From Clostridia bacterium (lineage in GTDB: Bacteria; Bacillota; Clostridia; Oscillospirales; CAG-272): a stretch of 64,000 nucleotides of DNA. Below the pieces are notes generated by a model. It was not told where the DNA came from. It ran no database searches and was given only the letters and a program-made list of their open reading frames with translations. Of the stretch, positions 1 through 64,000 are shown one piece after another (positions within the stretch are counted from its first letter, which is position 1; the number at the start of each line of letters is the position of its first letter). The stretch is taken from positions 425-64,424 of the forward strand of contig JAFTRY010000013.1 of assembly GCA_017462035.1 (NCBI GenBank), in the 5' to 3' direction. The position numbers and the translations under genes were made by a program.

Positions 1-73
1 GTTCCTTGTTGCGTAGGTGGTGGTTGCTCATTACGGTATATCCTGTGTTGCGCTCCACGCGGAAAACTGCCAT
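1..73 (-). CDS. First 24 codons of a mobile-element HTH / replication-initiator-like protein; the gene runs off the left edge
   Basis: Minus-strand ATG at 71-73 is preceded by AAGGAG. Translation is MAVFRVERNTGYTVMSNHHLRNKE, an N-terminus I recall from HTH-domain proteins of Firmicute conjugative elements and plasmids. Only 24 aa are visible. Confidence 0.4.
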   Translation of the reverse strand, partial: MAVFRVERNTGYTVMSNHHLRNKE

Positions 74-222
74 TGCTTCATCACTCCTTTGCTGTGGTCT
101 TGTTACGCAATAAAACGGTATTTTTGAGGGGTTAGGTATAAATCCCTTACCGCGTCAGAAATGCGCCCGCAAAGCCGCATAAATCAAGGGCTTTTTTGCC
201 CCTACTGCGTAACAGAGGGCAT

Positions 223-272
223 GAAAAAAGCGGCGTTCCTATGTTCCCGTTGGGGAATTAGTAAACGCCGCC
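223..272 (-). terminator. Rho-independent terminator after the 284..646 gene
   Basis: Minus-strand hairpin GGCGGCGTT...AACGCCGC (229-272) is followed by a T-run (A-run 224-229 on plus). Confidence 0.55.
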
Positions 273-283
273 TGTGCGGTAGT

Positions 284-646
284 CTATTCTGTTTCGTCCG
301 CGATAATGTCCTGCATGACTTCGCCAAAGTCTGCCGTAAAGGAAAAAATGAAATAATCCAAAACGGCGGGGTCTGCGCCCATAGGCTCAGCTTCCTCGGA
401 AAAGGGCAAGCCCATAAGCCCGTACAGCATTTTGATAACCTTAAAGAGCTTTTCCCGGTCTGCCGGGGTGTTCATGGTAACGAGTACGTCCGTCAAGCGG
501 TTTACGGTTTCCATGTCGCCGCCTGTCGTTACCCATACCATTTCTGCGAATGGCTGCGTGATTGCTCCGTCTACAAGGTTAATCTTATCCTTGCTGATTT
601 CGCCGGACGGAAGTATAATACCTTTATCTAAAAGTACGTTTTTCAT
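284..646 (-). CDS. Hypothetical small acidic protein (120 aa), probably mobile-element cargo
   Basis: ORF with internal ATG at 644-646 preceded by AAGGAGG (MKNVLLDKGIILPSG...). No recognisable motif. It lies upstream of the element-like gene at the left edge. Confidence 0.55.
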   Translation of the reverse strand: MKNVLLDKGIILPSGEISKDKINLVDGAITQPFAEMVWVTTGGDMETVNRLTDVLVTMNTPADREKLFKVIKMLYGLMGLPFSEEAEPMGADPAVLDYFIFSFTADFGEVMQDIIADETE

Positions 647-901
647 GTCGTCCTCCTTATAATTTGTGGTGCCTAAATGGTGCCCGACTTTGCAAAACCA
701 CCTTATACGGAGATATGGCATGATATAGACAGATACGCGGAAAACCTTGATTTTAAGCCATTTTTGCAGGGTATCATAAACATTTGCAAGGACTTATAAG
801 AAGATTTCCGTCTATCAAATCAATAAAAAATATTCACTTTTTATTCGTAAAGACAGATTTTTGAGCTAAAATAAAATAAAGTGAAAAATTTAAATAAGGT
901 A

Positions 902-930
902 TTGAAATTTGGGTAAGGGGATGATATAAT
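902..930 (+). promoter_or_regulatory. Sigma-70-type promoter for the 971..2793 unit
   Basis: TTGAAA (902-907), 17-nt spacer, TATAAT (925-930). Confidence 0.5.
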
Positions 931-970
931 GGTAGCGTAATGACCGTAAACCAGCTGCGAGGACCGCCCA

Positions 971-1960
971 ATGATGATAAAAGACGAAGTGAAAAAGTAT
1001 ACCATAGCGGAGGATGAGGAAGAGATCTACGCGCGGTTTGTCAGAAGCAGACGCTTTTTTGAGGACTTCCTTGTGTTCGACGTGTCGGACGACGGTCGGA
1101 TCGTAGCAGGTCGGGCACCGGTTTCTCGAATGAGTTGGCTGGGAGACAGCCTTTGGAGCCATATGAGTTGGACCGATAGGGAGAGTGTGCGTTCCTTCTT
1201 GCTTAGCTACGAATCTCGTCCCATGATCGCCAAAACTGACCTGGGAATCGCCTTGATCCTGCCCGCGCTCATGCCGGGTGCCTCGGCGGGAGTCGCTGTA
1301 TTTCCTCAAATGAATCCCTCTGCGCTGTTTCAATTGTTGATAAGAGATAAAGACTCGTTTTTGTGGAGCGGGGAACTGAGGAATCAAGAGAAGGGAAGAA
1401 TGACGAAGGAGATGCGTCGCCGTGCACCGGAGCTTGCGGAGACTTTGCGAGAAATTCGTTTCTGCTTTGGTAATCTCGAGCCCTCAGAGATTCAAGCGGG
1501 AGAACGGATCGAAAGTGCTTTGATACAACGCGCTCGTCTGCTGTCCCGTTTCGTCGGTTGTCCCGTTCGGATCACGGAGTACGAGCCGCTGACGAATTAC
1601 GGTGAATTTGATTTTTCTATGTTTTCCGCTTTCGTGCTGGGGGTGCTCTGCTTTTGCAGACGCTTGATCCCTTTACGGGAGGCGGAGCTTTTGCTGTGCC
1701 GGCATCCGGATGGAGTTTCGGTGACGATACGGATGGCATGCCACTGTCCCGGTGCCAAGCGAATGCCCGAGCTCATCTGGCTGGAATCCTTGGCATCCAG
1801 AAAATACATGTTATTGGAACAGTCTCTTTCTCCTTCGGTATTGCAGTTGAGAATGGTTCCGACAAGACACGATTGGTCGTATCTCGGGTTGAAGGAGCCC
1901 AATCAAATGCGCAGAAAAGAATTCGAAAACGGAGGAAGTAGGGAGGAGAGAAAATCATGA
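971..1960 (+). CDS. Hypothetical protein (329 aa), translationally coupled to the AraC-family gene
   Basis: Long ORF with GAGGA upstream. Its stop overlaps the next start (ATGA at 1957-1960). No motif I can name. Confidence 0.55.
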   Translation: MMIKDEVKKYTIAEDEEEIYARFVRSRRFFEDFLVFDVSDDGRIVAGRAPVSRMSWLGDSLWSHMSWTDRESVRSFLLSYESRPMIAKTDLGIALILPALMPGASAGVAVFPQMNPSALFQLLIRDKDSFLWSGELRNQEKGRMTKEMRRRAPELAETLREIRFCFGNLEPSEIQAGERIESALIQRARLLSRFVGCPVRITEYEPLTNYGEFDFSMFSAFVLGVLCFCRRLIPLREAELLLCRHPDGVSVTIRMACHCPGAKRMPELIWLESLASRKYMLLEQSLSPSVLQLRMVPTRHDWSYLGLKEPNQMRRKEFENGGSREERKS

Positions 1961-2793
1961 CAGGTTTCTTTGCCGATATGGGCATAGATTTCTTCATGGA
2001 GCACGAGCGTCGGAGTGCTATCATGCCCTTTGTGCATATCCATCCCCAGTACGAATTGTATTTTTGTACGGATAATGTAGAACAGACGTCAGTGATCAAC
2101 GGCGTAAAGTACGTCTACAAATATCCCTGTGCCATTTTATCCTGACCATATACCGTTCATTCCATGTCCTGTGAGGATCCGAATCGTTTTGAGAGGTATG
2201 TGTTCTATTTTGGAGAGAAGACTTTGTCCGGAGTGGAAAATCGAATGATCCCCACGCTACTTCAGGAAAAGAACATCGGAATTTTATTTCCGTTGACTGA
2301 GGAACAGGCACAAAATCTGCGGCAGATGATCGAGGCATGCCTTTCCTTCGGTGAAAAGACTACCGTAGAGGAAAGAGAACTGATGTTTTACTTTGTTCTC
2401 AATCGGATCTTTGATTTCTGTCCCGAGGAGAAACGAATCCGGATCGGAATCGCTTCTACGTATATTCAAGAGGTGTTGCAGTACTTGGCGGAGAATTATA
2501 CCGCCTCCATTAACGTAGAGCAAGTGGCGGCAAGATTTGCCATCAGTGTGGCAAAGCTCAATCGGGATTTTCGCACTATTACAGGTCTTTCTGTTCACCG
2601 ATTCGTGGAGCTATGCCGTTTGAATCAAGCCAAATATCTGTTGCGACACTGTCCGGATATTACGGTGGGTAAGATTGCGGAGAAATGTGGATTTGCCACG
2701 GAAAGCTACTTTTTTCCGTTTTTTAAACGGCATGCGGGGATTACGCCGGTGGAATTCCGACGGCGGTATAAGAAGCTGAAATCGGGGAAGTAA
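1957..2793 (+). pseudogene. AraC-family transcriptional regulator interrupted by an in-frame TGA (2143-2145)
   Basis: ORF 1957-2145 is a cupin-like N-terminus (PFVHIHPQYELYF). ORF 2164-2793 is in the same frame and carries the AraC HTH (VEQVAARFAISVAKLNRDFR...YFFPFFKRHAGITPVEFRR). The joined length of about 278 aa is typical. GGGAGGAG precedes only the first ATG. Confidence 0.75.
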
Positions 2794-2848
2794 TTATAAC
2801 GTGATCTGGAGCAGAAGCCGTATCAGCAAATTTAATATAACAGTACGT

Positions 2849-2893
2849 AAAAAAATTCCCCTCGAAGAAAATACCTTCGAGGGGAATTTTTAT
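2849..2893. terminator. Bidirectional terminator between the AraC-family gene and the ACP gene
   Basis: 14-bp stem AATTCCCCTCGAAG / CTTCGAGGGGAATT flanked by an A-run and a T-run. Confidence 0.65.
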
Positions 2894-2899
2894 GTTCGA

Positions 2900-3127
2900 T
2901 CAAACGTTCAGAGTTTCCAGGTAGCTTACTACGTCACCAACGGTGGTGAATTTGCGAATGTCATCGTCATTGATCTCAATGCCGAATTTGTCCTCGCAGA
3001 GCATAACCAGATCGGCAAGCTCAATGGAGTTGATGCCCAGATCGTTGGACAGTTCAGCCTCCATAGTGATCTCGCTGCGTTCAATCTGCAGCTCCTCTAC
3101 CAACAGTTCTACAAACTTCTCGTACAT
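2900..3127 (-). CDS. Acyl carrier protein (75 aa)
   Basis: ACP length and acidity. The phosphopantetheine-site motif DLGINSIELADLV matches the canonical D-S-L/I. Confidence 0.85.
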   Translation of the reverse strand: MYEKFVELLVEELQIERSEITMEAELSNDLGINSIELADLVMLCEDKFGIEINDDDIRKFTTVGDVVSYLETLNV

Positions 3128-3149
3128 AATTTCCTCCTAATTTGTTTTT

Positions 3150-4859
3150 TCAGTTGACCTTAAAGCGCTGAATCTTTTTAGAAGTGGTGCGCTCAAATTT
3201 GTCGTATCTGACCTCGATCTTGCGGATATGCTTGAAAGAGGGCAACTTACGGTTAATATTATTTACAGCAGTTTTGATTTCTGCGTAAATTTCGTCTTTG
3301 TTCTTGCCGGCAAGAATTTCCTCGTTGGGGACAACGATGGCGGTAATGGTTTGCTCTCCTAAGTCGTTGGTTCTGGCGAGAACTACCGATTCCAGAATGG
3401 CGGGAACGGCGGCAAGATATTCCTCCAGTTCCTCGGGGAACACGTTCTTACCGTTGCTCAGGATGATGACGTTCTTTTTTCGTCCGGTAATGAAAATATA
3501 TCCCTCGTCATCCATATAGCCAATATCACCGGTCCGGAACCAACCGTCCTCGGTAAATGCCTCCGCGGTAGCTTCCTCATTCTTGTAGTAGCCCATCATG
3601 ACGTTGTCACCCTTGACCAAGATCTCTCCGGTCTCTTCCTCGGGTTTCTTGTCGATCATGACGGTACAGCCCTTCACAGGCGTGCCCACGGAGCGGAACT
3701 TGATCTTTCCGGGAGAGTTGACCGAAACCAGGGGAGCGCACTCGGTGATACCGTAGCCCTCCAGAACCGTAATACCAAAGGCATAAAAGTCCTTAATGAG
3801 ATCAGGACTCAGCGGGGCTCCGCCGCATACAATACTCTTCAGATTTCCTCCGAAGGCGGCGTTGACCTGCTTAAATAGCTTGCCGCGGATATCCAGCCGA
3901 ACCGAAAGCAAGGCACTGTTCATCTTGATCAGCGCACGCATCTGCTTTTCCAGCCCCTTCTTGCGTACCTCGTCCCAAATTCTCTTGTGCATAGTCTCCA
4001 CAAAGAGGGGAACTAGCATCAAGGCGTTGGGTTGGAAGGATTTGAAGTTTTTTAGTACGTGCTTCAGACTATCATTGATGAAGATCTGGGCACCCAGATC
4101 CATAATGGCAAGGTGACCGCAGGTAATTTCGTACGTGTGGTGAGGCGGGAGAACCGAAACAAAGGTGTTGCGGTCGTCGTAAGACATGGAAAGTACCGAC
4201 GCATTGGTAGCGGCGGTCAAATTTCTGTGGGAAAGCATCACACCCTTGCTGGTTCCGGTGGTTCCGGAGGTGAAGATCAGAGCGGACATTTTCTCCATTT
4301 CAAGGGAAATTTGAAGATAGGAATCATTTCCCTCGGAAATTGCTTTTTCACCCATTTCCAGGATCTCGTCTACCGTGTATACCTTGTCGGAAAAGCGGAA
4401 ATCCTCCTCCGGCTCAATGGGAATGAAATAACGGATCTCGGGACAGAGGGCGGAAAGCTCCTTGGCTTTTTCGTTCTGGGCGGCGGTGTAAACAAAGCAG
4501 ACGCACTCGCCAAATTTCAGAAAATCAGCGGTGGCTTCGGCGGAGAGCTCCTTGTCAATGGGGACGATACAGCCGTTACCGTTGATACATGCCAGATAGG
4601 TGGCGATCCAACGGGGATGGGTGTCACCGCTAACAGCAATGTGCTGATCCCCAATGCCCAAGAGGGAAAAGGCAGTTCCCAGGCGATTCATTTCGGTCAA
4701 AAGACGGGAGTAGGAATACTCGGCATATTCGCCGTTTCTTTCCTTGTAGAAATACAGGGTGCGGTCTCCGAAGCACTCCGCGCCCGAGGTAACCAAGTGG
4801 CGGAGATTGGAGATAACCTTGGGAGGCTTCGCTCCCTTGAGGTTGTTGATCATTCTCAT
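3150..4859 (-). CDS. AMP-dependent synthetase/ligase (long-chain fatty acid-CoA or acyl-ACP ligase type)
   Basis: AMP-binding motif FTSGTTGTSKGVMLSHRNL plus TGDIGYMDDEGYIFITGRKK. Start chosen at MRMINN with AAGGA upstream. Confidence 0.85.
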   Translation of the reverse strand: MRMINNLKGAKPPKVISNLRHLVTSGAECFGDRTLYFYKERNGEYAEYSYSRLLTEMNRLGTAFSLLGIGDQHIAVSGDTHPRWIATYLACINGNGCIVPIDKELSAEATADFLKFGECVCFVYTAAQNEKAKELSALCPEIRYFIPIEPEEDFRFSDKVYTVDEILEMGEKAISEGNDSYLQISLEMEKMSALIFTSGTTGTSKGVMLSHRNLTAATNASVLSMSYDDRNTFVSVLPPHHTYEITCGHLAIMDLGAQIFINDSLKHVLKNFKSFQPNALMLVPLFVETMHKRIWDEVRKKGLEKQMRALIKMNSALLSVRLDIRGKLFKQVNAAFGGNLKSIVCGGAPLSPDLIKDFYAFGITVLEGYGITECAPLVSVNSPGKIKFRSVGTPVKGCTVMIDKKPEEETGEILVKGDNVMMGYYKNEEATAEAFTEDGWFRTGDIGYMDDEGYIFITGRKKNVIILSNGKNVFPEELEEYLAAVPAILESVVLARTNDLGEQTITAIVVPNEEILAGKNKDEIYAEIKTAVNNINRKLPSFKHIRKIEVRYDKFERTTSKKIQRFKVN

Positions 4860-5092
4860 ATCACGTACATCCTTTTCTGTATTTTTTACAGCACCTTCTA
4901 TTATATAATAAACCTGCCAAAAAGTCAAGTAAAATCTTTCTACCTCTGTAAATTTTCTGTAAAAAAGAAAAATAATCGTCTTTTTGTGCTTTTTTTCATA
5001 AGTTTTCGGAGGGAATTGACAGATTACGTTTTTTGTGGTAAGATGAAAGAAAAATGAACAATTGCAAGAAACAAGAAAGATGGGAGGAATCT

Positions 5093-7276
5093 ATGGCACT
5101 TTTTGATCAACGACCCCTTTGCCTGTTCTGCTTCTTGTTCTACATCGCTTCTTTGCTTGTCTGGCGGCTTCCCATGTCCTTCCTGATCCCGCTTTTGCTG
5201 TTGACAGCCGCGGCACTTTGCTTTGTGGTGTGTTGGATGATTTTACGTCCGCAGAGTCGGCTTACACTCCTTAGCTGGCTTTTGGGGATTTTTTTCATAG
5301 GCGTTGCCATGCTGAATATTTTTCTTTCGGTGGATCTTCCTCAAAGGAGAGCAGCAGAACTGGAAGGGGAACGAAGGATCCTGGCGGAAATTTTGGATGA
5401 GAGAGAGTCAGGGTATCGGGTGAAGCTCCTTGAGACAGATGGAGAGAAATGCTCGGGCAAGGGGATCCTTTACTGTGATTTTGACGAAGAACTGAGGGTG
5501 GGAGATCGGGTCCTCAGCTTTGCCGATCTGCGTCCCGTTGCCGACCTGAGCGAGACTCGGGCAGAGGAGGGGATCGTCTTTTCTATATACATAGAACAGG
5601 AGGATCAGCCTTTGGTACAGAGACTGTCCGAGGAGAGATCGGTGTGGGAGCTTCTCAAAAGCAATACGGGCAGACGGATTCTCGCGTCGCGCGTTCAAGA
5701 CGGCATTTATGGCATCCTCACCCGAGAACTGGGGGATAGGGTGGGATACCTGTCGGGGGCGTTTTTGCTGGGAGACACCGCCGAGCTTTCCGATGAAATC
5801 GTCCGTGATTTTCGGCGTTCGGGCACCTCTCACTTAATGGCGATCAGCGGGATGCATATTACGGTACTTTTGGGAGGCTTGGAGTGGTTGTTGATCAGGC
5901 TGTGGATCCCGAAAAAGCTTCGCTGTGTGATCGTGGCACTGTTTGCCCTTGGATTTCTGTTTGTCACAGGCTTTTCCATGTCCGCCTGCCGTTCGGTGTT
6001 AATGCTCTTTTCGGTGTACCTGAGCTTTATGTTTTATGAGGAAAACGATTCTGTTACCGCTCTCTTTGCGTCGGTGACCGTGATTCTTCTGATCTTCCCC
6101 TACGGAGTGAGCGACCTGGGACTTTGGATGTCCTTTCTTGCCACCTTGGGCATTTTGACCGTCTACCCTGTGGCGGAGAAGCAGATTCCGTATTCAAAAA
6201 ATCCTCTTTTGCGTTTTTTGAGAAAGGGGATCATGCTTCTCTTGATGACGGTGGTGGCGAACTTGTTTTTGCTTCCTATTATGTGGGCGGTGTTTGGGGA
6301 AATTTCCTGGATCGGTCTCGTGAGTAATATACTCATGTCACCTTTGGCTGATCTGATTTTGGTGGCAACCGTGCCCCTTCTTCTGTTGCATGGCGTACCC
6401 TTTGCGGGCGATGGGATCCGAGCGGCGTTGTCTGCCGCAGGTGAGGGACTTCTTGCACAGCTTCGCTTCTTTTCGGGGATTCCGTACGGAACCCTGTCTC
6501 TTGATTACTCCTTTTCCTATCTGCTGATTCCTCTTTTCAGCATCGCCACGGCAGTGCTGTTGGTTGTCAGATTGGAGAAAAAACGATGGCTTGCCGTGCT
6601 GCCCTTGGCAACGGTGCTGGGATTGGCACTTTGTCTGACGGTCTATCACAGTGTGAATGCCACGCCCCGTCTTGTCTACGCCAACGACGGGAAACAGAAT
6701 GAGATCTTCGCAGTGGAGGAAGGAATCACACTGTCGGTTTGCGACTGTACCTCGGGCGGGCTTCGTACCTACTCCGCGGTGAAAGAGCTTTTGAGCGAGT
6801 CTCACGCCACGGAGATCCATTCCTACGTCCTGAGCCATTATCACGGTAGAGACGTTCGAGGCTTAGAGCTGTTATTGCGGAAGACAATGATCCATACACT
6901 CTATTTGCCTGCACCTACTACCCAAGAGGAGGCTCAAATCGCGAGCCGTCTGTTTGATACGGCAGAGGAATGCGGAACTCGGGTGGTCTTTACCCATAAC
7001 ACGGAAGGGGTGAGGATGACTGATTCGGTAGCTCTGGGAATGACCCGGTCAGATGGCGGAGAGGATCTGGAGGGAGCGTTTGTTTTCATCGGTGAAGAGA
7101 GCTCACTGACCTATCTGTCCTCAGAGAAGCTTCCGATAACCGACGGTCTTCCCGCATCCCAAGGGATCCTCATCGGAAATCACGATCACCGCATAGCGCA
7201 GATGCCCGCGGAGAGCTCCGTGCCGGTGTACAACTTACCGAGGGAGAGAAAAAGGATCCAATTTTTCTTGCCGTAA
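5093..7276 (+). CDS. comEC: ComEC/Rec2 DNA internalisation channel with C-terminal metallo-beta-lactamase-like domain
   Basis: Polytopic protein with competence-domain motif SGTSHLMAISGMHITVLLG and C-terminal SHYHGRD. GGGAGG lies 5 nt upstream of ATG 5093. Confidence 0.85.
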   Translation: MALFDQRPLCLFCFLFYIASLLVWRLPMSFLIPLLLLTAAALCFVVCWMILRPQSRLTLLSWLLGIFFIGVAMLNIFLSVDLPQRRAAELEGERRILAEILDERESGYRVKLLETDGEKCSGKGILYCDFDEELRVGDRVLSFADLRPVADLSETRAEEGIVFSIYIEQEDQPLVQRLSEERSVWELLKSNTGRRILASRVQDGIYGILTRELGDRVGYLSGAFLLGDTAELSDEIVRDFRRSGTSHLMAISGMHITVLLGGLEWLLIRLWIPKKLRCVIVALFALGFLFVTGFSMSACRSVLMLFSVYLSFMFYEENDSVTALFASVTVILLIFPYGVSDLGLWMSFLATLGILTVYPVAEKQIPYSKNPLLRFLRKGIMLLLMTVVANLFLLPIMWAVFGEISWIGLVSNILMSPLADLILVATVPLLLLHGVPFAGDGIRAALSAAGEGLLAQLRFFSGIPYGTLSLDYSFSYLLIPLFSIATAVLLVVRLEKKRWLAVLPLATVLGLALCLTVYHSVNATPRLVYANDGKQNEIFAVEEGITLSVCDCTSGGLRTYSAVKELLSESHATEIHSYVLSHYHGRDVRGLELLLRKTMIHTLYLPAPTTQEEAQIASRLFDTAEECGTRVVFTHNTEGVRMTDSVALGMTRSDGGEDLEGAFVFIGEESSLTYLSSEKLPITDGLPASQGILIGNHDHRIAQMPAESSVPVYNLPRERKRIQFFLP

Positions 7277-7366
7277 ATGCGGAATGTCCCTGTCAAAAGT
7301 GCTGTTTTTCACATATGCTGATACCAAAGCAGGCATCAGCATCCAGCCTGTGATTGAAAGGATTGT

Positions 7367-8272
7367 ATGACGATGAACAGCAAAAAAAAGCTTGCGATGC
7401 TTGGAGGCGATCTGAGACAATATACGGCGGCAGTCATGCTTGGCAAAAAGAATTGGGACGTGAAGGTTTGGGGCTTGACAACAGCAGGAGAGGAGAGGAA
7501 AGGGGTCACCTTCTTTTCCAGTCCGGAGGAGGCGGTAGCTGAAACGGAGGGAGTGGTACTTCCTTTACCGGCATCGGTGGACGGTCTTCTGTTGAATTGT
7601 CCCTTTGATGCATCGGACTCCCGTTTGCGTCTGAACGACTTACTTTCTCTCCTCCCGCCGGGGCAGAGGATCGTAGGCGGAAAGATCCCGGAATCCTTTT
7701 CGGCAAACGCAGAGGCAAAAGGACTCCGTGTATTTGATTATTTTCATTCTGAGGAATTCCAAATTCAAAACGCGTATACCACGGCGGAGGCGGCACTGAG
7801 CATTGCCATGAACCGCCTGAACCGTACTCTGTTTGGTGCGAAAATTGCCATTACCGGCTACGGAAGAATTGCCAAGCACCTGGCACGGCTGTTACAGAAT
7901 CTTGGTGCCACGGTTACCGTAGCGGCAAGAAAAAAGAGCGACCTTGCCTGGGCGGAATCTCTGGGATGTCTGTCTCTGGATCTGAGCAGAGAGGGCGCGA
8001 TCCGCCAATTGGCGGATGGATATGATGTGATCTACAATACCGTTCCCCATTGGCTTTTTGACCGTGAATTTCTGGAACGGGCGGATCCCCGCACATTTTT
8101 GATCGACCTTGCCTCGGTGCCGGGCGGTGTGGATATTGGGGCAGCCAAGGAGCTTGGTTCCAACGTCCTCTGGGCAACCTCTCTTCCCGGAAAATACGCA
8201 CCGGACAGCGCGGGGGAACTGATCGCCCACTGTGTGGATCGGATCCTCAGAGAGGAGGTGGAGACGGGATGA
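7367..8272 (+). CDS. dpaA: Dipicolinate synthase subunit A
   Basis: N-terminus KKLAMLGGDLRQ and Rossmann ITGYGRIAKHLARLL. ATGA overlap with dpaB. An alternative start at 7373 is possible. Confidence 0.85.
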   Translation: MTMNSKKKLAMLGGDLRQYTAAVMLGKKNWDVKVWGLTTAGEERKGVTFFSSPEEAVAETEGVVLPLPASVDGLLLNCPFDASDSRLRLNDLLSLLPPGQRIVGGKIPESFSANAEAKGLRVFDYFHSEEFQIQNAYTTAEAALSIAMNRLNRTLFGAKIAITGYGRIAKHLARLLQNLGATVTVAARKKSDLAWAESLGCLSLDLSREGAIRQLADGYDVIYNTVPHWLFDREFLERADPRTFLIDLASVPGGVDIGAAKELGSNVLWATSLPGKYAPDSAGELIAHCVDRILREEVETG

Positions 8273-8829
8273 TCGGATTTGCCATGTGCGGCTCCTACTG
8301 TACCCATCGATTGGCACTGGAGCAAATGAAGGCACTTTGCGAATCGGGGCAAGAGCTTTTGCCGATTTTTAGTGAAAACGTGTATACGACCGATACTCAT
8401 TTTGGAAGCAGTGAGGCGTTGAAGGAACGTGTCACTCAGCTTTGCCATAAACCAATTATCCATACCATCGTGGAGGCAGAGCCCTTAGGACCGAGAACAC
8501 CCCTGGACCTGTTGGTTATTTGCCCCTGTACGGGAAATACGCTGGCGAAGATTGCTATGGGGATTACCGATACGGCGGTAACGATGGCGGCAAAGGCTCA
8601 TTTGCGGAGCAACCGCCCCCTGGTGATCGCTCTTGCGTCCAACGATGCCCTGTCCGCAAACTTGAAAAATATCGGACTGCTTCTCACTCGTAAAGGTGTC
8701 TTTTTTGTTCCCATGACTCAGGATGACCCGGATAAGAAGCCTCACTCCTTGGTGGCTGACTTTTCTCTCTTGCGAGCAACCATTGCCGCCGCTAAGGAAG
8801 GAAGGCAGTACCAAAAGATCTTTCTTTAA
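8269..8829 (+). CDS. dpaB: Dipicolinate synthase subunit B (flavoprotein-like)
   Basis: MIGFAMCGSYCTH...ICPCTGNTLAKIA, typical of SpoVFB. Coupled to dpaA. Confidence 0.88.
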   Translation: MIGFAMCGSYCTHRLALEQMKALCESGQELLPIFSENVYTTDTHFGSSEALKERVTQLCHKPIIHTIVEAEPLGPRTPLDLLVICPCTGNTLAKIAMGITDTAVTMAAKAHLRSNRPLVIALASNDALSANLKNIGLLLTRKGVFFVPMTQDDPDKKPHSLVADFSLLRATIAAAKEGRQYQKIFL

Positions 8830-8852
8830 TTTTCCAATAAAAAGCATACGAA

Positions 8853-8892
8853 AGGCCGCTTTTGCTGTCAAAGAAATGATAGTAAAAGCGGC
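8853..8892. terminator. Hairpin between convergent dpaB and sigG
   Basis: GCCGCTTTT / AAAAGCGGC 9-bp stem with a T-rich flank. Confidence 0.45.
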
Positions 8893-8935
8893 TTTCTTTA
8901 GAAACAGAGAACGGTTCTTTTTTCTGAGGGAACGG

Positions 8936-9709
8936 TCAGATCTGCTTCCTCATATGCTCCAGAGCCCCTTTTTCCAACCGAGATACCTGCGCCTGAGAGA
9001 TACCGATCTCCTCGGCAATCTCCATTTGAGTCTTGTTTTTGTAGTAACGGAGCTGTAGAATGGTGCGTTCGCGCTCGTTTAGCTTTTGCATGGCTTCCCG
9101 GAGCGCGATGTTCTCCAACCAAATCTCATCGGAACTGTTGGAGTCGCTGAGCTGATCCATCACGTAAATGGAATCTCCGTTTTCACTGTATACCGGCTCG
9201 TAAAGGGAAATCGGTTCGATGATCGCCTCCATGGCGTGTACGACTGCTTCCTTTTTCTCCCCCAGACGAGCGGCAATCTCCTCGGGGCTCGGATCATACT
9301 CCTTTTCCCGTGTAAGCTCCTCCCGGGCTTGAAGGGAGCGGTATGCAAGGTCACGGACCGAGCGGCTGATCCGGATGGAGTTGTTGTCTCTCAGATAACG
9401 GCGGATTTCCCCAATAATCATGGGAACGGCATAGGTGGAAAATTTTACGTCCAGCTCAATATTGAAGTTGTCCACCGCCTTCACAAGCCCAATGCAGCCT
9501 ACCTGAAACAGATCGTCCATGCTCTCCTTTCGGTTGGTAAAGCGCTGAATGATGCTCAGCACCAAACGCAAATTTCCGTAGATCAGCTCTTGTCTGGCGT
9601 TTTGATCTCCTTCCTTTGTTTTTTTCAGCAGAGTCTTTTTTTCTTCATCGGTCAGAACCTTTAGGTTGGCGGTATTGACACCGCAAATTTCGACTTTGTT
9701 ATAATACAT
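8936..9709 (-). CDS. sigG: Sporulation sigma factor SigG
   Basis: NKVEICGVNTANLKVL, GNLRLVLSIIQRF, FSTYAVPMIIGEIRRYLRDNNSIRISRS and EIGISQAQVSRLEK match B. subtilis SigG rather than SigF. GGGAG lies 9 nt before the ATG. Confidence 0.85.
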   Translation of the reverse strand: MYYNKVEICGVNTANLKVLTDEEKKTLLKKTKEGDQNARQELIYGNLRLVLSIIQRFTNRKESMDDLFQVGCIGLVKAVDNFNIELDVKFSTYAVPMIIGEIRRYLRDNNSIRISRSVRDLAYRSLQAREELTREKEYDPSPEEIAARLGEKKEAVVHAMEAIIEPISLYEPVYSENGDSIYVMDQLSDSNSSDEIWLENIALREAMQKLNERERTILQLRYYKNKTQMEIAEEIGISQAQVSRLEKGALEHMRKQI

Positions 9710-9788
9710 CAAAAAATACTCCCGACATCGGCGGTGCTCCTTGGAGCATCAGCCTTTCTGTCAGGAGTATTGACGGTTCCCAATTTTG

Positions 9789-10403
9789 TTATTCAGCAGA
9801 GACCCTTCCACTTTTTTCCGACTCCAAACCGGTAACGGGGGAGCCTACCATGTGAAGTACGCAATCGCAGTAGTCCAGATCCGCCTCATCGTGGGTGACG
9901 AGGAGCACGGTTTTTTCACGGAGTGTCTGGAATACAAGGTCTGACGTTGCCAACCGTGTCTCCGCGTCTAAACCGCGGAAGGGTTCGTCCATTAAAACCA
10001 GATCGGGGGCGTACGCCAGCGCGCGGGCAATGGATACCCGTTGCTTCATCCCCCCCGAGAGCTCGTGGGGATATAGAGCGCTGATGTCTGAGTCGGGGAA
10101 CAGACGCCCCAGAAAATACAGGGCTTTGGCTTTGTCTGGGCAGACAGCACTTACGTTTTCTAAGGCGGTCATCCAGGGGAAGAGCCGGGGTTCTTGAAAT
10201 AAGTAGGCACACCTTTCATAGGAGCTTTGGATCCGTCCCTCAGAGGGAGTGAGTAAGCCCGAGATGACATGAAGCAGAGTAGTTTTTCCAATTCCCGAGG
10301 CCCCTAAAATTGCCGTGATCTTTCCCTCAGCAAAGGAGTAGCTCAGATCCGAAAGTACCGTCTTTTTTTGATACCGAAGAGTCAGATGTTCAATGTTCAG
10401 CAT
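9789..10403 (-). CDS. ABC transporter ATP-binding protein (NitT/TauT family)
   Basis: Walker A GASGIGKTT, signature LSGGMKQR, Walker B LVLMDEP. Confidence 0.9.
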   Translation of the reverse strand: MLNIEHLTLRYQKKTVLSDLSYSFAEGKITAILGASGIGKTTLLHVISGLLTPSEGRIQSSYERCAYLFQEPRLFPWMTALENVSAVCPDKAKALYFLGRLFPDSDISALYPHELSGGMKQRVSIARALAYAPDLVLMDEPFRGLDAETRLATSDLVFQTLREKTVLLVTHDEADLDYCDCVLHMVGSPVTGLESEKSGRVSAE

Positions 10404-11181
10404 GGGCTTCTCCTTTCGGGATCATGCGCAGCTTTTTGGTTAGCCGCTCTAAACCGTAGACCAGCAGCTTTTCGATGATCAAGCTCAGTAAAATGACGAT
10501 GAGTGTCCAAGCAAAGAGAGTAGGTGTTTCCAGATAGGTCTTGGAATAGTATAGCTCCTTGCCAATAGAATGATCCGGCGTTGCCAAGATCTCGGCGGCA
10601 ATTCCCGCCTTCCATGCCATTCCCAAGGAGGATTTACATGCCGCCATAAAGTACGGAACGACCGAGGGGACATAAAGACGGAAGAGCTTCTTCCAAAGGG
10701 AGAAGCGGTACACCGTCGCTACCTCAACAAGATTTCTGTCTACGCTTCGGATCCCTTCGGATACGTTTGCCCAAACGATGGGAATCACGATCAGTGCCGT
10801 GATAAAAACGGGAAGGATCCCGCGCTCCATCCAGAGAAGTGCCAGAATGATGAAGGAGGCGACGGGGGTGGATTTGACCGCAGAGATGGCGGGACTGAGA
10901 ATGGTGTCAAGGAATCGGGAGGAGGCGGTCAGATAAGCAAGAAGCGTGCCCAAGATCCAAGAGATCGAAATTCCCCATAGAACCCGGAGCAGAGAAGTGC
11001 AGGTAGTCAGCCAAAAGGACTTTTCGCCGATCAAGTGCCAAAGCTCGGCTCCTACGGTATCGGGGGCGGGGAAGAAAAAGTCGCTGTTCACACGCAGAGA
11101 GACCGCAAACCACACTCCGCCCCAGAAAACAAGAGCGACAAGGATCTTTATTACAGATAAGCATATTTTTTTTACGGTCAT
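10390..11181 (-). CDS. ABC transporter permease (SsuC/TauC-like)
   Basis: Six-TM BPD-type permease. AAGGAG precedes ATG 11181. Overlaps the ATPase start. Confidence 0.85.
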   Translation of the reverse strand: MTVKKICLSVIKILVALVFWGGVWFAVSLRVNSDFFFPAPDTVGAELWHLIGEKSFWLTTCTSLLRVLWGISISWILGTLLAYLTASSRFLDTILSPAISAVKSTPVASFIILALLWMERGILPVFITALIVIPIVWANVSEGIRSVDRNLVEVATVYRFSLWKKLFRLYVPSVVPYFMAACKSSLGMAWKAGIAAEILATPDHSIGKELYYSKTYLETPTLFAWTLIVILLSLIIEKLLVYGLERLTKKLRMIPKGEAHAEH

Positions 11182-11213
11182 GGCGGTCTCCTTGTGTGAC
11201 AAAATGACTTTGT

Positions 11214-12293
11214 TTATTGAGCGGCGTTGGCAGAGGTCAGCGCCACGGTTACCTTAGGCTCGGGAAGGACAGCGAGCGGTGCCTGCCCGGCAACGAATGC
11301 CGCCTGGAGGGCATCGGGACTGTTGTAAGAGGTGGTGTCCAGGGTCACGTCCTCACCAACCTTCAAGCCGGCGGATTGCACAAGGGCGGCGGTAATATAC
11401 TCGGGGTTGGAGCCGGCACCGGGAAGGTAGATCGTCTTACCCTTCAGATCAGCAAGAGAGGCGATGGTTCCTTCACCGTTCTGGAGCAGATACAATACGC
11501 CGAGGGTGTTCAGAGCCAAAAGCTGAAGCTTCCCCTGAGACTTGTTGAAGAGCTTCACCGCTACGTTTGTGGGAAGAGCGGCAATGGCGCACTCACCGCT
11601 TACGATGGCACCGGTAATGGCATCGGCGGCGGTGTGAAGGGAGATGTTGTAGTTCATGTCAGATTTGTTGTTCTTTTCATTGTCGATCATCTGTGCCATG
11701 CCCAGAGCGGTGGTTCCGTTCAGCGCGTAGATCTTCATTTCCAGATTCTTGTCCGCCTTGGTTGCGTCGCCGGCAACGGTGTAATAGAAGCCGTCGGTGG
11801 GAAGAGCACCGCCAATGGAGGTAGCATCGTAGGAGAAGATCTTGTTGCAGAAGGTGTTCATGACAGGTTTCATATCAGAGCCCGCGATATAGCAGAGATT
11901 ACAGTTCGGCAGAGCCTTTTTGGCAATGGCGGCTTTGGGAAGGATTCCGGCGTTCACGATCATGTTGATGGCATCCTCCGAGCCGCTTTTTACGGTGGTT
12001 ACCGAGGCACTGTAATCCTGGAGAAACTTAGCGACCTCGTTGGGGTGGGCGGCGGCGAAGGCAGTGTTGATTACAAGACATCCCTGTACCAGCGTGTTTT
12101 TGCCGTTGATGGTTTCCCACTCGGCGGTCAGATCCAAAGCCACCTTAGCGGAGGCGTTGGTGCCGCTTTCGATTCCGGCGGGGTCGGTGTTGTTAGGGGT
12201 TTCTTCCTGCTTGGCACAGCCGATCAAAGCGAAGGGCAGTACCATGCAAAGTGCCAGAAGAAGGGTGATGAGTTTTGTTGCGGTGTGTTTCAT
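11214..12293 (-). CDS. ABC substrate-binding lipoprotein (NMT1/TauA-like), apparently circularly permuted
   Basis: Lipobox FALIGC. Contains the family segments DLTAEWE...ALPTDGFYY and KIYALNGTTALGMAQ...LKGKTIYLPG...AVLPEPKVTVAL, but in swapped order (see findings). Confidence 0.8.
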   Translation of the reverse strand: MKHTATKLITLLLALCMVLPFALIGCAKQEETPNNTDPAGIESGTNASAKVALDLTAEWETINGKNTLVQGCLVINTAFAAAHPNEVAKFLQDYSASVTTVKSGSEDAINMIVNAGILPKAAIAKKALPNCNLCYIAGSDMKPVMNTFCNKIFSYDATSIGGALPTDGFYYTVAGDATKADKNLEMKIYALNGTTALGMAQMIDNEKNNKSDMNYNISLHTAADAITGAIVSGECAIAALPTNVAVKLFNKSQGKLQLLALNTLGVLYLLQNGEGTIASLADLKGKTIYLPGAGSNPEYITAALVQSAGLKVGEDVTLDTTSYNSPDALQAAFVAGQAPLAVLPEPKVTVALTSANAAQ

Positions 12294-12362
12294 TTTGAAA
12301 TTCCTTTCTTAAACAAAATTAGTAATAAAATTAGTAAAAATAGATTTTTTAGCCAATAGTGC

Positions 12363-13040
12363 TTACGGTGTCTCATACCGCCGTTTCAGAGCGTCGGGAT
12401 CTGGGAGAAAGAAGTCTTTGTCCTTCCTTTCCAGTAAATTCCCCTGAATCAGACTGTCCACGGCTCGGTAGAGGGAGGCCCGTCCGATCCCCAGCTGGTC
12501 GGCAAGCCCGCTCATGGAGCAGGGAAGCGTAACCTTCCCGTTTATTTGCCGGTCCAAAAGAAAGAGGGAGAGTTTTTTTTCTGCGCTTCCGGCGGTGAAG
12601 GTCAGAATTTTTCGGTTCAGATACATTAGCTTTCCACTCTGAAAGGTTAGGTAATTGCGAAGAGCACAGTGGTCGTTCTCGATCCATTGCCGAAAGGCAT
12701 CGCCGTCAATGAACAAGACCTGTGCTTCCCCCGCAGAGACGATCCGAGTGGGAAAGGGCTCCTGTTGGGCGTACAGATTGGCGACTCCAAACATGTCCCC
12801 CTCTCGCAGTGTATTCAAAACCGCGTACTCCTCGGAGCTGCCTGCCTGAACCTGAGCACTGCCGGAGCACAGAACCCCCACGTATAGCTTTTCCGATTTG
12901 GAGGAATAAATCACCTGGTTGGCGAGAAAGTTTGAAAGCCGTAGAGTGTTCGGAGTGAGAAAACGGTTTACCGAGTCTGGTTGCGTACCCGCAAAAATGG
13001 AGTTTTTGGAAATTGCGGGAAAGTAAGTGTAGACCGTCAT
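12363..13040 (-). CDS. Crp/Fnr-family transcriptional regulator
   Basis: cNMP-binding-like N-terminus (GDMFGVANL) and C-terminal HTH MSGLADQLGIGRASLYRAVDSL. First gene of the ABC operon. Confidence 0.85.
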   Translation of the reverse strand: MTVYTYFPAISKNSIFAGTQPDSVNRFLTPNTLRLSNFLANQVIYSSKSEKLYVGVLCSGSAQVQAGSSEEYAVLNTLREGDMFGVANLYAQQEPFPTRIVSAGEAQVLFIDGDAFRQWIENDHCALRNYLTFQSGKLMYLNRKILTFTAGSAEKKLSLFLLDRQINGKVTLPCSMSGLADQLGIGRASLYRAVDSLIQGNLLERKDKDFFLPDPDALKRRYETP

Positions 13041-13061
13041 AGCAACCTCCTTTCAAAAAAG

Positions 13062-13077
13062 TGTCTCAAATGAGACA
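13062..13077. promoter_or_regulatory. Perfect 16-bp palindrome TGTCTCAAATGAGACA, candidate operator
   Basis: 7-2-7 inverted repeat lying between the -10 box and the RBS of the Crp/Fnr gene. The architecture resembles a CRP/FNR-type site. Confidence 0.45.
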
Positions 13078-13082
13078 AATGA

Positions 13083-13111
13083 ATTATAGCATGGATCATG
13101 GAAATTGTCAA
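13083..13111 (-). promoter_or_regulatory. Consensus sigma-70 promoter of the crp/fnr-ABC operon
   Basis: Minus strand reads TTGACA, 17-nt spacer, TATAAT. Confidence 0.65.
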
Positions 13112-13280
13112 TAGCTTTTTGAAAAATTCTGTTATTTTTTTATCAATCCGTGTATTGTAAACAAATTGTTAATTAGATTCGAAACTTATTTTCAATTTGT
13201 TAAAAAAATGGTATAATGACATTTCAGAGAAATAGACAGATCAACGGTGAAAATGCTGACCGTAAAGAAAGGAAATCATT

Positions 13281-14186
13281 ATGACTCTCGTAATTTTGGC
13301 AGCGGGCATGGGTTCGCGCTACGGAGGACTCAAGCAACTGGATCCCATTACTGACCGCGGTGAATTCATTATTGATTTTTCAGTGTACGATGCCATTCGC
13401 GCAGGCTTTGACAAGGTGGTGTTCGTGATCAAGGAAGAAAATCTGGAGCTGTTCCGCCAGACCATCGGAAGCCGATTTGAGTCGAAAATTCAGGTCAAAT
13501 ACGTGTTCCAGGATCTGAAGGATCTGCCCGAGGGATTTGCAGTACCGGAGGGACGGGTCAAGCCTTGGGGAACCGCCCAGGCGTTGCTGGCGGCAAGACA
13601 TGAGGTGCATGAGCCCTTCGCCGTGATCAATGCGGACGATTTTTACGGCAAGAGTGCCTATGAGCTGTTGGCAAAGCATCTGTCCGCCCCAAAGAAGGAG
13701 GGCGAGTCGGAATACTGCATGATCGGCTACGTGCTGGAAAATACATTGACTGAAAACGGAACGGTATCCCGTGGAATCTGCTGTGTGGGCGAGGACGGGT
13801 ATCTGGTGGACGTGACGGAGCGTACAGCCATCCGCCGAGAAGGGAATCACGCCGTGTTTTGCGAGAACGGAGCGGAGTCCGCTCTTCCTTTGAACGCCAT
13901 CGCTTCTATGAATTGCTGGGGCTTTACTCCCGATATTTTCGCCGAGGTAGAGGCGGGATTTAAGAGTTTTCTCTCTGATCTGGGACCCAATCCCCAGAAG
14001 TGCGAGTACTATCTGCCCTTTGCCGTTCGAGAAATGATGGAGGCGGGAAGGTGCCGCGTGAGAGTATACGAATCTGACAGTGCCTGGTATGGCGTTACCT
14101 ATCATGAAGACAAAGAAAAGGTGCAAAATAGCTTGGCGGAGCTGAAGGTACGGGGCGTATATCCCGATTCCCTCAGCAACGCGTAA
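13281..14186 (+). CDS. Sugar-phosphate nucleotidyltransferase family protein
   Basis: N-terminal LILAAGMGSRYGGLKQLDP (NTP-transferase G-rich loop). Clustered with galE and galM. Confidence 0.7.
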   Translation: MTLVILAAGMGSRYGGLKQLDPITDRGEFIIDFSVYDAIRAGFDKVVFVIKEENLELFRQTIGSRFESKIQVKYVFQDLKDLPEGFAVPEGRVKPWGTAQALLAARHEVHEPFAVINADDFYGKSAYELLAKHLSAPKKEGESEYCMIGYVLENTLTENGTVSRGICCVGEDGYLVDVTERTAIRREGNHAVFCENGAESALPLNAIASMNCWGFTPDIFAEVEAGFKSFLSDLGPNPQKCEYYLPFAVREMMEAGRCRVRVYESDSAWYGVTYHEDKEKVQNSLAELKVRGVYPDSLSNA

Positions 14187-14210
14187 GAATCAATCAGAAG
14201 GAGAAGAGAC

Positions 14211-15224
14211 ATGGCAATTTTGATTACCGGCGGAGCGGGTTATATCGGCTCCCATACGATGGTGGAATTTCTGAATGCTGGAAGAGAGCTTGTGGTTGTA
14301 GATAACTTTCTGAACAGTAAGCCTTGCGCGCTGGAACGGGTCAAGCAGATCACGGGAAAGGACTTCAAGTTCTATGAGGTAGATCTTCTGGACAAGGAGG
14401 CGCTGGAGCGCGTTGTTTGTGAGAACGGCATCGACAGTTGTATTCACTTCGCGGGTCTAAAGGCTGTAGGTGAGTCCTGCCAGAAGCCTCTGTGGTATTA
14501 CCATAACAATATTACGGGTACGCTAAATCTGTGCGAGGTTCTGCAAAAGTACAACGCCAAGCGGATCGTGTTCAGCTCTTCCGCTACGGTTTACGGTAAT
14601 CCCTCCAGTGTTCCCATTACCGAGGATTTCCCCCTGTCCACCACCAACCCCTACGGCGAGACAAAGCTGATGATCGAGCGGATCTTAAAGGATCTTCACA
14701 CCTCCGACCCCGAGTGGAGCATTTCCATTCTCCGTTACTTCAATCCCATCGGTGCTCACAAGAGCGGGCTCATCGGTGAGGATCCCCAAGGGATTCCCAA
14801 TAACCTGCTCCCCTACATTACTCAGGTTGCCGCCGGAAGACGGGAGCGTCTGTCTGTGTTCGGTAACGACTATAACACGCCAGACGGAACCGGTGTCCGA
14901 GACTATATTCACGTAGTGGATCTGGCAAGGGCACATTTAAAGGCAATTGAGCGGGCGGAGAAGATCACCGGCGTGGAGCACTTTAACATTGGAACCGGCG
15001 TGGGCTACTCGGTGCTGGATATTGTTCACGCGTACGAGAAGGCAACGGGTATTGCCATCCCCTATCAGATCACTCCTCGCCGTCCCGGTGATATTGACGA
15101 GTGCTACGCCAACCCCGCTAAGGCAGCGGAGATTCTTGGCTGGAAGGCGGAGTATAACATTGAGGACATGTGCCGGGATGCCTATAACTGGCAGTTGAAG
15201 AATCCCCGCGGTTACGATGACTAA
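14211..15224 (+). CDS. galE: UDP-glucose 4-epimerase
   Basis: ILITGGAGYIGSHT, the YGETK catalytic motif, and 337 aa length. Confidence 0.92.
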   Translation: MAILITGGAGYIGSHTMVEFLNAGRELVVVDNFLNSKPCALERVKQITGKDFKFYEVDLLDKEALERVVCENGIDSCIHFAGLKAVGESCQKPLWYYHNNITGTLNLCEVLQKYNAKRIVFSSSATVYGNPSSVPITEDFPLSTTNPYGETKLMIERILKDLHTSDPEWSISILRYFNPIGAHKSGLIGEDPQGIPNNLLPYITQVAAGRRERLSVFGNDYNTPDGTGVRDYIHVVDLARAHLKAIERAEKITGVEHFNIGTGVGYSVLDIVHAYEKATGIAIPYQITPRRPGDIDECYANPAKAAEILGWKAEYNIEDMCRDAYNWQLKNPRGYDD

Positions 15225-15234
15225 GGAGGAGAGT

Positions 15235-16296
15235 ATGAGTATCCAGAGGCAATTATTCGGGACACTTACTGACGGACGTAAGGTGTACGCCTACACCCTC
15301 CGAAACGAAAACGGAATGACGGTAAAGATTCTAAACTATGGCGGTGTGCTGGCAGAGCTGAGGGTGCCGGATCGGAACGGATGCATGACGGATGTGATCG
15401 GAGGTTATGATTGTCTGGATTCTTATGTTCGCGGAGACGGCTACCAGGGGGCACTCATTGGACGTTGGGGCAATCGAATTGCCCGCGGAGCCTTCACGCT
15501 GGAGGGGAAGGCTTACAGCCTGTTTATTAACAACGGTGTCAACCACCTTCACGGCGGTGAGTACGGCTTCAATACGAAGCTCTGGGATGTGACCGAGATC
15601 GATGGTGACGAACCGTCCCTCGTGTTGCATATCCTTTCTCCCGACGGAGACGAGGGATATCCCGGCAATCTGGATCTGACGGTTACCTATCAGCTGACGG
15701 CGCAAAACGGTTTGTCCATCCGTTATGTGGCAACTACCGACCAGACCACCGTGCTGAATCTGACCAATCATACTTATTTCAATCTGCGCGGCTACGCCTC
15801 AGGCAGTGTTCATCCGCTGATCCTGTGGCTGGATGCCGATACCTATCTGCCTACTGACGATACACTGATCCCTACCGGCGAGCTGCGGAGCGTAGAGGGA
15901 ACTCCCTTTGATTTTCGTACACCGAAGACGGTAGGACAGGACATCGGGGCAGATGACGTGGATCTGAAGCAGGCAGGAGGCTATGACCATTGCCTCAATT
16001 TCCGCGGAGGAGCCACCCAGGAGCCTGTGAAACGCGGGGAACTGTACGATCCCGAAAGCGGAAGGGTCATGGAGCTTTTTACCAACCAGCCCTGCGTGCA
16101 GTTTTATTCCGGCAATTTCTTGACGAATAAAGAGTTTCCCTTTAAGGGAGGCTACGGACAGGCTCCGCAGACGCTCCTTTGCCTGGAAACCCAGCACATG
16201 CCGGACAGCGTGAATCACGAGAATTTTACGAATTGCGTCCTAAAGCCGGGAGAAGTTTACGACTTCTTCACCGAATACCGCTTTTCAGTTAAATAA
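15235..16296 (+). CDS. galM: Aldose 1-epimerase (galactose mutarotase)
   Basis: NNGVNHLHGG, the TNHTYFNL motif, and AAGGAGG before ATG 15235. Confidence 0.88.
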   Translation: MSIQRQLFGTLTDGRKVYAYTLRNENGMTVKILNYGGVLAELRVPDRNGCMTDVIGGYDCLDSYVRGDGYQGALIGRWGNRIARGAFTLEGKAYSLFINNGVNHLHGGEYGFNTKLWDVTEIDGDEPSLVLHILSPDGDEGYPGNLDLTVTYQLTAQNGLSIRYVATTDQTTVLNLTNHTYFNLRGYASGSVHPLILWLDADTYLPTDDTLIPTGELRSVEGTPFDFRTPKTVGQDIGADDVDLKQAGGYDHCLNFRGGATQEPVKRGELYDPESGRVMELFTNQPCVQFYSGNFLTNKEFPFKGGYGQAPQTLLCLETQHMPDSVNHENFTNCVLKPGEVYDFFTEYRFSVK

Positions 16297-16297
16297 A

Positions 16298-16335
16298 ACA
16301 GAGTCGGCTTGCCTCGGTAAGCCGACTCTGTTTTG
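16298..16335 (+). terminator. Rho-independent terminator after galM
   Basis: ACAGAGTCGGCTT...AAGCCGACTCTGT followed by TTTT. Confidence 0.75.
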
Positions 16336-16388
16336 TCTGCGGCAAGATTCATAATGCTCTGCGGCGGCGCATAAAATGTGTCGAGGTG

Positions 16389-17609
16389 ATGAAGGTGAGA
16401 AGTGTATTATTGCTCAAAAAACGGACAAAAATAGGATTGAGCTTGTCAAAAAAATGGAGAAGGAGACTGTGCGGTTTGCTCCTTGTGATATGCCTGATTT
16501 TGCCGGGGAGGCTACCTGTCGCGGCGGAGACAGTGCGTGCCGACGGGGCTCCCACGCCCGACTGTAAGTCCGCCATCCTCATGGAGGCATCTACCGGAAT
16601 GATTCTCATGGAGCAAAACGCGGACGAACCGTTACCTCCCGCTTCGGTGACGAAGGTTATGACCCTTTTGTTGGTGATGGAAGCCATCGAAGGAGGACGG
16701 CTTCGCTATGAGGATATGGTGACTGCCAGTGCTCATGCCTGTTCCATGGGCGGTTCCCAGATCTATTTAAAAGAAGGGGAGCAGATGACAGCGGAGGATA
16801 TGATTAAAAGTGTGGTCATCGCCTCTGCCAATGACGCGGCGGTTGCTCTCGCCGAGCATCTTGCGGGTAGCGAAGAAGCCTTTGTGGAGCAGATGAACCG
16901 TCGGGCACGGGAATTGGGAATGGTGAATACCAATTTTGAGAATACCAACGGTCTTGACGATACCGCCACAAACCACGTGACCTCTGCCAGAGATATTGCC
17001 CTTATGTCAAGGGAGTTGATCAGGCACAAGAAAATAACCGAATATAGCTCTATTTGGATGGATACCGTGCGAAACGGTAGCTTTGGATTGACGAATACCA
17101 ACCGATTGGTTCGCTTTTACAGGGGAGCCACCGGGCTGAAAACCGGGTCCACCTCCAAGGCGGGCTTTTGTGTGTCCGCAACTGCGGAGCGTGACGGCAT
17201 GACGTTGATCTGTGTCATTATGGGTGCTCCCAGCCGAGATATTCGAAACGGAGCGGCAACCGCTCTTCTGGATTATGGATTCGCGAATTATACGGTTTAC
17301 GCCCAAGAGGGCAAGGAGTTAGAGCCTTTGTCGGTGCTTGGCGGACTGCGGGAGGTGTGCGGCGCATCCTTCCCTCACTTCGAAACTGTGATCAAGAAGG
17401 GGGATGGAAAGCGAGTGGAATACGTGGTGGATCTGCCCGAAACTCTGACCGCTCCAATTGCAAAAGGGGAGAAGATCGGAAGTGTGGAATATCGTTTGGA
17501 TGGTAAGGTCATTGGCAGCGTGGAGATTACTGCCACCGAATCGGTACCCAAAATTCGCTTCGTGGATGTACTGCTTCAATTGCTGAAAAACCTTGTTGGA
17601 TTTTCATAA
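16389..17609 (+). CDS. D-alanyl-D-alanine carboxypeptidase (PBP5 family, DacB/DacF-like)
   Basis: SxxK (SVTKVMT), SxN (SANDAA), KTG (LKTGST) and a signal/anchor N-terminus. Confidence 0.85.
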   Translation: MKVRSVLLLKKRTKIGLSLSKKWRRRLCGLLLVICLILPGRLPVAAETVRADGAPTPDCKSAILMEASTGMILMEQNADEPLPPASVTKVMTLLLVMEAIEGGRLRYEDMVTASAHACSMGGSQIYLKEGEQMTAEDMIKSVVIASANDAAVALAEHLAGSEEAFVEQMNRRARELGMVNTNFENTNGLDDTATNHVTSARDIALMSRELIRHKKITEYSSIWMDTVRNGSFGLTNTNRLVRFYRGATGLKTGSTSKAGFCVSATAERDGMTLICVIMGAPSRDIRNGAATALLDYGFANYTVYAQEGKELEPLSVLGGLREVCGASFPHFETVIKKGDGKRVEYVVDLPETLTAPIAKGEKIGSVEYRLDGKVIGSVEITATESVPKIRFVDVLLQLLKNLVGFS

Positions 17610-17710
17610 ATCGTTACAAAATGTTCATAAATTGTTCTAAAAATAACGGAGGATATGTTATATAATATAGTCCTAAGTTTTTTAATTTAAAAAGGTGGGA
17701 AAAAGTAGAA

Positions 17711-19051
17711 ATGGCACTGAAATTAAACGACGCATACGTAAAAAATTTTGTGAAGGCGGAGGATTGGAAGGAAATCTGTCCCGAGGTTCTGAAGGCTCAG
17801 AAGACCTTGTTGGACGGAACCGGCGAGGGAAATGATTTCCTGGGTTGGGTGAATCTGCCCACCAACTACGACAAAGAGGAATACGCGAGAATCAAGAAGG
17901 CAGCACAGAAGATCCAAAATAGCTGTGACGTGTTTATTGCCATCGGAATCGGAGGCTCTTATCTGGGTGCCAGAGCAGTGATTGAATTCATGAAGTCACC
18001 TCTGTATAATAATTTGAAGAAGGATACCCCCGATGTGTACTTCGCGGGATGCAATATCAGTGCTCAATCACTGAACGAACTGCTCTCTATCTGTGAAGGC
18101 AAGGACATCTGCATCAACGTGATCTCAAAGTCGGGTACTACAACCGAGCCTGCCGTGGCGTTCCGTGTATTCCGTGAGCTTTTGGAAAAGAAGTACGGCA
18201 AGGAAGGTGCCCGCGAGAGAATTTTCGTGACCACGGATAAGGCGAAGGGAACTCTCAAGCAGTTTTCCGATGAGGCGGGTTACGAAACCTTCGTGGTTCC
18301 GGACGATGTGGGAGGACGTTTTTCGGTTCTTACCGCCGTGGGTCTGTTGCCCATTGCCGTTGCCGGAATCGACCTGGACGGTCTTATGCAAGGTGCCGCT
18401 GCGGCTGCCGAGAAGTTTGCCGCTGTGAAGGACGTAGAGGAGAACGACTGTCTGAAGTACGTGGCTTACAGAAATCTGATGTACCGTCAGGGCAAGACCA
18501 CGGAGATCCTGGTCAGCTACGAGCCTTATGCCGCTATGCTGAACGAGTGGTGGAAGCAGCTGTACGGTGAGAGTGAAGGAAAAGATGGAAAGGGTATTTT
18601 CCCCGCCTCCGTGATCTTCTCCACAGATCTGCACTCCCTGGGACAGTTTATTCAGGACGGAACCAGAAATTTGTTTGAGACTGTGGTTCGTGTGAAGGAA
18701 ACCGATGAGAAGCTGGCAGTTCCTTACGACGAGGCAAACGTAGACGGTCTGAACTTCCTGGCGGGAACCGACCTAAACGAGATCAACAAGACCGCCATGC
18801 AGGGAACCATTCTGGCACACATCGACGGTGGTGCTCCCAATCTGCTCATCGAGCTGGATCGCAAGAACGAATTCTGCTTAGGCTATCTGCTCTATTTCTT
18901 TGAGTTTGCCTGCGGTGTATCCGGCTATTTGCTGGGGGTGAATCCCTTCAATCAGCCCGGCGTGGAGGCATATAAGAAGAATATGTTCGCTCTCTTGGGT
19001 AAGCCCGGCTATGAGGACCGAAAGAAGGAATTGGAAGCAAGATTAAAATAA
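17711..19051 (+). CDS. pgi: Glucose-6-phosphate isomerase
   Basis: 446-aa Firmicute-type PGI: [31 protein letters not shown]. Confidence 0.93.
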
Positions 19052-19084
19052 TTTGAAAATTTTTAAAGAATCTTAAAATAATAC

Positions 19085-19113
19085 TTGAAAAATTTTCCGA
19101 TATGCGATATAAT
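19085..19113 (+). promoter_or_regulatory. Sigma-70 promoter
   Basis: TTGAAA, 17-nt spacer, TATAAT. Confidence 0.55.
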
Positions 19114-19158
19114 AGTATTGAGCAAACAAATGCTCAATAAATTAATCGGAGGTCCGGA

Positions 19159-19566
19159 ATGTTAAAGTTAATTATCGGTGTAAAGGGAACCGGAAAAACA
19201 AAGGCGCTCATCAATTTGGTAAATACCGCTGTGGATCATTCTCAGGGTGATGTGGTTTGCATCGAGAAGGGTGTAAAGCTTCGTTACGATATAAAGTATC
19301 AGGTAAGACTAATTGATACCAATGAGTATTTCATTACTGACGCACAGTCTCTGTACGGCTTTGTGGCAGGCATCCTGGCAAGTAACCATGATGTGACCGA
19401 TTTGTTTATCGATTCCGCTCTCAAGATCTGCAACAATGACGCCGCGGCATTCGATGTTTTCGTGGAAGAGGTTGCCAAGATTGCCGAGAAGCTGAACCTG
19501 AAGGTGGTTATGACTTCCTCGATTCCTACCGAGGAAGCATCCGAAACCGTTAAGAAGTACATCTGA
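19159..19566 (+). CDS. Minimal P-loop NTPase-like protein (135 aa), function unknown
   Basis: Walker A GVKGTGKT and Walker-B-like DLFIDS. Good RBS GGAGG. Confidence 0.6.
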   Translation: MLKLIIGVKGTGKTKALINLVNTAVDHSQGDVVCIEKGVKLRYDIKYQVRLIDTNEYFITDAQSLYGFVAGILASNHDVTDLFIDSALKICNNDAAAFDVFVEEVAKIAEKLNLKVVMTSSIPTEEASETVKKYI

Positions 19567-19588
19567 CCGAAATAGATAGAAAACGATG

Positions 19589-19625
19589 AAGCCATAGGTA
19601 TTTTATGCCTATGGCTTTACTTTAA
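19589..19625 (+). terminator. Hairpin terminator
   Basis: AAGCCATAGG / CCTATGGCTT stem followed by a T-rich tract. Confidence 0.55.
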
Positions 19626-19643
19626 AATTACAGGAGAACCAAT

Positions 19644-21764
19644 ATGATCTTGATCATTGCCGAAAAGCCAAGTCTTGGCAGAAATATCGCAGCCGGTCTT
19701 GGAAGCTTTCAGCGACGGGACGGATATTTGGAAAACGAAAGCTACGTGATCACGTGGGCGTTCGGACATCTGTTTTCACTGGTGGACATTGAAGCTTACA
19801 ATCCCTTACCCGAGGCACAGGGACGTTGGAGCATGAAGAACCTGCCCTGTTTTCCCGAAACCTTTCGGTTTGAGCTTCGGAAGGGAAAGGATAAACAGAC
19901 CGACGGAGGGGTTCTCAAGCAATTTCGGATCATTGAAGCACTTTGCAACCGAGAGGACGTGGATACTGTGGTCAACGCGGGAGATGCGGACCGAGAGGGC
20001 GAGATCATTGTCCGAACCTGTATTCGGAACGCGCTGAAGCATCCAAAAACGGTGAAACGGCTCTGGTTGCCTGATCAGACACCTCAGACCGTCCGTGCGG
20101 CGTTTTCTGAGATGAAGGAAGACGAGGCGTACGACAATCTTGCCAACGAGGGTTATGCCAGAACCTACATTGACTGGTTGTATGGGGTGAATCTGACCCG
20201 TTACGCTACCTTGAAGTCGGGGAGTCTGATGCGTGTGGGGCGGGTCATCGTTCCCATTGTACGTGCCATTTATGATCGTGATATGGCGATCAAGCATTTT
20301 GTTCCGGAAACATATTATTCCATTGCCAGTAAGGAAAAGACAGGTGACGAGGTGGTGGAGCTGCAAAGCAAGAAGCGCTTTTCCGCCGAGGAGCTGGAAA
20401 AGGCGAAGAAAACCTGTGACGCTTACAACGCTTGTGATGCTATTGTGACATCGGTGAAGCGCAGGAAGGATATTCTGTCTCCCGGTAAGCTCTATTCCTT
20501 GTCTAAGCTCCAAAACGTGTTGGGAAAGAAATATAAAATGTCTATGGCGGAGAGCCTTGCCATCGTGCAAAAGCTGTATGAGGAGGGTTTCTTGACCTAC
20601 CCCAGAACCAACTCCGAGTATTTGGCAACAGCGGAGAAGGGGAAGATCAAGACGATCCTGGAAGCCTGTGCCAAGCTGGGATACCCGGTGGTATTTAAGG
20701 ACAAAAAGACGATCTTTGATGACAGCAAGATCGAATCCCACTCTGCTATTACGCCCACCTATAAGATCCCCGACAAAAGCCGCTTGAGCGAAAAGGAGAT
20801 GCAGGTCTACTCCACAGTGTTCCGTCGGTTTGTGGCGGTGTTCTGCTCGGAGGACTGCGTGGCGGAAAAGGTGGAGATCACGGTAGCCGTGGGAGATCTG
20901 GAGGAATTTGTACTCAAAGGCTTGTCCATTCGGGAAAAGGGTTGGATGAAATACGACGACGCAAATCAGAGGGACAAGCTTCTTCCGGCTCTGCAAAAGG
21001 GAGATCGCGTCAATATCCGCTTTACTCCCGTGGAAAAGGAGACCTCGCCCCCCAAACACTACACGATTGAAACGCTGAACAATTATCTGAAAAATCCCTT
21101 CCGTGAGGAAAAGGCGGCGGTAGACGATTCCATGGGTGCCGACGATGCCGAGGAATACCGCGCAATGTTCGAAGGCATCGAGCTGGGAACCGAGGCGACT
21201 CGAACAGGCATTATTGACAACGCCAGAAACAGCGGATATATTCAGCTGAAAAAGGACGTATATACCATTCTTCCCGGCGGGATCTACCTCATCGAGTCTC
21301 TGGAGCGAATGAATATTCGAATGGATAAGTACAAGACCTCGGAGATGGGAAGAGCACTGAAAAAGGTGTATCGAGGGGAAATGGCGGTGTCGGAGAGCGT
21401 CGACATGGCAAAAACGGAGATCGCGCAGTATTTCACCCCCGATGTTCCGCTTCCCATTGAGGAGGACAGAAACGTGGGATTCTTTGGGGACGTGATTGGT
21501 GTCTGCCCTCTGTGCGGTGCTCCGGTGAAACGATATAAAATGAGCTACGGATGCAGCGGATACAAAAACGGATGCAAGTTCCAGCTGAGTCTGTATATTT
21601 GCGGAAGAGAGATCTCGGTGGCAAATGCCCGTCAGCTATTGGAGACCGGCTCCACTTCCAAGATTAAGGGCTTTATTTCCAAAAAGGGAACCCCCTTTGA
21701 TGCCGTTTTGCGACGGGAGGGGGAGAGATGTGTATTTGTTTTTAATGACGAACGGAATGATTGA
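19644..21764 (+). CDS. topB: DNA topoisomerase III (type IA)
   Basis: Toprim N-terminus MILIIAEKPS, GDADREGE, active-site region FLTYPRTNSEY and C-terminal Cys-rich zinc ribbons. Confidence 0.9.
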   Translation: MILIIAEKPSLGRNIAAGLGSFQRRDGYLENESYVITWAFGHLFSLVDIEAYNPLPEAQGRWSMKNLPCFPETFRFELRKGKDKQTDGGVLKQFRIIEALCNREDVDTVVNAGDADREGEIIVRTCIRNALKHPKTVKRLWLPDQTPQTVRAAFSEMKEDEAYDNLANEGYARTYIDWLYGVNLTRYATLKSGSLMRVGRVIVPIVRAIYDRDMAIKHFVPETYYSIASKEKTGDEVVELQSKKRFSAEELEKAKKTCDAYNACDAIVTSVKRRKDILSPGKLYSLSKLQNVLGKKYKMSMAESLAIVQKLYEEGFLTYPRTNSEYLATAEKGKIKTILEACAKLGYPVVFKDKKTIFDDSKIESHSAITPTYKIPDKSRLSEKEMQVYSTVFRRFVAVFCSEDCVAEKVEITVAVGDLEEFVLKGLSIREKGWMKYDDANQRDKLLPALQKGDRVNIRFTPVEKETSPPKHYTIETLNNYLKNPFREEKAAVDDSMGADDAEEYRAMFEGIELGTEATRTGIIDNARNSGYIQLKKDVYTILPGGIYLIESLERMNIRMDKYKTSEMGRALKKVYRGEMAVSESVDMAKTEIAQYFTPDVPLPIEEDRNVGFFGDVIGVCPLCGAPVKRYKMSYGCSGYKNGCKFQLSLYICGREISVANARQLLETGSTSKIKGFISKKGTPFDAVLRREGERCVFVFNDERND

Positions 21765-21786
21765 AGGCTTTGAAAAGGAGAATGTG

Positions 21787-23493
21787 ATGAAAAAAACAAC
21801 GGTATTGATTTTATCCGCGGTGGTTACGGTACTTTTGGGAGCTTTGGGATATTATATCTTCTTGCCGGCTCTAAACGTGTTCAGCCAGGGCTTTTGGGTG
21901 TTTTTGCTTGCCCTGACGCTGATCTTTGCCGCGGCGTATTTTGCCCTCAGCGCTCCTCAGACCATGAAGAGGCTGTTGGGAGGCGGTATAGCTACGCGTT
22001 CCAAAAAACAGACCCGAGGAGAAATGCCCCGCGGTATCACGGGGAAGATCATTTTGATCATTGCCGCCATTCCCGTAGCGGTACTCCTTGTGGGAAATCT
22101 GATCTCTTCCACCTTCCTAAACGCCACAAAGTATTCCAACATTATTTCGGTGACCGAGGCGGTATTTGAGGAGGATATGCCGGAGAGTGACCTGGTGACC
22201 AATATTCCTCTGATGGATTCGGAATCTGCCAATATCATCGGTAACCGTACCTTGGGGGCTTTGTCCGAGGTGGTTTCTCAGTATCAGGTCAACGGAACCT
22301 ATTCCCAGATCAACTACGGCGGTGTGCCGAGGAAGGTCTCCAATCTGGAATACGTAGATTTCTTTAAGTGGATCAACAACCGTCAAAGCGGAATTCCCGG
22401 CTTTGTTATGGTGGATCCTGTGAACAGCAGCGCGGAGTATATCAAATTCGAAGTACCCATGAAGTACGTGGACAGCGCGTACTTTGGAGACGATCTGAAC
22501 CGAAAACTCCGTTTCTCCTATCCTACCAAGATCTTCGGCTCCTGTATGTTTGAGCTGGATGAGGCAGGAAAGCCTTATTACATCGTCTCTTGTATGGAGC
22601 CCCAGGTTGGTCTGTTTGGCGGTATGGACGTAACGGAGGTCATCATTTTCAATCCTTGCGACGGAACCTCTCAGCTCTATGCTCTGGAGGAGACACCCAG
22701 TTGGATCGATAACGTGTTTACCGGTACCCTGGCATCGGAGAAATACGACTGGTACGGAACGCTAAAAAACGGCTTTTGGAACAGTGTGATCGGCAACAAG
22801 GATTGTAAGGTTACCACGGATGATTACGGCTACATTGTACTGGGCGATGACATTTGGTTCTTTACCGGTGTCACCTCGGTGAGCAGTGACGAAAGCAATA
22901 TTGGTTTTATTATCAGCAACGCCAGAACCGGTGAGTATAAGTTCTATCCCGTTATCGGTGCGGAGGAATACTCCGCTATGGGAGCCGCCCAGGGTGAGGT
23001 GCAGGAAAAGGACTACGTGGCTTCCTTCCCGTCTCTCATTAACGTATCAGGCGAGGCTACCTACATCATGGTTTTGAAGGATGCCAACGGGATCGTGAAG
23101 ATGCACGCTTTGGTCAACGTGGAAAATTACAGCATCGTTGCCACCGGCGTGTCCCAGAGCGATGCCAAGCAGGCGTACGTGGAGCTTCTGCGGCAGGAGG
23201 GAATCATTGAGGCGGAGGATGCTCCTACGGTGCCTGAGGAATCTGTGGCGGAGGTCAAGAACCTATTGGTAAGGGACGTTCAATTTATCACGGTGGAGGG
23301 AAATTCCATCATATATATCAAGGGCTACGACGGAAATCTCTATAAGCAAAAAATCGCTGAGGATGAATCCCTGCTGTTTATTCAGAGCTCGGTCAGCCTG
23401 GATATTCGGTACCACGAAACCGAAACCAACGGAATCCGACAGATCGTATCCTGGAATTATCACGTTTATGAAGAAGGAGAGGGAAAGGGATAA
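21787..23493 (+). CDS. Membrane protein with large extracytoplasmic domain, function unknown
   Basis: Start MKKTTVLIL with AAGGAG upstream. Three to four N-terminal TM helices are followed by about 430 aa of soluble domain. Confidence 0.6.
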   Translation: MKKTTVLILSAVVTVLLGALGYYIFLPALNVFSQGFWVFLLALTLIFAAAYFALSAPQTMKRLLGGGIATRSKKQTRGEMPRGITGKIILIIAAIPVAVLLVGNLISSTFLNATKYSNIISVTEAVFEEDMPESDLVTNIPLMDSESANIIGNRTLGALSEVVSQYQVNGTYSQINYGGVPRKVSNLEYVDFFKWINNRQSGIPGFVMVDPVNSSAEYIKFEVPMKYVDSAYFGDDLNRKLRFSYPTKIFGSCMFELDEAGKPYYIVSCMEPQVGLFGGMDVTEVIIFNPCDGTSQLYALEETPSWIDNVFTGTLASEKYDWYGTLKNGFWNSVIGNKDCKVTTDDYGYIVLGDDIWFFTGVTSVSSDESNIGFIISNARTGEYKFYPVIGAEEYSAMGAAQGEVQEKDYVASFPSLINVSGEATYIMVLKDANGIVKMHALVNVENYSIVATGVSQSDAKQAYVELLRQEGIIEAEDAPTVPEESVAEVKNLLVRDVQFITVEGNSIIYIKGYDGNLYKQKIAEDESLLFIQSSVSLDIRYHETETNGIRQIVSWNYHVYEEGEGKG

Positions 23494-23494
23494 A

Positions 23495-24163
23495 ATGGAT
23501 GTTTGCGAAATTATGAAATTCGTAGATCACACGCTTCTCTCCCAAGCGGCAACCTGGGAGGAGATCCGGGTGGTTTGCGATGACGCAAGGCGGTACGGTA
23601 CGGCATCGGTTTGTATTCCACCCTCCTTTGTGAAACAGGCGGCGGAATATCTGGAGGGAAGTCTTCCCGTTTGTACGGTAATCGGCTTTCCCAACGGATA
23701 CCAAACCACAGAGGTGAAGGGCTTTGAAACCATGGACGCTCTGCAAAACGGAGCTGCTGAGATCGATATGGTAATCCACGTGGGCGCGCTTCGTGCCGGT
23801 CAATATGATAAGGTGTTAGAGGAGATCCGCACCATCAAAAGAATTTGCGGGAGTCATATTCTGAAGGTTATCATTGAGACCTGTCTGCTGAATGAAAGCG
23901 AAAAAATGGAAATGTGTCGGATCGTAGCGGAAGCGGGGGCAGACTTCATTAAGACCTCCACCGGATTTTCCACGGGAGGAGCTACCTCCGAGGATATCCA
24001 ACTGTTTGCTGAGCAGACGAAGGGAACAATCGGGATCAAGGCGGCAGGAGGGATCCGCAGCTTTGAGGATGCGGAAAAATTCCTGTCCCTGGGAGCCACG
24101 AGGCTGGGCACCAGCCGTCTGGTAGCCATTCTGAAAAAGGATCCTTTTACGAAAAATTACTGA
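23495..24163 (+). CDS. deoC: Deoxyribose-phosphate aldolase
   Basis: IDHTLL, VCIPP, the KVIIET motif and FIKTSTGF (Schiff-base Lys). Confidence 0.9.
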   Translation: MDVCEIMKFVDHTLLSQAATWEEIRVVCDDARRYGTASVCIPPSFVKQAAEYLEGSLPVCTVIGFPNGYQTTEVKGFETMDALQNGAAEIDMVIHVGALRAGQYDKVLEEIRTIKRICGSHILKVIIETCLLNESEKMEMCRIVAEAGADFIKTSTGFSTGGATSEDIQLFAEQTKGTIGIKAAGGIRSFEDAEKFLSLGATRLGTSRLVAILKKDPFTKNY

Positions 24164-24201
24164 TCCAACTCATGAACGCCGGAGGGCGGTTATCGGAATA
24201 C

Positions 24202-24245
24202 AAATGAAACGAGGCAGACTCATTTGAGTCTGCCTCGTTTCATTT
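24202..24245. terminator. Bidirectional terminator between deoC and potCD
   Basis: 21-bp near-perfect inverted repeat AAATGAAACGAGGCAGACTCA / TGAGTCTGCCTCGTTTCATTT. Confidence 0.75.
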
Positions 24246-24253
24246 GGGGTGGG

Positions 24254-26296
24254 TTAGCTTGCGGTGCGAAGCTCCTCCCACTTTTTGTTGTAATATTCCT
24301 TGGTAGCCTTATCCAGATCCTTGTAGCAGTTTTGATCGTAGGATGCGGCAAAGTCAAATTCTGAGGGGTAGAGGATCTCGTAGGCTTCCTCACCCATATC
24401 CTCCTTGTAGGTCTCGCTGTTGAATACCAGAGAGTTGGGAGAGGCATAGCAGATATACTCCGCGTTGGCAATTGCCACCTCTTCGCTGAGCATGAAATTG
24501 ATGTAGATCTCCGCAAGCTCCTTATTCTGTGCTCCCTTGGGAATACACATGGCATCCACAAAGAGATTGGTTCGCTCAGGGTAATAGAACTGAAGGTCTA
24601 CGTTCTCCGCCTGATTGTCAACCATGGTCAGGTAGTCGCCGGCGTAGTAGGCGGCAATTGCCGCTTCACCGGATTCCATCATGTTGTATACCTCGTCCAT
24701 GACCAGCTTTTTTAGCAGGGGGCGTTGCTTCTTCAATTCCTCAAGACCCCGATCCCACACGGAAGTATCCGTGGTGTTCACATCCAGTCCAAGCTTATAG
24801 AAAGCCGTTCCAAAGGCATCGCGGGGATTGTTGAACTGAAGAATCTGCTTGGAATATTTCTCGTTCCACATCAGATCCCAATTGCCGGTGTCGGCTTCGT
24901 CTACTACGTTTGCGTTGTAGATGATGCCGACCATGCCATAGGTATAGGGAACCGAATATTTGTTATCGGGATCATAGTAGAGCCCACGAAAGTCCTCGGG
25001 AATACAGGTTTCGTAATTGGGGATGTTGGAGAAATCCAACTCCTCCAGAAGTTCTTCGGAGGCGAGGCGGGCAATCATATAGTCCGAGGGAATAACCACG
25101 TCATAGCTGACAGCACCGGTAGAAAGCTTGGCGTACAGATCCTCGTTGGAGGTGTAGGTCACATAGTTGACACGTACCTTTTTACCCAGTACCTCTTCAC
25201 AGTATCTTTCGAATTCTTGATTGGTGTCCAGTGTACCCTCCGAGCCATCGGAGATGTACTCACCCCAGTTGTAAACATTTAGGGTCAGTGTTTTTTCTCC
25301 GTAAAGACCGATGGCTACGAAGACGGAGATCGCAATGGAACAGGCGCAGATAACGGCGACCAGCTTTAGATAGAAAGAGGGCTTCCGCCTTTTACGCGCC
25401 AGCAGAGAAACGGGCTGTTCCTCCTGGAGCTTACCCTGTCTTCTTCGTTTTTGAGCGCGGAGAATTGCCTCCTGTCTCTTCTTTTCCTCCTTTGCTTTTT
25501 TCGCGCGGATCCTCTCGTCAGAGTTTTTCTCAAGGTTAGATAGGAGAAGCATGACCAGGATGATTACGAAAATAATGGTGGAAAGAGCGTAGATGGTAGG
25601 CTTGACGTTCTTCTTGGTCATGCTGTAGATCAGTACGGGCAGGGTCTGGAAATCTATGCCCGAGGTGAAATAGCTGATAACGAAGTCGTCAAGGGACATG
25701 GTAAACGCCATAGTCAGACCGGTGAGAACACCGGGGAGAATGGCAGGAAGCTGTACCTTAAAGAAGGATTGCATGGGGGTGCACCCCAGATCCAAAGCCG
25801 CCTCTGGCAAGGACTTGTCCATTTGCTTGAATTTCGGAAGAACATTGAGAATCACGTAAGGTAAATTGAAGGTTACGTGAGCGATCAGCATGGTCCAGAA
25901 ATTCAGTTTGGTTTTGAGTCCCAGCATACCTCCCACGAATACGAAGAGGAACATAAGGGAAATGCCCGTAATGATCTCTGGATTCATCATGGGAATATTG
26001 GTGGCTGTCATAAGAGAGCGGCGGAGGTGCTTGTTTCTCATGTGATGAATACCAAAAGCCGCAGCCGTTCCCAAAACCGTCGCGATCAGTGAAGAACTGA
26101 CGGCAAGGATCAGGGAGTTTTTCAGTGCTCCCAGGATCTCACTGTTGCGGAAAAGCTCCAGGTACCACTTAAAGGAGAAACCTGTCATGGTCGAGGTGCT
26201 GGCACCCGCATTAAAGGAGAATACGATCAGAACCGCAATGGGAGCAAAGAGAAACAATAAAATGAGGGCGATGTAGAAGGTAGAGAATTTTTTCAT
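24254..26296 (-). CDS. potCD: Spermidine/putrescine ABC permease PotC fused to the substrate-binding protein PotD
   Basis: The N-terminal ~260 aa are a PotC-type permease (EAALDLGCTP). A lysine/arginine-rich linker and one TM follow, then a PotD-like SBP (NVYNWGEYI...PYTYGMVGIIYN). Confidence 0.85.
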   Translation of the reverse strand: MKKFSTFYIALILLFLFAPIAVLIVFSFNAGASTSTMTGFSFKWYLELFRNSEILGALKNSLILAVSSSLIATVLGTAAAFGIHHMRNKHLRRSLMTATNIPMMNPEIITGISLMFLFVFVGGMLGLKTKLNFWTMLIAHVTFNLPYVILNVLPKFKQMDKSLPEAALDLGCTPMQSFFKVQLPAILPGVLTGLTMAFTMSLDDFVISYFTSGIDFQTLPVLIYSMTKKNVKPTIYALSTIIFVIILVMLLLSNLEKNSDERIRAKKAKEEKKRQEAILRAQKRRRQGKLQEEQPVSLLARKRRKPSFYLKLVAVICACSIAISVFVAIGLYGEKTLTLNVYNWGEYISDGSEGTLDTNQEFERYCEEVLGKKVRVNYVTYTSNEDLYAKLSTGAVSYDVVIPSDYMIARLASEELLEELDFSNIPNYETCIPEDFRGLYYDPDNKYSVPYTYGMVGIIYNANVVDEADTGNWDLMWNEKYSKQILQFNNPRDAFGTAFYKLGLDVNTTDTSVWDRGLEELKKQRPLLKKLVMDEVYNMMESGEAAIAAYYAGDYLTMVDNQAENVDLQFYYPERTNLFVDAMCIPKGAQNKELAEIYINFMLSEEVAIANAEYICYASPNSLVFNSETYKEDMGEEAYEILYPSEFDFAASYDQNCYKDLDKATKEYYNKKWEELRTAS

Positions 26297-27144
26297 GGCA
26301 TCATACCTCCTCCGTCACTGTCGGAATATCGATTGACAATTGCCAATCCCACCAGTAGGATCAGCATGAGGATCAGGGAGAGAGACGCGGTCATATTGTA
26401 ATTGGAGGCGGTATATTGCTGTTCAATTACGTCACCGATCATCAGCATATCGATACCACCCAGCTTTTGGGAGATGTAGAAGGTGCTGATAGAGGGGACT
26501 AAAACCATCGTTACGCCTGAAATAACACCGGAAAGACTCAGCGGAAAGATGACCTTACGCAACACCTGAAAGCCGTTGCAACCAAGGTCTGCCGCCGCCT
26601 CTACCAACCGATAGTCCAGCTTGGTCATGACCGAATAGATGGGGAGGATCATGTAGGGCAGATAGTCATAAACCATACCGATAATCACTGCCGTTTCGGT
26701 TCCCAGGATGTGAATGGGTTCGATACCGAAATTACCAAGGAAGGAATTGATGATACCCGTGTCCTGGATCAGTACCATAATGGCGTAGGTCCGAATAAGA
26801 AAGTTCATCCACATGGGAAGCATCAGAAGAAGGATCAGAGCCCGCTGGGTCTTCGGCTTGCACCGAGAGATAAAATAGGCAATGGGATACCCTAAGAGCA
26901 GACAGATGAGGGTAGCAATAAACGCTAGCTTCAGCGAACGGAAAAAAATCTTTAGATAGGTGGGGGTGAAGAACTCCGTTACATTGGAAAGGGTGAAGCC
27001 GCCGTCTCCATCGGTAAAGGCGTAATACGCGACGAAGATCAAGGGGGCGATGACAAAGAGAACCGACCAAACCACGTGAGGAGCCGCCGCGTAGCGCTGA
27101 AGCAGGGAACGGTTGCTCTTTTTGACTTGCTTTGCTTTGGTCAT
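26293..27144 (-). CDS. potB: Spermidine/putrescine ABC permease PotB
   Basis: BPD permease with [12 protein letters not shown]. Overlaps both neighbouring genes. Confidence 0.88.
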
Positions 27145-28262
27145 TCTTCCTCGTCCTCCGTAACATCCGAAAGATGCTCCATTTCTTCGGAGAATGTGGA
27201 GTAGTCACCGAACATATTGGAATATTCGGATTTTTTCATAATGTGAATGGCATCGGGCTCAATATAAACACCGATCTCCGCTTCGGGGGCTACGTAATCC
27301 GTGGTTTGGATCATCCACTTAAAGCCCTTGATGTCCACGATGATCTCGTAATGAACGCCCTTGAAGGTAACGGAGGTTACCTTTCCGGAGAGCATACCCC
27401 TCTCAACGGGTACCACGTCCACGTCCTCAGGACGGATCACCACGTCTACCGCCTCTCCCTGGGCAAAGCCTCCGTCAAGACAGGAGAAAATATGACCGGC
27501 GAAGCGAACGCTAAAGTCCTTTAGCATGACACCGTCTAAGATGTTGGACTCGCCGATAAAATCTGCTACAAACGCGTTGATGGGTTCGTTATATATATCG
27601 GTGGGAGAACCGATCTGCTGAATCTTACCGTTTGCCATGACCACTACCGTATCCGACATAGACAGAGCCTCTTCCTGGTCGTGGGTTACGTAAATAAAAG
27701 TAATGCCGGTTTTGGTTTGAATATTTTTCATTTCTACCTGCATGTCCTTGCGGAGCTTCAGATCCAAGGCACCCAGAGGCTCGTCCAAGAGGAGGACCTG
27801 GGGCTCGTTGATCAGAGCTCTCGCGATGGCAACACGTTGTTGCTGACCGCCGGAAAGCAGATTGACGTTTCGTTTTTCAAAGCCGCGAAGGTTCACCAGC
27901 TCCAACATCTTGGAGACACGGGCGCGAATCTCGTCCTTATTGACCTTTGCCAGCTTTAATCCAAAGGCAATGTTATCATAAACATTGAGATGGGGAAAGA
28001 GGGCATATTTCTGGAACACCGTATTGACCGGACGTTTGTGGGGAGGAACGTCGTTGATCCTCTCACCGTTGAAATATACGTCGCCTACATCGGGGGTCTC
28101 GAATCCGCCGATGATCCGCAACGTGGTGGTTTTACCGCATCCGGAGGGACCCAGGAGGGTGATAAATTCATGGTCGTTGATATAAAGATCAACATTGGAA
28201 AGAATTTGTTCGCCGTCAAATGCCTTACAGATATTTTTCAGCTCTATCAGCTTTTTTTTCAT
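27141..28262 (-). CDS. potA: Spermidine/putrescine ABC ATPase PotA
   Basis: [23 protein letters not shown] and a C-terminal TOBE-like domain. Confidence 0.9.
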
Positions 28263-28527
28263 TCCACATAAAAACTCCTTTGAATATGAAATACGGGGAT
28301 AAGGGCAGAATTGTACACGCCTGCTTCGCGTGTATAACGCCGCCCTCATCTGCCGTTGCGAATATTGTAACAGATATTGATTGAAATTGCAATAACTTTT
28401 ATAAAAAAATTTGATAATTCGGCATTTTTTTTCATCAATTGCCGCAAATGGGCATTATTTGGAATTTTTTTCGCTTTTTCTCTGTTTTTCGCGGGCTTTC
28501 TTCCGAAATCGTTGGATTCCTTTGTTT

Positions 28528-29100
28528 TTATGCCTCACCGTCCTCGATAAAAAGTTTTACAAACAGGGAAAGGGAAAAAACGAAGAGGGAAAGGGATGCG
28601 GCGGCGCGGAGCAGTAGGTAGACAGAGAAGCACCACATAAGGAAAACGCATAGAAAGGAGAGGACACGGAGAAGACGGTGGGAGAGGGAGGGCGAGAGCT
28701 TTAGGGAGAGAAAATGAGAGAGAATCCGCCCGCCGTCGAAGGTCTGAATGGGAAGGAGATTGAGCAATCCGAGAAAGAAAGAAGAAAGTATGAAAGCAAG
28801 AATCAGATCTGAGGCGGGAAGAAGAAGGGCGAGGGTGCCGAGGACCAAATTGGTCAGTGGACCCGCGAGACAAAGCAGAATTTCTTGGCGGTAGGAATAG
28901 GTACCGTAATCGGGCGCGAGTCCCGCTCCGAATAGACCTATACTACATTCTCTGAGACGGATATGACAGAGTTTTGCCATGAGAATATGTCCCAGCTCAT
29001 GAAATAGGGCGGCGAGAAATGCCGCAGGAGTGAAAGGGGAGGGATTGAGTATCAGGGTAAGGGCGAGAAGAATCGTGAAAAAACCGATTTTCAGCTTCAC
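28528..29100 (-). CDS. Site-2 protease (M50) family membrane metalloprotease, SpoIVFB-like
   Basis: HELGH plus NLLPIQTFDGG motifs in a polytopic protein. GTG start with GAAAGGAAG upstream. Confidence 0.75.
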   Translation of the reverse strand: MKLKIGFFTILLALTLILNPSPFTPAAFLAALFHELGHILMAKLCHIRLRECSIGLFGAGLAPDYGTYSYRQEILLCLAGPLTNLVLGTLALLLPASDLILAFILSSFFLGLLNLLPIQTFDGGRILSHFLSLKLSPSLSHRLLRVLSFLCVFLMWCFSVYLLLRAAASLSLFVFSLSLFVKLFIEDGEA

Positions 29101-29213
29101 GGCGGCGACTTCCTTTCTTCAACGACGTATTGTAATTTTATGAATAAGGTGACGGAATTATGGCGGTATACTCGGAAACTTGAAAAACCTTCCGACTTTT
29201 TTTAAAAAAGGTA

Positions 29214-29242
29214 TTGACAAATGAGGAAATCAAGTGTATAAT
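29214..29242 (+). promoter_or_regulatory. Consensus promoter of tRNA-Leu
   Basis: TTGACA, 17-nt spacer, TATAAT, ending about 24 nt before the tRNA 5' end. Confidence 0.75.
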
Positions 29243-29265
29243 ATATGAGTCGCCGAAAGCGATAT

Positions 29266-29350
29266 GCGAGAGTGGCGGAACTGGCAGACGCGCACGTTTG
29301 AGGGGCGTGTGGTTCACACCGTACGGGTTCAAGTCCCGTTTCTCGCACCA
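29266..29350 (+). tRNA. tRNA-Leu (anticodon GAG), CCA encoded
   Basis: Hand-folded class II cloverleaf: acceptor GCGAGAG/TTCTCGC, D arm TGGCGGAACTGGCAGACGC, anticodon loop TTGAGGG, long variable arm, T arm ACGGGTTCAAGTCCCGT. Confidence 0.92.
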
Positions 29351-29357
29351 AAAAAGA

Positions 29358-29391
29358 ACAGTCCAAACCTTGGTTTGGGCTGTTTTTTTTG
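29358..29391 (+). terminator. Terminator after tRNA-Leu
   Basis: ACAGTCCAAACC / GGTTTGGGCTGT stem followed by T8. Confidence 0.75.
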
Positions 29392-29538
29392 ATTTTGACT
29401 GAACCGACGCCGAACCCCTTCAATCCGCAAGGATTGGATCGCTTTGCGCTGACGATGCGATACCTCCCAATCCCCAAGAAGACCTGAACAAACGGTTCAG
29501 GTCTTCTTGGCGTTAGCCATAAACTATATCTTTCACAC

Positions 29539-30975
29539 TCAACACATCCTTATCAGCCGAATATAAAACTCAACAGCTTTGGCTACTGCTTCCGTTCGGA
29601 TTCGTTCGTTGTTTCCGTGAATGGTGGCGCGCTCCTCACTTGTGAGCTCCATGGCAGAGAAGCGGTATACTCTGTCGGAAATTTTGCCCCAATGGCGGGA
29701 GTCGGAGCACTGAACCATCAGATAGGGGGAAACGATGCATCCTCGCCAGGTGGAGCCAACGGCAGAGGCTACCTTCTCCCAACCCTCGCAATCGGTGCGG
29801 GAGATGCGGCTGGGGTTCATACCGCGGAGACAGGAGATCTCAACCCGTTCATCTCCCACTATTTTTCGGATATAGGAAAGGGCGGAATCCATATCGTCGT
29901 CGGGATTCAGACGGATATTGGATACCATGGCGGCGGTAGGAGGGATAACGTTGGAGGCATCAGAGCCTTGCGCCTGGGTAAACGCCACGGTGGTTCTCAT
30001 GAGAGCGTTCATCTCGCCGCCCTTTTTACAGATCATATTCAGAATGGGAAGAAACAGCTTAATATTGGCAAAAATAATTCTGTATCCGAAGGAGGAATGC
30101 CGCCCCAAGGTGTCGAACATCTTTGCCACAGGGGGCGTGAGGTGACAGGGAAAGGGCTTTTTGAGAAGTCTTATACAGGATTTGGATAAGAGGTCAATGG
30201 GGGCGTTGGGCTTGGGAGCGGACGCATGTCCGCCGTTGGATGTTACCGTATATTGTACGTCCATCATACCTTTTTCTGCGATTCCGATCAGACCGCAGGC
30301 GGCATTAACTCCGGGAAACACATTTTTTACCACGGCACCGCCCTCGTCCAGGACAAAGGAGGGATGAATTTCATGCTTCTCGAAATAGTCAACAATGTGT
30401 ACCGCGCCCATTCCGTTGACCTCCTCGCCGCCGGAAAAGGCGAAATATATATCTTGTTCGGGAGTAAATCCTCGATGGATCAAATGGTCGGCAGCACTGA
30501 GAATGCCGTTGAAGGTCACCTTTGTGTCCAAGGTTCCCCGTCCCCACACGCATCCGTCTTTCAGAATCGCCTCGAAGGGAGGAAGCTCCCACGCCTTCTC
30601 ATCGGCGGGCACTACGTCGTAGTGTGCCATCATCACGGCAGGCATTTCCTCCTTCTTGCCCCGCCAGCGAAAGAGTAGGGCACGGTCTGGAAGCTGTTGA
30701 AATTCACAGGTTTCAAACACGTGAGGATAAAGCTGGGGCAGAGAACGGATCAGCTCATCAAACTCTCGATCGTCTTCCCGATTTTTGTCACGGTAGGAGA
30801 CGGTTTTAAAGCGCACCAGTGTCCGCAAATTTTCAACGGTTCTTTCCTGATCAAAGGCTTCTACTCTATCTGCGATTCGTGGGTGCTTCGTGGGTTTGAA
30901 CATAGCCGCTCTTAGAATCATCACTGCCACAAAGATTACGAGAGACAAAGGAATTAGCATGAAAAGCCAAGTCAT
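29539..30975 (-). CDS. M20-family metallopeptidase with N-terminal membrane anchor
   Basis: MMAHYDVVP, WGRGTLDTK and GGEEV motifs. TM helix at the N-terminus. Confidence 0.8.
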   Translation of the reverse strand: MTWLFMLIPLSLVIFVAVMILRAAMFKPTKHPRIADRVEAFDQERTVENLRTLVRFKTVSYRDKNREDDREFDELIRSLPQLYPHVFETCEFQQLPDRALLFRWRGKKEEMPAVMMAHYDVVPADEKAWELPPFEAILKDGCVWGRGTLDTKVTFNGILSAADHLIHRGFTPEQDIYFAFSGGEEVNGMGAVHIVDYFEKHEIHPSFVLDEGGAVVKNVFPGVNAACGLIGIAEKGMMDVQYTVTSNGGHASAPKPNAPIDLLSKSCIRLLKKPFPCHLTPPVAKMFDTLGRHSSFGYRIIFANIKLFLPILNMICKKGGEMNALMRTTVAFTQAQGSDASNVIPPTAAMVSNIRLNPDDDMDSALSYIRKIVGDERVEISCLRGMNPSRISRTDCEGWEKVASAVGSTWRGCIVSPYLMVQCSDSRHWGKISDRVYRFSAMELTSEERATIHGNNERIRTEAVAKAVEFYIRLIRMC

Positions 30976-31246
30976 AGATCATATACTCCTTCCTACGTAA
31001 AATTCTTGAAGAGAACGCCGTAATGACCGTTTCCGTGAGATCCAATGCCGGCATTTAGGTGTTCCGCGCGGAAACGAAAAACGGCATGGCGTTATTGTCC
31101 TTCTTGAAACGCTATGATCATTATATCATGAATGCCCGAATTTTACAAGTCGAAATCATCTGTTTTGCTTCGTGGCGAAAAAATAACAAAGTCTTGCAAG
31201 GAGGGTTATATTTTACGCATTTCTTTTATAAATTTCCCAATTCATC

Positions 31247-31275
31247 TTGATTTGAAGCGGTGACCTTGCTATAAT
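31247..31275 (+). promoter_or_regulatory. Sigma-70 promoter
   Basis: TTGATT, 17-nt spacer, TATAAT. Confidence 0.55.
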
Positions 31276-31351
31276 GTAGACGATGTCGATTTCTATGGCG
31301 GAGCTCGATTGATCTTGGGCAGATAACTCACGACTGAAAGGAGCCAATTTT

Positions 31352-32485
31352 ATGAATCTTAATAACCAAATAGACAGCACGGCGTACTTGCAATCCTTGT
31401 TGGATCAGCGGGGGGAAGTGAAGATTCCCGGCGGTGTGTATACCATTTCTCAAACCTTGATTATTTACGACAACACGAAATTGTCTCTTGCTTTTGACGC
31501 GGTAATTCGTCTCGCTGACGGAGCCAACTGCGTGATGCTGAGAAATCAGGCTTGCCAGACTACGGGCAAGAACCGCAATATTCTCGTGGAGGGCGGTACC
31601 TGGGACGGAAATAACAGAGGACAGGCTCCCGATACCAAGCCCGAGGGAAAACCCTATTACTTTGGGGTGATTCTTCGATTCCAGGAGGTTGAGGATCTGA
31701 CGATCCGTGACGTGACCGTAAAGGACCCTTGCCGCTACGCCATGCAGATCATGCATGCGGATCGTTTTACTGTGGACAATATTACCTTTGATTACAATAT
31801 GTATCAGAAGTGTATGGACGGTGTTCACGTGCAGGGTTGGGCAAGGAACGGAATGATCCGCAATATCAAGGGGGCTACCAATGACGACCTAGTTGCCCTG
31901 AACTGTGACGATTACTACGACGACGGAGAGAAGAGAAGCATCAGCCAGGGAGATATTGAAAACGTGGTGGTGGATGGCTTATATGCCGACAATGGGTATA
32001 CCGCTGTTCGTCTGCTCTCCTGCGGAAGCCGCATGAGAAACGTAAAGATCCGAAACGTGTTTGGTACCTACCGCTTGTACGGTGTGTCCTTTACCCAGCA
32101 CGATATTGTTCCCGGAGCACCTGTTTGGTTTGACAATATTGACATTGACGGTATATATTGTGCCAAGCAGCCTCAGGATCCTCCGGTGGATCCCAAATTC
32201 ATTAACGGAATTGACAACTACTATTCAAAGGGCAGTCATGATCGGAATATTCGGAGAAGTCCCATTATTTGGTTTGCCAGAGGGGTCACCTGCGGCAACG
32301 TATCGATTGTCAACGTTCACCGGGATGAGGAGACGGTGACCGAGGCAAATACCATTAAGATCGACCCGAACGTCCGGATCGAAAAGTTGCTCCTACAGAA
32401 TATTACGCAACGATTTCACAATTGTCCCGAGGTTCCGCTCATAAGGAACGAAGGGGACGTTGAAAACTTAATTGAATTGGCATAA
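31352..32485 (+). CDS. Right-handed beta-helix (pectate-lyase-superfamily / GH28-like) protein
   Basis: N-terminus STAYLQSLLDQRGEVKIPGGVYTISQTL and repetitive beta-helix turns (DGVHVQG, NDDLVALN). Confidence 0.6.
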   Translation: MNLNNQIDSTAYLQSLLDQRGEVKIPGGVYTISQTLIIYDNTKLSLAFDAVIRLADGANCVMLRNQACQTTGKNRNILVEGGTWDGNNRGQAPDTKPEGKPYYFGVILRFQEVEDLTIRDVTVKDPCRYAMQIMHADRFTVDNITFDYNMYQKCMDGVHVQGWARNGMIRNIKGATNDDLVALNCDDYYDDGEKRSISQGDIENVVVDGLYADNGYTAVRLLSCGSRMRNVKIRNVFGTYRLYGVSFTQHDIVPGAPVWFDNIDIDGIYCAKQPQDPPVDPKFINGIDNYYSKGSHDRNIRRSPIIWFARGVTCGNVSIVNVHRDEETVTEANTIKIDPNVRIEKLLLQNITQRFHNCPEVPLIRNEGDVENLIELA

Positions 32486-32487
32486 GG

Positions 32488-32528
32488 AAAAAACAGCTGC
32501 CTTACAATGGGTAAGACAGCTGTTTTTT
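32488..32528. terminator. Bidirectional terminator
   Basis: AAAAACAGCTGCCTTAC / GTAAGACAGCTGTTTTTT. Confidence 0.7.
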
Positions 32529-32542
32529 ATTATTTGTTGTGC

Positions 32543-33451
32543 TCAGATCGAGTCAATATACCGACAGGCGGCAAGGGCGGCAACGGCACCGTCCGCTGTG
32601 GCGGTGGTGATCTGACGAACACTCTTGGTTCGGCAATCTCCGGCAACAAAAATGCCCGGGGTACGGGTCAGACAGGACTCGTCCGCCATGACGTATCCCG
32701 CCTCATTCAGAGCGGCAACGTCGGCGAAAGGCTCATTTTCGGGTTGTTGACCGATGGCAACGAACAAGCCGTCCGCAGAGATGGCATAATCCATTTCCAG
32801 CTTACTGTTGTGTAGAACAATCTCCTTCAGTTCCTCCTCGCCCACAAGCTCGGTGACAACTGTGTCGTATACCATGGAGACATTGTCTTTCGCTGAGAGC
32901 GCGGTGACCAGCTTAGCTTCTCCGGTCATGAAAGAGAGATTTTGGATGATGGTTACGTGAGTGCAATATTCGCTGAGCATCATTGCCTCCTGAAGTGCTG
33001 TGTTTCCGCCTCCAACCACGGCAACCGACTTGCCGCTGAAAAAGGCACCGTCACATACGGCACAATAGGAAACGCCCTTTCCAACCAGCTCGTCTTCGTT
33101 GGGAAGTCCCAAATGGCGGTGCTTGGAGCCGGCGGCAATGATGACCGCCTTCGCCTCAAATTCGCCCTGATCGGTAACCACAGTCTTTTTCTCTCCTCCG
33201 TCTTGGATTGCCGTAACCTCAGCAAGCTCGATTTCGGCACCGTGCTCCATGACCTGATCCAGCATCATCTGAGCCAGTTCGCTTCCGCTTACCTTCATGA
33301 GAGTGGGGTAATTTTCTACCTGGGGCGAATAGGTGATCTGACCTCCAAAATTTTCTTTTTCGATTAAGAGAACTGATTTATCCGCTCTTCTCGCGTACAG
33401 GGCAGCCGTCATTCCGGCGGGTCCCGCTCCGACAATTATGATATCGTACAT
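32543..33451 (-). CDS. trxB: Thioredoxin-disulfide reductase
   Basis: MYDIIIVGAGPAGMTAALY, redox CAVCDG, GGGNTALQEA. Confidence 0.9.
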   Translation of the reverse strand: MYDIIIVGAGPAGMTAALYARRADKSVLLIEKENFGGQITYSPQVENYPTLMKVSGSELAQMMLDQVMEHGAEIELAEVTAIQDGGEKKTVVTDQGEFEAKAVIIAAGSKHRHLGLPNEDELVGKGVSYCAVCDGAFFSGKSVAVVGGGNTALQEAMMLSEYCTHVTIIQNLSFMTGEAKLVTALSAKDNVSMVYDTVVTELVGEEELKEIVLHNSKLEMDYAISADGLFVAIGQQPENEPFADVAALNEAGYVMADESCLTRTPGIFVAGDCRTKSVRQITTATADGAVAALAACRYIDSI

Positions 33452-33486
33452 AGAATGTCCTTTCATGTATTTGAATTCACGAAACG

Positions 33487-33525
33487 AAGGCATTGCCGGT
33501 AAATAGGGATTTCCGGCAATGCCTT
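33487..33525 (-). terminator. Strong hairpin between nrdD and trxB, possibly a partial terminator
   Basis: 13-bp perfect stem AAGGCATTGCCGG / CCGGCAATGCCTT. The T-run is weak. Confidence 0.45.
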
Positions 33526-33565
33526 GTTTAGCATTTGCGATTTTCCTTCAATGGATTCCGGAAAA

Positions 33566-36022
33566 TTATGCCTTAATGGAATCTACGAATTTACGGATAT
33601 TGGAGACGTTTTCGATCTTCATCACCGTTCCGTTTGTAATATGGATCAGAGTAGGCGCCTGCTTGATTCCAAAGCGGCTGACCTGGTCGGGAGCTTCGTC
33701 CGCATAGACCTTTGCGTAAGCGATACCTGCCTCGGAGAGGAAGCGCTCAGCCATCTTACAGTTGGGGCAAGTGCGGGTAGCAAAGAGCCAGGTCTGGGTT
33801 CCTTCCATGGTGATCACGGGAGATGCCACGGCGGTGTCCACCGTTTCCTCAGCCTCGCATACGCAGGGCTCCTCCACGGGTACGCTTACGGGAGCTTCCG
33901 CTACGGGAGTACCCACCTCACCGCAGCTCAGATCGGCATGCTTTTCCATAGAGGATGCGATGTTGTAGAGCTTACGGTTCTTATATTCCTCGGACTTACC
34001 GTCGTTCCAGTTCTGAACGGGTCGGTAGTAACCGGTAATACGGCTGTAAACCTCGGTCTTTTCGCCGCAGAAGGGACAGGTGAACTTCTCCCCGGCGATA
34101 TATCCGTGTGCCTTACATACGGAGTAGGTAGGAGACAGGGTATAGTAGGGAAGCTTGTAGTTCTCCGCAATCTTGCGAACCAGGGTAGCCGCCGACTTCC
34201 AGTCGGGAAGCTTCTCGCCTAGGAATGCGTGGAATACGGTACCGGAGGTGTAGAGGGTCTGCAGCTCGTCCTGGATGTCCAGAGCCTCGAAAATATCCTC
34301 GGTATAGCCAACAGGCAGGTGAGAGGAGTTGGTGTAGTAGGGGGTGTTGCCCTTTTCGGAGGCGGTGATGATGGCGGGGAATCTCTTTACGTCGTGCTTT
34401 GCCAGACGGTAAGAGGTAGACTCGGCGGGAGTTGCCTCCAGGTTATAGAGGTCGCCGTACTTTTCCTGGTAATCGGACAGACGCTCTCTCATGTGGTTGA
34501 GTACGTCCTTGGTGAACTGCTGTGCCTCAACGGTGGTGAGATCCTTGCGGACCCAGTTCGCGTTGAGACATGCCTCGTTCATACCAACGAGACCGATGGT
34601 GGAGAAGTGATTGTCAAAGGTTCCCAGGTAACGCTTGGTGTAGGGATACAGACCCTCATCCAGCAGCTTGGTGATGACGGTACGCTTGATCTTCAGAGAA
34701 CGAGCGGCGATGTCCATCTTATGATCCAGTCTCTCGTAGAAATCAGCCTCGTTTTCAGCCAGGTACGCGATACGGGGAACGTTGATGGTAACTACGCCCA
34801 CAGAACCCGTGCTTTCACCGCTTCCGAAGAAGCCACCCGACTTCTTGCGAAGCTCACGAAGATCCAGACGGAGACGGCAGCACATACTTCTGACGTCGCT
34901 GGGCTCCATGTCGCTGTTGATGTAGTTGGAGAAGTAGGGAGTACCGTACTTGGAGGTCATCTCGAACAGCAGACGGTTGTTTTCGGTATCGGACCAGTCA
35001 AAGTTGGAGGTGATGGAGTAGGTGGGGATGGGATACTGGAATCCGCGTCCGTTGGCGTCACCCTCGATCATGGTCTCGATGAACGCCTTGTTGATCATAT
35101 CCATCTCGCGCTTACAATCCTTGTACTTGAAGTTCATCTCCTTGCCGCCCACGATGGCATTCAGCTCAGCGAGGTCAGCGGGAACGACCCAGTCCAGCGT
35201 GATGTTGGAGAAGGGTGCCTGCGTACCCCAACGGGAGGGCGTGTTCACACCGAAGATAAAGGATTCAATGCACTTCTTGACCTGGTCATAGGACAGGTTG
35301 TCTACCTTTACAAAGGGGGCAAGGTATGTATCGAAGGAGGAGAATGCCTGCGCGCCTGCCCACTCATTCTGCATGATGCCGAGGAAGTTGACCATCTGGT
35401 TACACAAAGTAGCCAGGTGACTGGCGGGGGCGGAGGTGATCTTGCCCGTTACACCGCCCAAGCCCTCCTGGATCAGCTGCTTCAGGGACCAACCCGCACA
35501 GTAACCGGTGAGCATAGAGAGGTCGTGGATGTGGATGTCTGCATTGCGGTGAGCGTTGGCGATCTCCTCATCGTAAATTTCGGAAAGCCAATAGTTTGCG
35601 GTAATGGCACCCGAGTTGCTTAAGATCAGACCGCCTACCGAGTAGGTAACCGTAGAGTTTTCCTTGACACGCCAGTCAATGTTCTTTACGTAGCTGTCCA
35701 CGATATCCTTGTAGTCCAGAATGGTGGACTTCATGTTACGCAGCTTTTCTCTCTGCTTTCTGTACAGAATGTAAGCCTTGGCAACGTCGGCGTAGCCCGC
35801 CTGTACCAGTACTGCCTCCACGCTGTCCTGAATATCCTCCACTGCGATCAAGCCTTCCTTGATCTTGGGTTCAAAATCCGCGGTGACCTTCAGAGACAAA
35901 AAGTCGATCACGGAGGGATGGAACTGTTTTTCTTGGGCTTCAAAAGCCAGCTTGATGGCATAGGTGATCTTGGAGAGATCAAAATCAATTACCTTGCCGT
36001 CACGTTTTAAGACCTGATACAT
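33566..36022 (-). CDS. nrdD: Anaerobic ribonucleoside-triphosphate reductase (class III) with C-terminal thioredoxin/glutaredoxin-like domain
   Basis: ATP-cone N-terminus, SMCCRLRLD, Zn ribbon CPFCG and glycyl-radical motif SRITGYYRP. An extra ~130 aa follows, ending in a CPNC thioredoxin-fold domain. Confidence 0.92.
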   Translation of the reverse strand: MYQVLKRDGKVIDFDLSKITYAIKLAFEAQEKQFHPSVIDFLSLKVTADFEPKIKEGLIAVEDIQDSVEAVLVQAGYADVAKAYILYRKQREKLRNMKSTILDYKDIVDSYVKNIDWRVKENSTVTYSVGGLILSNSGAITANYWLSEIYDEEIANAHRNADIHIHDLSMLTGYCAGWSLKQLIQEGLGGVTGKITSAPASHLATLCNQMVNFLGIMQNEWAGAQAFSSFDTYLAPFVKVDNLSYDQVKKCIESFIFGVNTPSRWGTQAPFSNITLDWVVPADLAELNAIVGGKEMNFKYKDCKREMDMINKAFIETMIEGDANGRGFQYPIPTYSITSNFDWSDTENNRLLFEMTSKYGTPYFSNYINSDMEPSDVRSMCCRLRLDLRELRKKSGGFFGSGESTGSVGVVTINVPRIAYLAENEADFYERLDHKMDIAARSLKIKRTVITKLLDEGLYPYTKRYLGTFDNHFSTIGLVGMNEACLNANWVRKDLTTVEAQQFTKDVLNHMRERLSDYQEKYGDLYNLEATPAESTSYRLAKHDVKRFPAIITASEKGNTPYYTNSSHLPVGYTEDIFEALDIQDELQTLYTSGTVFHAFLGEKLPDWKSAATLVRKIAENYKLPYYTLSPTYSVCKAHGYIAGEKFTCPFCGEKTEVYSRITGYYRPVQNWNDGKSEEYKNRKLYNIASSMEKHADLSCGEVGTPVAEAPVSVPVEEPCVCEAEETVDTAVASPVITMEGTQTWLFATRTCPNCKMAERFLSEAGIAYAKVYADEAPDQVSRFGIKQAPTLIHITNGTVMKIENVSNIRKFVDSIKA

Positions 36023-36062
36023 GAGATTCTCCTTTTTTGATTACATATTTTTCAGCATATAT

Positions 36063-36091
36063 AGTATAAAACAAAATCAGACGTTTGTCAA
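36063..36091 (-). promoter_or_regulatory. Promoter of nrdD
   Basis: Minus strand reads TTGACA, 17-nt spacer, TATACT. Confidence 0.6.
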
Positions 36092-36101
36092 TTGTGAGTT
36101 G

Positions 36102-36149
36102 TTACAATATATTGGGTCGAAGATTGGAGAATATCACAATATCTTGTAT
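36102..36149. promoter_or_regulatory. Two NrdR-box-like palindromes
   Basis: TTACAATATATTGGGT (36102-36117) and TCACAATATCTTGTAT (36134-36149). Each matches 13 of 16 positions of the NrdR-box consensus acaCwAtATaTwGtgt. Their starts are 32 bp apart. Confidence 0.6.
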
Positions 36150-36178
36150 GTTTTTTGCTGAATTTGCTACATATAGAA

Positions 36179-36868
36179 TCATATGCCGCGAAGGCGCGCG
36201 GAGGGGACGAGAGTCTGTATCTCGGGGAGAAACGCTCTCGTTTCTTCCTCGGAATAGGCGGAAAGCCCCGTTCCGATGAGATCCCCGGAATCGGTAAAGC
36301 TCTGGAGAAAGTATCTTTCAGCTCCCCGAATGATTGTTGCCAGCTCCGTGAGACTTTCCTTTGTGTGAAGCTCACGGACTACCGTTGTGCGGAATTCGTA
36401 GGGAAGTCCGGAGGACATGATCAGACGGATACTTTCTTCGATTCCATCTGGCACGTGATCCAACCCACAGGTGATGGGATAAAGGGGAAGGGCGTTCTTG
36501 ATGTCCATGGCAATGTAATCCACAAGCCCCTCACTTAGCAAGCCGTTGAGCCGTTCTGGGAAGGAGCCGTTGGTATCCAACTTGACCAGAAGCCCAAGAT
36601 CATGAATCTTTCGGCAGAAGCGGGCAAGGTCGGGCTGAAGCAGAGGCTCGCCCCCCGTTACGCATACGCCGTCCAGAATACCTTTTCTTTTTTTTAGGTA
36701 AGAAAAGATCTCCTCCTCGGGAATGGTTTGCGCAGGATCTATGTGGGTCACGAGAGAGGCGTTGTGGCAGAAGGGACAACGAAAATTACAGCCTCCTGTG
36801 AATACGGTGCAGGCTACCTTTTCGGGAAAATCCAAAAGAGTTGTTTTTTGAAAGCCGTGAATCAACAT
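36179..36868 (-). CDS. nrdG: Anaerobic RNR activating protein (radical SAM)
   Basis: CNFRCPFCHN cluster motif plus GVCVTGGEPL. Confidence 0.9.
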   Translation of the reverse strand: MLIHGFQKTTLLDFPEKVACTVFTGGCNFRCPFCHNASLVTHIDPAQTIPEEEIFSYLKKRKGILDGVCVTGGEPLLQPDLARFCRKIHDLGLLVKLDTNGSFPERLNGLLSEGLVDYIAMDIKNALPLYPITCGLDHVPDGIEESIRLIMSSGLPYEFRTTVVRELHTKESLTELATIIRGAERYFLQSFTDSGDLIGTGLSAYSEEETRAFLPEIQTLVPSARLRGI

Positions 36869-36924
36869 AATTTTACCTTCTTTCTGTCATAATAATAGTA
36901 CCTACGAAACACCGGAGGAATGGT

Positions 36925-37944
36925 ATGAGTGTGTTTGATCTGTTGGATCTGCTTTTGGGTGTGGCACTTTTTTTATTTGGTATGCATTGTATGGGAGAGG
37001 CACTGCGCGAGAGTGCCGGTAACCGTCTGCATTACGTTTTGGAGACGCTGACGTCCAAATCTTGGCGTGGCTTTTTGTTTGGGGCGGCAGTCACCGCCGT
37101 CATTCAATCCTCTTCAGCGACCACAGTTATGGTGGTTGGCTTCGTCAATTCCGGGGTGATGAGCCTATCGCAGGCAGTGGGGGTGATTATTGGAGCTAAC
37201 GTTGGAACCTCCGTTACCTCTTGGATCACTGCTTTGTCAGGCATACGGGGAGGGGAATCAGTGGGAAGTCTGATGAGCTGGTTCAAGCCTTCCGCTTTTA
37301 CGCCAATCCTTGCCGTGCTTGGCATTGTCTTCTATATGTTCAGCCGACGGGGAAAACGCAGGAATCTCGGCTTGATCCTTCTTGGCTTTTCGGTTTTAAT
37401 GGTAGGAATGGATACGATGTCGGAGGCGGTATCGGTTCTGGAGGATCATGAAGGCTTTCGTTCCGTGTTGCTTTGGTTTGAAAATCCCATTCTCGGTGTT
37501 CTTGCCGGAATGATTTTGACCGCCATCGTGCAAAGCTCCTCCGCATCCATCGGGATCCTACAATCCTTTGCCGCCACGGGTGCCATCCGATTTGCCAACG
37601 CCGTCCCCATTATCATGGGGCAAAATATCGGAACCTGCGTGACCGCTCTGTTGGCATCTGCTCCGGCGGGAATCAACGCCAAGCGAGCATCCTGGATCCA
37701 TTTGAGCTTTAATGTGATTGGAACCGTTTTGGGACTTACAGCGTTTCTGATCATCCGCGCTCTCGGTCTCTTTTCCTTTTGGGAAGAACCCATCGATATG
37801 TGGGATATTGCAGCCACTCACACAGTATTCAATCTTGCGACGGCACTGATCCTGTTCCCATTTTGTTCGTCCCTTGAGCGTTTGGCATGCTTGGTGATCC
37901 GAGATCGAAAACAGGGTGACACAGACCGAAATTCTTCAAAATAG
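36925..37944 (+). CDS. Na/Pi cotransporter family protein (membrane domain only)
   Basis: Duplicated QSSSAT / QSSSAS repeat motifs typical of Na_Pi_cotrans. Ends right after the membrane domain. Confidence 0.8.
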   Translation: MSVFDLLDLLLGVALFLFGMHCMGEALRESAGNRLHYVLETLTSKSWRGFLFGAAVTAVIQSSSATTVMVVGFVNSGVMSLSQAVGVIIGANVGTSVTSWITALSGIRGGESVGSLMSWFKPSAFTPILAVLGIVFYMFSRRGKRRNLGLILLGFSVLMVGMDTMSEAVSVLEDHEGFRSVLLWFENPILGVLAGMILTAIVQSSSASIGILQSFAATGAIRFANAVPIIMGQNIGTCVTALLASAPAGINAKRASWIHLSFNVIGTVLGLTAFLIIRALGLFSFWEEPIDMWDIAATHTVFNLATALILFPFCSSLERLACLVIRDRKQGDTDRNSSK

Positions 37945-37977
37945 TTCATCACATTTACCTTTTTTTGCCTGTGATAC

Positions 37978-38006
37978 TTGATTTTTGGTGTTCGATGTGA
38001 TACAAT
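37978..38006 (+). promoter_or_regulatory. Sigma-70 promoter with extended -10
   Basis: TTGATT, 17-nt spacer, TGaTACAAT. Confidence 0.55.
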
Positions 38007-38033
38007 GAATGCATCAAACCATAGGAGATCAGG

Positions 38034-38915
38034 ATGAATATTGGTGAAAAAATAAAAAAACTTCGGACGGCGAAGCTAATGACTCAATCCGAGCTGGTGG
38101 GCAATGAGATTACTCGGAACATGCTCAGCCGTATTGAGCACGGTGCCGCCAATCCCTCTTTGGAGACCATCTGCTATATTGCCTCCCGTCTCAATGTTTC
38201 TCCCGGCTTTTTACTGGCGGAAGAGGGAGACGAGGAGATTTATTTCAAGCACAATGAGATCGTTGGCATTAAGAAGCTGTATCTGAACGAGGACTATCAG
38301 CTGTGCCGAGACATTTGCTTGCACGCTGAGAGTGCCCGGGACGACGAGATTCAGATGATCCTGGCGGAGTGCAATTTGGCGATTGCCGCGGAGGAATTTC
38401 ATAGGGGAAATTTAAGGGCTGCCTGTTCCTTTTTGGACGAGGCGGTGGAGTGTTGCGGAAGGACGATGTACCGCACCGATCATATTCCCGCCGCGGCAGG
38501 CTTGTATTTTCAATACATGCGGAGGATTTCCGCAACCCTTTCCTCCAACGTGATAGATGATGAAGAGGTGAATGTGTATCCCGCACTGACCGATGACTTT
38601 TGTCGATATGCGGCGGCATGGGAGGCGAGAGAGCAAGGGAACGAGCAGGCGGCGGATATCTTGATGAAGTTCAGCCGCAAGGATTGTCCCTATGTTCTCC
38701 ACTACGAGGCAAAGGCGTTGATGGAGACGGGGGTATACGATAAAGCTTATGAAAAGCTCCATGCTCTTCTGCGGGGAGATGATTCCTTGCCGGAACCGGT
38801 CCTTTATTTCGTTTTTTGCGATTTGGAGATCTGCTGTCGGGAGATCCAGGATTTCAAGGGCGCGTATGAGTACTCCATCGACAAAATGGAACTGGCGCAA
38901 AAGCTTTTGGCATAG
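38034..38915 (+). CDS. XRE-family HTH regulator with helical-repeat (TPR-like) C-terminal domain
   Basis: IKKLRTAKLMTQSELVGNEITRNMLSRIEHGAANPSLETICYIASRLNVS, followed by about 220 aa of helical sequence. Confidence 0.8.
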   Translation: MNIGEKIKKLRTAKLMTQSELVGNEITRNMLSRIEHGAANPSLETICYIASRLNVSPGFLLAEEGDEEIYFKHNEIVGIKKLYLNEDYQLCRDICLHAESARDDEIQMILAECNLAIAAEEFHRGNLRAACSFLDEAVECCGRTMYRTDHIPAAAGLYFQYMRRISATLSSNVIDDEEVNVYPALTDDFCRYAAAWEAREQGNEQAADILMKFSRKDCPYVLHYEAKALMETGVYDKAYEKLHALLRGDDSLPEPVLYFVFCDLEICCREIQDFKGAYEYSIDKMELAQKLLA

Positions 38916-38923
38916 GAGGCTGT

Positions 38924-39469
38924 ATGATCTACGATCTGACTCAGGAGTTGCTTCGATCCGTAGTATATCCCGGCGATCCGGCACCAATGGCTTTGCCTAT
39001 TCTGCGCATGGACGAGGGAGACGATATCAATCTGACGGCACTTTCTCTCTGTGCTCACAACGGTACCCACGTGGACGCTCCCCGTCATTTTATCCGCGAC
39101 GGAAAAAGCGTAACCGATCTTCCTCTTTCCGTCTTTGTCGGAAAGGCGGAGGTGATAGCCTTTGAAAACCGTGAAAAAATTCTCGCATCCCGATGCGAAA
39201 GAATTCTGCTCAAGGGATGCGAGGAAATCGGGGAGGAGCTTGCGACCCGTCTTTGCAAAAAGGAAATTTGCCTGGTAGGCTTAGAGGGGCAGAGCGTGGG
39301 GAACGCAAATGTTCACCAGTGTCTGCTCTCGCGGGAAATCGTACTTTTGGAAGGAATACGCTTAAAAGACGTTCCCGAGGGAATCTATACCCTGGTGGCG
39401 GCTCCGTTGAAGCTTTCGGGCTTCGAGGGCTCGCCTTGTCGGGCAATTTTACTGGATGAGGTCAATTGA
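38924..39469 (+). CDS. Cyclase-family protein (kynurenine-formamidase-like fold)
   Basis: HNGTHVDAPRHF metal-binding motif. Confidence 0.75.
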   Translation: MIYDLTQELLRSVVYPGDPAPMALPILRMDEGDDINLTALSLCAHNGTHVDAPRHFIRDGKSVTDLPLSVFVGKAEVIAFENREKILASRCERILLKGCEEIGEELATRLCKKEICLVGLEGQSVGNANVHQCLLSREIVLLEGIRLKDVPEGIYTLVAAPLKLSGFEGSPCRAILLDEVN

Positions 39470-39477
39470 CCTCATCC
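39454..39477. repeat. 24-bp perfect palindrome spanning both stop codons of two convergent genes
   Basis: GGATGAGGTCAA|TTGACCTCATCC. A T-rich tract follows on the plus strand. Confidence 0.9.
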
Positions 39478-40277
39478 GCTTTTTCTTTTTTGACTGCGTT
39501 CTTCTTTTCCGTATAGCGGAATAGCTGATTTAAAACAAGAATAGAAAGAACGTAAAAGATGACCGCGAGGAAAAGGTCGGACAGGTAGTATACCGCCATG
39601 ATCATAACCTCAGCGAAGTCGGCGGGGGCACCGTAATCCACGTCGTAAAGAATACGGGTGATTACCTTAATTACCGCCAAAATGACGGATAGTGCCGCTA
39701 CGTGAGCCTGGAGGTGATTTTTTATATCAACGATTTTCCGGAAGGGGTAAAGGGCATCCACAGAAAGCTTGGGGGAGGCATCCTTGAAGAGCAGATTCGC
39801 CTTGGCGGTGAGTGCCATTTTTTTATAGTACCGATTTGCCTTGCTTCGCGCCAAAAAGAATGCGGCGAGAGTGAGCGCGGTGTCCAGTAAAACGTAGACG
39901 ATGGCGTAGGTCAAGTCCAGCGAATCGAGAGAGCCGTAGAGGAGCCATACGCCAAGCAGATCACAGGCACGGCGAAACAAAACGGCACTTAAAAAGATCC
40001 ACACCAGAGAGAGTCCCGGTGCACCCTCATGCACATGAAACGCTGAAAACAGCAAAATCGAGAAGCAGATGGCGTATATGGCGATTTCGGTCAAGTCAAT
40101 CAGTATTTTTACTGCATCCGGAAGAACGGATGCGTAAAGGACAATGTCGGTGTTACAGTAATTATAAAAAAGGGTAAATCCCAGAGAAAGGATGGCGAAC
40201 AGTCCAAAGGAAAAGATTGCCAGAACTGAGCGAAGCCAGCCGAAGGATTTGATGGGTTTGGTATCGGTATGTTTCAT
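39462..40277 (-). CDS. Polytopic membrane protein, function unknown
   Basis: Start MKHTDTKPIK with GAGGAG upstream. About 7 TM helices. The 3' end overlaps the cyclase gene by 8 nt. Confidence 0.6.
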   Translation of the reverse strand: MKHTDTKPIKSFGWLRSVLAIFSFGLFAILSLGFTLFYNYCNTDIVLYASVLPDAVKILIDLTEIAIYAICFSILLFSAFHVHEGAPGLSLVWIFLSAVLFRRACDLLGVWLLYGSLDSLDLTYAIVYVLLDTALTLAAFFLARSKANRYYKKMALTAKANLLFKDASPKLSVDALYPFRKIVDIKNHLQAHVAALSVILAVIKVITRILYDVDYGAPADFAEVMIMAVYYLSDLFLAVIFYVLSILVLNQLFRYTEKKNAVKKEKADEVN

Positions 40278-40440
40278 AATTCTCCTCTGTGCCAATGTGC
40301 CGATGATTTTCTTCCTACATTGTACCACAGGAAAGAGGAAAATTGTTTATTGATTTGTAAATAATTTTTCAAATTCTCATTTTTTTCGCAAAAAACACAT
40401 ATTTTTTATCACAGAAAGAAGAGGGAGGAGCGCAAGCAAG

Positions 40441-41373
40441 ATGACACATTCCAATCAATCGGTAGGCATCCGCACCGAAAAAAGCCTCATAGAATACCTT
40501 CATCCCCTGGATCATGCCTGTATGATGGAGACGATCAATGTCCTTTGCGAACGGTATTCTTTTTTATCGGTTTCCTACGTGGGGGAATCCATCTTAGGAC
40601 GAGGGATACCTTTGGTGACCCTGGGAGAGGGAGAAAAATCGGTTTTATATGTGGGAGCTCATCGAGGAGACGAATGGATGAGCTCACTCCTTTTGCTGAG
40701 GATGATTAACGAATACTGTGAAACTATGAAAAACGGCGGAAAGCTGCTTCATTACAATTTGCGGTATCTGTTTTCCTCCCGAACACTCTATATTATTCCC
40801 ATGCTGAACCCGGATGGCGTGGAATACGCGCTTCACGGAGTACAGGGGGATCACGTGATGTATGAGAGGGTAATGGGCATGAACGGAGGAAATCCGGATT
40901 TTTCTCTGTGGCAAGCCAACGCCAGAGGGGTGGACCTGACACAAAATTACGCCACTGATTTTGCTGAGTATAAAAGATTGGAAATCGAACAAGGGATCTT
41001 AGGCGGTCAACCCTGTGGCTACGGAGGCGACATGCCGGAAAGTGAACCGGAAGTGGCTCAGCTTTGTAATTGGATCCATTATCACGGGGATATCCGACTT
41101 GCCATGGAGCTGCGGTCAGGCGAGAAAGGGGTATACGTGGCGGAGGAATTACCGAAGGGCATGGAAATGGGAGCATCGCTTTCACGCGCGGCAGGGTATT
41201 CTTTGAAACCTTTATCGTCTCGCGGGATGAGCCAGTGGTGTACCGGAGAGCTGGGAGTTCCCTCCTTTCACGTATCTTACGGAACGGGAGAGCGTATCAA
41301 AACCGTGAGAGAATACTTCTATTATTACGCGAAGCTCAGACAAATGCTTTTTCTGGCACCTTCCTTGATTTAA
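40441..41373 (+). CDS. M14-family zinc carboxypeptidase-like protein (gamma-D-Glu-DAP peptidase type)
   Basis: VGAHRGDEWMSS (HxxE-like with one extra residue), IIPMLNPDG and ANARGVDLTQNY. Confidence 0.7.
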   Translation: MTHSNQSVGIRTEKSLIEYLHPLDHACMMETINVLCERYSFLSVSYVGESILGRGIPLVTLGEGEKSVLYVGAHRGDEWMSSLLLLRMINEYCETMKNGGKLLHYNLRYLFSSRTLYIIPMLNPDGVEYALHGVQGDHVMYERVMGMNGGNPDFSLWQANARGVDLTQNYATDFAEYKRLEIEQGILGGQPCGYGGDMPESEPEVAQLCNWIHYHGDIRLAMELRSGEKGVYVAEELPKGMEMGASLSRAAGYSLKPLSSRGMSQWCTGELGVPSFHVSYGTGERIKTVREYFYYYAKLRQMLFLAPSLI

Positions 41374-41409
41374 AGTCCGACCTTTTATCCCATCCTTCCG
41401 AAAAGCTTC

Positions 41410-41438
41410 TTGACAGGACACTGGAAATGTGGTATACT
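41410..41438 (+). promoter_or_regulatory. Sigma-70 promoter
   Basis: TTGACA, 17-nt spacer, TATACT. Confidence 0.6.
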
Positions 41439-41475
41439 GATTTCAGAAATAGGGCGTGAGCCTGAGGAGGAACGT

Positions 41476-41790
41476 ATGATAAGAAAAGCATTTAAAATGA
41501 AGCTGTATGAGGGCATGGAAGAGGAATACGAGAAACGTCATAACGCGTTGTGGCCTGAAATGAAGGAGATGATCCACGAGTTTGGCGGAAGCAACTATTC
41601 CATCTTTTTGGATCGTGAGACCTTGACCTTGTTCGGATATATTGAGCTGGAAGACGAGGAGAAGTGGGCGAAGTCCGCGGACACGGAGATCTGTCGGAAA
41701 TGGTGGCATTACATGGCAGATATTATGGAGACCAATGCGGATGAGAGCCCGGTGTCCATCGATCTGCAAGGCGTATTTCATTTGGATTAA
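41476..41790 (+). CDS. rhaM: L-rhamnose mutarotase
   Basis: 104 aa: MIRKAFKMKLYEGMEEEYEKRHNALWPEM...NYSIFLD...WWHYMADIM. Confidence 0.85.
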   Translation: MIRKAFKMKLYEGMEEEYEKRHNALWPEMKEMIHEFGGSNYSIFLDRETLTLFGYIELEDEEKWAKSADTEICRKWWHYMADIMETNADESPVSIDLQGVFHLD

Positions 41791-41794
41791 CTCA

Positions 41795-41824
41795 AAAGGC
41801 AGAGATTGCTCTCTGCCTTTTTTC
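41795..41824 (+). terminator. Terminator after rhaM
   Basis: AAAGGCAGAG / CTCTGCCTTT stem followed by a T-run. Confidence 0.75.
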
Positions 41825-41837
41825 ATAGGAGGATGGT

Positions 41838-42401
41838 ATGAGCTTGTGCCGTTGCGGATGGTGTAATTTGAATAACGAGACATATGTGGATTATCACGAC
41901 AGGGAATGGGGCGTGCTTTGCTTGGAGGACGATTACCTGTTTGAGATGCTTTTGCTGGAATCCTTCCAAGCGGGACTTTCCTGGGAGTGTGTATTGAACA
42001 AGCGGGAGAATTTTCGCAGGAGCTTTGATGGCTTTGATTGGCGGAAGATCGCAAGCTATACGGAGGAGAAGCTATCGTTTTTGCTGGATGATCCCGGAAT
42101 CATTCGCAACCGTCGGAAGATTTACGCCGCCGTAAACAATGCGAGGATATTCGGACAGATCCTTGAAGAACATGGCTCCTTCTCCGAATATTTGAAACGG
42201 TTCGTTCCCGCCTTTCCTCTGTATGAGGTTGGTCTTACCTCCTCGCCGGTGTCAGATGCCATATCTGCGGATCTGCGAAGACGGGGGATGCGCTTTGTAG
42301 GCTCGACCATTATCTATTCATATCTTCAAGCGGTGGGAATGATCTGCTCACACGAGGAGGGGTGCTTTTTGTACGTTACCCGATGTGAGGAACAACGGTA
42401 A
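41838..42401 (+). CDS. tag: DNA-3-methyladenine glycosylase I
   Basis: CRCGWCNLNNETYVDYHDREWGV and LLLESFQAGLSW. Confidence 0.88.
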   Translation: MSLCRCGWCNLNNETYVDYHDREWGVLCLEDDYLFEMLLLESFQAGLSWECVLNKRENFRRSFDGFDWRKIASYTEEKLSFLLDDPGIIRNRRKIYAAVNNARIFGQILEEHGSFSEYLKRFVPAFPLYEVGLTSSPVSDAISADLRRRGMRFVGSTIIYSYLQAVGMICSHEEGCFLYVTRCEEQR

Positions 42402-42502
42402 AAAAGAAGAGAACAGCCTCTGTTCTGTCCGTATCATTGACAACGGTACAAGATTATGGTATAATGGAGAGAGAACGAATTGACTTTGAAGGAGGCGGCG
42501 GA

Positions 42503-43771
42503 ATGAGTTCGATTCATAGTATTTATCTTGCGTTGGATATTCTTGGTGCCATGATCACGTTGATTATTTTTCTCGGCTGTATGGGAGATACCCGAGAAAA
42601 AGATACCCATGACGGAGCCTTTATCGGATATTTGATTCTTTTGCTTTTAGTGTTGATTTCGGACGGGCTTTGTCACGCTTTGGACGGGAACGAGAGTCTT
42701 AGGCTTCTCACTTATCTTGCTAACACCGTTAGCGATTGTGCCGAATATGTGCTTTTCGTGTTTTTTATGCGCTATCTCGCTCAGCGCCTGTATCAGCGGC
42801 GACGGGAGATTTCTCATCTTATCTGGGTGCTTGGCGTGCTTTGCGCTTTGTCTGTGGCAATGTCTATTGCCAACCTTTGGTGCGAATTTCATTTTACCGT
42901 GGACGGCGGCGGAGCTTACGTTCGAGGCGCATATCCTTGGGTTTCCCGTATTTTTCCGCTCCTTTGTCTGTTTACGGCAGCTGTGACCATTGCGATCAAT
43001 CCGAGCTTGAGTGGAAAAGACCGCGCGATCTTTTTCTGTTATCCGCTATTTCCGTTGACGGGTCTGTTACTGGATTATTTCGTGCTGGGAGCATCGTGTG
43101 TGTATATCGGTGTCTTGATCAGTACGGTGATCATGTACACCAACACTTATTCTAAAAAAAGGAGAATGATCGTAGAGCAAAGGACCGCGTTGATGGTGTC
43201 ACAGATCAATCCGCATTTCATGTATAATACATTAACCACCATTGCGTCGCTTTGCGAGCTGGATCCTCCGCGGGCAAAACAAATTACCCTGGAGTTCTCC
43301 TCGTTTTTAAGACAAAATTTAAACACTCTTACTACCAATCAGCTCATTCCTTTTGAGCAGGAATTGCACCACGTAGACTGTTATTTGAAAATTGAAAAGG
43401 CACGTTTTGGAGATAAGATCAATGCGGTGTATGACATTCAAACGGAAAATTTTTCTATTCCCGCCTTAACGATTCAGCCACTGGTTGAAAATGCGGTGCG
43501 ATACGGTCTTTCTGCCAAAGCAGAGGGCGGTACAATCAAATTGTCTTCCTATTCTACGGAGGATTCGTATATTGTGGAGGTCAAGGATGACGGTGTTGGA
43601 TTTGATATGGAGGAGGCTGTCTTTGACGGAAAAAAACACGTGGGAATCGCAAACGTGCGCACGAGACTTATGGATATGTGCGGCGGTAGCTTAACCGTCA
43701 AGAGTATGGTAGGTATCGGAACCAGGGTGGTAGCGGAGATTCCTTGCAAAAAGAAAGGAAGGGGCAAATGA
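42503..43771 (+). CDS. Sensor histidine kinase, LytS/YehU type (His_kinase plus HATPase)
   Basis: Six-TM sensor, SQINPHFMYNTL, LTIQPLVENAVRYG, DDGVGF. Confidence 0.85.
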   Translation: MSSIHSIYLALDILGAMITLIIFLGCMGDTREKDTHDGAFIGYLILLLLVLISDGLCHALDGNESLRLLTYLANTVSDCAEYVLFVFFMRYLAQRLYQRRREISHLIWVLGVLCALSVAMSIANLWCEFHFTVDGGGAYVRGAYPWVSRIFPLLCLFTAAVTIAINPSLSGKDRAIFFCYPLFPLTGLLLDYFVLGASCVYIGVLISTVIMYTNTYSKKRRMIVEQRTALMVSQINPHFMYNTLTTIASLCELDPPRAKQITLEFSSFLRQNLNTLTTNQLIPFEQELHHVDCYLKIEKARFGDKINAVYDIQTENFSIPALTIQPLVENAVRYGLSAKAEGGTIKLSSYSTEDSYIVEVKDDGVGFDMEEAVFDGKKHVGIANVRTRLMDMCGGSLTVKSMVGIGTRVVAEIPCKKKGRGK

Positions 43772-44574
43772 ACATTTTAGCGGTAGACGATGAGATTCAC
43801 GCTCTGAGCATGCTGGAGGATGCTATATCCGAGGCGGTGACGAATGCCCGCATCTACCTGTGTCAAGACGTACAGGTTGCCTTAGAGACGGCGAAGCTGG
43901 TAAAAATCGATATTTGTTTTTTGGATATCCATATGCCTAAGAAGAGCGGTATTGAGCTGGCGGCGGAGCTGAAGCTACTAAACCCGGAAATCAATATTGT
44001 CTTCGCCACAGCGTTTTCGGAGCATATGAAGGAGGGAATTGATCTTCGGATGAGCGGGTATCTGCTCAAGCCTGTTACGGCTCAGGCGGTGAAGGTGGAG
44101 CTGGAAAACCTCCGCCATCCCGTGGAGTGGGACGAGAGCAAGAAATTACGGGTATTGACCTTTGGTAATTTTGAGGTCCTCATCGACGGTGTTCCCGTTA
44201 AATTTGAAAGAAAACAGGCAAAAGAGATTTTAGCTTATCTGATCGACAAACGGGGAACGTCGGTGACCTACGCTGAGTTGGCATCCGTTTTGTGGGAGGA
44301 TGGCGCGTATGATCGTACTCAGCAGAAGAATTTACAGGTGTATGTGGCATCTCTGGTAAAAACTCTGAATACTCTCGGAGCCAAAAAAGTCATTCGTAAA
44401 AACCGTACCTCCATTATGGTGGACACCTCCCAGGTGGATTGTGATTTTTATCGCTTTTTGGAGGGAGACGTTCGAGTCATCAATTCCTTTACAGGACAGT
44501 ACATGAGCTCGTACTCCTGGGCGGAATTTACTACGGGGTACCTGGATGCTCAAATACAAAAATTAAATTTGTAA
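43768..44574 (+). CDS. Response regulator: receiver plus SARP/OmpR-like winged-helix output
   Basis: MNILAVDDE...FLDIHMP receiver. C-terminal LRVLTFGNFEVLIDGVPVKFERKQAKEILAYL...LASVLWED. ATGA overlap with the kinase gene. Confidence 0.8.
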   Translation: MNILAVDDEIHALSMLEDAISEAVTNARIYLCQDVQVALETAKLVKIDICFLDIHMPKKSGIELAAELKLLNPEINIVFATAFSEHMKEGIDLRMSGYLLKPVTAQAVKVELENLRHPVEWDESKKLRVLTFGNFEVLIDGVPVKFERKQAKEILAYLIDKRGTSVTYAELASVLWEDGAYDRTQQKNLQVYVASLVKTLNTLGAKKVIRKNRTSIMVDTSQVDCDFYRFLEGDVRVINSFTGQYMSSYSWAEFTTGYLDAQIQKLNL

Positions 44575-44595
44575 ACGAAGCAAGAAGAACCAAAT

Positions 44596-44640
44596 AAAAA
44601 ATCACCTGCTATCGCACACGGGATAGCAGGTGATTTTTGT
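44596..44640. terminator. Bidirectional terminator between the two-component system and the fibre operon
   Basis: AAAAATCACCTGCTATC / GATAGCAGGTGATTTTT. Confidence 0.8.
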
Positions 44641-44715
44641 TGTAAATCCGGTCAACCAAAGAAAATTGGGTCGGGCTTGCGTTACTTCTTTGAGAGCCGG
44701 GGAGGGAAGAGCCTT

Positions 44716-45858
44716 TTATTCCTCCGGTAAGCTTTGGATAATACTGTTGAGGGTTATATTGGTTCGATTGCCGTTTTCGTCCAGCTGTCTCCACGTATCC
44801 GGATCGAAGGAATCGTGAGCGTAGGTACTTCCCAACAAATAACCAATTGCTTGCGCGCTGCCATGGTACATGTCCCCGACCTGATACCATTCGCTTCCGT
44901 TCGCGTCTTTGGTGTATACCACGGCATAAACCTCTACGTATGAGCCGCCGGAAACAGCGGTAAGGTCGTCAGCGGTCATAAAAAGGATCATCTCGTTTCC
45001 GTTTACGGTTGTGGTTGTCGGATTAAACCAACCGCTTTGATAAGAATAGCTGTCTCCGGTGGTTTCGTCACCGTCTACGTTGCTTCTTTGAATGACCACG
45101 GTAACCGGTTTGTTCTCACCGTCGATATTCAGTTCCAGCGCCACGCCAAACAAATTCTCAACTGTCTCAACGTCGTTATTCAATCCCAAAAAGCCAACCA
45201 CGTTGCCGATGTAATCGGGATGCAGTGTGTTAGCGTCCAGAGCATCGGTAAGCTGTTGGTAATCCTCCGGTGTATTCAGGATCTCAGGGAATCTTGCCAA
45301 TACGCCGGAAACCGCCGCCACGTCACTGCTTTCGGGCTGCTCTAATCCAAATTGATACTCAATGGTGGAGGTTAGTGTCAAGTCGGAGGTGTCCGCTCCC
45401 TCAGCAAAGGTTGCGGTAACTGTTATGATCCTTTTCTCGTCCGGAGCGATTTCCTCTCCCAGCTGAATATCCGCTTCCATTTGTATGTTGGGATTGGAGT
45501 ATGCCACGATCTCTCCTGATTCATCCGTGTAGGTTCCCCGGACCATAGCCAGATAATAGTAGGGAACCGACGTATTATTCCATACCTCGATTTGGTATAC
45601 CGCTTTCATGACACCGTCTGTTCCTTCTTCTAACGTGACCTTGCTGGTCAATATCGTGTCGGAGAAGAGCAGAGTCTCCTGATCCAACTCGCCAACAGCC
45701 CCCTGCGTTACACCCGTAATAAATATCTCTTTGGGCGGTGTGGCAGAGGCGTAGCCCTGAATGGAAACGTCGGTGGTGACCTGTGCGTATCCCACGAGCA
45801 TGAAACAACACATCAAGGAGAGCGTGATGCTTAAGGCAATCTTAATTCCTGTTTTCAT
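44716..45858 (-). CDS. Secreted protein (380 aa) with a SipW-substrate-like N-terminal module
   Basis: Signal sequence MKTGIKIALSITLSLMCCFMLVGYA followed by QVTTDVSIQGYASATP, shared with the 183-aa protein. GGAAGGAG RBS. Confidence 0.65.
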   Translation of the reverse strand: MKTGIKIALSITLSLMCCFMLVGYAQVTTDVSIQGYASATPPKEIFITGVTQGAVGELDQETLLFSDTILTSKVTLEEGTDGVMKAVYQIEVWNNTSVPYYYLAMVRGTYTDESGEIVAYSNPNIQMEADIQLGEEIAPDEKRIITVTATFAEGADTSDLTLTSTIEYQFGLEQPESSDVAAVSGVLARFPEILNTPEDYQQLTDALDANTLHPDYIGNVVGFLGLNNDVETVENLFGVALELNIDGENKPVTVVIQRSNVDGDETTGDSYSYQSGWFNPTTTTVNGNEMILFMTADDLTAVSGGSYVEVYAVVYTKDANGSEWYQVGDMYHGSAQAIGYLLGSTYAHDSFDPDTWRQLDENGNRTNITLNSIIQSLPEE

Positions 45859-45899
45859 GCTTCCCGCTCTCCTTCCTTTTTGTTTTTCTTAAATGAAAA

Positions 45900-47651
45900 T
45901 CAGTTGTCCTTTGTTTCTTTCTGGTTTTGGTCATCCTCGGTATTGATCATGGCGGTAAATACCTGTTCCGCTTTGCGTCTTACCACGCCGATGATCTTTT
46001 TGAGGGGGTGATTCAATGTGTCGGGATCTACCTTGTAATTGCCCTTAGCTACCTCCGCCTCGCGGATCACGTCTTTATCGCTTGACACGTCTCTGGTTGG
46101 AACCAAAACGACGTCGCCTGCCTCAACGGCTTCACCGTCCGGATCGTAGCGGTAGGTCTTATTGTCGTTGTTTCTCTCGGGCCAAAATACGTCGATCACG
46201 TCAATCCCGGTTTCCTCAACCGTCTCGCCAATGACCTCTTCCACAGCCGCGGTGATCTCGGGCTCCAGAATCGGCTCGGGAGTGATCTCTGCTACGGCTT
46301 GGGGCTCGGTCTCGGCGGCAATTTCCGTCTCAACCTCTGGGGCTGTCTCCGGGGGGATCTCCTCCTCCGTTTCCAACGTCGGTTCGGTCTCTGCCTCCGG
46401 TTTGGGAGTGGGCTCAACGGCGGGCTCGACGCTCGGTGAGGACTCAGCTTTCGCTTCGGATTTCAGCGCGACTACCACGACCTTCACCTCGGGCTTTCCT
46501 TCTGCTTTTTCATCCTTCTTTTCATCCCTCACCACGCTTGGCTGCTCCGCCGGGGGGGGAGGTGTTGGCGTGGAATCAACAAATCCCGGAATTTTGATCT
46601 CGTAGAGATACAACAGCTTGTTGTCCGTAGGAATGATGAACTTCGTGCAGGTCTTATCCTCGTTTTCATACATCAAAATGGGTGCCTGGATGGTGTCGCG
46701 AATCTCCAACATCTCCTCAAAGGTATCCACCCACACGGTCTGATAACAGGATACGTCAAAGAGATTGTGAATCTTTTGAATATAGGATTTGTACTGCGAC
46801 AGAATTTTCTTGATACGGGCGGTATAGGTAATATCCTCCGTTCTGGTCAGATAGATAAACGCCACGAGGAAGAGAACAAGGAGCAGATCGACAATGCCCA
46901 GAACGATGGCGGTGGTCTTGAATACCTCACTGCCTACGCCTCTGGTACAAGCGATCATCTTGGTTTCGCCCTGAGGAACACTGGAGGTCATGTTGATATT
47001 GACCGTCTTGGTGGTCAGGGGGATTCTCAGCTCGGATACGTAGCTATCGGAGCTTCCGCCGGTAAAGGCGTTGCAATCACTGATCACATCCACCTTAAAG
47101 GTCACCACGATATTGCTGGTGGTTTGATCCAGGGAATACGCTGCCAGGAATTTATTTGCCAGATCGTTGTACTGGTCATAGTCAAGAACCGCGATCTCGC
47201 TAATCTGCAAGCTACTGTTGCTCGCCTGGGATACGTTGGTCTGTGACTTAATTTCCTGAGCATGGTTGAAAATCGCGGCACCGGAGGTATTGTCAGTAAT
47301 TTCCAGATTGGCTGTGATGCTATAGGAATAACGGTAATAAACATCCTCGGCGTTCATATCCAGCTTGTAATTGAAGGTCGTTATGATATGATCGACCAGA
47401 GAGGCGACGTAGGATTGATCCTTTTCGAGATAAGGCTTCTCGTAGAACTCGTTGTCCTTCAGATATACCTTATAATCGATATTTCCGCTATCCGTATAGT
47501 CAATATAATAGGTCTTGTTGAGCTGATACGCGACCAATGACGAGATCAGAACAGCTAAGGTAAGAACCACGACCAGAATAGACTGTGTGAAGATCCATTT
47601 TTCACGGTGCTTTCGGTAAGAGAACCTTTTTTTCTTTTCGGCTTCTGACAT
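45900..47651 (-). CDS. Bitopic/two-TM protein with extracytoplasmic domain, Pro/Glu-rich linker and small C-terminal domain
   Basis: TM at about 25-45 and 250-272. PE-rich low-complexity region encoded at about 46230-46555. GGAGGGAG RBS. From memory only, it resembles DUF5305-type partners of SipW-like peptidases. Confidence 0.6.
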   Translation of the reverse strand: MSEAEKKKRFSYRKHREKWIFTQSILVVVLTLAVLISSLVAYQLNKTYYIDYTDSGNIDYKVYLKDNEFYEKPYLEKDQSYVASLVDHIITTFNYKLDMNAEDVYYRYSYSITANLEITDNTSGAAIFNHAQEIKSQTNVSQASNSSLQISEIAVLDYDQYNDLANKFLAAYSLDQTTSNIVVTFKVDVISDCNAFTGGSSDSYVSELRIPLTTKTVNINMTSSVPQGETKMIACTRGVGSEVFKTTAIVLGIVDLLLVLFLVAFIYLTRTEDITYTARIKKILSQYKSYIQKIHNLFDVSCYQTVWVDTFEEMLEIRDTIQAPILMYENEDKTCTKFIIPTDNKLLYLYEIKIPGFVDSTPTPPPPAEQPSVVRDEKKDEKAEGKPEVKVVVVALKSEAKAESSPSVEPAVEPTPKPEAETEPTLETEEEIPPETAPEVETEIAAETEPQAVAEITPEPILEPEITAAVEEVIGETVEETGIDVIDVFWPERNNDNKTYRYDPDGEAVEAGDVVLVPTRDVSSDKDVIREAEVAKGNYKVDPDTLNHPLKKIIGVVRRKAEQVFTAMINTEDDQNQKETKDN

Positions 47652-47665
47652 ATATCTCCCTCCTT

Positions 47666-48796
47666 TCATTTATTTTGTTCAATGGCTTCTCTCAGCCAAA
47701 GGGTAGGGTGTCCTACATAAGCCACTTTGAAGCAGACCGTTCCAACGATCTGTCCGGCTTCAATGTAGCCCATGTCCATTGTCTCATTGGCATCGCCCTT
47801 GGTGTAATACCGTGTGGTTCCGCCGATCTGCGTAATTTGAACTACTCGATGGACGATTTTGGCGTCGCCCTTGGAAAATACGATGACTTGACCCTCTTGG
47901 ATCGCGGAGCCGTCGTATCGCTCATAAATAATGACGTCGCCTTTGTTGATCTCACCTGTCATGCTCTCGGTGGCGATCACCAGAGTGCCAAACCGGAACT
48001 GACAGGAAATAAGCATTACGATTGAAATCATAACAAGGACAGCGGCAACTATACTAATGCCGTTTGCTGCCTTTTTCGCTTTTGTGTGTACCCGTTTCCG
48101 TTTCCTCTCAAAAAGGGCGGCAACCAGTCCCCAGACGGCAAGGGGAGTCAAGAGCCTTATGGCTGCCATCAGCGCGTCGGGGATCGCCGGTGTGGTGGGG
48201 AGCAGGTAAACGTAAAGCGTTGTAATCGATCTGTATACAATGTTGGGAATTTTTCCGTACCGTTTGGAAATGAAATGGTACAGAAGATTGGCGGTGATCG
48301 CCGGGAAGAAAAACAAACCGACCAGATCCATAAATTGATTGAAGCTCTTTAGCCCTTGCAGGTTCGAGCAGATCAGGAGCTCGGCGACAACAGAGGCGAG
48401 ATAGCTCGTTATCTCCGCAAGCTTGTTTTTCTGCGCCAGCAAAACGCTTCTTATGATTTCGATCGTAATGATTATGATCGAGATCGGTAAAATATACTTT
48501 GCGAGGGACGAGAGGGACAGGGGATAGACGGAGTTGTAATAGCCAAACCATATACCGCTTATTTGGATCAGAATGGCGTACAGTGCCGCGATGACCCCCA
48601 TCAACAACGTGACCTCTTTTTTGCTGACTGCGTGGGAAACTCTCTTTCTGACCAAGAAACAGGTCAGGAGGGTCAGCGGAAGCAGCAGGATGGCAGTAAA
48701 GATCCTGCCGCTTCCCACATCCACAAAGAGAGACAGAAGGAGGACCGCAAGGACGGTAATGGAAACCGCATACAGAATTTTTTTATCTCTATTCAT
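47666..48796 (-). CDS. Signal peptidase I of the archaeal/SipW (S26B) type fused to an N-terminal ~230-aa polytopic membrane domain
   Basis: The C-terminal ~140 aa carry the catalytic-type motifs TESMTGEI (Ser), KIVHRVV (His) and TKGDANETMD. Seven to eight TM helices precede them. AAAGGAGG RBS. Confidence 0.8.
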   Translation of the reverse strand: MNRDKKILYAVSITVLAVLLLSLFVDVGSGRIFTAILLLPLTLLTCFLVRKRVSHAVSKKEVTLLMGVIAALYAILIQISGIWFGYYNSVYPLSLSSLAKYILPISIIIITIEIIRSVLLAQKNKLAEITSYLASVVAELLICSNLQGLKSFNQFMDLVGLFFFPAITANLLYHFISKRYGKIPNIVYRSITTLYVYLLPTTPAIPDALMAAIRLLTPLAVWGLVAALFERKRKRVHTKAKKAANGISIVAAVLVMISIVMLISCQFRFGTLVIATESMTGEINKGDVIIYERYDGSAIQEGQVIVFSKGDAKIVHRVVQITQIGGTTRYYTKGDANETMDMGYIEAGQIVGTVCFKVAYVGHPTLWLREAIEQNK

Positions 48797-48844
48797 TTGC
48801 GATCCTCCTTTCCCGGGTTATTTTCTAAAGGGTTTCGTTAGCTG

Positions 48845-49396
48845 TTAGGTAGTACTTGCTGTCTGTGTTCCGGCAGACGCGTTGAAGGTGATGGTGAAGT
48901 CCTCGTTGATGGCATCAGCGGAAGGGGTGAGAAGCTCTACGGTTACCTCAAAGGTAACGGAGGGGGCATCAGAGGTCAAGGTCTTGGCGGCAGTTCCCCA
49001 GGTAGTTGTAATTTTGAATGCAGATCCCTGTGCCTGAGTGATTACAGGTACGGCAACTGTGACATCGTACTCATTATCAGAGGTAATGGTGTAAGTGGCG
49101 GTCAATTTGTCACCCGCCTTGCTCATTCCCGAAGCGGTCAGAGAGATCGTGATATCACCTGGTGTACCTACGCCAGAGGTGGTTTCGATCGTTCCCTTTC
49201 TGGCGGTATCCTCAGCTTCGCTACCCAAAACGGTAGCCTCCTTGATCGAAGCCGCAGAGAAGTATACGTCCAGGTTGTGGGGGGTGGATTTTGCTTTACC
49301 GGTGATACTAAGGTCTCGGGCCAGACCTGCGTAACCAACACCAAGGCAGAGTGCCGCGATCAGCAAAAATGCGATGATTGTTCTTCTTTTTTTCAT
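48845..49396 (-). CDS. Small secreted beta-rich protein (183 aa), candidate TasA-like fibre subunit
   Basis: MKKRRTIIAFLLIAALCLGVGYA followed by GLARDLSITGKAKSTP. The mature part is Thr/Ser/Val-rich. First gene of the operon, with AAAGGAG RBS. Confidence 0.65.
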   Translation of the reverse strand: MKKRRTIIAFLLIAALCLGVGYAGLARDLSITGKAKSTPHNLDVYFSAASIKEATVLGSEAEDTARKGTIETTSGVGTPGDITISLTASGMSKAGDKLTATYTITSDNEYDVTVAVPVITQAQGSAFKITTTWGTAAKTLTSDAPSVTFEVTVELLTPSADAINEDFTITFNASAGTQTASTT

Positions 49397-49469
49397 GTTT
49401 TTTTCTCCTTTGTAGAAAGTTTTATAATTAACTAAAGCCTTCGCTTTATTTAATTCAAAATCGATACGG

Positions 49470-49505
49470 ATGGCAATTTTGCCATTTTGTAAGTCCATTA
49501 TAACA
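49470..49505 (-). promoter_or_regulatory. Extended -10 promoter (TGtTATAAT) plus 16-bp perfect palindrome ATGGCAATTTTGCCAT in the leader of the fibre operon
   Basis: Minus strand: TGTTATAAT at 49497-49505, palindrome at 49470-49485, about 75 nt upstream of the start codon. Confidence 0.5.
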
Positions 49506-49622
49506 GTGTATGACTACAACAGGACTACATAATCGGTGTTTTTATAAAAAAATACTGAAAAAAGGAAAAAAAGGGAAAGTTTTTGACCGGTTTCATGGAT
49601 TTAATAGTTAATAAAGTACAGC

Positions 49623-49650
49623 AAAAGGCAGTTCAAAATGAACTGCCTTC
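49623..49650 (-). terminator. Terminator after the HTH-GHKL-STAS gene
   Basis: AAGGCAGTTC / GAACTGCCTT stem followed by TTTTG on the minus strand. Confidence 0.6.
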
Positions 49651-49664
49651 TTCCATAAATATTC

Positions 49665-50687
49665 TTATTTTGTGTTTTTTACTCTTTGAATCATAAAGTT
49701 TACGTCATCACAAGCATTGATAATATTTAGTATAGCGTCAGGATTGTTTTTCTTCCATACAACGAACAATTCATGGCAGAATGCCTGACCAACTTCCTCA
49801 ACGCCCGAAAAATCCAAGGTTATTTCTTTGAAATCGGAAACAAGTTCTCCGAGACGTCTTGCCTCGGAGCGCGAAATAGGATTGCCGTAAGCAAACATAT
49901 GTGATATTGGAATATGAGTACGAATAAAGCCTTTTTCAATATCAGAGAATCTATCAAATACTTCCTTGGTCGTTTTCTTTGTTTGGTTGTTTAATGACAT
50001 TGATACAAGTGTGCTTTTAATACTTCCGGATATTTTCACAGTAGCGTCGTTGAAATTATCTCTGGAGAAGAAGATGTTGTCAGAAAGAATAAAGAATTCA
50101 TCCATTAAATGGGAGGTGAAGAAGATACCTTCTCCGGAATGACAGCTTTCTGCTGTTGTGAATTTCCCGGCAAACAAAAGAGAAACACATTCGTCAAGAG
50201 TAAGCTCCTCGTTTTTTTCTTCCTTGAAAAACATTTGAATGTTTTTGAAAATACCAATTCCATTATCGGCTATTACTATTCGTGTTTCCAACGGATTGCT
50301 TGAAAAGGCTACCATTATTTGAGATGCCTTGGAATGCTCTATTGCATTGTTCATCATTTCTGTAAACGCATATTGCCAAGCTGAAAACACATTTTTTTCA
50401 TAGCCTTTCAGTAAAGGTTGAATATCGGTGCGGAAAATTTTATCTTCTCCAAGTGAACCGTTGTTATTATAATGAAACTTGTGAATGACAGTAACTATTT
50501 TATATGGCGGGACAGCTTTTTCAACTTTTTTGAGAATTTTTTCTTCGCACATCTTTTTGACATAGTTATAAACAGTTGACTTTGAAACACCAAAATATTC
50601 AACGGTTTTATGTGCAAAATCCTTATCTTTGGCATCAATAAGCTTTAGAATGTATTGCTTGATTTGATGCGCGTTTATGTTTGACAT
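49665..50687 (-). CDS. Fused winged-HTH, GHKL (HATPase_c) ATPase and STAS-like (DUF4325-type) protein
   Basis: N-terminal HTH FGVSKSTVYNYVKKM. N-box MMNNAIEHS, G1 box DNGIGI, G2-like GEGIF. C-terminal ITLDFSGVEEVGQAFCHELF. Confidence 0.7.
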   Translation of the reverse strand: MSNINAHQIKQYILKLIDAKDKDFAHKTVEYFGVSKSTVYNYVKKMCEEKILKKVEKAVPPYKIVTVIHKFHYNNNGSLGEDKIFRTDIQPLLKGYEKNVFSAWQYAFTEMMNNAIEHSKASQIMVAFSSNPLETRIVIADNGIGIFKNIQMFFKEEKNEELTLDECVSLLFAGKFTTAESCHSGEGIFFTSHLMDEFFILSDNIFFSRDNFNDATVKISGSIKSTLVSMSLNNQTKKTTKEVFDRFSDIEKGFIRTHIPISHMFAYGNPISRSEARRLGELVSDFKEITLDFSGVEEVGQAFCHELFVVWKKNNPDAILNIINACDDVNFMIQRVKNTK

Positions 50688-50716
50688 AAAGAATACCTCC
50701 TTTTATAGTCAACACC

Positions 50717-50744
50717 ATTATAACATATTTTCCAAAAAAGTCAA
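50717..50744 (-). promoter_or_regulatory. Promoter of the HTH-GHKL-STAS gene
   Basis: Minus strand reads TTGACT, 16-nt spacer, TGtTATAAT, then AGGAGG RBS. Confidence 0.6.
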
Positions 50745-50956
50745 CAATTATTCCAAATAATCAAAAAAACATTCCAATATTACCCATAAGATGTGACGAT
50801 TTTTGATGTTCACTACGGCAAATATTTATAGCCATATCGATAGTGCGAGTAAAAAGGAGACGCGCAAGCGATTGGAGAGTTGCTGGGGTGAGTATAAACA
50901 GAGAAGGGCTACCGTGGGGTAGCCCTTTGACATCAGTCACTTGGGGTGAGATATCA

Positions 50957-52081
50957 TTATCCTTTTGAATAACTAACTTTAGTATAGAGAAAAGTACCGC
51001 GGGGTACGCCCGAAATATTACTTTCGTCGATGATGAGCCAAATGCTGTCAAGTCCGAATTCAAGTCTTCCCGAAATCTCTTCGGCATCAAATGTTGCTAT
51101 ATTTCCGTTAAGTGTGGCTTTGACAGACACCTTGTGATGATATGGTGAAGATAAAGTATCATACAAATCAATCGATACAGTACGGTCGGTAAGGTTTGAT
51201 ATGGACAAGGTGTTTTCGTTGTAAAAACTGTTCCAATCCCATGAGTAAATATCAGGCAGATATAAATTCAGCTCTCCGAACAACCGTATAAAATCAAATT
51301 GTGCATTAGTCTTTGTTATGATACCAGCGTCATAACCGGATACCCACCCGTGCGTTAGCTCCGACCATTGGGATTTTGGTATGCGTATTTTTTCTCCGTT
51401 TGTGATATCGTAACACTCATCGTGATTATAATAGTTATAGCGTACGTACAGATATTTTTCGTCCAGTACCAAATTATCGTATTCGTTCAATGAATATATC
51501 TGTGTATAAAGATTGGATGATTCAAAGAGTTCGGTATAAAATCTTCCTTTTTCATCAATTCGACAGTAGTAATTTCTTTCGTAATTGTCAAGCAGTAATT
51601 TTGGTTGGTTTTCTTCCATTGAAAAAACAGCAATAATATCGTACAGATCGGTGAGAAGTATAAGTTCCTCGCTTCCGTTTTGGTTTAAATCTGTTATGGT
51701 ATAGCCGAAATAATTTCTTCCATCTTCCTGATATTTGTATGCATATTCATCAAGATAAAATCTGTATCCCGAAATGAACAGTTTTTTATATAGCTCTTTT
51801 GTTTCTTCCTCGAGAATAGCATCAATGCCGTCGCATTTATTTGAAAGCATTTTCTCCTCGGTATAGGAAGGATAAAGATTCACAATCTGCTTGCACATAG
51901 TGATAATATCATCATAGCTTAAAACATCATCGGTGGATACAGAGTTTTTCATAATGTTTTCCGTAGATCCAACTGTATTTTCAGGTGTTGTATTTATGTC
52001 ATTTTGCGTTGCATCACAAGCGGTAAGGGCGGATAAAAGTAATGTGAAGAGCAGCAATAAACACAAGAATTTTTTTCTCAT
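50957..52081 (-). CDS. Lipoprotein (374 aa), function unknown
   Basis: Lipobox LSALTAC. Tyr/Asn/Asp-rich mature protein. GGAGGA RBS. Confidence 0.65.
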   Translation of the reverse strand: MRKKFLCLLLLFTLLLSALTACDATQNDINTTPENTVGSTENIMKNSVSTDDVLSYDDIITMCKQIVNLYPSYTEEKMLSNKCDGIDAILEEETKELYKKLFISGYRFYLDEYAYKYQEDGRNYFGYTITDLNQNGSEELILLTDLYDIIAVFSMEENQPKLLLDNYERNYYCRIDEKGRFYTELFESSNLYTQIYSLNEYDNLVLDEKYLYVRYNYYNHDECYDITNGEKIRIPKSQWSELTHGWVSGYDAGIITKTNAQFDFIRLFGELNLYLPDIYSWDWNSFYNENTLSISNLTDRTVSIDLYDTLSSPYHHKVSVKATLNGNIATFDAEEISGRLEFGLDSIWLIIDESNISGVPRGTFLYTKVSYSKG

Positions 52082-52160
52082 ATATCCTCCATTTTTTTTT
52101 TATATCCAAATACAATATATCAAACAGTTAAAATTATTTTCGAACGATTGCTACGTATTC

Positions 52161-52169
52161 ATTATATCA
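52161..52169 (-). promoter_or_regulatory. Extended -10 element (TGaTATAAT) upstream of the lipoprotein gene
   Basis: Read on the minus strand, about 80 nt upstream of ATG 52081. Confidence 0.4.
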
Positions 52170-52393
52170 CAAGAGCAGAAATAATACAAGCAATTTTTTA
52201 ATGACGGTTTTATTTTGGGGGAGGGAGCGTGCGATTTAGGAAAGTCCGCACAAGAGAGGGATTCGTTCTTGAATTTTGCAAAGCATTTCGGATTGGATTT
52301 AAGGTTATGCTTTGCAAAATTCTTCGGTCACCGTTCCAAAACAACTCACCGGGTTGTTTTGTTTACTGCGTTCGAATCCCTGTTTATATTCTC

Positions 52394-52430
52394 GCAAAAA
52401 ACAAGAAGCACCCTCTGTTGAGGATGCTTC
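52394..52430 (-). terminator. Terminator after tRNA-Ser
   Basis: GAAGCATCCT / AGGGTGCTTC stem (one mismatch) followed by TTGTTTTTT on the minus strand. Confidence 0.7.
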
Positions 52431-52438
52431 TCGCTTTT

Positions 52439-52527
52439 TGGCGGAGAGAGAGGGATTCGAACCCTCGTGTGCTTGCGCACAAACTGATTTCGAGTCAGCC
52501 CCGTTATGACCACTTCGATATCTCTCC
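52439..52527 (-). tRNA. tRNA-Ser (anticodon CGA), CCA encoded
   Basis: 89-nt class II tRNA: GGAGAGA acceptor, anticodon arm GCTGA-CTCGAAA-TCAGT, long variable arm, T arm GAGGGTTCGAATCCCTC. Confidence 0.92.
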
Positions 52528-52565
52528 ATAGTTATGATGCACAAGTGTGCATCATAACTATGGAG
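52524..52565. repeat. 19-bp perfect inverted repeat overlapping the first 4 nt of tRNA-Ser
   Basis: CTCCATAGTTATGATGCAC aagt GTGCATCATAACTATGGAG. Confidence 0.9.
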
Positions 52566-52802
52566 CCCCGTGAGATGCGGCTCAATGAGCTTTGCTCATT
52601 GAATCCACTTCGCATACCCCACCCGAAGATCGACAAGCTCGCTTGTCAGGCGCAGGGTGTGGGTATCCTCGCCGTAGGCGAGATATCTCTCCTTGATGCG
52701 TACTGTGCATATTTAGTTGTTGGAATTTTGATAGAAAACTGTCGACCTGCCTCTGAAAATTCTGCACTTAAAATCCCGAAAAAGTGAAGTATTTCAAGGC
52801 TT

Positions 52803-52870
52803 TGCGGAGAAGATTTAGTGACGAGGACAAGCCGCTTTCGAGTCAGTCCCGTTATGACCACTTCGATACG
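52803..52870 (-). pseudogene. Degenerate tRNA-Ser copy (5' half plus 3' tip, no T arm)
   Basis: 52836-52868 matches tRNA-Ser 52488-52520 at 32 of 33 positions. 52802-52812 resembles the tRNA 3' end. No acceptor pairing or T arm can be folded. Confidence 0.55.
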
Positions 52871-52900
52871 CTTTCGTATTGAAATTTAACAACGAAAAAC

Positions 52901-52929
52901 ATTATACCACAGATTTGTAAAAAAAACAA
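52901..52929 (-). promoter_or_regulatory. Promoter driving pseudo-tRNA, spacer and tRNA-Ser
   Basis: Minus strand reads TTGTTT, 17-nt spacer, TGgTATAAT. Confidence 0.55.
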
Positions 52930-53018
52930 GTGGTTTCCAAAATTTATTTTTCCTTTTTTTATTTAAGGACTAAAACTATGAGGCTGAACCGCGGTTCAGC
53001 CTCATGCAAGAAAGCTTC

Positions 53019-54353
53019 TTAAGCTTCGACGACCTCTTCGGATTCCTCCGATTCGGTGGAGAGCAGGGAAACCTGTACTTCCTTCGTCATCTGATCGTCT
53101 GCCTCGGTCACACAGATCAACAGATTTTCATATTGGAAGGAATACCCCTTTTCAGGAATACTGCCGCACTGCTCAGTAATCCAGCCGTTTACTGTAGACG
53201 ATTGAATTTCATCATTCTCCGGTAGCGAGAAAAATTCAAAGAATTCCGCAATGGAGGTGCTAGATAGGACACGGTAAGTATGCTCATCGGTAGCAAGAAT
53301 CGCTTCGATCGCCTCGTCCTGCTCGTCCCAGATCTCACCGACCAGCTCTTCAATGATATCCTCCATAGTGACGATACCCATGGTCAAACCGTATTCATTC
53401 AAAACCACTACCATATGGATATGCTTGTCTCGCATATCCTTAAACAAGACATCCAGGTGGACGGTTTCCGGAACAAATTCGGGGCTCAGAAGAACGCTTT
53501 CAATGGAAAAATCGGGGTCCCGATACGTCAGCAGATAACGTCTGACGTGCAAAATTCCCACAATATTATCTACGGTACCGTCATATACGGGAATACGGGA
53601 ATATCCCTCCGTGTCAATAACCTCAAGCAGTTTTTCCGTCGTGATATCCTTCGGAACTGCAATCATTGCCGTTCTGGGTGTCAGAATATCCGCTGCGTTA
53701 CGTCTCTCCAGTTTAAAAACATTTTTGATGTATTCAATATCATCCTGCTTCAGCGTTCCTTCATCGGCACCGGCATCTAACATGACGACGATATCCTCTT
53801 CTGAAACCGCCTCCTCTTTTTCGTGAGGATCCATGCCGAACAGGCGAAGACAGGCGTTGGTAGACAGTGTTAAAAACCAAATGATAGGCTTCAAGGCGGT
53901 GGTTAAAAAGGTCATTACACCACAAACGGAGTTTGCCAGCTTCTCCTTGTGCTTCATAGCCACTCTTTTGGGAACCAACTCGCCCAGAATCAGGGTGAAG
54001 TAAGAAAGGATCAGCGTGACCGCTACGACGGAAACCGTATGGATCGTTCCTACCATGGAAGGGGATAGATCAAAGGTTCTCACGCACCAGCTTGTGAGAC
54101 GCTCCGCAAAGTTATCCGCGGCGAACGCAGAACCGAGAAATCCGGCAAGGGTAATTCCAACCTGGATCGTAGAGAGGAATTTCGTGGGATTCTCGATGAT
54201 TTTTAACATTTTCTTTGCTTTTTTGTCACCGTCCTCCGCCATGGCTCGAACCTTCTTTTCGTTTAAGGAAATCAAGGCGATTTCTGTAGCGGCAAAAAAA
54301 GCGTTTAGGGCAATTAGAATAATTTGTAATAATAATTGTCGAAATAAGGACAT
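53019..54353 (-). CDS. Hemolysin-family / CNNM-type protein (DUF21, CBS pair, CorC_HlyC)
   Basis: N-terminus LNAFFAATEIALISL, CBS region, C-terminal transporter-associated domain. GGAGG RBS. Confidence 0.88.
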   Translation of the reverse strand: MSLFRQLLLQIILIALNAFFAATEIALISLNEKKVRAMAEDGDKKAKKMLKIIENPTKFLSTIQVGITLAGFLGSAFAADNFAERLTSWCVRTFDLSPSMVGTIHTVSVVAVTLILSYFTLILGELVPKRVAMKHKEKLANSVCGVMTFLTTALKPIIWFLTLSTNACLRLFGMDPHEKEEAVSEEDIVVMLDAGADEGTLKQDDIEYIKNVFKLERRNAADILTPRTAMIAVPKDITTEKLLEVIDTEGYSRIPVYDGTVDNIVGILHVRRYLLTYRDPDFSIESVLLSPEFVPETVHLDVLFKDMRDKHIHMVVVLNEYGLTMGIVTMEDIIEELVGEIWDEQDEAIEAILATDEHTYRVLSSTSIAEFFEFFSLPENDEIQSSTVNGWITEQCGSIPEKGYSFQYENLLICVTEADDQMTKEVQVSLLSTESEESEEVVEA

Positions 54354-54624
54354 ATAAACCTCCAAAAATTATTTGTCATTTTTTGTAAATTTCAAAGCAA
54401 ACAGATTGTCAGCACCGTAGGCTTAAAAAATTCATGTCAAAAAAGACAAGCCTTTTCGGAAGATATCCCAGACATAATCGTCCCTCTTCGGGGCAACTTC
54501 GGGGCAACGGATCCACAAAACCAACTCCTTTCCAATTACAATTAATTTAATTATAACACATTTATCAATCAGAATCAATACCAAAAAGCATATTTTTAAT
54601 TTTTTTTAAAATTCATCAGTTGGA

Positions 54625-54653
54625 TTGACAGTGCTGAAAAAACATGGTACAAT
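54625..54653 (+). promoter_or_regulatory. Promoter of the three-gene defence-like cassette
   Basis: TTGACA, 17-nt spacer, TGgTACAAT. Confidence 0.6.
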
Positions 54654-54687
54654 AATATAATAAGCAAAAATGAGAGGAGGATGCTAT

Positions 54688-56370
54688 ATGAGTGAAAAAT
54701 ATGACCGTCTTGGTGAATTGGATCGCTTTTGGGATCTGTCGGAACTGACACCAAAGCCGGCGAGCGGAGCGAGACCGATCAGGCGTCCTCATTCCACCGA
54801 AGGGGTAGAGATCACTGCCTCTTCCGGAATGTCTGAGCCTCCCGTTTCTTCCGGTAGCGGAACGGTGTTGACTCGGTACATTCCCCCGAGATCCACGGGT
54901 ACGCAATTGAGTGCGGCATCCCTGACCCATGTGTTGACCTATGCTCCTACAGAATCCTTGATCCATAAGGTGATTTTGAAAAAATGGAAATGCTCTTACT
55001 CGTATTACAGCGAATTTCTCTCTGATGCTATTCGATACTTAGATCGGGAAGGAACGGAATGTGACATTGTGCCGTTTTTCTCCTACGTGCCTCAATATAA
55101 TCAAATGAGCGACGCGCAGCTTGCTTGTTATTTTTGGTTTCGTCACTGTGCCCGCGGAGGCTGTTATCTAAAGGTGGATTGCAGTTATGTGCTGCTATAC
55201 GTATTCGAGCTGATCAATCTGGGAGAGCGGTTGGATCCGAAAGAGACTCAAGATCAGTTGGTGGGACTTTGGAACGCTTACAGCGAAGCATACCCGGGAA
55301 TTTCGGTGAAGTTGGCGGATTGGATCTGTGATTACAGTCTGATCCATCGGTTGCCGCCGCCCGCCCGGGGACGTTCACGCCTGACTGCTAAGGTGATTGC
55401 TCTGAAGGAGTTTTTTATTCCCATGCCAAGGGGAGACGTGGAGGGATGTACCCGTTCCTTGCTCCGTTTTTGCAATTCATACGACTACAAAACCAGCAAG
55501 TTCGCTACCCCCGAAAACCTTCCGCTTTTTGACCGCCATATTTACGAGGCATTGCTTCGGGCGGTACGATATTATTCCGCTGACGGAAGACTCTTGTCCG
55601 GTGTTGCCTTTGAGGATAGCCGTCTGGCGCGTGATGCGTACGCCGGCGCACTTTGCGTAGCGGAGGAAAAATACCGTTTGGAGGTGGAGTATTGTTCTTT
55701 TTCACGTTCCAACGAGCTTCGGTTCTTGATCGGAGATTTGGTGAAATATGCGGAGAACAAGCTTCGGGGACACCTGGGGATCAAGTCTCGCATGACGGTA
55801 TATTCGGTTCCCTCCGAGGTTGCCAAGCTCCTGGATGAATATTTTGCCGAAGCACTTCCCGGACGGATCCATACTCCGAGGGAGCGAGAAAAGCAAGCGT
55901 ATGAGGCTTTGTACGACGTTCCTCACAAGCCGTTGTCTCTTTCTGACGCGGCAAGGATCGAGGAGGAATCCTGGAGTACCACAAGGGAATTGGTGGATGC
56001 CTTTGAGACAGAGGAAGGGGCGGAAGCTTCGGTTACGGTACCTTTACACCAATCAGAGCCTTCCGTAACTGCGGAAGCTTCCTTGGCTGAGTCCGCCGAG
56101 GAACCCGCTGATGAATGTGGGGAATGGAAGCGTGCTTTGGGAGAGCTTTTCGCGGTTCTGGTACAGACGGCGGAAGGAGACTTGGGCGCGCTGGCAAGGT
56201 ATGCCCGTACAGAAGGCAGACTTTCCGATACGGTTGCGGAAGTAATCAATGAGGCAGGATGGGATCGGATGGGAGACGCGATCCTGGAAGAAAGAGACGG
56301 CGGCTATGCCGTGATAGAAGATTATCGTGAAGAGCTTTTAGGACAGCTCCGAGCGGAGGAGGATTTGTGA
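54688..56370 (+). CDS. sngA: TerB-N / TerB-C domain protein (Shango SngA-like)
   Basis: TerB_N-like VPFFSYVPQYNQMSDAQLACYFWFRHCARGG...YVLLYVFELIN. C-terminal TerB_C-like EVINEAGWDRMGDAILEE...YAVIEDYREEL. GAGGAGG RBS. Confidence 0.7.
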   Translation: MSEKYDRLGELDRFWDLSELTPKPASGARPIRRPHSTEGVEITASSGMSEPPVSSGSGTVLTRYIPPRSTGTQLSAASLTHVLTYAPTESLIHKVILKKWKCSYSYYSEFLSDAIRYLDREGTECDIVPFFSYVPQYNQMSDAQLACYFWFRHCARGGCYLKVDCSYVLLYVFELINLGERLDPKETQDQLVGLWNAYSEAYPGISVKLADWICDYSLIHRLPPPARGRSRLTAKVIALKEFFIPMPRGDVEGCTRSLLRFCNSYDYKTSKFATPENLPLFDRHIYEALLRAVRYYSADGRLLSGVAFEDSRLARDAYAGALCVAEEKYRLEVEYCSFSRSNELRFLIGDLVKYAENKLRGHLGIKSRMTVYSVPSEVAKLLDEYFAEALPGRIHTPREREKQAYEALYDVPHKPLSLSDAARIEEESWSTTRELVDAFETEEGAEASVTVPLHQSEPSVTAEASLAESAEEPADECGEWKRALGELFAVLVQTAEGDLGALARYARTEGRLSDTVAEVINEAGWDRMGDAILEERDGGYAVIEDYREELLGQLRAEEDL

Positions 56371-57734
56371 TGAACGAAAAAGACAGGGAGCTTCAAAAAA
56401 TACCTAAGCGGATTCTCAATACACTTTTGGTTTCGGTGTCTGCGGGGGTGGTTCCTCGGGTCGGTGCTCCTTATATTGCCATTGGTCGAAAGGATGAGAT
56501 TGCCGCGTTACTTTCCGATCTGGAGCAGGTGAACGAGGGGTGCGGTACCATGCGCTTTGTGGTAGGGCGCTACGGAAGCGGTAAAAGCTTCTTGATGCAG
56601 CTGATCCGCGGCTATGCTTTGGAACGAAATTTTGTGACGGCGGATGCCGATCTATCACCCGAACGCCGATTGTACGGAAGCTCCGGCAGCGGTGTGGCAA
56701 CCTATCGGGAGCTGATGAAGAATCTGGCAACGAAGACCTCTCCCGATGGCGGTGCTCTGCCGAAGATCATCGCGCGGTGGATCGAGCTTTTGAAATCCCA
56801 GCTGGTCAGCGAAGGGGTGGATCCCGAGAGTGACCGCTTTGACGGGGCGTTGCACGCCCTTGTGTCAGAGAAGCTGAGAGAGGTAGAATTTATGGTGGGA
56901 GGCTTTGATTTCTCCCGTGTGATTACCGAATATTACCGCGCTTTTCTGGAGGAAAACGACGAAAAGCGAAGTGCCTGCTTGCGCTGGCTCAGAGGAGAAT
57001 ATTCCACCAAGACCGAAGCGAGACAAGAGCTTGGCTTTTCCGTATCGGTCATTATCGACGACGACAACTGGTACGATTTTATTAAGCTGTGGGCGGTCCT
57101 TTTGCGGTTTATCGGATATCGAGGCTTGATCGTATTGATCGATGAATGTGTCAATCTTTATAAGATCAACCATCGGGTAAGCCGAGAAAACAACTATGAA
57201 AAAATTCTTTCTATGTTCAACGATACCCTTCAAGGAAGGGCACCGGGCTTGGGACTGATCTTAGGAGGTACGCCTCAGTTCATGGACGATCCGAGACGGG
57301 GACTTTTCAGCTATGAGGCGCTGAAAAGCCGCCTATGCGACAGTCGGTTTGCCTCGGAGGAATATCGAAATTTCCTGGGTCCTGTCATTCGTTTAAAGCG
57401 TTTGACCGACGACGAGCTCTTTGCTCTGATTGCTCGGATCACAAAGCTTTACGCTGTGAATTATGGACACCAGCCCAGGATCACCCAAGAGGAAATGGTT
57501 CGTTTTCTGAACACGGCTCTTGCGCGTACGGGAGCTGATCGGATGATTACTCCCCGGGAAATGCTGCGTGACTATATGACGGTGTTGAATATACTGATGC
57601 AGAATGATACCGTGACCTTTGACCAAATTCTTGCCGGTTCCCTTGGCGGAACGGAGGAGCCTGTCCGTGAGGAAAGAGAAGCTTCCGAAGCAAAAAAGAG
57701 TGTTGCCTTTACGGCAGAGGATATCGAATTTTAA
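56370..57734 (+). CDS. sngB: P-loop ATPase, DUF2791/BrxD-like (Shango SngB-like)
   Basis: Walker A GRYGSGKS, Walker B IVLIDECVN. The start overlaps the sngA stop (TGATG). Confidence 0.7.
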   Translation: MNEKDRELQKIPKRILNTLLVSVSAGVVPRVGAPYIAIGRKDEIAALLSDLEQVNEGCGTMRFVVGRYGSGKSFLMQLIRGYALERNFVTADADLSPERRLYGSSGSGVATYRELMKNLATKTSPDGGALPKIIARWIELLKSQLVSEGVDPESDRFDGALHALVSEKLREVEFMVGGFDFSRVITEYYRAFLEENDEKRSACLRWLRGEYSTKTEARQELGFSVSVIIDDDNWYDFIKLWAVLLRFIGYRGLIVLIDECVNLYKINHRVSRENNYEKILSMFNDTLQGRAPGLGLILGGTPQFMDDPRRGLFSYEALKSRLCDSRFASEEYRNFLGPVIRLKRLTDDELFALIARITKLYAVNYGHQPRITQEEMVRFLNTALARTGADRMITPREMLRDYMTVLNILMQNDTVTFDQILAGSLGGTEEPVREEREASEAKKSVAFTAEDIEF

Positions 57735-57760
57735 CGGATTTCATTCAGACAGGAGGAGTT

Positions 57761-59998
57761 ATGACTGAGGCAGATCGTATTTTTGAGCGGTTTCCCGTCT
57801 TCATTCGAGAATTTATATATTCCCACGGATGGGAGAATCTGCGCCAGGTTCAGCTGGAGGCGGCAAGGACGATTTTGGATACCGACCATCATTTACTGCT
57901 GACCTCTTCTACGGCGAGCGGAAAGACTGAGGCGGCTTTTTTTCCGATCTTGACGAAGATCGGAGAAGTGCCATCGGAGGGGATTTCTGTGCTCTACATC
58001 GCACCTCTTAAGAGCTTGATAAACGATCAATTCGCCCGTATGGACGAGATTCTTCGGGAAAGCGGAATCCGTGTGACTCACTGGCACGGCGACGTGGCGC
58101 AATCTCAAAAAAGAAAGCTGTTGGAGAGACCGGAGGGGATTTTACAGATCACGCCTGAGTCATTGGAAGCTATGTTGCTCAACCGTCCCAACGACATTGT
58201 TCGTCTGTTTTCGGGACTTCAGTTTGTGGTGCTGGATGAAATTCATATACTGATGGGAACTGATCGGGGAAATCAGATCCTTTGTCAGCTGACACGCTTG
58301 GAGCGCATGATCGGTACCTCTCCCCGACGGATCGGACTATCGGCAACAGTGGGAGATCCTGCCGGTGCCGCAGAGTGGCTCAGCGCGGGAACCGATCATC
58401 CCACTGACGTACCTCTGTTCTCGGAGGAGAAGATTCGTTGGCGTTTGGGAATGGAGCATTTTTTTATTCAGAATCCCAATTTTGACCAGACAGAGAACGC
58501 TTTGACGGGTAGGGAAGACAATCGCGCTCTGATGGACGCGGGATATGAGTTCGTTTACGACTGCGTCAGGCAAAAAAAATCTCTTGTCTTCTCCAATTCT
58601 CGGGAGGAGACCGAGTACGTTTGCGCCACTTTGCGGCAGATCGCCGCCAAGCGAAAGGATCCCGATGTATTCCTGATCCACCACGGCAACCTTTCCGCCT
58701 CTCTGCGTGAGGAAGCCGAGCTGAAAATGAAGGACGAAGATTCCTTTGCGGTCACCTGTGCCACCGTGACCATGGAGCTTGGAATCGATATTGGACGGTT
58801 GGAACGGATCATGCAGATGGATTCCCCCAATTCGGTGTCAAGTTTCTTGCAGAGATTGGGGCGCTCGGGACGAAGAGGACAGCCGCCGGAAATGATGATG
58901 GCGTTCAGGGAGGAAGAGCCTCTTCCCAACGCTCCTTTACCTCAGCTCATTCCATGGAGTCTGCTTCGTGCCATTGCCATCGTTCAGCTTTATATTGAGG
59001 AGCGGTTCGTGGAGCCGCCCTCGGATAAAAAAGAGCCCTTGAGTCTTTTGTTCCATCAGACCTTAAGTGTGCTTGCATCCAAGGGGGAACTGACAGCGGC
59101 GCGGCTTGCGGGAGAGATACTGACTCTTCCTCCGTTTCGCAAAATTTCCAAGGAAACGTACAAAGCGCTGTTGGTCAGCATGTTGAATAACGATTTTTTG
59201 GAAATGACCGAAGAGAAGGGACTCATTGTAGGTATGGCAGGCGAACGCTTGCTGAACAGCTTTAAATTCTACGCTGTATTTCAAGATTGTGAGGATTTTA
59301 CCGTCCGATGTGAGTCGGAGGAGATCGGCACCATTACCACACCGCCTCCCGTGGGAGACCGGTTTGCTTTAGCGGGACGTGTATGGGAGGTAGTAGAACT
59401 GGATGCTCCCAGACGGTTAGTCTACGTAAAGGGCGTAGAAGGGAAAATGGAGGTATCCTGGCCGGGAGAATACGGAGAGATCCATACCCGCATTTTGGAA
59501 CGGATGAAGCAGGTGCTTTCGGAGGATACCGTGTACCCTTATCTGAAGCCAAACGCGGCGCGCCGCTTGGAAATGGCACGTCGTGTTGCCGCCAATACGG
59601 GAATGACCCGTCGGTCTTTGATCCACCTGGGCGGCTATACCTGGTGTCTTTTTCCATGGTTGGGGACTCGGTCCTTCCGTACTCTGCGAAAAATGATCGG
59701 CTCGGTTGCTTCGGAATTCGGAATTTCCGGAATGGACTTTGAGGGATGTAACTACATGACCTTCCGCATGGAACGGGGAAATGAAAGAGCCCTTCTGGAT
59801 GGATTGCTGTGCCGTTTTTCAGAGGTTGACGAGCCTGCTCAAGAGCTGGTGAGCCCAAGGGAATTGCCGGTTTTTGAAAAATACGATCAGTATATTCCCG
59901 GAGACCTCTTGCGCCATGCGTACGCCACAGATCGTTTGAATTTGTCGGAGGCGAGAAAACGCTTATCCCAGATTGTACAGGAAGAGACGGTTGATTAA
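57761..59998 (+). CDS. sngC: DEAD/DEAH superfamily-2 helicase, Lhr/BrxHI-like (Shango SngC-like)
   Basis: Motif I STASGKTEAAF, motif II VLDEIH, motif III LSATVG, motif VI QRLGRSGRR. Long C-terminal extension. Confidence 0.78.
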   Translation: MTEADRIFERFPVFIREFIYSHGWENLRQVQLEAARTILDTDHHLLLTSSTASGKTEAAFFPILTKIGEVPSEGISVLYIAPLKSLINDQFARMDEILRESGIRVTHWHGDVAQSQKRKLLERPEGILQITPESLEAMLLNRPNDIVRLFSGLQFVVLDEIHILMGTDRGNQILCQLTRLERMIGTSPRRIGLSATVGDPAGAAEWLSAGTDHPTDVPLFSEEKIRWRLGMEHFFIQNPNFDQTENALTGREDNRALMDAGYEFVYDCVRQKKSLVFSNSREETEYVCATLRQIAAKRKDPDVFLIHHGNLSASLREEAELKMKDEDSFAVTCATVTMELGIDIGRLERIMQMDSPNSVSSFLQRLGRSGRRGQPPEMMMAFREEEPLPNAPLPQLIPWSLLRAIAIVQLYIEERFVEPPSDKKEPLSLLFHQTLSVLASKGELTAARLAGEILTLPPFRKISKETYKALLVSMLNNDFLEMTEEKGLIVGMAGERLLNSFKFYAVFQDCEDFTVRCESEEIGTITTPPPVGDRFALAGRVWEVVELDAPRRLVYVKGVEGKMEVSWPGEYGEIHTRILERMKQVLSEDTVYPYLKPNAARRLEMARRVAANTGMTRRSLIHLGGYTWCLFPWLGTRSFRTLRKMIGSVASEFGISGMDFEGCNYMTFRMERGNERALLDGLLCRFSEVDEPAQELVSPRELPVFEKYDQYIPGDLLRHAYATDRLNLSEARKRLSQIVQEETVD

Positions 59999-60048
59999 AA
60001 TGTCAAATAGATCGGTGGATTTTCTTGTTTTATTGTGAGAAATAACTA

Positions 60049-60077
60049 TTGACATTTTTCGCAAAAAGGAGTACTAT
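60049..60077 (+). promoter_or_regulatory. Promoter of the ilvA leader
   Basis: TTGACA, 17-nt spacer, TACTAT. Confidence 0.55.
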
Positions 60078-60084
60078 AATAAGG

Positions 60085-60352
60085 TATAGAGATGCAATGA
60101 CGGGGAGCGACCGGGCACCTTCTTTTCAGAGAGCCGTTGGCTGGTGGGAAACGGTAAGAGTTGCCTGAGTTAAATCACCCCTGAGCATGTTGTCGAAGGG
60201 AATCGCGAAGCGAGGACAGGTAGAGCAACACGTATTTCTGCGTTAAAGAATAATGTATGAGAGTACATGAGTGGTTCGTAGGAACAAGAAGAGTGGTACC
60301 GCGGAGTTTTCAGCCTTCGTCTCTTTTGAGGGAGACGAAGGCTGTCTTGTTT
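60085..60352 (+). promoter_or_regulatory. T-box leader, probable Ile specifier (AUC at 60174-60176)
   Basis: AGAGA box, distal GGTGGGAAACGG, T-box sequence AGAGTGGTACCGCGG (60289-60305), and terminator CAGCCTTCGTCTC / GAGACGAAGGCTG followed by Ts. ATC followed by A sits just 5' of the CCCC that pairs with GGGG at the Stem I base. Confidence 0.8.
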
Positions 60353-60396
60353 CCCGCTGAAATTCAATTCCATTGGTTTGAACGAAAGGAAGAAAG

Positions 60397-61593
60397 ATGC
60401 TGACATTAGACAAGGTTTATCAAGCCGCATTTGTATTGAAGGACGTGATTCGCGAAACCGCCCTTACCCCCTCTCCGAAGTTGAATCCGACGTGCAAAAA
60501 CGTGTATTTAAAAACGGAGAATCTCCAGCTTACCGGATCCTTCAAGGTTCGTGGCGCCGGCTATATGATCTCTCAGCTTAGCGCGGAGGAGAAGGCGAAG
60601 GGAGTGATCGCCTGCTCGGCGGGAAATCACGCGCAGGGCGTGGCTCTCGCGGCGGCAAAATACGGGATCCGCTCTGTCATTTGTCTCCCTGAGGGTGCTC
60701 CGATTTCCAAGGTGGAGGCAACCAAGAGCTACGGTGCGGAAGTGGTGATGGTGAAGGGTGTTTACGACGACGCGTACAAGCATGCCTTGAAGCTGAGGGA
60801 CGAGATGGGATATACCTTTGTACATCCCTTTAATGATGACGATGTCATTGCGGGACAGGGAACCGTCGGTTTGGAGCTTTTGAATCAGTGTGCCTCTCTG
60901 GATGCCGTTGTCGTGCCCGTTGGCGGTGGCGGCTTGATTTCCGGCATTGCCTTTGTGATCAAGCATTTGGCACCTCATATTAAGGTGTACGGTGTTCAAG
61001 CGGCGGGAGCACCCAGTATGGCAAATTCCGTACGGGACGGCAAGATCGAGCGGCTGCCGTCGGTATCAACCATTGCCGATGGTATCGCGGTGAAGGAACC
61101 CGGTGATAATACCTTTGCGTTGTGTTCAAAATATGTGGACGAAATCGTTACCGTTACTGAGGACGAGATCTCAACGGCGATCCTCGCCTTGGTGGAGCAG
61201 CACAAGATGATCGCCGAGGGTGCTGGCGCTGTTTCGGTGGCGGCTGTCATGTTTGATAAGCTTCCCTTGAAGGATAAGAACGTAGCGTGTGTAATATCGG
61301 GCGGTAATATCGACGTGACCATACTCTCCCGTGTCATGGAGAGAGGTCTTCTGAAGTCGGGAAGGACCTGCAATTTGTGTATTGAGCTGATGGATAAGCC
61401 CGGACAGCTTCGAGACGTTTCGGAGATCATTGCCGAGCTGGGCGGAAACGTAATCTCGGTTCATCACGAGCGTGCCAGCGAAACGAAGGATATCAACGGA
61501 TGCTTCCTTCGTCTGGTTCTGGAAACCAGAAACTATGAACATATCGAGCATATTACCGATGCGCTGAAGCGTGCCGGCTTCCGCTTGGTCTAA
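60397..61593 (+). CDS. ilvA: Threonine ammonia-lyase (threonine dehydratase) with C-terminal ACT-like domain
   Basis: PLP lysine motif GSFKVRGA plus GGGGLISG. Confidence 0.9.
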   Translation: MLTLDKVYQAAFVLKDVIRETALTPSPKLNPTCKNVYLKTENLQLTGSFKVRGAGYMISQLSAEEKAKGVIACSAGNHAQGVALAAAKYGIRSVICLPEGAPISKVEATKSYGAEVVMVKGVYDDAYKHALKLRDEMGYTFVHPFNDDDVIAGQGTVGLELLNQCASLDAVVVPVGGGGLISGIAFVIKHLAPHIKVYGVQAAGAPSMANSVRDGKIERLPSVSTIADGIAVKEPGDNTFALCSKYVDEIVTVTEDEISTAILALVEQHKMIAEGAGAVSVAAVMFDKLPLKDKNVACVISGGNIDVTILSRVMERGLLKSGRTCNLCIELMDKPGQLRDVSEIIAELGGNVISVHHERASETKDINGCFLRLVLETRNYEHIEHITDALKRAGFRLV

Positions 61594-61617
61594 CATAACG
61601 AACACAGGAGTACGAAT

Positions 61618-61989
61618 ATGGAAAAAGTATATACGAAGCAAGCCCCCGAGGCGATCGGTCCCTATACCCAGGCAATGATTTCGGGAAATCTGGTATTTAC
61701 CTCCGGACAGATCGCAATTGACCCCGCTGACGGACAGGTTCATGCCCTTACCATTGAGGAACAGACCGAGCAGGTATGCAAAAATCTCTCCGCGGTTTTG
61801 CAGGCGGCAGGGAGTTCTCTTGACCGTGTGGTGAAGACCACGTGCTTCTTGGCAGACATGGCGGATTTCGCTGCCTTCAATGGAGTTTACGGCGCGTATT
61901 TTACCGGTAAGCCGGCAAGATCCTGCGTGGCGGCAAAGGCTCTTCCCAAGGGTGTACTGGTTGAGATCGAGGTTATTGCCGAGCACTGA
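61618..61989 (+). CDS. ridA: RidA-family enamine/imine deaminase
   Basis: APEAIGPYTQA...VFTSGQI...PARSCV...VEIEVIA. Confidence 0.9.
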   Translation: MEKVYTKQAPEAIGPYTQAMISGNLVFTSGQIAIDPADGQVHALTIEEQTEQVCKNLSAVLQAAGSSLDRVVKTTCFLADMADFAAFNGVYGAYFTGKPARSCVAAKALPKGVLVEIEVIAEH

Positions 61990-62113
61990 GGGCATCGGAA
62001 TTTTCTCTTTCTTGTTAAACCTTGCAAATATGTTGAATTATCTCGTTTTTTTGAGAAAAAGGAAGAGAAAACTGTGCAGAATCACCCAATTTATATTTTA
62101 TTTTAAAATTCTC

Positions 62114-62142
62114 TTGACAAAGAAATGATTTCATGATAAAAT
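62114..62142 (+). promoter_or_regulatory. Promoter of the ilvB leader
   Basis: TTGACA, 17-nt spacer, TAAAAT. Confidence 0.55.
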
Positions 62143-62149
62143 AACCACA

Positions 62150-62427
62150 AATTAAAGGCGATAAAGGGAATTAGTAGTATGTGAGCGTTTACAGAAAGCC
62201 GATGGGTGATGGAAATCGGTAGCGTGAGCTTATGAATCTCCTCCCCCAGCTTCCGCTTGAAGACCGAGATCGGTTGTGTAGACGCGGACGGAAGTCTCCG
62301 TTATCTTAGACGGCTTTACTGTTGGGTGAAGTACGAGTGGCTGATATTTCAGCAATAAGAGTGGTACCGCAGAGTGTTTTTTATGACCTTTGTCTCTTTG
62401 TGAATCAAGAGATAAAGGTCTTTTTTG
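62150..62427 (+). promoter_or_regulatory. T-box leader, specifier unresolved (CUC Leu or AUC Ile candidates at 62233-62239)
   Basis: GCGATAAAGGGAATTAGTA K-turn/AGUA region, AGAAAG box, T-box AGAGTGGTACCGCAG, and terminator GACCTTTGTCTCTT / AAGAGATAAAGGTC followed by T6. Confidence 0.75.
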
Positions 62428-62497
62428 CTTAATTTTGTTTCATTCATAATAACATAACCTTGACGGCGTTTGATCCGTTAAGGCTACGGAGGAAAAA

Positions 62498-64000
62498 ATG
62501 ATTTTAAACGGTTCGGAAATTCTTGTCAATGTGTTACTGGAGCAGGGCGTGGATACTGTGTTTGGGTATCCGGGCGGTGCCGTGCTGAATATTTACGATG
62601 CATTGTACAAGTACAGAGATCAGATTCATCACTACATGACCGCTCATGAGCAGGGTGCCGCTCACGCGGCAGACGGCTATGCCCGTTCTACGGGAAAGAC
62701 CGGCGTTGTGATTGCTACCAGCGGTCCCGGTGCCACCAACCTGGTTACCGGCATTGCCACCGCCTATATGGACAGTGTACCCTTGGTGGCAATTACGGGT
62801 AACGTTTCGACGCCTCTGATCGGATGCGATAGCTTCCAGGAGGTGTACATTGCCGGCATTACCATGCCCATCACAAAGCACAATTTTGTAGTTCGCAAGG
62901 TGGAAGACCTGGCGGATACGCTTCGGGAGGCATTTCGAATTGCCTCATCGGGCAGACCGGGTCCGGTTTTGGTCGACATTCCCAAGGACGTAACTGCTGA
63001 GCGCACAACATATACTCCTGCTCCTCGGACGGATCTCCACGAGCGTACCACCGATGTGGTTGGCAACGTGGAGGAGATCGCGGAGCTGATCAACCGCGCG
63101 GAGCGCCCCTTTGTGTACTTCGGCGGCGGTGTCCGTTTGTCCGGCGCATCGGAGGAGCTGAGACAGGTGCTTCTTACTGCGGATATTCCCGCGGCGTATA
63201 CGTTGATGGCGGCGGGCGCGCTGAAGTACGGCGAGCGAAACAATCTGGGACTAATGGGCATGCACGGATGTTATTCCGCTAACTGCGCCGCCAATCGCGC
63301 GGACGTGCTGATTGCTATTGGAACCCGTTTTAGTGACCGTGTAGCACTGAACACCAGTAAGTTTGGGCATAACGCGAAGATTGTACATATTGATATTGAC
63401 TCGGGCGAGATCAACAAGAACATCATTGCGGATTACAGTATTCTCGGTGACGTGAAGGCGGTGCTGAATGAAATGATGAAGTACATCAAGCCCGCTAAGC
63501 ACGACAGCTGGTTTGCCCAGATCGAAAAGTGGAAGGAAGAGGATTATCACCCCACCGACAGCGAGGAGGTTCTCAAGCCGCATCAGGTGATCGAGACTGC
63601 TTGCCGTGTAGCGGGAGAGGATGCGATCTTTGTCACCGACGTGGGTCAGCACCAGATGTGGGCAGCTCAGTATCTCCATCATGTCAAGCCCATGAACTTC
63701 TTGACCAGTGGAGGTCTTGGAACGATGGGGTACGGTTACGGTGCCGCTATCGGCGCGCAGATTGCCAACCCCGAAGTCCCTGTGGTTCACTTTACCTCGG
63801 ACGGCTCTCTTCATATGAACATGAACGAGCTTTGCACGGCGGTAAGCTACGGCGTTCCTGTAATCACTGTGATCCTCAACAACGCGGTGCTGGGAATGGT
63901 TCGCCAGTGGCAGGGCGTATTCTACGGACAGCGCTATTCCTCCAGTGAGCCAGAGCGCGTGACGGACTATGTAAAGGTAGCCGAGGCGTTTGGGGGTAAG
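62498..64000 (+). CDS. ilvB: Acetolactate synthase large subunit (5' 501 codons; continues past the window end)
   Basis: My translation of the first ~100 codons: MILNGSEILVNVLLEQGVDTVFGYPGGAVLNIYDAL...ATSGPGATNLVTGIATAYMDSVPLVAITGNV. The frame stays open to the end of the window. GGAGG RBS. Confidence 0.9.
   Translation, partial: MILNGSEILVNVLLEQGVDTVFGYPGGAVLNIYDALYKYRDQIHHYMTAHEQGAAHAADGYARSTGKTGVVIATSGPGATNLVTGIATAYMDSVPLVAITGNVSTPLIGCDSFQEVYIAGITMPITKHNFVVRKVEDLADTLREAFRIASSGRPGPVLVDIPKDVTAERTTYTPAPRTDLHERTTDVVGNVEEIAELINRAERPFVYFGGGVRLSGASEELRQVLLTADIPAAYTLMAAGALKYGERNNLGLMGMHGCYSANCAANRADVLIAIGTRFSDRVALNTSKFGHNAKIVHIDIDSGEINKNIIADYSILGDVKAVLNEMMKYIKPAKHDSWFAQIEKWKEEDYHPTDSEEVLKPHQVIETACRVAGEDAIFVTDVGQHQMWAAQYLHHVKPMNFLTSGGLGTMGYGYGAAIGAQIANPEVPVVHFTSDGSLHMNMNELCTAVSYGVPVITVILNNAVLGMVRQWQGVFYGQRYSSSEPERVTDYVKVAEAFGGK

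Follow-up and report, generated by a model that had tools for sequence, protein, structure and literature searches.

The window, a 64,000-nucleotide stretch from a Clostridia bacterium, carries on its minus strand nrdG, an nrdD with an extended C-terminus (nrdD::trx) and trxB (Table 1). By its domains, its glycyl-radical motif, its Zn-ribbon and the neighboring NrdG, the product of the central gene is a class III ribonucleotide reductase (RNR), for which NTP reduction is predicted. NCBIfam model NF006126 scored 1131 bits on this protein (cut-off 548), covering residues 1–688 only. Residues of the NrdD core were assigned by alignment to Thermotoga maritima NrdD (4coi/4u3e).

Table 1. Genes, domains, residues and regulatory features of the nrdG-nrdD::trx-trxB locus, with positions in the window
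Feature	Position	Strand	Basis
nrdG, radical-SAM activase of class III RNR, 229 aa	36179..36868	(-)	TIGR02495 NrdG2, 210.8 bits (cut-off 131)
Two candidate NrdR-box-like palindromes, just upstream of the promoter	about 36092-36149		Sequence reading
Sigma-70-like promoter TTGACA-17-TATACT in the nrdG-nrdD spacer	36063..36091	(-)	Promoter scan, 11/12 positions
nrdD::trx, class III RNR with thioredoxin-fold domain, 818 aa	33566..36022	(-)	Single open frame
ATP-cone, allosteric on/off domain, residues 3-92	35747..36016	(-)	PF03477, E 9.6e-21
NrdD catalytic core and glycyl-radical domain, residues 121-686	33965..35662	(-)	PF13597, E 1.9e-189
Cys175, beta-A active-site cysteine (YC)	35498..35500	(-)	Aligns with T. 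maritima Tyr124-Cys125; invariant in 45 homologues
M380-C381-C382-R383, finger-loop double cysteine	34874..34885	(-)	Aligns with T. maritima SCCR (C329, C330)
Glu529 in NLEATPAE, putative proton donor of thiol-type NrdD	34436..34438	(-)	Aligns with T. maritima E495
Zn-ribbon C636, C649, C652 (with H639), glycyl-radical domain	34067..34117	(-)	Matches T. maritima C..H..CPVC; invariant
Gly664, glycyl-radical site (SRITGYY)	34031..34033	(-)	T. maritima alignment; invariant in 45 homologues
Ala/Pro/Glu/Val-rich linker with CVC, residues 688-741 (~54 aa)	33800..33961	(-)	Sequence
Thioredoxin-fold domain, residues 742-818, 77 aa	33569..33799	(-)	AlphaFold2, Foldseek, profile against PDB
C752-P-N-C755 redox motif	33758..33769	(-)	CPNC in 119/120 homologues (among those listed); invariant in two alignments
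A789-P790-T791-L792, cis-proline loop	33647..33658	(-)	Invariant; aligns with IPTL/VPTL of thioredoxins
16-bp hairpin with weak U tail in the 114-nt nrdD-trxB spacer	33488..33524	(-)	RNA fold
trxB, low-Mr thioredoxin-reductase-type flavoprotein, 302 aa	32543..33451	(-)	TIGR01292, 324.5 bits, just under cut-off 343.45
TrxB redox-active C130-A-V-C133	33053..33064	(-)	CAVC in 50/50 orthologues beside fused nrdD
TrxB QNLSFMT in place of the NADPH 2'-phosphate motif HRRxxxR	32924..32944	(-)	Alignments

The sequence-only reading of this DNA had proposed that NrdD is extended by a linker of ~54 residues and a 77-residue thioredoxin-fold domain with a CPNC dithiol. The strings it quoted were all found in the translation, SRITGYYRPVQNW with Gly664 and WLFATRTCPNCKMAERFL...APTLIH with CPNC at C752/C755, and the architecture was confirmed by Pfam, profile searches, AlphaFold2 and Foldseek. 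Pfam Glutaredoxin matched residues 746–779 with 24.3 bits (gathering score 22.9), and Pfam Thioredoxin (PF00085) matched residues 747–808 with 20 bits, under its cut-off of 23.5. A profile made from 21 tails matched PDB thioredoxins (E 3.5e-8). The AlphaFold2 model of the tail domain had a pLDDT of 91.2 and a beta-alpha-beta-alpha-beta-beta-alpha topology, and its top Foldseek matches in the PDB were all thioredoxins (probability 1.0, TM 0.7–0.79). With its CxxC, cis-proline loop and core topology, the tail is, as modeled, a genuine thioredoxin-fold redoxin. It is not a classical TrxA, having TCPNC rather than WCGPC, 77 rather than ~105 residues, and 20 bits with TIGR01068 (cut-off 96.8). NrdH-redoxin (TIGR02194) was its best NCBIfam match (E 8.6e-7), but with 29.1 bits it stayed far under the cut-off of 85.75. 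NrdH-redoxins, found in class Ib operons, resemble the tail in their ~75-residue glutaredoxin-like size, their dedication to and co-encoding with an RNR, and their reduction by thioredoxin reductase; however, they carry CVQC instead of CPNC, whereas the domain in the window is structurally nearest to thioredoxins and is covalently part of the class III enzyme that it would serve. When the tail profile was run against a representative library at 50% identity in search of free-standing ancestors, it mostly retrieved short gene-call fragments of NrdD tails (MQNWNDGK..., MYSRITGYY...).

The full-length AlphaFold2 model was poor (mean pLDDT 66) and was used only for linker disorder: residues 700–734 had pLDDT below 50 and no secondary structure, and are predicted to be disordered. 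Measured from 25 residues past the radical glycine to 6 before CPNC, homologous linkers are 27–71 residues long (56 in the window by the same measure) and their sequence is not conserved. Invariant CPNC and cis-proline motifs joined to a freely varying linker are what a functional, tethered domain should show. The linker CxC (CVC) was also considered as an essential shuttle dithiol, like the C-terminal pair of class I enzymes, and was rejected because 59 of 175 linkers contain no cysteine at all.

The fusion is a conserved architecture across hundreds of gut species, as judged from genome sequences. It was present in at least 596 species genomes, chiefly of Oscillospiraceae, Acutalibacteraceae and other Clostridia from gut and rumen; transfer has carried it to Lentisphaerota, and a single faecal phage has it too. 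Over 1000 protein clusters share it, and the fused proteins all fall in a single clade (SH-aLRT 98). In a sample of the same order, about 130 of 301 genomes have the domain within open frames of 780–860 residues, and all complete orthologues in the order whose cores are 80% or more identical carry the fusion. The phyletic survey that the sequence-only reading had called for thus returned a strongly conserved architecture, and its worry that the extension might be a frame artifact can be set aside, given the same open frame in many genomes of the order. Among the 120 domain-bearing homologues listed, the thioredoxin domain is confined to cores with the MCCR+Glu active site; the NrdD1 paralogue of this genome and NrdD1 orthologues of the same order, in frames of ~715–840 residues, have no such domain. 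In the literature searched, NrdD-thioredoxin fusions are represented by a single table entry, "Glutaredoxin:NrdD" of Lachnospiraceae bacterium TWA4 (WP_082039398.1, subclass NrdDd; Rozman Grinberg et al., 2018; PMC6187632). A redoxin-NrdD fusion has therefore been noticed once before, as a supplementary-table entry that gives neither position, context nor distribution.

For most carriers this enzyme appears to be the only RNR. Twelve of the 127 fused-enzyme genomes in the order sample also encode NrdD1 and six also encode a class I or II RNR, with the fused NrdD the sole detectable RNR in about 109. It must therefore be a complete, working enzyme. In the family of the window's organism, 15 genomes have the fused form only and both genomes without it have NrdD1, so that the two types appear to replace each other.

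The active site combines features of different class III subtypes. NrdD2 enzymes (Wei et al., 2014) are defined, according to the summaries in PMC4493059 and PMC9669993, by a third cysteine beside the radical cysteine and by an active-site glutamate, and both were found here by motif. In the formate-type enzymes of T4 and P. copri, in 9d3x and in the NrdD1 of this genome, the finger loop has a single cysteine and the position aligned with Glu529 is L or Y rather than Glu. The latter protein, encoded on contig C22 of the assembly, reads SPMGCRSFL and LYGTPAES. The fused protein thus lacks the MGCR/no-Glu signature of NrdD1 (it has MCCR and E529) but shares the finger-loop methionine, and with both Met380 and Glu529 present it is not NrdD3 (QCCR/A, neither Met nor Glu). 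Among the fused homologues listed, SMCCRL occurs in 120/120 and NLE in 119/120; Met380, the extra finger-loop cysteine and Glu529 are all invariant in the 45-homologue alignment. In E. coli NrdD the finger-loop methionine participates in formate-dependent reduction. Because it is retained, formate use is possible on motif evidence alone, as Burnim et al. (2022) argued for the MCCR+Glu class, which they described as equipped for either reductant (PMC9669993). They also reported that Met starts the motif in 83% of double-cysteine class III RNRs. The comparison with formate- and thiol-type enzymes proposed by the sequence-only reading came out in favor of that reading, thiol-type in its MCCR and E529, with the qualification that the formate-associated methionine is kept. 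Taken with the fusion, the motifs suggest protein thiols, not formate, as the reductant of this enzyme type.

The gene next to nrdD::trx had been named thioredoxin reductase, and this assignment holds. Its product is TrxB-type with a CAVC redox center, and its best PDB matches are thioredoxin reductases (E 2.7e-72). The start at 33451 is also correct, as an upstream ATG at 33493 lies within the hairpin stem and the alignment of homologues begins only at residue ~15. The FAD motifs (GAGPAG, GDC), the CxxC and the pyrophosphate motif (GGGNTALQEA) of low-Mr TrxB are all kept; HRRxxxR is not. Forty of 50 orthologues are likewise without HRR: 39, including that of the window, are QNL-type and one is QDM, and the remaining 10 have HRR. 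Since the arginines of HRRxxxR are missing, NADPH is probably not the donor, and NADH or another carrier is more likely. A tblastn search of the genome returned no second TrxB, and this sole enzyme may simply be a housekeeping one.

Adjacency of trxB to the fused gene, also part of the sequence-only reading, was confirmed in the window and is strongly conserved in both samples of loci. In 47 of 57 fused loci with room for it, trxB follows immediately on the same strand within ~500 bp, and two further loci of that sample have it 2.3–2.9 kb downstream. In the second sample, 71 of 78 loci (66/69 in Bacillota, 5/9 in Lentisphaerota) have it immediately downstream, and the same arrangement occurs in one phage. 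Of 60 related fused loci, 55 have nrdG upstream in the same orientation. The order nrdG-nrdD::trx-trxB is, by genome comparison, a conserved operon. In most relatives the nrdD-trxB spacer is below 100 bp or the genes overlap. In the window, the spacer holds a hairpin of -35.9 kcal/mol (z = -4.6) that none of 200 shuffles equaled in stability, so that co-transcription here is uncertain. A terminator scan did not call this hairpin, which may be a partial terminator or a stabilizer.

We consider it likely, from sequence and gene order, that nrdG-nrdD::trx-trxB is a self-contained module for anaerobic dNTP synthesis in which the tethered thioredoxin serves as the turnover reductant. NrdG would place the glycyl radical on Gly664, from which it would move to a finger-loop cysteine (C381 or C382) to start ribonucleotide reduction. 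Two reducing equivalents would come from the pair formed by beta-A Cys175 and the second finger-loop cysteine, with Glu529 as the putative proton donor, and a disulfide would remain, as in thioredoxin-dependent NrdD2 enzymes. We infer that the CPNC domain on its disordered linker would re-reduce this disulfide at each turnover, acting either in cis or on the partner subunit of the dimer, and that the adjoining TrxB-type flavoprotein would recharge the domain with electrons from NADH or another carrier. There is precedent in the class I RNR of Facklamia ignava, where a fused glutaredoxin domain is a working reductant (PMC6187632). The hard-wired path from TrxB and NADPH through thioredoxin to NrdD that had been put forward is thus retained as regards the thiol-type site, the fusion and the trxB adjacency, but not as regards NADPH as donor.

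The same architecture could instead serve maintenance or activation. Catalysis would then run on formate through Met380 and Cys175, and the thioredoxin domain would keep cysteines reduced for NrdG, its targets being either the Zn-ribbon cysteines in the glycyl-radical domain or adventitious disulfides that arise once the cell has met oxygen. Met380 is indeed invariant, gut anaerobes meet oxygen transiently, and PFL-like enzymes are encoded in this genome, so formate is probably available, which counts against a thiol-only reading. Moreover, Padovani, Mulliez and Fontecave are said to have reported in 2001 that the C-terminal cysteines of E. coli NrdD need reduction by thioredoxin before activation. 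However, such help would be equally useful to NrdD1, and yet the domain sits only on the MCCR+Glu core in the listed homologues and is absent from the NrdD1 paralogue and its orthologues. In addition, the extra cysteine and the glutamate are invariant although formate chemistry does not require them. A maintenance role is therefore unlikely.

We regard as quite unlikely a dual-reductant enzyme that uses formate or the tethered redoxin according to availability, with the fusion raising the local concentration of one donor. The possibility was raised by Burnim et al. (2022; PMC9669993) and would fit the co-occurrence of Met, double cysteine and Glu, all invariant. Unfused relatives of ~50% identity with the same MCCR+Glu motifs, which have no trx or trxB adjoining, are also in its favor, as the motifs evidently do not demand a neighboring redoxin. 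On the other hand, an enzyme with both activities was not found in the literature searched, and the fused NrdD is the sole RNR in most carriers with the trxB link kept, which argues that the thiol route is under selection. Finally, an artifactual or decaying fusion, in which a separate gene was mis-assembled or read through and has no function when fused, is hardly credible: the assembly is in 34 contigs and 86% complete and Pfam scores the tail only weakly, but hundreds of independent assemblies show one open frame with an invariant CPNC, and the tail is confidently modeled as a thioredoxin.

A tethered turnover reductant would bear on the question of which reductant is used by class III RNRs with MCCR+Glu, a large group (PMC9669993). 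Together, the fusion, the retained trxB and the status as sole RNR argue more strongly than any other genomic evidence available that these enzymes are driven by protein thiols. From genome content, many abundant Oscillospirales of gut and rumen would have no route to dNTPs other than the fused NrdD. It is possible, although we hold it doubtful, that the only RNR of more than 100 gut species depends on an electron chain without NADPH or formate, that is, a tethered redoxin and a TrxB without an NADPH site, fed by NADH or a low-potential carrier, and that MCCR+Glu enzymes are thiol-driven in vivo. If they were, only a minority of class III RNRs would depend on formate. An enzyme that carries its reductant on the same polypeptide also offers a convenient system to trap or visualize thioredoxin reaching the buried active site of a glycyl-radical RNR.

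Several known systems resemble the locus in part. NrdD2 (Neisseria bacilliformis; T. maritima, 4U3E/4COI) shares the beta-A cysteine, the second finger-loop cysteine, the Glu, the glycyl-radical domain and NrdG, and its presumed reductant is likewise a thioredoxin-type protein recharged by thioredoxin reductase. However, it has SCCR without Met and a free thioredoxin, whereas the window combines MCCR with a C-terminally tethered redoxin and trxB in the operon; identity between the T. maritima and window proteins is low (E 9e-40). The F. ignava Grx::ATP-cone::NrdB protein shares the principle of a redoxin fused to an RNR subunit, there a proven reductant (PMC6187632), but that enzyme belongs to class I, and its glutaredoxin is N-terminal, glutathione-dependent and placed on the radical-generating subunit. 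NrdD3 of methanogens (Methanosarcina barkeri; Wei et al., 2015) is reported to be a class III RNR with a small Grx/NrdH-like redoxin encoded nearby and an electron chain independent of NADPH. It differs in having QCCR/A with neither Met nor Glu (PMC9669993). Its redoxin is reportedly a separate protein, and its reductase an Fe-S ferredoxin:disulfide reductase in place of a TrxB-type flavoprotein.

Low-Mr thioredoxin reductases that do not use NADPH, such as TRi of D. vulgaris, FFTR of C. pasteurianum and the NADH-preferring TR of T. maritima, also have CxxC with HRRxxxR replaced (PMC5627308; PMC10880999). In TRi the pyrophosphate motif is degenerate and the replacement is TQ/NGK, whereas the TrxB type of the window keeps GGGNxALQEA and has QNLxFLTGE. 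A ferredoxin-dependent TrxB of the FFTR type was considered but is not supported, as the pyrophosphate motif is retained and FFTR structures are much more distant (6GNA, E 6e-36) than the closest solved relatives, which are ordinary thioredoxin reductases. PDB entry 7JYP carries the same QNL as the TrxB of the window.

The best reading of the sequence is that this NrdD is an NrdD2-like (thiol-type) enzyme in which the active-site disulfide would be re-reduced by the enzyme's own tethered thioredoxin-fold domain, itself recharged by the TrxB-type flavoprotein of the operon. The three successive minus-strand genes nrdG, nrdD (818 aa) and trxB are listed in the table together with the residue correspondences, which were taken from HMMER alignments to solved NrdD structures. 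A reductant of thiol rather than formate type had been suspected from the sequence alone, and the alignment agrees: the window NrdD has the double cysteine and the glutamate of the thiol type, the latter at a position that is Leu or Tyr in formate types (P. copri 8P23, SILATPAE; T4 1H78, SLYSTPAE; 9D3X, SVYSTPSE). Judged by these motifs, it is an NrdD2 by the published subtype definition (PMC4493059). The second NrdD of the same genome (708 aa, with its own NrdG) served as internal control and has the canonical formate-type motifs SPMGCRSFL, LYGTPAES and RRTCGYLG. MCCR+Glu sequences belong to a large class III group described as equipped for either reductant (Burnim et al., 2022; PMC9669993), so the motifs favour the thiol route while still being compatible with formate use. 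A dual-reductant enzyme, accepting formate or a redoxin, is possible.

The thioredoxin-fold domain of the tail is real. All sequence strings quoted for NrdD and its tail in the sequence-only reading were found, with G664 as the radical glycine and CPNC at C752/C755. The match to NF006126 (ribonucleoside-triphosphate reductase, NCBIfam; 1131 bits) stops at residue 688, and an Ala/Pro/Glu/Val-rich stretch of ~54 residues follows. Against Pfam, the tail scored 24.3 bits with Glutaredoxin, barely above the gathering score, and 20 bits with Thioredoxin, below it. Profile, modelling and structural comparison concur. In the PDB, a profile of 21 diverse tails matched thioredoxins as well as glutaredoxin-like proteins of the Pyrococcus type, with a best E of 3.5e-8. 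The AlphaFold2 model built from the same alignment (pLDDT 91.2) has the minimal thioredoxin topology beta-alpha-beta-alpha-beta-beta-alpha, and its top Foldseek matches in the PDB were all thioredoxins (probability 1.0, TM 0.7-0.79). Invariant among the tails are L-F-x-T-x-T-C-P-N-C-x-M-A around the CxxC, the cis-proline loop Q-A-P-T-L and S-N-I near the C-terminus, which are the positions that count in a redoxin. Two more specific identities were ruled out, classical TrxA by the missing WCGPC, the length of 77 aa and scores below family cut-offs, and NrdH by its score (29 vs 85.75 bits).

The linker, measured in homologues as starting 25 residues past the radical glycine and ending 6 residues before CPNC, has 56 aa in the window and 27-71 among homologues, and its sequence is unconserved. 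Residues 700-734 had pLDDT <50 and no secondary structure in a full-length AlphaFold2 model of mediocre overall quality. Homologous linkers contain exactly two cysteines in 64/175 cases (often as CxC: CVC, CAC, CDC), three in 15/175 and none in 59/175; the CVC of the window linker may be vestigial or may serve as an optional relay.

Features of the nrdG-nrdD-trxB region and of related loci (window positions unless a contig, accession or residue range is named)
Feature	Position	Strand	Remark
nrdG	36179-36868	-	
Palindromes plus nrdD promoter	36063-36149	-	two AT-rich NrdR-box-like palindromes, preceding the promoter
nrdD promoter TTGACA-17-TATACT	36091-36063	-	near-consensus, inside nrdG-nrdD spacer
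nrdD::trx	33566-36022	-	818 aa
ATP-cone	NrdD residues 3-92		Pfam, NCBIfam
Class III RNR domain	NrdD residues 121-686		E 1.9e-189
Y174-C175	NrdD residues 174-175		T. maritima NrdD Y124-C125
M380-C381-C382-R383	NrdD residues 380-383		T. maritima SCCR motif (C329, C330)
E529 in NLEATPAE	NrdD residue 529		T. maritima E495
End of nrdD	33566-33965		residues 686-818 plus stop codon
Linker CVC	33857-33865	-	residues 720-722
16-bp hairpin, weak U tail	33488-33524	-	between nrdD stop and trxB start
Alternative upstream trxB ATG	33493		within hairpin stem
trxB-type gene	32543-33451	-	
QNLSFMT of TrxB	32924-32944	-	
Beta-helix protein gene	31352-32485	+	377 aa
Free thioredoxin	C16:13617-13925	+	another contig of the same genome
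Second NrdD	C22:1271-3397	-	another contig of the same genome
NrdG of second NrdD	C22:725-1258	-	
Phage nrdG-nrdD::trx-trxB module	MT835493.1, 43919-51293		

A frame artefact, raised earlier as the alternative to a true fusion, is refuted by single frames of 780-860 aa containing the domain in ~130 genomes of an even 300-genome sample of the window's order, where complete orthologues with at least 80% core identity were all fused. The fusion is also widespread. Residues 700-818 as query retrieved 1078 protein clusters of ~790-830 aa with NRDD + ATP-cone architecture, from Clostridia, Oscillospiraceae, Ruminococcaceae and Eubacteriales MAGs and named solely as ribonucleoside triphosphate reductase. 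Among the 120 homologues listed, CPNC is present in 119, SMCCRL in 120 and NLE in 119, and the radical glycine lies 59-103 residues from CPNC; among the matches listed, CPNC is a constant 65-66 residues from the C-terminus. A 400-genome sample of the same phylum added ~27 genomes from at least 10 families outside the order, and a pattern scan of species-representative genomes gave at least 596 confirmed fused loci, those named among the matches listed being gut or rumen MAGs of Eubacteriales, Oscillospiraceae, Acutalibacteraceae, Ruminococcus and Ca. Fimenecus.

Phylogenetic analysis of 133 NrdD cores united all fused proteins in a single clade (SH-aLRT 98), parted by a long branch from nine unfused relatives ~50% identical. 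Nine Lentisphaeria/Victivallales gut MAGs among the matches listed carry fused NrdDs with ~78% core identity. As Lentisphaerota sequences sit inside the Bacillota clade at no fewer than three places, there was apparent horizontal transfer of the fused NrdD into Lentisphaerota, between gut phyla. The entire module, in the same order, is also present on an unannotated 57-kb human-faecal phage contig (MT835493.1), whose 802-aa NrdD has SMCCRL, NLE and CPNC. The same redoxin domain also terminates two far longer proteins, P0155 (1041 aa) and P0208 (1314 aa), of which P0155 resembles an NrdD split by an intein-like insert after its VNTPSRWG motif.

In the RNR literature we found a redoxin-NrdD fusion in a single supplementary-table line ("Glutaredoxin:NrdD, Lachnospiraceae bacterium TWA4, NrdDd"; PMC6187632). 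Large RNR phylogeny papers (PMC9669993 among them) treat the finger loops and C-terminal extensions of class III enzymes and mention no such fusion. The fusion is essentially undescribed. It is common in nature and no mechanistic surprise. It bears directly on the reductant question for most double-cysteine class III RNRs.

The adjacency of trxB is conserved. Of 60 fused loci from the order sample, 57 had room for a 3' neighbour; in 47 of these trxB follows directly on the same strand (within ~500 bp, several overlapping) and in 2 more it lies at 2.3-2.9 kb, and nrdG is upstream in 55/60; a second sample gave 66/69 loci with room in Bacillota and 5/9 in Lentisphaerota. Unfused MCCR+Glu relatives of the same order (loci L188-L196, ~50% identical) share SMCCRL and NLE and have the reversed order nrdD-nrdG, with no trx or trxB found nearby.

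Of the TrxB/NADPH path named in the sequence-only reading, the TrxB-type flavoprotein was confirmed, and the nucleotide probably needs correction. The window TrxB has FAD motifs, the dinucleotide pyrophosphate motif GGGNTALQEA and a CAVC redox centre, the last found in all 50 orthologues compared (the window's own and 49 adjoining fused nrdD genes). At the place of HRRxxxR, which binds the 2'-phosphate of NADPH in NADPH-dependent enzymes (PMC5627308; PMC10880999), it has QNLSFMT, which makes NADPH an unlikely electron donor; NADH or some other carrier may serve instead. Among the 50, the site is QNL-type in 39, QDM in 1 and HRR in 10. The identical QNL occurs in a solved TrxR, 7JYP, from Thermosipho africanus. 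No second TrxB was found in the window's genome (86% complete), and its one free thioredoxin is atypical, with DCPSC rather than WCGPC.

The main rival to re-reduction by the tethered domain holds that formate is the catalytic reductant, with the domain serving only maintenance or activation. This is weakened because the domain was found solely on the double-Cys + Glu core and never on NrdD1 (formate-type). Reliance on the fused enzyme also bears on its role. No class I/II RNR was found in the window's genome, which has two NrdDs, four PFL-like glycyl-radical enzymes and, on contig C8, NrdR. Since NrdD1 accompanies the fused type in 12 of 127 order-sample genomes and a class I/II catalytic subunit in 6, the fused NrdD is the only RNR detected in ~109. 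A sole RNR needs to be complete and efficient, which argues that the tethered domain belongs to the normal catalytic cycle rather than being accessory. In the window's family, 15 genomes have the fused enzyme only, and NrdD1 is confined to the two that lack it and to the window's genome, which has both; the two types are otherwise complementary, substituting for each other.

The 114-nt nrdD-trxB spacer, far shorter in most relatives, contains a stable hairpin (-35.9 kcal/mol, z -4.6 in RNA folding), and trxB may therefore be partly uncoupled from nrdD in the window. Convergent with trxB is a gene for a beta-helix protein with a weak match to glycoside hydrolase family 28 (pectinase-like).

What the first reader, a model, noticed from the sequence alone, without database searches (positions are those of the whole stretch)
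44716..49505. Four-gene SipW-type signal peptidase operon: candidate TasA-like fibre or matrix assembly system
This is a minus-strand operon with a strong RBS on every gene and short gaps. The gene order is:
- a 183-aa secreted beta-rich protein;
- an S26B (archaeal/SipW-type) signal peptidase;
- a two-TM protein with a large outside domain and a cytoplasmic PE-rich tail;
- a 380-aa secreted protein.

The bidirectional terminator is at 44596-44640. The logic parallels B. subtilis tapA-sipW-tasA, which pairs a dedicated peptidase with a fibre subunit and an accessory protein. Here the accessory proteins and the peptidase architecture are different, and to my knowledge uncharacterised. It could encode a novel extracellular filament.
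Basis: partly seen in the sequence, partly recalled or inferred. Interest (0 to 1): 0.72.

Follow-up and report, generated by a model that had tools for sequence, protein, structure and literature searches.

The report
Dedicated-peptidase putative surface fibre operon
An uncultured gut Clostridia bacterium carries a conserved gene cassette that most likely builds an extracellular protein fibre; it has its own signal peptidase, a helper membrane protein, two related secreted subunits and a two-component switch, like recently described archaeal pili but with unannotated subunits.

Summary
Four minus-strand genes (g1 183 aa, g2 376 aa, g3 583 aa, g4 380 aa) have strong ribosome-binding sites, gaps of 14-48 nt and a shared bidirectional terminator.

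- **g2** is an archaeal/ER-type (S26B) signal peptidase with Ser278/His316/Asp335 intact, fused to about eight extra membrane helices.
- **g3** is a DUF5305 protein.
- **g1 and the N-terminal domain of g4** are paralogous Ig-like beta-sandwiches. They share a very conserved G-Y-A cleavage motif followed by an amphipathic strand.

The order g1-g2-g3-g4 recurs in at least 15 independent gut-metagenome loci. It usually sits next to a LytS-type kinase and response regulator, and a TGTAGTC-N4-TGTAGTC repeat replaces the -35 element of the promoter.

DUF5305 paired with an S26B peptidase is the processing module of archaeal Tafi pili and of AbpX loci (2025-26 papers), which polymerise by donor-strand complementation. 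The fibre reading is therefore plausible (about 0.6), but polymerisation was not tested here.

It is not a TasA-family system: no TasA HMM hit, hhalign probability 4-24%, Foldseek E 0.09. I class it as a new variant of a known kind, with moderate interest.

The parts
42503..43771 (+). Sensor histidine kinase of the module (LytS/YehU-type, about 6 TM, 422 aa from the ATG at 42503; the ORF opens at a TTG at 42437)
   Evidence: Pfam His_kinase PF06580 80.3 bits and HATPase_c 45.8 bits. TM segments from hydropathy. Homologues are 41-48% identical and lie next to the operon in L002, L003, L006, L007 and L010-L012. The start is inferred from homologue lengths of 421-432 aa and a GGAGG-rich sequence before M23.
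43768..44574 (+). Response regulator (REC domain plus winged-helix output, 268 aa). Its start overlaps the kinase stop (ATGA).
   Evidence: Response_reg 62.9 bits. Trans_reg_C 24.4 bits, which is below the 26.2 cutoff. It is 65-71% identical in the other loci, the most conserved gene of the module. The same 4-nt overlap of kinase and regulator is seen in L002.
44597..44638 (.). Bidirectional intrinsic terminator shared by the regulator gene and the four-gene operon
   Evidence: 17-bp perfect inverted repeat with an 8-nt loop, flanked by A/T runs on both sides.
44716..45858 (-). g4: secreted two-domain protein (380 aa). Signal peptide, G-Y-A motif, g1-like beta-sandwich (about 45-171) and a C-terminal alpha/beta domain (178-375). 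Candidate minor or tip subunit.
   Evidence: hhalign of the g1 family against the g4 family: probability 97.1%, E 6.4e-11, g1 1-159 aligned to g4 1-155. AF2 model with pLDDT 82.6 and two domains. 50 homologues, none with a Pfam domain. Always the last gene of the cassette.
45900..47651 (-). g3: DUF5305 membrane protein (583 aa). N-in TM 24-42, extracellular domain, TM 248-266, cytoplasmic alpha/beta region, Pro/Glu-rich linker 360-480 and a C-terminal domain 480-583. Candidate peptidase accessory or assembly subunit.
   Evidence: PF17231 35.9 bits against a cutoff of 29. Topology and composition. 56-67% identical across loci. The accessory role is taken from TafG and the AbpX-locus literature.
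47666..48796 (-). g2: polytopic S26B signal peptidase I (376 aa). About 8 extra TM helices (1-230), anchor TM 245-266 and an extracellular catalytic domain with Ser278, His316 and Asp335.
   Evidence: TIGR02228 84 bits against a cutoff of 51.85; Peptidase_S26 29.1 bits. Alignment to SEC11A/C keeps the SM, VHRV and KGDxN boxes. These residues are invariant in 31 homologues, as are the N-domain polar residues E113, R116, Q122, N153, N170, Y173, S177, R189 and D207. TM count.
48845..49396 (-). g1: small secreted Ig-like beta-sandwich protein (183 aa; predicted mature form 160 aa after Ala23). Candidate major subunit.
   Evidence: Signal peptide and motif M-K-K-R-R..L-G-I-G-Y-A | A-L-T-D-x-L-x-I-x-G-x-A. 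G21 is 100% conserved, A23 99%, L29 96% and G33 93% in 147 relatives. AF2 model with pLDDT 71.8, all-beta. The best Foldseek hits are self-complemented FimA/CfaB pilins. It is the first gene after the regulated promoter in every locus.
49397..49490 (-). Conserved 5' untranslated leader of about 100 nt, with hairpins
   Evidence: Alignment of 8 loci. The box-to-ATG distance is a constant 92-122 nt. No Rfam match. Function not established.
49497..49505 (-). Extended -10 promoter element (TGTTATAAT)
   Evidence: TGnTAnAAT is conserved at the same position in all aligned loci.
49512..49529 (-). Direct repeat TGTAGTC-N4-TGTAGTC (11-bp period) in place of a -35 element. Candidate binding site of the response regulator.
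   Evidence: Invariant in every locus that has the two-component system, with four tandem copies in L015. Absent from L013/L014, which lack the two-component system. It is the single match in the window even with 2 mismatches allowed. A motif-only scan of metagenomes gave 7 hits, 6 of them 92-104 nt upstream of a g1-like gene.

Best explanation
The cassette is a two-component-regulated system that secretes and assembles an extracellular protein polymer (pilus or matrix fibre) by donor-strand complementation. It is a Gram-positive counterpart of the archaeal Tafi and AbpX-type loci.

**Proposed steps**
1. The LytS-type kinase phosphorylates the regulator. The regulator binds the two TGTAGTC heptamers that replace the -35 element and switches on g1-g2-g3-g4. 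(Inferred from the conserved cis-element.)
2. g1 and g4 are exported by Sec. They stay tethered by unusually conserved signal peptides. (Inferred.)
3. The polytopic S26B peptidase g2, working with the DUF5305 protein g3, cleaves after G-Y-A. (The peptidase and its intact catalytic triad are shown. The cleavage site and the partnership with g3 are inferred from the motif and from TafD/TafG.)
4. The newly exposed amphipathic N-terminal strand (x-L-x-x-x-L-x-I-x-G-x-A) inserts into the Ig-like sandwich of the next subunit. This gives a g1 homopolymer. (Inferred, not tested.)
5. g4 is a g1 paralogue carrying an extra alpha/beta domain. It is incorporated as a tip, initiator or minor subunit, by analogy with the two-domain TafC. 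(Inferred.)
For: **Peptidase and accessory protein**
- The S26B peptidase has Ser/His/Asp intact.
- g3 scores above the DUF5305 threshold.
- In Haloarcula, deleting tafD (an S26 peptidase) abolishes TafA processing and the pili. tafG (DUF5305) co-occurs with it, and Thermococcales/Archaeoglobales clusters hold the peptidase, DUF5305, 150-200-aa Sec subunits, a ~300-aa two-domain tip protein and a regulator (PMC11821415). That is the same parts list as here.
- AbpX loci in archaea and Bacillota have a 10-TM SPase I, DUF5305, minor and tip subunits and often histidine kinases. g2 has about 9 predicted TM helices.

**Subunits**
- g1 and the g4 N-domain are paralogues.
- The most conserved part of both families is the G-Y-A site plus the following alternating-hydrophobic strand with an invariant Gly.
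- The post-signal segment has low confidence in both AF2 monomers. The same is reported for the AbpX donor strand.
- The best structural neighbours of g1 are self-complemented chaperone-usher pilins: Foldseek probability 0.99-1.0, E 1e-3 to 1e-2.

**Conservation of the cassette**
- The four-gene order holds even for the most remote g1 relative.
- It sits in many different flanking contexts.
- Extra g4 and g1-domain paralogues occur in some loci.

**Regulation**
- The regulator box co-occurs with the two-component system.
- This parallels the BsaRS-dependent sipW-bsaA operon of C. perfringens (PMC7395162).
Against: - No polymer was modelled or observed.
- The g1 model is only moderately confident (pLDDT 71.8). 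No Foldseek hit reaches E <= 1e-3, and TasA ranks 33rd with E 0.09.
- There is no sequence link to TasA, and no hit at E<=0.1 to Pfam families Peptidase_M73 (TasA/camelysin) or DUF1102, nor to any NCBIfam TasA-type model at E<=10. g1 also gave no hit to any solved chain, which may or may not include AbpX. TafE and AbpA could not be compared directly.
- g1's weak Pfam hits are to generic Ig-like surface domains (DUF7507, DUF11, CARDB, ASH, fn3_5). These also occur in non-polymeric proteins.
- The conserved N-terminal strand could be conserved only as a peptidase recognition site.
- The window has no cell-wall anchor, sortase or terminator subunit.
- The role of DUF5305 has not been shown experimentally in any system.
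Confidence: 0.6

Rival explanations
1. The cassette is a dedicated secretion and processing module for non-polymerising surface or secreted proteins. On this reading g1 and g4 are Ig-like binding or adhesion proteins, or g4 is an enzyme. They need a specialised signal peptidase complex because of their atypical, conserved signal peptides, but they do not form a fibre.
For: - g1-family members give only weak hits to generic Ig-like surface domains such as DUF7507, DUF11, CARDB, fn3_5 and ASH.
- A 2421-aa protein carries 19 copies of the g1 core domain. The domain therefore also works as an ordinary repeat.
- Foldseek evidence for a pilin fold is weak.
- There is no anchor or terminator subunit in the window.
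Against: - Dedicated S26B peptidase gene clusters whose function has been tested experimentally (tasA, bsaA, Tafi) make donor-strand polymers; AbpX, shown to form such fibrils, is only postulated to be processed by its adjacent S26B peptidase.
- Two paralogues that have diverged strongly elsewhere keep the same post-cleavage amphipathic strand with an invariant Gly. This is more than a -3/-1 cleavage site needs.
- The pattern of one major small subunit plus a two-domain paralogue matches pilus loci.
Confidence: 0.25
2. The N-terminal hydrophobic segments of g1 and g4 are not cleaved. The proteins would be membrane-tethered Ig-like ectodomains that act with the adjacent kinase in envelope sensing. 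The peptidase would then serve another substrate, or regulate them by shedding.
For: - The h-regions are unusually conserved for signal peptides.
- The kinase has only a membrane-embedded sensor region.
- Linkage to the two-component system is conserved even after the operon was inverted in this genome.
Against: - G at -3 (100%) and A at -1 (99%) form a canonical SPase I site next to a catalytically intact dedicated peptidase.
- L013/L014 keep the four genes without any two-component system.
- The regulator box sits upstream of g1, so the four genes are the output of the system rather than its input.
Confidence: 0.07
3. The operon is a true member of the TasA/TapA-SipW (or BsaA/CalY) family, that is, an orthologue of the Bacillus and Clostridium biofilm-matrix operon.
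For: - It has a dedicated S26B peptidase.
- The cleavage region G-Y-A|A-L-T-D resembles TasA's T-W-A|A-F-N-D.
- A local motif L..GDK.T.T.TI.N aligns to TasA NLKPGDKLTKDFQFEN.
Against: - No Peptidase_M73/TasA, CalY, BsaA or TIGR04088 hit for g1 or for 23 to 107 relatives.
- The profile search against PDB sequences, which include TasA 8AUR, finds nothing.
- hhalign probability is 23.6% with 23 sequences and falls to 3.7% with 107.
- Foldseek against the TasA fibre gives E 0.09 and TM 0.28.
- The SipW equivalog model scores 45 bits against a cutoff of 190.
- There is no TapA, and DUF5305 is absent from the Bacillus operon.
Confidence: 0.03

Closest known systems
Archaeal Tafi / taf-like clusters (TafD S26 peptidase + TafG DUF5305 + TafA/E pilins + two-domain TafC; PMC11821415, PMC12337348)
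   Same: - A dedicated S26-type signal peptidase sits next to a DUF5305 protein.
- There are small (150-200 aa) secreted beta-sandwich subunits, a larger two-domain secreted protein and a linked transcription regulator.
- Sec-type signals are used in the Thermococcales and Archaeoglobales versions.
   Different: - Bacterial host (gut Clostridia).
- No hit at E<=0.1 to Pfam DUF1102, the family of the Sec-type taf-like subunits; TafA/TafE themselves could not be compared.
- The extra TM helices of the peptidase are N-terminal (about 9 TM). TafD instead has 4 TM plus a C-terminal Ig domain.
- The regulator is a two-component system, not an Lrp-like TafB.
- There is no TafF-type terminator or anchor.
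AbpX-type loci in archaea and Bacillota/Chloroflexota (bioRxiv 10.64898/2026.01.04.697558)
   Same: [quoted passage not shown]
- Major, minor and tip subunits.
- Bacterial loci are often linked to histidine kinases.
- Mature subunits are acidic (g1 pI 4.4, g4 pI 4.05).
   Different: - AbpX clusters close to TasA by BLAST, whereas g1 has no detectable similarity to TasA.
[quoted passage not shown] The g1 family consensus is Leu2/Asp4, and the window copy has Leu2/Arg4.
- There is no SLH or LPXTG anchor in the window.
B. subtilis tapA-sipW-tasA and C. perfringens sipW-bsaABCRSD
   Same: - A dedicated S26B peptidase is co-transcribed with its secreted substrates.
- In C. perfringens a two-component system (BsaRS) is required for expression, and subunits polymerise by N-terminal strand donation.
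   Different: - The subunits here are not in the TasA/BsaA family.
- The peptidase is polytopic, whereas SipW has only two TM helices (one N-terminal, one C-terminal).
- DUF5305 is present and TapA is absent.
- No conserved Asn/Lys/Glu isopeptide triad is evident in g1.
Chaperone-usher pilins (FimA, CfaB, FimG)
   Same: - The predicted g1 fold is closest to self-complemented FimA/CfaB.
- The N-terminal extension has alternating hydrophobic residues and a conserved Gly. This recalls the conserved P4 Gly of chaperone-usher donor strands (from my own knowledge).
   Different: There is no chaperone, usher or outer membrane. The similarity is weak (TM 0.33-0.46, about 10% identity) and is probably convergent or very remote.
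SARP-type activator sites (heptamer direct repeats with an 11-bp period, about 8 bp upstream of the -10 element; from my own knowledge of Streptomyces SARPs)
   Same: Two to four TGTAGTC heptamers with 4-bp spacers lie 9 nt upstream of an extended -10 element, with no -35 element.
   Different: The regulator here is a REC-domain response regulator with only a sub-threshold Trans_reg_C match. Binding has not been tested.

Membership tests
Signal peptidase I, archaeal/ER type (MEROPS S26B; TIGR02228) | HMM score above the curated cutoff | tested here: met
   TIGR02228 84 bits against a cutoff of 51.85. Peptidase_S26 PF10502 29.1 bits against 22.9.
Signal peptidase I, archaeal/ER type (MEROPS S26B; TIGR02228) | Catalytic Ser (SM box), His (VHR box) and Asp (GDxN box) | tested here: met
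   Ser278, His316 and Asp335 align to the SEC11A/C boxes. They are invariant in 31 homologues.
SipW (Bacillus equivalog NF046067) | Equivalog HMM above cutoff | tested here: not met
   45.3 bits against a cutoff of 190. g2 is 376 aa with about 9 TM helices; SipW is short, about 190 aa with two TM helices (from my own knowledge).
DUF5305 (PF17231; TafG-like SPase accessory) | Pfam HMM above the gathering score | tested here: met
   35.9 bits against 29, covering residues 140-346.
DUF5305 (PF17231; TafG-like SPase accessory) | Topology: TM, extracellular beta domain, TM, cytoplasmic domain; encoded next to an S26 peptidase | tested here: met
   TM 24-42 and TM 248-266, with a positively charged N-terminus and a long C-terminal part. 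It is adjacent to g2 in all loci. The fold itself was not modelled.
TasA / camelysin / BsaA family (Peptidase_M73; TasA superfamily core) | Sequence-profile membership | tested here: not met
   No hit in Pfam or NCBIfam for g1 or for 23 and 107 relatives. The profile search against PDB sequences finds nothing. hhalign against TasA gives probability 23.6% and 3.7%.
TasA / camelysin / BsaA family (Peptidase_M73; TasA superfamily core) | Jelly-roll fold similar to the TasA fibre subunit | tested here: inconclusive
   Foldseek against 8AUR gives E 0.09, TM 0.28, rank 33. The model has pLDDT of only 71.8.
SipW-cognate signal peptide class (TIGR04088) | HMM match to the N-terminus | tested here: not met
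   No TIGR04088 hit at E<=10 in 23 members. By eye, G-Y-A|A-L-T-D resembles TasA T-W-A|A-F-N-D.
AbpX family / AbpX-type locus | Locus holds a polytopic (about 10-TM) SPase I, DUF5305 and major/minor/tip subunits | tested here: met
   About 9 predicted TM helices in g2, DUF5305 in g3, and g1 plus the paralogous two-domain g4.
AbpX family / AbpX-type locus | [quoted passage not shown] | tested here: inconclusive
   The family consensus is A-L-T-D (Leu2; Asp4 in 52%). The window copy is G-L-A-R. pI is 4.44 for g1 and 4.05 for g4. No AbpX sequence was available, and no hit to any PDB chain was found.
Donor-strand-complementation polymers (general) | The N-terminal strand of one subunit completes the fold of the next; filaments are observed | not testable with these tools
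   Only monomer AF2 was available. The post-signal segment has low pLDDT in both models. This needs multimer modelling, EM or biochemistry.
Tat-dependent Tafi (haloarchaeal) | Twin-arginine Tat signal on the pilins | tested here: inconclusive
   g1 has MKKRRT (R4 81%, R5 63%), a minimal RRx-hydrophobic-hydrophobic pattern. Its h-region is strongly hydrophobic (Kyte-Doolittle 2.46) and g4 has no RR. Sec export is more likely.
OmpR/SARP-like activator-dependent promoter | Direct heptamer repeats with an 11-bp period abutting the -10 element, conserved together with the regulator | tested here: met
   Binding by the regulator was not tested, and its winged-helix match is sub-threshold.

The most novel reading that the evidence does not exclude
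g1 and g4 define a large, unannotated family of Gram-positive donor-strand pilins with an Ig-like fold that resembles chaperone-usher pilins. The profile search finds 7,803 clusters at 50% identity, although that count includes generic Ig-repeat matches. On this reading they are made by uncultured gut Clostridia without a chaperone, usher, sortase or TasA-type subunit. The eight-helix domain fused to the signal peptidase has invariant intramembrane residues Glu113, Arg116, Asn170, Tyr173 and near-invariant His174. It would not be a passive anchor but the assembly machine: it would hold the conserved signal-peptide helices and couple cleavage to strand insertion, with DUF5305 linking the process to the cytoplasm.
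Probability: 0.25. Interest if true: 0.75.

Novelty: new variant of a known kind. Interest (0 to 1): 0.55.

Why it matters
If the cassette makes a fibre, uncultured Oscillospiraceae-like Clostridia of animal guts would have a regulated, sortase-independent surface filament for adhesion or biofilm formation. Its subunits belong to a family with no Pfam, NCBIfam or structural annotation.

It would extend the 'S26B peptidase + DUF5305' assembly module, so far shown only in archaea, into a new bacterial subunit family. That makes the role of DUF5305 and of the polytopic peptidase domain testable in a simple four-gene system.

The invariant TGTAGTC box and its cognate two-component system also give a ready genetic handle for switching the operon on.

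Tried and rejected
- **TasA homology.** I recalled the TasA sequence from memory and checked it against 8AUR. hhalign against the g1 family gave probability 23.6%, falling to 3.7% with a deeper alignment. Rejected.
- **HMM and PDB-sequence searches.** Searches with g1, g4, g3 and the family profiles found nothing beyond SEC11 for g2.
- **Foldseek on g4.** No convincing whole-chain match. The top hits are AP-2 appendage, WSSV VP28 and FimG, all at low TM.
- **Separate Pfam scans** of the g2 N-domain, the g3 C-terminal domain and the g4 C-domain found nothing.
- **Genome-collection scan.** The full g4 alignment failed because it has no stretch conserved enough. Repeating with closer sequences gave only 5 loci, all MAGs.
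- **Flanking inverted repeats.** I looked for repeats that could explain why the operon is inverted relative to the two-component system in this genome. None were found.
- **Leader RNA.** RNAalifold on the 5' leader gave no consensus structure on the automatic alignment. There is no Rfam hit.
- **CPBP/Rce1-like protease idea for the g2 N-domain** (E-x-x-R and Y-H motifs). There is no Pfam support, so I dropped it.
- **BsaA-like isopeptide triad.** g1 has a conserved Asn106 but no conserved Lys, so this is not supported.

Full report
**1. What is in the sequence**

Four minus-strand ORFs are present as described.
- g1: 48845-49396, 183 aa.
- g2: 47666-48796, 376 aa.
- g3: 45900-47651, 583 aa.
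- g4: 44716-45858, 380 aa.

Each is preceded by a strong Shine-Dalgarno sequence. The gaps are 48, 14 and 41 nt. A perfect 17-bp hairpin at 44597-44638, flanked by A/T runs, terminates both this operon and the convergent regulator gene.

Two boundaries need correction. The longer 217-aa reading of g1 starts at an ATG inside the conserved -10 box, so it is not real. g3 starts at MSEAEKKK, as in its homologues.

The source is an uncultured 'Clostridia bacterium' MAG, with locus tags IJY47_03405 for g4 and IJY47_03420 for g1.

**2. The four proteins**

*g2, the peptidase.*
- It scores 84 bits on the archaeal-type signal peptidase I model TIGR02228 (cutoff 51.85). It scores only 45 of the 190 bits required by the Bacillus SipW equivalog.
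- Its C-terminal 130 residues align to human SEC11A/C with the catalytic boxes intact: E-S278-M, V-H316-R-V and K-G-D335-A-N. These residues are invariant in 31 homologues.
- Hydropathy and the positive-inside rule give about nine TM helices. Eight precede the usual anchor helix.
- This extra domain has no Pfam match. It does carry invariant polar residues within or beside its predicted membrane helices: E113, R116, Q122, N153, N170, Y173, S177, R189 and D207.

*g3, the DUF5305 protein.*
- It passes the DUF5305 threshold with 35.9 bits against 29.
- Its layout is N-in TM (24-42), a ~200-residue outside domain, a second TM (248-266), and then a cytoplasmic region with a Pro/Glu-rich linker and a small C-terminal domain.

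*g1 and g4, the secreted proteins.*
- Neither matches any Pfam or NCBIfam family above threshold.
- The AF2 model of g1 is an all-beta sandwich with pLDDT 71.8.
- The AF2 model of g4 has pLDDT 82.6, with a beta-sandwich at 45-171 and an alpha/beta domain at 178-375.
- Profile-profile comparison shows that g1 and the N-terminal half of g4 are homologous: probability 97.1%, E 6e-11, 145 aligned columns.

**3. The shared N-terminal signature**

The best-conserved part of both families is the N-terminus, not the folded domain.
- g1 family: M-K-K-R-R-T-x-I-I-x-x-L-L-I-A-A-L-x-L-G-I-G-Y-A | A-L-T-D-x-L-x-I-x-G-x-A.
- g4 family: a different h-region, then V-G-Y-A | x-x-S-x-x-L-x-I-x-G-x-A.
- In 147 g1 relatives, G21 is 100% conserved, A23 99%, L29 96% and G33 93%.

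G at -3 and A at -1 make a canonical type-I cleavage site. What follows is an amphipathic beta-strand pattern with an invariant Gly. In both AF2 monomers this segment has low confidence. The AbpX authors report the same for a donor strand that becomes ordered only in the polymer.

**4. Conservation of the cassette**

- The order g1-g2-g3-g4 recurs in every locus long enough to show it: L002-L007, L010-L012, L015-L020 and L022. Partial versions occur in L001, L008 and L009.
- The flanking genes differ between loci.
- The most remote g1 homologue I could look up (E 5.6e-5) still sits in the same four-gene unit, next to an SLH-domain protein.
- The peptidase family has 1,705 clusters at E <= 1e-3. 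The best 120 are all 373-384 aa.
- A profile of g1 finds 7,803 cluster representatives at 50% identity, of which 219 have E <= 1e-30.
- The species-representative genome scan returned only five loci. All are MAGs of Clostridia, Eubacteriales or Oscillospiraceae from animal guts.
- Some loci carry extra g4-type paralogues.

**5.

In most loci a LytS-type histidine kinase and a response regulator lie directly upstream on the same strand. In the window the same pair, at 42503-43771 and 43768-44574, is convergent with the operon. The linkage therefore survived an inversion.

Aligning the regions upstream of g1 from eight loci shows an invariant direct repeat TGTAGTC-N4-TGTAGTC with an 11-bp period. 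It lies 9 nt upstream of an extended -10 element (TGnTAnAAT), and there is no -35 element. In the window the repeat is at 49512-49529 and the -10 element at 49497-49505.

- L015 has four tandem heptamers.
- L013 and L014, which have no two-component system, lack the box.
- A blind scan of a metagenome collection with the DNA motif alone gave seven hits. Six lie 92-104 nt upstream of a g1-like gene, followed by g2 and g3. The seventh looks like a chance match.

This is the layout expected for an activator that replaces the -35 contact. To my knowledge it is typical of OmpR/SARP-type winged-helix proteins. The regulator's winged-helix match is only sub-threshold, and binding is inferred.

**6. 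Comparison with known systems**

A full-text search for DUF5305 found four records, covering three studies.
- In Haloarcula hispanica, tafD (an S26 peptidase) is required for processing of the pilin TafA and for the Tat-fimbriae. tafG (DUF5305) always accompanies it.
- Taf-like clusters in Thermococcales and Archaeoglobales hold the peptidase, DUF5305, two or three 150-200-aa Sec-type subunits, a ~300-aa two-domain tip protein and a regulator (PMC11821415).
- The Natrinema Tafi pilus was solved and assembles by strand donation (PMC12337348).
- A 2026 preprint on AbpX reports loci in archaea and in Bacillota/Chloroflexota. They contain a ten-TM SPase I, a DUF5305 'accessory subunit' and minor and tip subunits. 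In bacteria they often also contain histidine kinases.

The window's cassette has the same parts list. The C. perfringens sipW-bsaABCRSD operon adds two precedents. It depends on a two-component system, and a model has been proposed in which subunits stay tethered by the signal peptide until strand exchange and SipW cleavage.

**7. What it is not**

g1 is not a TasA-family protein.
- No Peptidase_M73/TasA, CalY, BsaA, DUF1102 or TIGR04088 hit was found for g1 or for 23 to 107 relatives.
- The g1 profile finds no PDB chain.
- hhalign against a TasA sequence that I verified against 8AUR gives 23.6%, and 3.7% with the deeper alignment. Only a short 'L..GDK.T.T.TI.N' motif aligns.

Foldseek gave no hit at E <= 1e-3. 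The best neighbours are self-complemented FimA and CfaB pilins (E 1e-3 to 1e-2, probability 0.99-1.0, TM 0.33-0.46). The TasA fibre ranks 33rd with E 0.09.

Family members give scattered weak hits to Ig-like domains: DUF7507, DUF11, CARDB, ASH, fn3_5 and one BslA. The subunit therefore looks like an Ig-type sandwich from a family that no library names.

**8. Verdict**

The most likely reading (about 0.6) is a two-component-controlled donor-strand fibre.
- g1 would be the major subunit.
- g4 would be a tip or minor subunit.
- g2 and g3 would be the dedicated processing and possibly assembly complex.

*Shown:*
- gene structure;
- peptidase family and catalytic residues;
- DUF5305 membership;
- g1/g4 paralogy;
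- the conserved motif;
- cassette conservation;
- the cis-element.

*Inferred:*
- the cleavage site;
- the g2-g3 partnership;
- strand donation;
- the roles of g1 and g4;
- regulator binding.

The main rival (about 0.25) is that these are non-polymeric surface proteins with a private signal peptidase.

The kind of system was described in 2025-26, so this is not categorically new. The subunit family, the Gram-positive gut setting, the conserved two-component system and box, and the functional-looking polytopic peptidase domain make it a new variant worth an AF-Multimer run and an expression test.

Noticed in passing
window 48009-48037 and 48447-48475 (inside g2): A 29-nt inverted repeat, 26/29 complementary, has arms 409 nt apart within the peptidase gene. 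The arms encode TM4 (IIITIEIIRS, which holds invariant E113 and R116) and TM9 (LVMISIVMLI). Inverting the segment in silico puts four stop codons into g2. Nine homologous g2 genes lack any comparable repeat. It could be chance in Ile-rich codons, a long-range mRNA pairing, or an intragenic invertible OFF switch.
   Followed up: partly
window 49397-49490 (5' leader of g1), and the same region in L002, L003, L006, L007 and L010-L012: The leader of about 100 nt is conserved. It has a 5'-proximal AU-rich hairpin (CAAAGC...GCUUUUG). A second hairpin has a conserved loop UAGGGA(G/A), while its stem sequence differs between loci (GAGCG/CGCUC, GGGCU/AGCCC, GGACU/AGUCC). The window copy lacks the UAGGGA loop (AAAGC-GAAG-GCUUU instead). 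RNAalifold on the automatic alignment did not recover it, and there is no Rfam match. It may be an mRNA-stabilising or regulatory element.
   Followed up: partly
window 49376-49396 (g1 codons 1-7), and the g1 family: The n-region of g1 has a twin arginine (MKKRRT; R4 81% and R5 63% conserved), which fits a minimal Tat-like RRx-hydrophobic-hydrophobic pattern. The h-region is very hydrophobic and g4 has no RR, so Sec export seems more likely. This is of interest because the haloarchaeal counterparts are Tat substrates.
   Followed up: no
window 49665-52527: A low-GC stretch (0.36 at 50001-52000, against about 0.49 elsewhere) lies between the operon and tRNA-Ser(cga) at 52439-52527. It holds a gene for an HATPase_c_2 + DUF4325 (STAS-like) protein at 49665-50687 and a 374-aa lipoprotein-like gene with no Pfam match at 50957-52081. 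It may be an island inserted at the tRNA.
   Followed up: no
window 42437-49529 compared with L002, L003, L006, L007 and L010-L012: In the window the four-gene operon is inverted relative to the kinase-regulator pair (convergent, sharing one terminator). In the seven other loci where both two-component genes lie on the contig, all six genes run in the same direction. No flanking inverted repeats explain the rearrangement.
   Followed up: partly
L006 6972-7934; L008 2-1646; L010 1896-4044; L013 6508-7773: The cassette varies between loci.
- L006 has an extra 320-aa g4-type paralogue before g4.
- L008 has tandem g4 copies.
- L010 has four additional small secreted proteins upstream of the kinase.
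- L013 and L014 have a divergently transcribed Big_9 + SLH cell-wall-anchored protein and no two-component system.
- Many loci have a 495-aa form of g4 with a helical C-terminal extension.
   Followed up: partly
P0320 (from the representatives search): A 2421-aa protein contains 19 tandem matches to residues 81-160 of the g1 profile. The g1 core sandwich is therefore also used as a repeat in giant surface proteins.
   Followed up: no

Follow-up and report, generated by a model that had tools for sequence, protein, structure and literature searches.

Two genes for secreted proteins of 183 and 380 aa, both reported in a preliminary description of the locus, are present on the minus strand of the window (the whole 64,000-nucleotide stretch analysed, from an uncultured gut Clostridia bacterium) and enclose the genes for a multi-pass signal peptidase I and a DUF5305 protein (Table 1). 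The small-subunit start is preceded by a ribosome-binding site (GGAG, 49405-49408), and the homologues of the small subunit all begin with MKKRR. Upstream, a promoter-like extended -10 overlaps an in-frame ATG and sits just 3′ of the terminator of the preceding gene (49623-49651); a consensus scan reported no -35/-10 pair at 49497..49505, and the element is a sequence observation only. The start of the DUF5305 gene overlaps the peptidase stop by 4 nt, and beyond the large-protein gene a terminator-like hairpin separates the operon from a convergent response-regulator gene. Neither an LPXTG nor an SLH cell-wall anchor was found within the operon, and homologues of its proteins carry no informative name, only “hypothetical protein”.

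Table 1. Features of the operon and its surroundings, in coordinates of the window.
Feature	Position	Strand	Basis
Small (putative major) fibre subunit gene, 183 aa	48845..49396	-	ORF, inside 217-aa ORF
Shared module, small subunit residues 21-39, GYA / GLARDLSITGKAKSTP	49280..49336	-	BLASTP, module HMM 36.7 bits
376-aa predicted dedicated signal peptidase I	47666..48796	-	TIGR02228 1e-23, SipW model 7e-12, Peptidase_S26 1e-6
589-aa DUF5305 protein	45900..47669	-	PF17231 7e-9
Large protein gene, 380 aa (putative tip, cap or initiator)	44716..45858	-	ORF, family profile, AF2
Shared module, large protein residues 23-41, GYA / QVTTDVSIQGYASATP	45736..45792	-	BLASTP, module HMM 43.5 bits
Promoter-like extended -10 TGTTATAAT, ~100 nt 5′ of small-subunit start	49497..49505	-	read from sequence
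Intrinsic terminator-like hairpin, 17-bp stem	44597..44638	-	78 nt past large-protein stop
LytS-type histidine kinase (His_kinase PF06580 + HATPase_c) and response regulator (receiver + Trans_reg_C-like)	42437..44574	+	Pfam

The order small subunit, multi-pass SipW/archaeal-type signal peptidase I, DUF5305 protein, and large protein is kept in 15 loci, whose peptidases are only 36-66% identical, and the peptidase gene is always placed between the small- and large-protein genes. The same arrangement has been published for AbpX/Tafi loci of the TasA superfamily. The kinase and response-regulator genes, convergent with the operon here, lie directly upstream of it and co-directional in seven related loci (L001, L004, L005, L055-L058), a conserved linkage from which this LytS-type pair is probably the regulator of the putative fibre system.

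The two secreted proteins share an N-terminal module, as had been proposed, and BLASTP aligned their N-termini only (15/41 identities, E=3e-4), with no other significant segment. The family profiles (24 versus 45 sequences) matched at 96.8% probability (E=2.2e-10), all of it from the N-terminus, and the match dropped to 7% once the first 40-44 residues were removed; beyond the module, then, no relationship between the two proteins is evident at the sequence level, in agreement with the earlier description, and the idea that the first domain of the large protein is a copy of the small subunit was dropped on the same value. The common stretch extends from -3 to about +16, comprising G-Y-A and some 16 further residues. 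G-Y-A at -3 to -1 is near-invariant in both families and the most conserved part of the module, followed in both by Phi(+2), L(+6), I/V(+8), G(+10), and A(+12). Each family has its own n- and h-regions in the signal peptide, and the earlier term “signal-plus-mature module” overstates how much of the signal peptide is shared. In the reported pattern, VGYA-x4-D-[LV]-S-I-x-G-x-A-x2-TP, the trailing TP is a feature of the large-protein family only, with Pro (P42) present in at least 90% of its members and Pro at +16 in 16 of 144 small-family sequences. At the DNA level, the two modules agree at 29 of 57 nucleotides but at just 6 of 19 third codon positions, which argues against recent gene conversion.

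The motif is specific. A module HMM of 26 columns was run on the 1.74-Mb genome and on 401 genomes of the order; within the genome the best score after the two operon proteins was 14 bits, and a regular-expression scan agreed, finding the motif in no other ORF. The 401 genomes yielded six matches in four genomes, namely four in two homologous operons, one in an orphan large-protein gene, and a weak, partial one in an unrelated 873-aa protein. The orphan gene lies 0.77 kb from a contig end.

The small subunit is predicted to consist of a Sec-type signal peptide (residues 1-23), a donor strand, and an Ig-like beta-sandwich, giving a mature protein of 160 aa with a pI of 4.44 and 11.2% Asp+Glu (family medians, 4.11 and 13.6%). 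Its profile recruited 7970 representatives of 50%-identity clusters (E<=1e-3). The AF2 monomer (pLDDT 76) contains the sandwich and models the module as a strand at low confidence. In Foldseek searches of the PDB, the best matches of this model were self-complemented FimA and FimG with donor-strand peptide, which are weak (TM 0.34-0.41); further weak matches of the two AF2 models included WSSV VP28 and subtilase Fn3-like domains, and TasA, AbpA, and AbpX were returned for neither model. Only weak DUF7507/DUF11/Fn3-like matches were obtained for the small family, and PDB profile searches with 24 and with 150 of its members did not reach AbpX or TasA. The large protein is predicted to comprise a signal peptide (1-25), a free N-terminal strand (26-44), a beta-sandwich domain 1 (45-171), and an alpha/beta domain 2 (179-376); its predicted mature form has 355 aa and a pI of 4.05, and its AF2 monomer (pLDDT 84) shows residues 26-44 as a free, low-confidence coil.

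The 376-aa peptidase joins an N-terminal multi-pass membrane domain (residues 1-265), with seven strong and about two weaker hydrophobic segments by hydropathy, to a SipW/archaeal-type catalytic domain (residues ~266-376) containing Ser278, His316, and Asp335, which we take to have the roles assigned to these residues by published SipW mutagenesis. Pfam returned nothing at E<=0.05 for the membrane domain (residues 1-246), giving no support to a CAAX-protease-like nature of this part. A positive-inside cluster ahead of the last transmembrane helix puts the catalytic domain on the extracellular side. The TIGR02228 score of 84 bits exceeds the cutoff of 51.85, and 23 operon peptidases keep Ser278, His316-Arg317, and Gly334-Asp335 without exception. 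By its sequence, the protein is an archaeal/SipW (ER-type) signal peptidase I with a putative Ser-His(-Asp) rather than a Ser-Lys set. The suggestion that both secreted proteins are substrates of one dedicated peptidase is therefore supported by the SipW-type gene between them, its invariant catalytic set, and the near-invariant G-Y-A, after which cleavage would occur.

The 589-aa protein scored 35.9 bits with PF17231 (cutoff 29) and has two transmembrane helices (30-48 and 254-272) flanking an extracytoplasmic domain, with a cytoplasmic part made up of a Pro/Glu/Thr-rich linker and a C-terminal domain of ~110 aa; Pfam gave no match to the cytoplasmic parts at E<=0.05, leaving the C-terminal domain without a family. 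DUF5305 has been proposed in the literature to be a signal peptidase accessory subunit, and the model match, the transmembrane layout, and the position beside the peptidase all fit a putative TafG-like accessory of this kind.

A connection to a fibre of known structure was obtained through a related operon, L050, whose peptidase is homologous over its full length to the one described here (E=2.2e-22, residues 29-370). Two small subunits of that operon match the fibril protein AbpX (PDB 9SJ2; L050_167, E=1.6e-5; L050_234, E=2.6e-4), and their “GYA|LWSESIVLKSTASTG” aligns on the mature AbpX N-terminus “xWSETLSLSATISTG” with the donor strand, W2-I12 in the AbpX cryo-EM structure (bioRxiv 10.64898/2026.01.04.697558), in register. 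The small family of the present operon in turn matches L050_234 over its full length (HHalign 95.4%, E=1.9e-8, 174 columns), and the register is consistent along the chain, with position 73 of profile A4 corresponding to L050 residue ~117 and AbpX residue 47. Direct comparison of the small family with AbpX was not significant (HHalign 1.6%; HMMER 6 bits; no AbpX match of profiles A1 and A4 in the PDB), no TasA, AbpX, Tafi, or DUF1102 models were matched in Pfam, NCBIfam, or the PDB, and the type-B and L052 subunits had no match in the PDB. Neither Peptidase_M73/TasA/camelysin nor the SipW-cognate signal (TIGR04088) was detected with whole proteins or their N-terminal 53-55 residues (Pfam E<=0.1, NCBIfam E<=10), in searches where HMMER filters drop most matches above E ~0.1 and very weak Pfam or NCBIfam matches may thus go unreported. 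Because the position after G-Y-A aligns, via the related operon, with the AbpX mature N-terminus, the module is most likely a cleavage site plus donor strand. The small family has L/V/I at +2 (F in only 2 of 144) and Asp at +4 in 76 of 144 sequences; in this operon, L or V is found at +2, Arg (small) or Thr (large) at +4, and Asp at +5, so the calcium-bridging role of E4 may not apply.

The operon is thus likely to encode a donor-strand-complementation fibre of the TasA superfamily, closest to the AbpX branch. Both proteins would be exported by Sec and cut after G-Y-A by the operon's multi-pass SipW-type signal peptidase I, probably with assistance from the DUF5305 membrane protein. The cut would expose an N-terminal extension of ~16 residues whose stretch from +2 to +12 is amphipathic (x-Phi-x-x-x-L-x-I-x-G-x-A). 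That of the mature small subunit would enter the open Ig-like groove of the next subunit, giving a head-to-tail polymer, and the mature large protein, whose strand is the same but whose two-domain body is unrelated, would plug the free groove at one fibre end as initiator, cap, or tip, like TapA for TasA and the predicted AbpX/Tafi tip proteins. The register between L050 and AbpX and the homology of the small family to L050 support the earlier reading of the module as a donor strand in a major and a minor or tip subunit; that reading and the dedicated-peptidase reading both fit and are not alternatives. It is conceivable that cleavage occurs instead at a second G-x-A (+10 to +12), with loss of the strand.

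The strands of the two proteins co-vary within operons, with 6.33 of 16 identities to the own partner against 4.15 of 16 in other pairings (permutation p<1e-5; p<=0.0045 when each clade is represented by a single operon). Such co-variation would also follow if both substrates merely tracked a shifting peptidase specificity, and the module might then be a recognition and cleavage determinant only, carried by two independent secreted cargoes (e.g., an adhesin and an enzyme-like protein) that do not co-assemble. This explanation, which the strong conservation of G-Y-A and the constant position of the peptidase gene between the two others would suit, is nevertheless unlikely. Signal peptidase I is expected to contact only residues around the scissile bond, whereas both the conservation and the co-variation reach +16; the segment has beta-strand periodicity and aligns with the structurally proven AbpX donor strand, and the small subunit belongs, via the intermediate, to a fibre-forming family. 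Returning to donor-strand assembly, the accessory and major-subunit strands are proposed to co-evolve under the shared demands of one groove and one peptidase.

An exchange of strands is seen in operons L011-L014, where the same large-protein body (profile E ~1e-95) occurs beside a SipW-like peptidase and both partners carry GGVYA|TWxY, so that the strand of the large protein differs from the GYA type and again matches that of its own small subunit. The co-variation, together with one body bearing two strand types (GYA|x-Phi-x-D-x-L-x-I-x-G and GGVYA|TWxY), points to a bolder and tentative idea, less probable than the fibre assignment itself, in which the 16-residue strand is an operon-specific address code, an exchangeable N-terminal cassette choosing which fibre a “head” protein primes or caps. 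If this were true, a very large number of mutually orthogonal fibres, able to self-assemble and to exchange their tips, would lie unannotated in gut Clostridia. Both observations suggest how accessory proteins become matched to their fibre, which would be useful for protein-fibre engineering.

It is very unlikely that the signal peptides stay uncleaved as membrane anchors, the strand making a juxtamembrane contact with the DUF5305 protein or peptidase complex in a surface display without a polymer. AF2 does model a long helix over residues 5-23 (small) and 3-25 (large), and a cell-wall anchor is missing from the operon, but the -3 and -1 residues (G and A) obey signal peptidase I rules, the operon peptidase has an intact catalytic set, and the homologous AbpX, TasA, and TafA are cleaved. 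Least probable, and largely refuted, are a similarity without shared function that arose from recombination or chance between signal peptides, and processing of the two proteins by other enzymes as lipoproteins or type IV pilin-like proteins. Conservation does not extend to third codon positions, and both families keep the motif despite peptidase divergence to 36% identity. The Cys found four residues before G-Y-A in many large-family members is only superficially lipobox-like; many other members have S, M, or L in its place, and the operon contains no Lsp gene. The proteins have no G|F-T-L-x-E class III motif, nor the wider G|(F/M)-x-x-x-E ahead of the hydrophobic segment, the n-region running straight into the h-region, and the operon encodes no prepilin peptidase; the gene-conversion, lipoprotein, and type IV pilin explanations were dropped accordingly.

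The proposed system does not represent a new principle, since TapA/TasA, Tafi, and AbpX already follow the same logic. Closest are the AbpX-type loci of archaea, Bacillota, and Chloroflexota (Pyrodictium abyssi AbpX, PDB 9SJ2 and 9RHP), which likewise pair an acidic small subunit, its 16-residue N-terminal donor strand beginning right behind the signal peptidase I cleavage point (a predicted one here), with a larger tip or minor protein that bears this strand too. As published, AbpX has a pI of ~4 (~15% Asp+Glu, similar to the small subunit here) and an unstructured 16-residue N-terminal extension that is acidic at +4; its locus encodes a many-TM signal peptidase I of its own and a DUF5305 accessory, histidine kinases are found nearby, and its minor and tip subunits are predicted to join by donor strand (bioRxiv 10.64898/2026.01.04.697558). 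The present operon differs in its residues at +2 (aromatic in AbpX) and +4, in a peptidase of ~8-9 hydrophobic segments without a C-terminal TM helix (10 TM helices are reported for that of AbpX), in a subunit body weakly matching DUF7507/DUF11/Fn3-like sandwiches, in a 380-aa partner family without a described relative, and in its lack of an SLH or LPXTG anchor.

In the tapA-sipW-tasA operon of Bacillus subtilis, two SipW substrates likewise flank or adjoin the peptidase gene (PMC10151520, PMC9674648), and TapA, a complete Ig fold, donates an unstructured N-terminal strand to TasA and starts the filament (PMC10151520). In contrast to that operon, no Peptidase_M73/TasA or SipW-cognate signal match was obtained here and the large protein is unrelated to TapA, and the B. 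subtilis SipW has neither a multi-pass N-terminal domain nor a DUF5305 partner. The Tafi (Tat-fimbriae) and tafi-like Sec clusters of archaea comprise TafA/E pilins, a TafC tip, the TafD peptidase, and the DUF5305 protein TafG, and thus have the same peptidase and DUF5305 pair; their pilins of 150-200 aa and two-domain tip of ~300 aa were modelled as donor-strand oligomers, and deletion of tafD abolishes TafA processing and fimbriae (PMC11821415, PMC12337348). However, Tafi is archaeal and, in haloarchaea, Tat-dependent, TafD has four TM helices and an extra Ig-like domain, and the present operon has neither a DUF1102 match nor a TafF-like membrane anchor. The chaperone-usher pilins FimA and FimG, the best, if weak, fold matches in the PDB, have an incomplete Ig fold completed by the N-terminal extension of a neighbour, as proposed here, but are Gram-negative proteins without sequence relation to the small subunit, need a periplasmic chaperone and an outer-membrane usher, and have a tip adhesin without a donor strand.

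A donor-strand fibre at this locus would give a function to a large unannotated set of proteins of gut and rumen Clostridia and would group them with the biofilm and surface fibres of the TasA/AbpX class, so far studied in Bacillus and archaea. Surface-fibre systems of the TasA/AbpX type were first outlined in 2025-2026.

The two secreted proteins of the operon, a 183-aa putative fibre component (small subunit) and a 380-aa partner (large protein), aligned by BLASTP only at their N-termini (15/41 identities, E = 3e-4). Homologues were recovered from gut and rumen metagenomes, 24 for the small protein and 50 for the large, and both families are unnamed, with "hypothetical protein" the sole name obtained from any source. 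Profile-profile comparison of the two families gave E = 2.2e-10, a match that was lost (7% probability) once the first 40-44 residues were removed; both the shared N-terminal pattern and the unrelatedness of the remainder, as proposed in a preliminary description, were borne out at the sequence level. With G-Y-A numbered -3 to -1 before the putative cleavage point (↓), both families kept G-Y-A followed by a hydrophobic residue (Phi) at +2, L at +6, I/V at +8, G at +10, and A at +12, and the small-family consensus (144 representatives) was LG[IV]GYA↓A-[LVI]-[TS]-D-x-L-x-I-x-G-[TS]-A. Each family has signal-peptide n- and h-regions of its own, and therefore the common unit spans -3 to about +16 rather than a full signal-plus-mature module; the TP thought to end the pattern is kept in the large family only.

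Searched with a 26-column HMM of the module, the 1.74-Mb genome yielded only the large and small open reading frames (43.5 and 36.7 bits, respectively; next match, 14 bits), and the same HMM found six places in four of the 401 genomes of the order, so that the motif was not seen on many unrelated proteins away from a SipW-type peptidase. Four of the six places belong to the window operon and a homologous operon, the fifth is a weak and only partial hit within an unrelated protein of 873 aa, and the sixth is an orphan large-protein gene (L066, G232:C19) located 0.77 kb from a contig end. This last gene encodes the full module (GYA↓AISDNLLITG) and stands alone behind unrelated genes in a genome that is 98% complete; neither a small subunit (A1 and A3 profile searches) nor a full-length multi-pass peptidase was found in that genome, and the gene is either an orphan or has partners that were left unassembled. 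At the DNA level, the modules of the small and large genes are identical at 29/57 bases but at only 6/19 third codon positions, and therefore their similarity is kept at the protein level and does not stem from recent gene conversion.

The four minus-strand genes of the operon are tightly packed, and the start that yields 183 aa is correct, because every homologue starts MKKRR, GGAG lies 9 nt upstream, and the farther in-frame ATG falls within an extended -10 element. The preliminary description expected one dedicated peptidase for the two proteins, and a gene lying between theirs encodes a candidate: its 376-aa product hits the TIGR02228 model of archaeal/SipW-type signal peptidase I with 84 bits, which exceeds the cutoff, and has a multi-pass N-terminal membrane domain for which no family match was found. 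A Lys/Arg cluster preceding the last helix predicts that the catalytic domain is outside the cell, and 23 peptidases of related operons all keep Ser278, His316-Arg317, and Gly334-Asp335. The 589-aa DUF5305 protein has an extracytoplasmic domain flanked by two transmembrane helices; its C-terminal 320 aa, on the cytoplasmic side, comprise a linker rich in Pro, Glu, Thr, and Ala and a terminal domain (~110 aa) that matched nothing in Pfam. This extension appears to be an optional module, probably absent from three related operons (L008, L010, and L049) because their DUF5305 proteins measure only 364-378 aa. No LPXTG or SLH protein that might hold a fibre on the cell is present in the operon.

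The gene order small subunit/peptidase/DUF5305/large protein recurs in 15 loci, the titled records among which are uncultured Clostridia, Oscillospiraceae, or Eubacteriales MAGs, and the peptidases across these loci share only 36-66% identity. Distribution is patchy, with a full-length peptidase homologue in 5 of the 401 genomes of the order, the window genome included, and none in the 25 other same-family genomes searched. A LytS-type histidine kinase and response regulator adjoin the window operon convergently and share its terminator hairpin, whereas in seven related loci the pair is directly upstream and co-directional, which suggests a local inversion in the window.

Features of the operon in the window and of related loci in other genomes
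Feature	Position	Strand	Remarks
Small subunit gene, 183 aa	49396-48845	-	ORF
Signal peptidase gene, 376 aa	48796-47666	-	ORF
DUF5305 protein gene, 589 aa	47669-45900	-	ORF; start overlaps peptidase stop
C-terminal 320 aa of DUF5305 protein	45900-46860		cytoplasmic
Large protein gene, 380 aa	45858-44716	-	ORF
Extended -10 TGTTATAAT	49497-49505		downstream of preceding gene's terminator; in-frame ATG within
Hairpin terminator, 17-bp	44597-44638		after last operon gene
Histidine kinase and response regulator	42437-44574		convergent
Second operon type	L011:5329-8858; L012:5887-8867; L013:6130-8738; L014:6016-9104		small protein ~210 aa, SipW-like peptidase, 380-aa homologue
Orphan large-protein gene	L066:9454-10224
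AbpX-like operons	L050:1658-3353; L052:4562-9601		same taxonomic order
Tandem large-protein paralogues	L004:6972-9122		320 and 373 aa
Longer large-protein homologues	L009:5370-6869; L010:7968-9413

Across operons, the small and large modules co-vary. From +1 to +16, small and large proteins share 6.33 identities within their own operon and 4.15 with other operons; the own-operon value was reached in 0 of 100,000 permutations, and the own partner was the top-scoring large protein for 8 of 15 small subunits. The effect persisted when each clade was reduced to a single operon (8 or 6 clades; p ≤ 0.001 to 0.0045) and is visible in such small/large strand pairs as ATNGTL/AVTGEL, AVSDDL/SLTDDL, ALTDTL/ALTDTL, and AVSQTL/QQSQNL, the window pair being GLARDL/QVTTDV. 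A second, three-gene operon type (L011-L014) keeps the body of the large protein (profile E about 1e-95), which here starts GGVYA↓TWxY. The small protein encoded alongside it starts likewise and showed no detectable relation to the window small family; in these partners GGVYA↓TWxY replaces GYA↓x-Phi-x-D-x-L-x-I-x-G. The middle gene is SipW-like and its product carries a long extension at the C-terminus (275-576 aa); a separate DUF5305 gene is lacking. Locus L052 shows the same partner-matched pattern (GYA↓YWTD and TYA↓LWSD). The same body with a different, partner-matched strand indicates that the strand tracks the partner and not the body, and, with co-variation out to +16, a shared binding groove is the more probable reading and recognition by the peptidase alone the less probable one.

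The DUF5305 gene led to the literature on Tafi and AbpX. In haloarchaeal Tafi, processing of the pilin TafA requires the peptidase TafD, the DUF5305 protein TafG is the proposed TafD helper, and the fibre tip is modelled as a two-domain protein of ~300 aa that joins by donor-strand exchange (PMC11821415, PMC12337348). In the cryo-EM fibril of AbpX, a TasA-superfamily protein, the donor strand is mature W2-I12 and calcium is bound by E4; bacterial and archaeal abpX loci encode a dedicated many-TM SPase I and a DUF5305 accessory, with histidine kinases nearby, and their minor and tip subunits are predicted to join via the same donor strand (bioRxiv 10.64898/2026.01.04.697558). L050, a more distant operon from the same taxonomic order, contains a full-length homologue of the window peptidase (E = 2.2e-22), a DUF5305 gene, and small proteins that start GYA↓LWSE..., CYA↓KWNE..., and SLG↓KWSQ... 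Two of these match AbpX (PDB 9SJ2; E = 2.6e-4 for L050_234 and 1.6e-5 for L050_167), with WSESIVLKSTASTG, directly after G-Y-A, aligned onto WSETLSLSATISTG, mature AbpX residues 2-15. The window small family (150-sequence profile) in turn matched L050_234 over 174 columns (95.4% probability, E = 1.9e-8); HMMER gave the body by itself 20.7 bits, in a register that agrees with the L050-AbpX alignment. Direct comparison of the small family with AbpX was not significant, and membership therefore rests on the L050 intermediate and on context. The low pI and acidic composition of AbpX recur in the small family (median pI 4.11, D+E 13.6%), whereas its acidic +4 is found in about half of the family and its aromatic +2 is replaced by L/V/I. 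In the window, both proteins have Asp at +5 preceded by Arg or Thr, and this R-[DE] variant occurs in further members of both families. In the module-bearing proteins of the AbpX-like operons, three in L050 and two in L052, position +2 is W and position +4 is D/E; L052 further contains an ORF with a weak histidine-kinase match (E = 1e-3) adjoining a putative response regulator.

The AF2 model of the small subunit (pLDDT 76) comprises a signal helix, a low-confidence strand (29-37), and a beta-sandwich, whose closest PDB folds are, weakly, self-complemented FimA pilins (E = 2.5e-3, TM 0.34-0.41). That of the large protein (pLDDT 84) has a low-confidence coil (26-44), a sandwich (45-171), and an alpha/beta domain (179-376); its PDB matches are weak and include FimG with a bound donor-strand peptide. 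In experiments, TapA, which can occupy only the start of a filament, likewise combines a complete, stable Ig fold with an unstructured N-terminal strand that is donated to TasA (PMC10151520), and the large-protein model resembles it in its folded body and unstructured N-terminal segment. These predictions are consistent with a donor-strand model, but are not proof of it.

The earlier proposal of an N-terminal donor strand joining a major and a tip or minor subunit gains from the L050 link and the co-variation, and we regard the following course of events, taken as a whole, as probable. Both proteins would be exported by Sec and cut after G-Y-A by the operon peptidase and its DUF5305 partner; each small subunit would then complete the sandwich of the next with its freed strand to form a fibre, and the identical-type strand of the large protein would fill the free groove at one fibre end, as initiator, cap, or tip. 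We infer the cleavage position from the -3/-1 rule and the alignment to the mature AbpX N-terminus; a second G-x-A, spanning +10 to +12, is a possible alternative site. The principle is already known from TapA/TasA, Tafi, and AbpX, and publications of 2025-2026 describe the locus layout. New here are a large, unnamed Clostridia branch of small subunits (220 cluster representatives at E ≤ 1e-30 and 7970 at E ≤ 1e-3, with generic DUF11-like repeats perhaps among the weak hits), the 380-aa partner family, and the quantitative co-variation and strand-swap evidence.

Several large-protein homologues measure 446-499 aa (L009, L010, P0056, P0058, P0063, and P0065) compared with the usual ~360-380, and their extra C-terminal sequence may represent variable tip domains. 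Locus L004 encodes two large-protein paralogues in tandem, with slightly unlike strands (AMSQNLVING and ALSGNVVING).
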